Shown: positions 1 through 11,045, counted from the first letter of the stretch. The stretch is DNA of 11,045 bases from Gemmatimonadota bacterium (GCA_031372565.1 JANMLN010000082.1:1-11045), one strand, 5' to 3'. The notes: a model not told the origin generated them from the letters alone. Translations and numbers: made by a program.

Positions 1-2418
1 GAGATCCTCGTCCTCCTCGAGCGCTTCATTCGCACCGAGCAGGCGTTGGGTCCCGCCGGCTCACGGGCCGAGCTCCTCTCGCGGTTTGCGCGCTCCGAGC
101 TCTCGGCGGCCGGCGCGCTCACGCATCTCGCGTCCTGGTCACCGTCCGGCGAGGTGGTCGCCCAGCTCGATCTCGCCCCGTTCCCCGAGGACGCGGTGGA
201 GCGCCTCGCGCTCGTCAACACCGCCCGCCGGGATGGCACCGTACGCGTCGTCCGGGCGTCCAACATCCCATGGCTGCAATTGATGGTGGCGATACCGCAT
301 CTCGGCGGCGCGGTGACGACCATCGTGGTCGCACCGCGCTCGCGCCTGCTGCCCGATGACCCCTTTGGCGTCCTGCTCGGGCTGGCACCGGCGGTGGTCG
401 CCGATCCGCCGTACAGCTTGAGCCTCGCCGGGGCGGCGGCGCCCGTGGCTGGCCCGCGCGAACGCTGGCAGCGTCGCGGGACCGAGCTGCACGGGGACTG
501 GGAGTTTGCCGGTGTCAACGGACCGATGCGCGTCCATGCATCCGTCGAGCTGCGCTCGATGGAGTCGTTGGTGCCGCGGGGCGCCTTGCTCGTCCTCGCC
601 GACGTCGTCCTCGTCGCGCTGCTCTGGGCGGGCAACGTCGCCGCCGGCGGCGCGCTCCGTCGTTGGCTGCGCCTCCGGCGTGATGTCTGGCTCGGCTCGT
701 TCCGCGTCCGACTGACGCTCGGCCTCTTCGCGTTCGCGCTGCTGCCGGTGCTCGCGTTCGCCGCTGTCGCGGTGCGGCGACTCCAGTCGGACGACTTGCG
801 CTCGCGCGAACTCGTGGTGCTCGAGACGTTGCGCGGCGCGGTCTCGTCGAGCGAGGACGTGCAGCTGCTGCAGCTCGCCGAGCGGCTCGACACGCCGCTC
901 CTGCTGTACGGCGATGGCGCACTGCTCAAGGCGAGTGAACCGCTGCACGAAGTGCTCGCGCCCACCGGGCGCTTTCTCGACCAGTCGCTGCTCACGGGGC
1001 TTGGTCCGGACGACCTCATTGCCACGACGCGCGAGGAGCGACTGGGTCGCTATCGCGCGCTGGTCGGGTATCGCTCGATCGAGGCGTCGACCTACGCCAC
1101 GCGCTTCCTGCTCGCGGCGCCTGCGCGCACAGACGCGCTGGAGCTCGATCGGCGACGCAACGACCTGCTGATCCTCCTGCTGTTTGCGGCGAGTGCGGCT
1201 GCGCTGGCCGCATTCTGGCTGTCGGGGGTCGTGGCGCGGCAACTGGCGTCGCCCATCGAGGTGCTGCGGCGCAATGCGCTGGCCGTCGCTGCCGGTGAGC
1301 GACCGGAGTTGCCGGGCACGCCGCTGTCGGAGTTCGTGCCCGTGTTCCGCGCCTTCGGCCGCATGACAGATGACCTGGGCGAGAGTCGCGCCGCGCTGGA
1401 GGCGGCGCAGCGGCGCACCGCCGCCGTGCTCTTGAACGTGGCGTCGGGCGTCGTGGCCGTGGACGAGGGTGGCGTGGTGGTGCTGGCGAACCCGCGCGCC
1501 GAAGCGATCATCGGCTCGCTGCTGCCTGCGGGCAGCGCGCTGGAGGGTGGCATCGCCGGGTCGCTGGGGCGCGAGGTCCGATCGTTCGCGCTGACGGAGG
1601 CACCAGAGCGCGAGTTCGACCTGCCGGTGGGCGCGCGGCGGCTGCATGCGCGGCTCACCCGGCTTCCCTCGTCGCGCGGCTTCGTGATCACGGTCGACGA
1701 CGTGACGGAACTCGCGCGGGCGCAGCGCGTGCTCGCGTGGGGCGAGATGGCGCGCCAGGTCGCGCACGAGATCAAGAACCCGCTCACCCCGATCCGGTTG
1801 GGCGTGCAGCACCTGCAGCGTGCGCGGCACGACCCCCGCGTCGACTTCGACGAGGTGCTGACGCGCAACGTGGAGCGCATTCTGGCGGAGATCGACCGGT
1901 TGGACGAGATCGCGCGGACGTTCAGCCGCTTCGGGACGACGCCGGCGGCGCGGCCCGCGCGCGAGGGGGTCGCCGTGGACGAGCTGCTGCGCGACGTGGT
2001 GGCGCTCGAAGGGCTCGGCGCCGGAGACGAGGTGCAGTGGGTGGTGGAGGTGGCTCCCGCGTTGCCGCGTGCGCTCGCGCGGGACGACGAGTTCCGCGAA
2101 GTGTTGCTCAACCTGCTCGAGAATGCCCGGCTTGCCGATGCGCGCACGGTGCGCGTCGAGGCCCGGACCATGGGCGACCGCGTGATGGTGACGGTGGCGG
2201 ATGACGGCGACGGGATCGCCGCGGACGCGCTGCCGCGCGTCTTCGAGCCGCACTTCAGCACGCGGACCTCCGGCAGCGGGCTCGGGCTGGCGATCTGTCG
2301 CCGGTTGGTGGAGGGATGGGGCGGCGCGATTGGTCTCGAGTCGGTGCCTGGCCGGGGCACGACCGTGACGCTCACGCTGGCGGCAGCCTCTCACACTGGC
2401 GAACTTCCACCCAGATGA
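1..2418 (+). CDS. Membrane sensor histidine kinase, NtrY-like (TM segments, HAMP, PAS-like, HisKA, HATPase_c); 5'-partial
   Basis: Frame 1 is open from base 1 (EILVLLERFIRTEQALGPAG...), so the true start probably lies upstream of the window. Three hydrophobic segments lie at about 583-633, 712-774 and 1165-1236, followed by a HAMP-like region (LASPIEVLRRNALAVAAG...FGRMTDDL) and a PAS-like region (VLLNVASGVVAVDEGGVVVLANPRAE). H-box AWGEMARQVAHEIKNPLTPI (His codon 1765), N-box EVLLNLLENA, G1 DDGDGI, F-box VFEPHFST, G2 GSGLGL. Stop TGA 2416-2418. Confidence 0.95.
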   Translation, partial: EILVLLERFIRTEQALGPAGSRAELLSRFARSELSAAGALTHLASWSPSGEVVAQLDLAPFPEDAVERLALVNTARRDGTVRVVRASNIPWLQLMVAIPHLGGAVTTIVVAPRSRLLPDDPFGVLLGLAPAVVADPPYSLSLAGAAAPVAGPRERWQRRGTELHGDWEFAGVNGPMRVHASVELRSMESLVPRGALLVLADVVLVALLWAGNVAAGGALRRWLRLRRDVWLGSFRVRLTLGLFAFALLPVLAFAAVAVRRLQSDDLRSRELVVLETLRGAVSSSEDVQLLQLAERLDTPLLLYGDGALLKASEPLHEVLAPTGRFLDQSLLTGLGPDDLIATTREERLGRYRALVGYRSIEASTYATRFLLAAPARTDALELDRRRNDLLILLLFAASAAALAAFWLSGVVARQLASPIEVLRRNALAVAAGERPELPGTPLSEFVPVFRAFGRMTDDLGESRAALEAAQRRTAAVLLNVASGVVAVDEGGVVVLANPRAEAIIGSLLPAGSALEGGIAGSLGREVRSFALTEAPEREFDLPVGARRLHARLTRLPSSRGFVITVDDVTELARAQRVLAWGEMARQVAHEIKNPLTPIRLGVQHLQRARHDPRVDFDEVLTRNVERILAEIDRLDEIARTFSRFGTTPAARPAREGVAVDELLRDVVALEGLGAGDEVQWVVEVAPALPRALARDDEFREVLLNLLENARLADARTVRVEARTMGDRVMVTVADDGDGIAADALPRVFEPHFSTRTSGSGLGLAICRRLVEGWGGAIGLESVPGRGTTVTLTLAAASHTGELPPR

Positions 2419-4157
2419 GTACGCCGACGCACAGCGGGTCCCACCGCGCGGTCCAACCTGTTCCCGCGCACCTGCAGGGGTGGCAATTGCCTCCTGACTG
2501 GCGGTGGGGGCAGGTGGGGATGTTCGCGGACTACCGCCACGTGCAGGAGATCATCGACGCGCTTGGCCGGTCGCTGGCACTGGTCAGCGCGCCCGAAGCG
2601 GCGCACGCGGACTGGTTGCGCGAGGAGGCGCGCACGCTTGCGCATTCGAGTCATCCAACGATTCCGACCACCTATCACTACTGGACGCGCGACGCCACCA
2701 GTCCGCGCGGCCCGGGGTACTTGCGTCGCTGGATCGCCGGCGAGACCGTCGGTGCACGCTCGCGGCGCGTCGGCACGGAAGGCCTCGCCTACATGCTGAC
2801 CATTCTGCGCGCTGCGGGCTCCGCGCTGGCGTACCTGCACGATAGCGGCATCGTCCACGGCGCCATCTCCGCCGAGCACACGTGGGTGACGCCGACGGGA
2901 CGAGTCTGGTTGCTCGGCTGGCAGTGGGCCGTACCGCGCAGCTTCGTGCCCGACGGGCTGTCGCCCGATCCGCAGTTGGTGGTCGGAGCGCCAGAGCTGC
3001 GCGATGCGCCGTGGGCGCCGACGCTCGCGTCGGACCAGTGGCAGCTCGGCGCCATGTGCTTCGCGGCGCTGACCGGCGAACCGCCGCCGTCGGCCGACAT
3101 CCCGCCGCTCCGCTGGGTCTCGCCCGAAGTGCCCGAACCCGTGGCCGCCATCATCGATCGTACGCTCGCCGTGAAGCCGGAGGATCGTTACCCGAGCATG
3201 ACCGCGCTGCTTCGCGCCGTCGACCGCACGGTGGCCTCGCGCACGCTGCTCGTGAACGCCGACGAAACGCCGCAGCGACCGCGCGACGAGTCCGATGAGG
3301 CGCGACTGCGGTGGGCAACGGCCGACGACTACCAAGTGAGTTCGCCCCTCGGCCGCGGCACGTTCGGCTCGGTGTGGCGCGTGCGTGACCTCGCGCTCGG
3401 CCGCGAGGTGGCGCTCAAGATGTTGCATCCCGACATCGCGCGGATGCCCAGTGTCGTCGCGCGCTTCCAGCGCGAGGCGCGACTCGCCGCGCAGCTCGCA
3501 CATCCGGCCATCGTCCCCATCTACGACTGGGACAGTCGTGGCGAAGTGGCGTGGTACACCATGGAGCTCGCCGAGGGCGGATCGGTGGCGCAGCTGGTGG
3601 CGCGACAGGGACCGCGTCCGCTCGAGGAGATCGCGCCGCAGGTCTACATGGTGCTCGACGGTCTCGAGGCCGCACATGCGATCGGGATCATCCATCGCGA
3701 CCTCAAGCCGGAGAACATCCTCATCGATCGCTACTGGCGTTGGCGCGTCGCCGACTTCGGCATTGCGCTGGCGGGTGGCGAGGAGACCGCGGGGATGACG
3801 GGCACCCCGGCCTTCGCCGCACCGGAACAACTCCTCGGCGAGTCACAGGGCCCGCTGGCCGATTGCTTCGCGCTCGCGGCGATTGCGGTCTTCGCCCTGA
3901 CTGGCAAGCCGCCCTTCGGCGAAGAGAACGCGCAGGCCGTCCTCGCGCGCCAACTCGCGGGCGACTGGGATCGCGACGCCTTTCCCGACGCCATCGCGCG
4001 CTTTTTCGCGAAGGCGCTCGCGCCGCAACCGGAGCACCGGTTCACCGACGCGGCGGCCATGAAGACGGCGTGGCTGGCGGCGGTGGAAGAGACGATGGAC
4101 GAAGCGAGCGAGTCGGACTCGTGGTGGTCCCGGCTCGTGCGTACCGTACGACGGTAG
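2415..4157 (+). CDS. Hanks-type Ser/Thr protein kinase with tandem domains: N-terminal pseudokinase plus C-terminal canonical kinase (580 aa)
   Basis: ATG 2415 overlaps the upstream TGA (ATGA) and is preferred over the ORF-track start at 2316. The C-terminal domain has GRGTFG (3351-3368), VALK, alphaC RE, HRDLKPEN (3693-3716), DFG (3753-3761), GTPAFAAPE and DCFAL. The N-terminal domain (about 2520-3224) keeps kinase-fold landmarks (EEARTLAHSSHPTIP, ALAYLHDSGIVH, APE, SDQWQLG, ALTGEPP, KPEDRY) but lacks the catalytic residues. No TM segment is evident. Confidence 0.93.
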   Translation: MSTPTHSGSHRAVQPVPAHLQGWQLPPDWRWGQVGMFADYRHVQEIIDALGRSLALVSAPEAAHADWLREEARTLAHSSHPTIPTTYHYWTRDATSPRGPGYLRRWIAGETVGARSRRVGTEGLAYMLTILRAAGSALAYLHDSGIVHGAISAEHTWVTPTGRVWLLGWQWAVPRSFVPDGLSPDPQLVVGAPELRDAPWAPTLASDQWQLGAMCFAALTGEPPPSADIPPLRWVSPEVPEPVAAIIDRTLAVKPEDRYPSMTALLRAVDRTVASRTLLVNADETPQRPRDESDEARLRWATADDYQVSSPLGRGTFGSVWRVRDLALGREVALKMLHPDIARMPSVVARFQREARLAAQLAHPAIVPIYDWDSRGEVAWYTMELAEGGSVAQLVARQGPRPLEEIAPQVYMVLDGLEAAHAIGIIHRDLKPENILIDRYWRWRVADFGIALAGGEETAGMTGTPAFAAPEQLLGESQGPLADCFALAAIAVFALTGKPPFGEENAQAVLARQLAGDWDRDAFPDAIARFFAKALAPQPEHRFTDAAAMKTAWLAAVEETMDEASESDSWWSRLVRTVRR

Positions 4158-4217
4158 CGCCGACCCGTTGCGCGTCGCCGCGGCCCGCCGCCAGCGCGTG
4201 ATGTCGCCGCCTCCCCC

Positions 4218-7200
4218 ATGAGAAACGCCACGCCCCGATCCGTCTTCGAGGATCCCTCCGGAAGGCGGTGGCGCATCGTTCGGCGGATCGCGATCGCGAC
4301 GGGCGTGGTCACGTCGCTGCTGACGCTGACCGTGATTGCCGGCGTGCTGCTTCCGCCCCTGCTGCCCGGGGTGAACTGGACGATGGCGCCCGTGGGGCCC
4401 AAGCGACCACCTCGACTCATCACGTCGGAGGCCGAGCGCGCGCAGGATCAGGCGCGCCGCCAACTGCGCCGGTACCGCGACGGTCTGCGCGTACCGCCCT
4501 CGGTGCGCGCGTCACGGCTTCCGTTGGTCAAGTGGTCGGGCGGTGCCAAACCGAAGGCCGCGGGAGAGCCGATCGTCGCGGGCTTCTACGTGAACTGGGA
4601 CGACAATTCACTGGTGTCGCTCCGGGCACACGCGGCGAAGCTCGACTGGGTCATCGGCGAGTGGGCGTTCGTGGCTCCGTCGGGTGACTCGCTGCTGGTG
4701 AAGTTCGACCGCAAGGTCCCGTACGTGCTGTCGCTGCTCAAGCCGGCGGACCGGCCGGCGATGCTGTTGATGATCTCGAACGCGCAGGATCGGCAGACCT
4801 TCGACGAGGGGCGGCTCCGACGCCTCGTCTCCCGGCGCGCGGCTCGCCAGCGGGTGGTCGCGCAGCTCGTGGATGCCGTGACCACCTACGGGCTCGCGGG
4901 CGTCACGATCGATTTCGAGAACATCCCGGCCGGTCTCGAGGACGACTTCTTCCGGTTCACCGAAGAGGTGCGCGGCGCCATGCGGCAGCTCAACAAGCTG
5001 ACCACGCAGGCGATCTCGCCCTTCGAGTCGGACGAGTTCGTCCGGCGCGCCGGTCGGGAGAACGACCATGTCATCATGATGCTGTACGACGAGCACGCGG
5101 GGCCGAAAGACCCGGGGCCGGTCGCGAGTCAGGGGTGGTACGTGTCGAAGGCCGAGCACGCGATCAGTCTGCTGCCACCGCGCAGTGCCATCCTCGGGAT
5201 CGGGGCGTTTGGCTACGACTGGAACGATGCCGCTGGCGCGACGCGCGTGGACGCCCAGACCTTCCAGGACGTGATGAAGGCGGCCCGCGCCCGTCCGGAC
5301 GCTGTGCGCACCGATGCGCGCTCGCTCAACCCGTACCTCGTCTGGACCGATCGCGACTCGGTCGATCACCTCACCTGGTTTCTCGACGGCACGACCGCGT
5401 GGAACCAGATCCGGGCCGGTGGGCGTCTCGGGGCAGCCGGACATGCCATCTGGCGACTCGGCAGCGAGGATCCGTCGCTCTGGAACGTGCTGAGCGAGCA
5501 CGGGCTCTCGAAGGATGCGGGGGCGTTGGCGACCATCCCGGGCGGCTACGACGTGGAGTTCGACGGCGAGGGCGAACTCCTGCGCATCCTGGTGAAGCCG
5601 ACGGATGGCGAGCGCGGCGTGAAGCTCGACGAGGCGTCGGGGCTCGTCACGTCCCAGACGCTCGTGCGGGCCCCGTCGGCGACGATCGTGCAGCGCACAG
5701 GCAGTGGTCCGCAGCGGCCGGGTGGCAAGCGGATCGCGCTGACCTTCGATGATGGTCCGGACGGCACGTGGACAGGCCCGATCCTCGACACGCTCAAGGC
5801 GCGCGGAGCACCGGCGACCTTCTTCGTGATCGGCGGCAACGTGGAACGACGGCCCGGACTCATGCGCCGCATCGTGCGGGACGGGCACGAGTTCGGCAAT
5901 CACACCTGGTCGCACCCGAATCTGGGACTCGTAGCGCCGTTTCTGGTGCGTCTGGAGATCGCCGCCAATGCGCGTCTGCTCGAGGCGATCCTCGACAAGC
6001 GGTCGGTCTTCTTTCGTCCGCCGTACTTCGGAGACGCCGAACCGACCTCGACCGACGAACTGATACCGGTGCAGATCGCCAGCGAGATGGGCTACATCAC
6101 CGCGGGCGTGCACATCGACTCCGACGACTGGAAGAATCCCGAGCCGGCCGTCATCGTCGAGACGGTGTTGCGGGAACGCGAGCGCGGCAACGTCGTGCTG
6201 CTGCATGACGGCGGTGGCGACCGCGCCAATACCTTGGCGGCGCTGGGTCCGATGATCGACTCGCTACGCGCGCGCGGCGACACGCTCGTGTGGCTCTCGG
6301 CGCTCGCAGGGGTGCCGCATGACGAGGCGATCCTGGCGCTGCCACCTCGCAGCGCGGCGCAGCGCCTGATCGAATTGGGCACCTTCGGCGCCGTGGGACT
6401 CGTCGAGTGGGCGGTCTACTGGATCTTTCTGGCGGCGGTCATCCTCGGGACGGCGCGCATCGTGGTAGTGCTGGTGCTGGCGGCGTGGGAGCGCATGCGG
6501 CGAGTCCCCGCGCACGCCGGGTTCGCCCCCCCGGTGGACATCCTGGTGCCAGCGTTCAACGAGGCGAAAGTGATCGTCCGCACCGTGGAGAGCCTGTTGG
6601 CGCAGGAGTATGCGGGAGGCATCCGGGTGATGGTCATCGACGACGGCTCCCCGGACGATACCGCCGAGGTGGCGCGCGCGGCCTTCGCGAACGACGCGCG
6701 CGTCGAGGTCGTCCTCAAGCCCAACGGCGGCAAGGCGAGTGCGCTCAACGCGGGGCTCGCACGGTCAAGCGCGGACATCGTGGTGTGCCTGGACGCGGAC
6801 ACGCTCTTCGAGCGCGATACCGTGGCCTGCCTCGTGGCCCCCTTCGTCGACCCCGCCGTGGCGGCGGTGGCGGGGAATGCCAAGGTGGGGAACCGCATCA
6901 ACCTGGTGACGCGCTGGCAGGCACTCGAGTACGTGACGAGTCAGAACACGGATCGCCGCGCATTCGCGCTGCTCGACTGCATCACGGTCGTGCCCGGCGC
7001 GGTGGGCGCGTGGCGCCGAACGGCGGTCGCCGCAGTGGGCGGATTCAGCGATGATACGCTCGCCGAGGATCAGGACCTCACGATCGCGCTGAGCCGACAG
7101 GGCCATCGGATCGGGTTCGCCGAAGACGCGATTGCCTGGACCGAGGCACCCGACACGTTGGCGTCACTCGCGAAGCAGCGCTTCCGATGGTCGTTTGGCA

Positions 7201-7646
7201 CGCTGCAATGCGCGTGGAAGCACAAGGGCGCACTCCTCCGCTGGAAGTACGGAAGCCTCGGCTTCGTGGCGCTGCCGAACACCTGGGTGTTCCAGTTGCT
7301 CTTTTCGGCGCTGTCGCCACTGGCTGACCTGCTCTTCGTGTGGAGCCTGATTGCCGTCGGGCTCGCGCGCTGGCAGCATGGCACGACGTACGCGATCGAA
7401 ACGCTCGAGAACGTGCTCTTCTACTACGCGCTCTTCCTGCTCGTGGACTGGTTGGGAGCGGTCATCGCCTTCCTCATGGAGCCGGGCGAAGACAAGGCGC
7501 TCACCCTGCTGATTCCGTTGCAGCGCTTCGCCTATCGCCAGGTGATGTACTTCGTTGTCGTGCGATCGTTTGCCGCCGCCATGCGGGGTGGCATCGTCGG
7601 CTGGGGCAAGCTCGAGAGGAAGGCGACCGTGGAGCGGCCCGCGTAG
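4218..7646 (+). CDS. Trifunctional membrane protein: GH18-like domain + CE4 (NodB-type) polysaccharide deacetylase + processive GT2 glycosyltransferase (PgaC/IcaA/CesA-like)
   Basis: N-terminal TM anchor at about 4287-4364. GH18-like region at about 4570-5490 (GFYVNWD, YGLAGVTIDFE, MLYDEH, FGYDW, AIWRLGSED). CE4 motifs TFDDGP (5742-5759), HTWSHP, RPPY, DSDDW, LLHD. TM at about 6408-6488. GT2 motifs VPAFNE, DDGSPD, GGKASALN, LDAD, TLAED, QRFRW (7176-7190), followed by C-terminal TM helices. Stop TAG 7644-7646. Confidence 0.95.
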   Translation: MRNATPRSVFEDPSGRRWRIVRRIAIATGVVTSLLTLTVIAGVLLPPLLPGVNWTMAPVGPKRPPRLITSEAERAQDQARRQLRRYRDGLRVPPSVRASRLPLVKWSGGAKPKAAGEPIVAGFYVNWDDNSLVSLRAHAAKLDWVIGEWAFVAPSGDSLLVKFDRKVPYVLSLLKPADRPAMLLMISNAQDRQTFDEGRLRRLVSRRAARQRVVAQLVDAVTTYGLAGVTIDFENIPAGLEDDFFRFTEEVRGAMRQLNKLTTQAISPFESDEFVRRAGRENDHVIMMLYDEHAGPKDPGPVASQGWYVSKAEHAISLLPPRSAILGIGAFGYDWNDAAGATRVDAQTFQDVMKAARARPDAVRTDARSLNPYLVWTDRDSVDHLTWFLDGTTAWNQIRAGGRLGAAGHAIWRLGSEDPSLWNVLSEHGLSKDAGALATIPGGYDVEFDGEGELLRILVKPTDGERGVKLDEASGLVTSQTLVRAPSATIVQRTGSGPQRPGGKRIALTFDDGPDGTWTGPILDTLKARGAPATFFVIGGNVERRPGLMRRIVRDGHEFGNHTWSHPNLGLVAPFLVRLEIAANARLLEAILDKRSVFFRPPYFGDAEPTSTDELIPVQIASEMGYITAGVHIDSDDWKNPEPAVIVETVLRERERGNVVLLHDGGGDRANTLAALGPMIDSLRARGDTLVWLSALAGVPHDEAILALPPRSAAQRLIELGTFGAVGLVEWAVYWIFLAAVILGTARIVVVLVLAAWERMRRVPAHAGFAPPVDILVPAFNEAKVIVRTVESLLAQEYAGGIRVMVIDDGSPDDTAEVARAAFANDARVEVVLKPNGGKASALNAGLARSSADIVVCLDADTLFERDTVACLVAPFVDPAVAAVAGNAKVGNRINLVTRWQALEYVTSQNTDRRAFALLDCITVVPGAVGAWRRTAVAAVGGFSDDTLAEDQDLTIALSRQGHRIGFAEDAIAWTEAPDTLASLAKQRFRWSFGTLQCAWKHKGALLRWKYGSLGFVALPNTWVFQLLFSALSPLADLLFVWSLIAVGLARWQHGTTYAIETLENVLFYYALFLLVDWLGAVIAFLMEPGEDKALTLLIPLQRFAYRQVMYFVVVRSFAAAMRGGIVGWGKLERKATVERPA

Positions 7647-7712
7647 CATCCTCGTGCCAGCGGAAGCACCATGCTGCGCGTAGCCCAAGATCCCTTCATC
7701 CACGAACCCACC

Positions 7713-9905
7713 ATGACGCTTCGTTTGTTCGCGCGCGCCTCCGTCATCCTGCTCTCGCCCGCCGTGCTGGTCGCGCAGGGGGCAACGCCGCGCCCCTTCG
7801 CGCCCAACGACTGGTACAAGGTCACGACCGTCGGCAACGCGGCGCTCTCGCCGGACGGCAAGCTGGTGGCCGTGACGGTCACCACGCCGGTCGAGAAGGA
7901 CAACAAGCGGCACAACGAGATCTGGGTCGTGCCGACGACCGGGGGAGCGCCCGCGCGCTGGACGTCGCCGGCGCTCGAATCCACCGCGCCACGCTTTTCG
8001 CCCGACGGCAAGTATCTGTTCTTCACGAGCCAGCGAGCGGGCGGCAAGGGTAGCACGTGGGCGCTCCGGCTCGATCAGCCGGGCGGCGAAGCCATGCAGC
8101 CCGACAACTACCCGACCCGTGGCAGCGCCCCGGCCAGCAAGGGCTTTCTGGTGTGGGCCGAGGCGCCGGATGACACGGCGGGGGCCACCAAACCGGATGC
8201 ACGCTTCGAGCGCATGCTGCCCATGGCACGGCCGCCGGTCAACGCGATCACGCGGCCGGTCGATCCCGCACGCTTCGACGGGCGCCATGTCACCGAGACG
8301 CGCTACAAGCAGAATGAGCAGGGCTTCATTCCCGGCCCGCGTGTGCCGCGTCGATGGAACCCGGCGCAGGTGTGGATGCAGAAGACCGATGGCTCGCCGA
8401 AGGTCAGGCTGACCAGCGCGCTCTACTCGCATCGCGAGGTGACGGTCTCGCCGGACGGCCAGTGGATTGCGTTCGTGGCTGACGCAAAGTTGCGCCCCGA
8501 CTCCGTGGTGCAGGCCGAACAGGATTCGCTCGGCAAGCTGCCGTACGACGCGAAGCGCGACGAGGCCCCGCGCAATGACGTGGACCTGTTCGTCGTGCCG
8601 GTGCGCGGCGGCGAACCCCGCAAGGTCGCGGCATTCACCGGGGCGGAGTCGCAGCTGGCGTGGTCGCCGGACTCGCGTCGCATCGCGTTCGTCGCGGCGC
8701 AGTCCCGCTGGGGCACCACGCGGCTGTGGGTCGTCGACGCGGCGGGGGGAACGCCGAGGAACGTGATCGGGAGCTTCCAATACGAGCCCGCGCGCATCGA
8801 CTGGCTCTCGAACGACGAGCTGTCCCTCTTCGCCGAGGTCGGCGGACGAAGCGGGCTCTTCCGTGTGGCGGCCACCGGTGCGTCGGCGCCACGCGAAGTC
8901 CTCGGCGGGCGACGTCGCATCATCGGACCTGCGTTTGATGACGCGCACGCGAAGGTCGCGTTCGTGGGCACGAGCATGAACCGGCCGACGGAGCTGTTCA
9001 TCGCCGACGCGGACGGCGCGAACGAACGACAGCTCACGCACTTCAACGATGCCGTGAACGCGGAGATCGCCTGGAGCGATGCCGAGCGCTTCACGTACAA
9101 GGGGGTCGGTAACCTCGAGATCGAAGCGTGGCTCATGAAGCCTCCGGGTTACGAGCCGAGCCGCAAGTACCCGCTCGTCCTCTACATCCACGGCGGTCCG
9201 CACTCGGCCTACGGCGAGAACTGGTTCGACGAGTTCCAGAGCCTCGCTGCCGCCGGCTTCATGGTGCTCTTCACCAACCCGCGTGGGTCGAGCGGGTACG
9301 GTGCCGCCTTCACCAACAGCATTCGTGGTCGCTGGTTCGCCGACGACTATCGGGACCTGATGCAGGCAGTCGACATCGTCGCCAAGCGCTCCGATGTCGA
9401 TTCCACGAAGATGGGCGTCACCGGTGGTTCGTACGGCGGCGTCATGACGGCGTGGATCACCTCGCACACCAATCGGTTCAAGGCCGCAGAGAACGACCGG
9501 ATGATCGCCAACTGGTGGTCATGGTATGGAACGTCCGACGCGCAGGGGCTCACCGAGGGCGAGTTCTACGGTCGCCCGTGGGACAATCCGGCGATGTACG
9601 ACTCGCTCTCCCCCATCCGCTACGCGCCCCGCGTCAAGACGCCGACGCTCATCGTGCAGAGCGAAGAGGACCACCGCACCCCCATGACGGACGCCGAGCA
9701 GTGGTTCGTGGCGCTCAAGAAGCATGGGACGCCGGTCGAGTTCGTGCGTTATCCCCGGTCCACGCACGAGCTGTCGCGGAGCGGGGAACCGTGGCTGCTG
9801 GTCGATCGGCTGGGTCGCCTGCGCCAGTGGTTCGGGTGGTGGCTCCAGGGCAAGGCGGCGGACGCTGGCCCCTCGCCCGACCGCTCCGCTGGTCGGTCCC
9901 CGTAA
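7713..9905 (+). CDS. Secreted S9-family (prolyl oligopeptidase clan, S9C/acylaminoacyl-peptidase-like) serine peptidase with beta-propeller domain
   Basis: ATG 7713 gives a signal peptide (MTLRLFARASVILLSPAVLVA-Q) and is preferred over the in-frame ATG at 7671. SPDG/SPDS PD40-type propeller repeats at 7848, 7998, 8448 and 8664. HGGPH, NPRGSSGYG, nucleophile GGSYGG (9423-9440), Asp in EEDHRTP (9669), His in STHELSRSG (9765). Stop TAA 9903-9905. Confidence 0.95.
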   Translation: MTLRLFARASVILLSPAVLVAQGATPRPFAPNDWYKVTTVGNAALSPDGKLVAVTVTTPVEKDNKRHNEIWVVPTTGGAPARWTSPALESTAPRFSPDGKYLFFTSQRAGGKGSTWALRLDQPGGEAMQPDNYPTRGSAPASKGFLVWAEAPDDTAGATKPDARFERMLPMARPPVNAITRPVDPARFDGRHVTETRYKQNEQGFIPGPRVPRRWNPAQVWMQKTDGSPKVRLTSALYSHREVTVSPDGQWIAFVADAKLRPDSVVQAEQDSLGKLPYDAKRDEAPRNDVDLFVVPVRGGEPRKVAAFTGAESQLAWSPDSRRIAFVAAQSRWGTTRLWVVDAAGGTPRNVIGSFQYEPARIDWLSNDELSLFAEVGGRSGLFRVAATGASAPREVLGGRRRIIGPAFDDAHAKVAFVGTSMNRPTELFIADADGANERQLTHFNDAVNAEIAWSDAERFTYKGVGNLEIEAWLMKPPGYEPSRKYPLVLYIHGGPHSAYGENWFDEFQSLAAAGFMVLFTNPRGSSGYGAAFTNSIRGRWFADDYRDLMQAVDIVAKRSDVDSTKMGVTGGSYGGVMTAWITSHTNRFKAAENDRMIANWWSWYGTSDAQGLTEGEFYGRPWDNPAMYDSLSPIRYAPRVKTPTLIVQSEEDHRTPMTDAEQWFVALKKHGTPVEFVRYPRSTHELSRSGEPWLLVDRLGRLRQWFGWWLQGKAADAGPSPDRSAGRSP

Positions 9906-9931
9906 CGGCCGCCGAAGCGGATCGGTGTGTC

Positions 9932-9965
9932 ACGGACCCGTCTGTCACGATCCAGACGGGTCCGT
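9932..9965. repeat. Perfect 13-bp inverted repeat (stem-loop) with an 8-nt loop; possible terminator, RNA-stability element or operator
   Basis: ACGGACCCGTCTG (9932-9944) - TCACGATC - CAGACGGGTCCGT (9953-9965); the arms are exact reverse complements. It starts 26 nt after the peptidase stop codon. There is no U-tract on either strand, so function is uncertain. Confidence 0.85.
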
Positions 9966-9981
9966 CGTAGGGAGGAGGGGG

Positions 9982-10032
9982 ATGCGAAAGCGCTGTCCGC
10001 GTCCGATACTCTACGCCGACCACCATGTCTGA
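9982..10032 (+). CDS. Putative 16-aa upstream/leader ORF (MRKRCPRPILYADHHV) overlapping the start of the downstream kinase
   Basis: Strong SD-like GGAGGAGG at 9971-9978 with ATG at 9982. Its TGA (10030-10032) overlaps the kinase start (ATGTCTGA). There is no homology evidence. Confidence 0.3.
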   Translation: MRKRCPRPILYADHHV

Positions 10033-11045
10033 CCTCCTCGATCCGACTCTCACCGGCGAAGCCGGATTCCGGCATCTCGCCGATGCTGCGCCGTTCCCGG
10101 TGTGGATGCTCGGGCCGACCGGACGGATCACGTGGGTCAACAAGCGGTACGCCGAGTTGGTCGGCCGCACCGCCGCGGAGGTCGTGCAGCTCGGCCTGCT
10201 CGCCGATGCGCATGCCGATGACCGCGAGTCGTTGGCGGCCGCGGTTGCCGACGGGGTGAGCACGCGCGCGCAGTTCACGGCCGAGTACCACCTCCGGCGA
10301 GTCGATGGCGAGCACCCCCTCATCCTCGCGACGGCCTCGCCGCGCTTCGATTCCTCCGGCGCCTTTCTGGGCTTTGTGGGGAGCTCGGCCGACGTCGCCG
10401 CCCGCGACGTGGCCGATCGGCAGCGCGAGGACGATGAACGGCTGGCAGCCGTGCAGCGGTTGGCCGGTGGTGTCGCGCACGAATTCAACAATTTGCTCAC
10501 GCAGATCAAGGTCGGCGCGGAACTGGTGCTCGCCGAGCTGGCACCCACGGCTCCCGGCCGCGGTGATGTCGAGTCGATCTCCATGGCGGCGGATCGGGCG
10601 TCGGTGCTGGCGCGTCAACTGCTCGCCTTCGGCCGACGGCAAATGCTCCGCGCGGAGCCGATCGACATTGAAGATGAGGTGCAGTCGAACGCAGAGTCGC
10701 TGCGCCAGCTCGCGGGGGCGTCGATCGCCATCTCGCTGCAGTTGGCCGGCGTCGACGGTGCGGTGCGAACCGATCCCGAACAGTTGGTGCACGTCCTGCG
10801 CGCCCTCGTGGCCAACGCGCGTGATGCGATGCCGACCGGCGGCGTTGTCACCATCTCGACGACGCCGATGACGGCGAGTGGAGGCGAAATCGGACCGAGT
10901 CCGAGTCTCCGCGCCGGACCATACGTGCGCCTCACCGTGGGCGACAACGGTCCGGGGAGGGATGAAGAGGCCAAGGCCCATGCATTCGAGCCGTTCTACA
11001 CGACGCGCGACCGGGACGTGCATCCCGGTCTCGGCCTGTCGACGG
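10025..11045 (+). CDS. Cytoplasmic PAS/PAC sensor histidine kinase (CckA-like HisKA-HATPase, possibly hybrid); 3'-partial
   Basis: Absent from the ORF track because it has no stop in the window; I translated it by hand in frame 2. PAS/PAC: MSDLLDPTLTGEAGFRHLADAAPFPVWMLGPTGRITWVNKRYAELVG...HADDRE...AEYHLRRVDGE...SPRFDSSGAFLGFVGSSADV. H-box LAGGVAHEFNNLL (His codon 10478), RQLLAFGRRQ, N-box LRALVANARDAMPTGG, G1 DNGPG, F-box AFEPFYTT, then GLGLST at the window edge. ATG 10025 is the first start codon after the in-frame TAG at 9968-9970. Confidence 0.93.
   Translation, partial: MSDLLDPTLTGEAGFRHLADAAPFPVWMLGPTGRITWVNKRYAELVGRTAAEVVQLGLLADAHADDRESLAAAVADGVSTRAQFTAEYHLRRVDGEHPLILATASPRFDSSGAFLGFVGSSADVAARDVADRQREDDERLAAVQRLAGGVAHEFNNLLTQIKVGAELVLAELAPTAPGRGDVESISMAADRASVLARQLLAFGRRQMLRAEPIDIEDEVQSNAESLRQLAGASIAISLQLAGVDGAVRTDPEQLVHVLRALVANARDAMPTGGVVTISTTPMTASGGEIGPSPSLRAGPYVRLTVGDNGPGRDEEAKAHAFEPFYTTRDRDVHPGLGLST

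Follow-up and report, generated by a model that had tools for sequence, protein, structure and literature searches.

A pseudokinase–kinase tandem protein encoded behind a sensor histidine kinase in one family-level group of Gemmatimonadota

We analysed an 11,045-nucleotide stretch of DNA from a Gemmatimonadota bacterium (GCA_031372565.1 JANMLN010000082.1:1-11045; hereafter the window), in which the gene for a two-domain kinase follows the gene for a sensor histidine kinase (Table 1). The start codon of the tandem-kinase gene (ATG at 2415) overlaps the histidine-kinase stop codon (TGA, 2416-2418), and the Met that it encodes is also the start Met of the closest relatives. The remaining neighbours in the window are a GH18-CE4-GT2 protein and an S9 peptidase, and the neighbours in related loci include a TolC-like protein, a HlyD-like adaptor and an aldehyde dehydrogenase. 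A search of positions 2200-4400 gave no promoter-like or terminator-like site.

Table 1. Features of the tandem-kinase locus; positions are counted from the first letter of the window, residues from the start Met of the tandem kinase
Feature	Position	Strand	Basis or remark
Polytopic sensor histidine kinase, C-terminal 805 aa, cut by the contig start	1..2418	+	Membrane segments, PAS; Pfam HisKA, HATPase_c
Tandem pseudokinase-kinase gene	2415..4157	+	580 aa, stop-free translation; ATG overlaps histidine-kinase stop (ATGA)
Conserved N-terminal extension, residues 14-35	2454..2519	+	Alignment of 39; pLDDT 69-85 in domain-1 model
Domain 1, pseudokinase with full bilobal kinase fold, residues about 30-275	2502..3239	+	PknA match, model, Foldseek, VIA-align
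Val57 codon replacing the beta3 (VAIK) Lys	2583..2585	+	Read directly; within SLALV 2571-2585
HGAISAEH replacing HRDLKPEN	2856..2879	+	HRD His retained; catalytic Asp, Lys and Asn gone
GWQ replacing DFG	2916..2924	+	Read directly; Gly168 at the DFG Asp position
Linker, residues 276-302, poorly conserved, low-confidence	3240..3320	+	Conserved helix at its end, before domain 2
Domain 2, canonical Hanks-type Ser/Thr kinase, residues 303-555	3321..4079	+	Pfam Pkinase, PknB match, motifs
C-terminal tail and stop codon, with conserved WW-basic motif (W570, W571)	4080..4157	+	Alignment

A sequence-only reading of this DNA had described two kinase folds in one soluble 580-aa chain. Translation, profile searches, structural models and hydropathy all agree with that description, and every motif coordinate it gave was correct on direct reading of the sequence. 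A hydropathy scan detected no membrane segment in the protein, the sole hydrophobic stretch being the alphaF helix of domain 2, and a Pfam search of the 580 residues returned kinase families only, with no sensor or other non-kinase domain. The linker has a mean majority frequency of 0.42 among the 39 relatives aligned, compared with 0.72 and 0.77 in the two domains, and pLDDT falls below 50 over residues 274-291 of the full-length model. The dN/dS of the C-terminal tail is 0.61, and the tail is therefore less constrained.

Domain 2 has the hallmarks of a live kinase. It matched Pfam Pkinase (PF00069) over residues 306-554 with 157.6 bits (E 5.4e-46), far above the gathering cut-off of 31.7, and PknB with an E-value of 3.1e-37; its best relatives are bacterial Ser/Thr kinases. 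All catalytic motifs of a Hanks-type kinase are present (GRGTFG 3351-3368, VALK 3408-3419, HRDLKPEN 3693-3716 and DFG 3753-3761), and the catalytic residues are found in 39 of 39 relatives. The score and the motifs thus uphold the earlier description of this domain as fully canonical, and we consider it probably active.

Domain 1 models as a full kinase fold. On its own it matched Mycobacterium tuberculosis PknA (4ow8) over residues 63-269 with an E-value of 6.1e-12; its Pfam Pkinase score is only 18.1 bits, short of the gathering cut-off. A model of domain 1 alone (pLDDT 83.0, pTM 0.81) aligned with PknB by Foldseek (E 6.3e-15, TM 0.67-0.78 normalised to the target) and with PknB chain 2fum_B by VIA-align (Z 26.5, rmsd 2.6 Å over 243 residues), confirming that the domain models as a kinase fold. 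It also shares a Glu-Ala-Arg motif in alphaC with domain 2. We defined a pseudokinase at the sequence level as a kinase fold that lacks one or more of the VAIK Lys, the HRD Asp and the DFG Asp; in domain 1 the fold is present and these residues are lost (Val57, Ala150, Gly168). A Gly-rich loop is likewise missing, as had been claimed, but not without trace, since a WGxxG remnant persists in this region, with G32 nearly invariant and G35 present in 36 of 39 relatives. From its sequence, domain 1 is predicted to bind no ATP. Its composition is unusual as well: Trp makes up 5.4% of the domain, compared with a mean of 0.26% across 39 other kinase domains of the same genome.

We assessed conservation in the alignment of 39 relatives. 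The column of the beta3 Lys holds Val in 37 sequences and Ile in two; that of the HRD Asp holds Ala in 35, Gly in two, and Ser and Asp in one each; the DFG Asp position is Gly in 38 and Arg in one, and the DFG Phe position is Trp in all 39. The scaffold is retained: the alphaC Glu71 and the APE Glu194 are kept in 39 of 39, alphaF Asp207 and Arg258 are invariant, and the HRD His148 is kept in 35 of 39. These residues, invariant or nearly so, and a frame free of frameshifts and stops bear out the claim that domain 1 retains its scaffold motifs. The degenerate motifs are themselves conserved in the homologues (38-39 of 39), and the dN/dS of domain 1 against a same-genus orthologue is 0.155, below 1 and close to the 0.175 of domain 2. 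Invariant columns number 59 of 262 in domain 1 and 60 of 253 in domain 2, and five intact divergent relatives (37-59% identity) show the same pattern. The catalytic losses of domain 1 are fixed and do not reflect decay, and purifying selection on it equals that on the live domain. Conserved positions in domain 1 cluster in three places: the alphaC region, the beta4-beta5/hinge stretch, and the N-terminal extension, where P17, H19, L20, W23, L25, P26, W29 and W31 are identical in all 39 sequences. The invariant residues include ten Trp, seven Arg and five His. It is scarcely credible that domain 1 is a functionless, decaying remnant of a duplicated kinase domain: although all its catalytic residues are gone, its low dN/dS, its 59 invariant columns and its uninterrupted frame argue against decay, as does the conservation of the replacement motifs across 26 genera.

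The two halves had been aligned by eye, and their likeness is real (25% identity, E 9e-7), but it is that of ordinary kinase homologues. A kinase-domain tree keeps the halves apart, an AU test does not reject joining them, and the domain-1 and domain-2 subtrees pair identical taxa. On these comparisons, the likeness of the halves offers no proof of an internal duplication.

The same reading had likened the protein to the JH2-JH1 arrangement of JAKs, and this holds for the order of the domains; their relative placement is either not shared or not predictable. In a Foldseek search with the full-length model, the TYK2 JH2-JH1 pair ranked first (4oli; E 6.5e-18, 597 columns); it also places a pseudokinase before a kinase. 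At a TM-score of 0.35 and an rmsd of 18 Å to 4oli, the model has only domain order in common with it, and the inter-domain geometry of the model is itself not confident (pTM 0.51). In contrast to JAKs, the 580-aa protein has neither a FERM nor an SH2 domain in the Pfam search, which places it outside that class, and domain 2 belongs with the bacterial Ser/Thr kinases of PknB type, whereas JH1 is a tyrosine kinase. JAK JH2 retains the beta3 Lys and binds ATP, whereas domain 1 lacks all three catalytic residues. Plant tandem kinase proteins (such as WTK1/Yr15, RPG1 and Sr62) are described as soluble, with two kinase folds of which one is degenerate, and the simplest of them as having no further domain. 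We liken the proteins by description alone: those of plants are reported as eukaryotic immune receptors for pathogen effectors, often ordered kinase then pseudokinase, and as lineage-specific fusions of plant kinase families. Compared with PknB/PknA-type kinases, of which domain 2 is an ordinary member and whose fold domain 1 shares, the protein has no membrane segment and no PASTA domain, and its first domain is degenerate and Trp-rich.

We compared domain 1 with the bacterial pseudokinases described in an atlas and a review of 2025, which cover the families ActPs1-3, GLW, CP1, DYD and DLHK and include the MviN pseudokinase. Like the ActPs1-3 and GLW families as described there, domain 1 is Hanks-derived and has consistently lost the VAIK Lys, the HRD Asp and the DFG Asp. 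In the GLW family, however, the HRD motif is described as replaced by GLW and the C-terminus as bearing a membrane segment, whereas domain 1 has HGA and GWQ and lies in a soluble protein; ActPs3 is described without an activation loop, whereas the fold of domain 1 is complete; and the COG3899 partner domain given for CP1 is absent from the 580-aa protein. The terms ‘tandem’ and ‘Gemmatimon’ do not occur in the main text of either survey, and none of the families is described there as occurring in tandem with an active kinase or in Gemmatimonadota. By these descriptions alone, domain 1 does not fit any of the GLW, ActPs1-3, CP1, DYD or DLHK patterns.

Domain 1 might instead be repurposed rather than dead, after the manner of SidJ and SelO, which the review names among proteins that use a kinase fold for other activities: a remodelled cleft would bind a small ligand or perform non-canonical chemistry, and the domain would so act as the sensor of the protein. 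The replacements that line the cleft are invariant (for example, R41, R52, E71, R104, R105, W106, W169 and W171), as this would predict. We nevertheless regard it as distinctly unlikely: there is no Gly-rich loop, and the metal-binding positions hold no conserved acidic or Asn residue, the Asn-equivalent column being variable and the DFG Asp-equivalent being Gly. Neither family nor structure searches matched domain 1 to an enzyme of the SelO/SidJ type.

We surveyed the distribution of the gene across the phylum. It was found in 65 of the 69 genomes of one family-level group (f1), with one match per positive genome except for a single genome with two (G140), and in none of 231 genomes from eleven further families (E ≤ 1e-30). 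In f1, then, the gene is nearly universal and present in single copy.

The upstream histidine kinase has full-length orthologues of 1334-1405 aa with a HAMP-PAS-HisKA-HATPase architecture and 10-12 membrane segments by hydropathy, and its H-box residue (H589) is invariant in 14 of 14 aligned sequences. At 16 of 20 loci from 13 genera, a histidine-kinase gene of roughly 1350 aa lies directly upstream of the tandem kinase on the same strand; at two others it is nearby on the opposite strand, and the remaining two have none within 8 kb. The distance from the histidine-kinase stop to the tandem-kinase start ranges, at most loci, from an ATGA overlap to about 40 nt. One apparent fusion of the two proteins (P0289) was rejected as a frameshift artefact. 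The linkage is tight and operon-like. It is not obligate: four f1 genomes have the histidine kinase and lack the tandem kinase, and five (all four of genus g10, and G098) have the tandem kinase without a histidine-kinase match. The membrane part of the histidine kinase is present in 211 of 301 Gemmatimonadota genomes. In a second group (f2), which gave no tandem-kinase match, 117 of 125 genomes have it.

This neighbourhood bears on the possibility that the dead domain mainly docks the soluble kinase elsewhere and has little direct effect on domain 2. Its partner could be a substrate, the cytoplasmic region of the histidine kinase, or the tandem kinase itself, which would then dimerise back to back through its N-lobe as PknB and the MviN pseudokinase do. 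Docking in trans would suit a protein that lacks its own membrane anchor and whose gene adjoins, and is probably translationally coupled to, that of a membrane kinase, and it would suit the clustering of conserved residues and invariant Trp described above; the 2025 review reports scaffolding and back-to-back dimerisation for the MviN pseudokinase. We hold it to be possible, though less probable than the reading preferred below, as the histidine kinase is widespread without the tandem kinase and genus g10 has the tandem kinase without the histidine kinase. Docking in trans is compatible with regulation in cis.

The earlier reading was aware of no characterised bacterial pseudokinase-kinase protein, a view that does not stand, because PglW of type-2 BREX is a published precedent. 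PglW is reported to carry an inactive kinase-like domain directly N-terminal to an active Hanks kinase, Lys677 of PglW being required for autophosphorylation and phage resistance (PMC12839542, PMC4365076), and a subset of DndF proteins is reported to share the PglW-type tandem. Like PglW, known from the Pgl system of Streptomyces coelicolor and relatives, the protein studied here is bacterial and joins a dead and then a live kinase in one chain. PglW is, however, described as measuring 1400-1600 aa, as being encoded in a BREX operon, and as having a NERD nuclease at its N-terminus and a long half for DNA binding and sensing at its C-terminus (wHTH/iSTAND). The 580-aa protein consists of two kinase folds alone; its gene follows that of a sensor histidine kinase and belongs to the stable core of its family. 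No BREX neighbourhood (PglX, PglZ, BrxC and others) is present in the window or in related loci.

It might be argued that the protein serves phage defence, as a PglW- or MADS-like kinase stripped of its remaining domains. The NCBIfam PglW profile (NF033442) spans both domains, its positions 315-777 (of 1391) pairing in register with residues 128-564, the PADLOC PglW profile gives an E-value of 2.5e-27, and the MAD6 and PD-T4-6 kinase profiles match as well. The scores are far below the curated cut-offs (99.6 vs 990 bits for PglW, which excludes the protein from that family, and 180.8 vs 460 bits for MAD6), and there is no NERD nuclease and no C-terminal half. The neighbouring histidine kinase and a 263-aa protein match no PADLOC family, and single-copy occurrence with stable synteny across the 65 genomes is unlike a defence island. 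A defence role of this kind is thus very improbable. The tandem kinase is a new stand-alone, sensor-kinase-linked relative of the pseudokinase-kinase arrangement known from JAKs, plant tandem kinases and PglW.

In the reading that we prefer, the live kinase is controlled by the dead domain, acting as a regulatory or docking module, and the protein belongs to the same pathway as the histidine kinase encoded upstream; taken jointly, we give these two statements a probability of about one half. Domain 1 would have lost catalysis and been kept as a folded, strongly constrained module ahead of the active kinase, most likely setting, by non-catalytic means, when and where its neighbour acts. Such regulation of domain 2 by domain 1 may involve a putative contact with domain 2 or with the histidine kinase, and would be akin to that of JAK JH2 in principle, not necessarily in geometry. 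The tandem kinase probably shares a pathway with the polytopic sensor histidine kinase, with which it is putatively co-transcribed. The dead domain had earlier been proposed to take the place of the usual PASTA or TPR sensor; the protein indeed has no sensor of its own, but a sensor histidine kinase is encoded next door at most of the loci.

A more specific version of the preferred reading, which we think rather unlikely, is that the Trp-rich dead domain reads the state of the histidine kinase, through docking or modification, and gates the live kinase, as a JAK-like switch built on a two-component sensor. If this were true, a His kinase would signal to a Ser/Thr kinase with no response regulator in between, in a relay that arose a single time, at the base of one Gemmatimonadota family, and was retained there as a core gene.

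The window is a complete contig of 11,045 bases (C165) from a 4.4-Mb assembly with a G+C content of ~70%. The tandem kinase starts at an ATG that shares an ATGA overlap with the TGA of the upstream frame, and its start methionine is common to it and its closest relatives in the alignment. We re-read the sequence and found the degenerate motifs of domain 1 at the coordinates given by the sequence-only reading; domain 2 carries GRGTFG, VALK, HRDLKPEN and DFG. Residues 303-555 make up domain 2, which is a typical Hanks-type kinase (Pfam Pkinase, E 5.4e-46; PknB, E 3.1e-37). Domain 1 scores below the Pfam threshold (18.1 vs 31.7 bits), and a whole-genome PF00069 scan, with 63 matches at E <= 0.01 (61 above the cut-off), did not pick it up. 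Its kinase homology is nonetheless clear (PknA, E 6.1e-12, residues 63-269). Modelled alone with 29 orthologues as input, domain 1 shows every secondary-structure element expected of a kinase (pLDDT 83.0, pTM 0.81). Foldseek matched this model to PknB and PknA (E 6.3e-15, target-normalised TM 0.67-0.78), and VIA-align gave a Z-score of 26.5 and an rmsd of 2.6 Å over 243 residues.

The catalytic positions of domain 1 were assigned by alignment to PknA and to domain 2, and the replacements are listed in the table together with the features of the window. The structural residues alphaC Glu71, HRD His148, APE Glu194, alphaF Asp207 and Arg258 are retained, and the DFG Phe position holds the aromatic Trp169. 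Because its catalytic positions are replaced and its structural residues retained, domain 1 is a pseudokinase by sequence definition, with its scaffold intact. Its composition is unusual: tryptophan makes up 5.4% of domain 1 (window 2415-3314), whereas 39 further kinase domains encoded in this genome average 0.26% and reach at most 1.6%. In the ESM Atlas, its features place it nearest to clusters of ordinary Ser/Thr kinases from bacteria (score 0.98). A hydropathy scan of the tandem kinase found no membrane segment, and a scan of window 2200-4400 returned no promoters and no terminators.

Features of the window and replaced catalytic positions of domain 1
Feature	Window position	Strand	Description
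Upstream histidine kinase	1-2418	+	C-terminal 805 aa; truncated by contig start
Tandem-kinase gene	2415-4157	+	Single open frame, 580 aa
Val57	2583-2585		Domain 1, in SLALV; at beta3 Lys
HGAISAEH	2856-2879		Domain 1, degenerate motif
Ala150			Domain 1, at HRD Asp
Ser152			Domain 1, at catalytic-loop Lys
His155			Domain 1, at Asn
GWQ	2916-2924		Domain 1, degenerate motif
Gly168			Domain 1, at DFG Asp
GH18 chitinase-like + polysaccharide deacetylase + family-2 glycosyltransferase (PgaC/NodC type)	4218-7646		One 1142-aa frame
PD40 + S9 prolyl-oligopeptidase-family protein	7671-9905
Open frame, 424 aa	9749-11023	opposite	No family; probably a shadow of the 10025-11044 histidine kinase
PAS-HisKA-HATPase histidine kinase	10025-11044		Cut by contig end

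We assessed the conservation of the degenerate motifs across relatives. A word-index search with domain 1 gave 120 best proteins of 341-614 aa, with 54-100% identity over 94-100% of the domain. Nearly all of these are full-length two-domain proteins, and their named sources are Gemmatimonadaceae, Gemmatimonadales or Gemmatimonadota. In an alignment of 39 of the 120, the beta3 Lys position of domain 1 is Val in 37 and Ile in 2, the HRD Asp position is Ala in 35, Gly in 2, Ser in 1 and Asp in 1, and the DFG Asp position is Gly in 38 and Arg in 1. Glu71, Glu194 and Trp169 occur in all 39 sequences and Asp207 is invariant; the catalytic residues of domain 2 are likewise all kept (39/39). The proportion of invariant columns is 59/262 in domain 1 vs 60/253 in domain 2, and the 59 columns of domain 1 include 10 Trp, 12 Pro, 7 Arg and 5 His. 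By the Nei-Gojobori method, comparison with a same-genus orthologue puts dN/dS at 0.155 in domain 1 and 0.175 in domain 2, rising to 0.61 in the tail, at a dS of ~0.7-1.0 that is near saturation. Searched exhaustively, 1.84 billion cluster representatives yielded 30 clusters at E <= 1e-30. In five intact divergent relatives (37-59% identity), domain 1 carries HG(A/G/C), (G/S)W(Q/E) and L(S/A)LV, and domain 2 keeps HRD and DFG. Four of the nine or ten divergent representatives (P0121, P0124, P0129 and P0136) have apparent frameshifts in domain 2 and were excluded from these motif statements. The sequence-only reading had named random decay of the motifs in orthologues as an outcome that would refute it; the 39-sequence counts, the dN/dS values and the five divergent relatives show that the degenerate motifs are fixed, not randomly decayed.

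The family has a narrow distribution. Using domain 1 as the query (E <= 1e-30) against 301 genomes from 127 genera of the phylum, we detected it in 66 genomes, the window's genome included, and in 26 of the genera. It is present in 65 of the 69 genomes of f1, the family-level group that carries the tandem kinase, and at this threshold in none of the 231 genomes of eleven other families. One positive genome, G157, is unpublished; leaving it out gives 65/300 overall and 64/68 in f1. Each positive genome has a single match except G140, where domain 1 occurs twice; the additional, divergent copy (G140:C77:20151-21011; 44% identity, E 2.2e-64) lies in an open frame of 700 aa. The window's genome has ~60 further kinase genes, and the coordinates in its whole-genome PF00069 table revealed no second pair of kinase-domain matches in one frame. 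Of note, 61 kinase-family matches above the Pfam cut-off represent a very large kinome for a 4.4-Mb genome. A tblastn search of a plasmid collection with domain 1 gave 25 records, all at <60% identity (24-35% among the 15 matches listed); the annotated matches are ordinary kinases except for one row, an AAA ATPase.

We placed the two domains in a tree of 67 rows, comprising 14 sequences of each domain plus 39 kinase domains of the window's genome. Each domain formed one clade, both with support of 100, and the internal pairings are identical in the two clades, so domain 1 and domain 2 have travelled together. Domain 1 lies on a very long stem (1.54) that does not adjoin domain 2, and a topology uniting the two was not rejected by the AU test (p 0.50). 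The two domains may or may not derive from an internal duplication; the 25% identity between the halves is that of ordinary kinase homology.

In 25 protein clusters (P0271-P0296 except P0289; 1217-1310 aa), no stop separates the tandem-kinase frame from the TonB-dependent receptor (Plug and barrel) that follows it. One sampled genome, G085, has the same run-on (locus L058, 6050-9949). The kinase/receptor junction is a hydrophobic, signal-peptide-like stretch, and in G085 the sole nearby start-type codon is a TTG within it. A protein that joins a cytoplasmic kinase and an outer-membrane barrel would have an odd topology.

The frame directly upstream encodes a polytopic sensor histidine kinase. 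Its orthologues are 1334-1405 aa long, with 10-12 hydrophobic segments followed by HAMP, PAS, HisKA and HATPase_c domains, and the H-box His is invariant among them. The polytopic membrane region of ~950 aa (protein of ~1350 aa; for example, locus L046, 3905-7963) has no Pfam family. We compared neighborhoods in 20 of the 66 positive loci, from 13 genera, picked for long contigs. Sixteen loci have the histidine kinase immediately upstream in the same orientation; in two it is nearby on the opposite strand, and in two it is missing within 8 kb. In most loci its stop and the tandem-kinase start either overlap as ATGA or lie up to ~40 nt apart. None of the loci examined showed a response-regulator gene adjoining the histidine kinase. 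Further upstream, divergently transcribed genes encode a 263-aa protein without a family (16/20), a TolC-like outer-membrane protein (18/20) and an HlyD/MacA-like adaptor (17/20); at L046 the trio spans 237-3821, and it has the same place in 16-18 of the 20 related loci. No inner-membrane pump gene was seen beside the trio, whose missing partner might be the histidine kinase through its membrane domain. Among related loci, the GH18-deacetylase-GT2 gene downstream is common only to the same-genus locus.

The membrane part of the histidine kinase is found in 211/301 genomes (207/297 without the unpublished positives G157, G057, G182 and G097), with family-level counts of 64/69 in f1, 117/125 in f2, 3/3 in f3, 6/6 in f4, 16/47 in f7 and 4/4 in f8. 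Given this spread across groups, the histidine kinase is the older gene, and the tandem kinase is a later addition behind it that dates to the root of f1. At two f2 loci, other genes stand behind the histidine kinase in the place of the tandem kinase. The link is not obligate: four f1 genomes have the histidine kinase and lack the tandem kinase, and five (genus g10 and G098) have the tandem kinase without a histidine-kinase match. We considered P0289 (1745 aa) as a Rosetta-stone fusion of the two proteins and rejected it, as its histidine-kinase part becomes garbled towards the C-terminal end, past the G2 box, an assembly frameshift artefact.

Taken together, domain 1 is most likely a non-catalytic regulatory or docking module for domain 2, and the tandem kinase and histidine kinase would act in one pathway. 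This reading is based on a scaffold kept as that of an 'assembled' kinase with its chemistry gone, on constraint on domain 1 as strong as that on the live domain, on a protein without a sensor or anchor of its own, and on the tight linkage of its gene to that of a sensor kinase. The model of the full-length protein (pLDDT 74.9, pTM 0.51) has a low-confidence linker at residues 274-291, so we claim no inter-domain contact from it. Foldseek ranked the pseudokinase-kinase pair of TYK2 first for this model (4oli; E 6.5e-18, 597 columns), ahead of full-length JAK and an EGFR kinase-domain duplication. In these top matches TM is 0.35-0.41 and rmsd 18-22 Å, so only the order of the two kinase folds is common. 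The sequence-only reading was right that a dead and a live kinase share one chain; its interpretation is supported in part, with control of the live half by the dead half a putative element.

Animal cytokine signalling and cereal disease resistance both use tandems of a pseudokinase and a kinase as central switches. The sequence-only reading knew of no characterised bacterial example, but the large defence protein PglW is a precedent. In Streptomyces coelicolor PglW, an atypical kinase domain (195-490) that lacks an ATP site is followed by a Hanks domain (530-816), with Lys677 required for autophosphorylation and phage resistance (PMC4365076). In the portions of the literature covered, PglW was the only bacterial pseudokinase-kinase tandem described, and no study of its dead domain was found. 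A further candidate paper, PMC10542128, mentions neither 'tandem kinase domains' nor 'pseudokinase' in the version consulted. Although the PglW profile aligned over both domains of the tandem kinase, its score of 99.6 bits is far under the cut-off of 990, and the other PglW domains and the BREX neighbors are absent; we therefore rejected this assignment. A PglW search of the phylum gave 0/301 genomes at E <= 1e-60, a result of little weight as the positive control was also silent (0/14 genomes). The PADLOC matches PD-T4-6, mad6 and MkoA were rejected as generic kinase-domain matches. The tandem kinase is not PglW, JAK or a plant tandem kinase. A 2025 review (PMC12599244) and an atlas preprint (10.1101/2025.01.12.632604) set out seven bacterial pseudokinase families, and the words 'tandem' and 'Gemmatimon' do not occur in the main text of either, although the preprint's supplementary family tables may include these proteins. 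Judged against these main texts, the tandem kinase is a new, minimal, sensor-kinase-linked family with the same kind of arrangement.

Proteins with several kinase domains also occur in the metagenome library, where P0168, P0170, P0190, P0197, P0199, P0219 and P0260 each have two to five Pfam-detectable kinase domains, some together with nSTAND1 or with FHA and TIR.

With the tandem kinase comes a family that goes unmentioned in the main text of the 2025 bacterial pseudokinase classifications. Consisting of two domains joined by a short linker, it is a minimal version of the arrangement. The protein is soluble and its gene single-copy, conservation is strong, and the family offers many natural sequence variants as well as single-contig genome assemblies. 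The family could serve as a simple model for the control of a live kinase by a dead kinase fold, and could reveal how Ser/Thr and His-Asp signalling join in a kinase-rich, hardly studied phylum.
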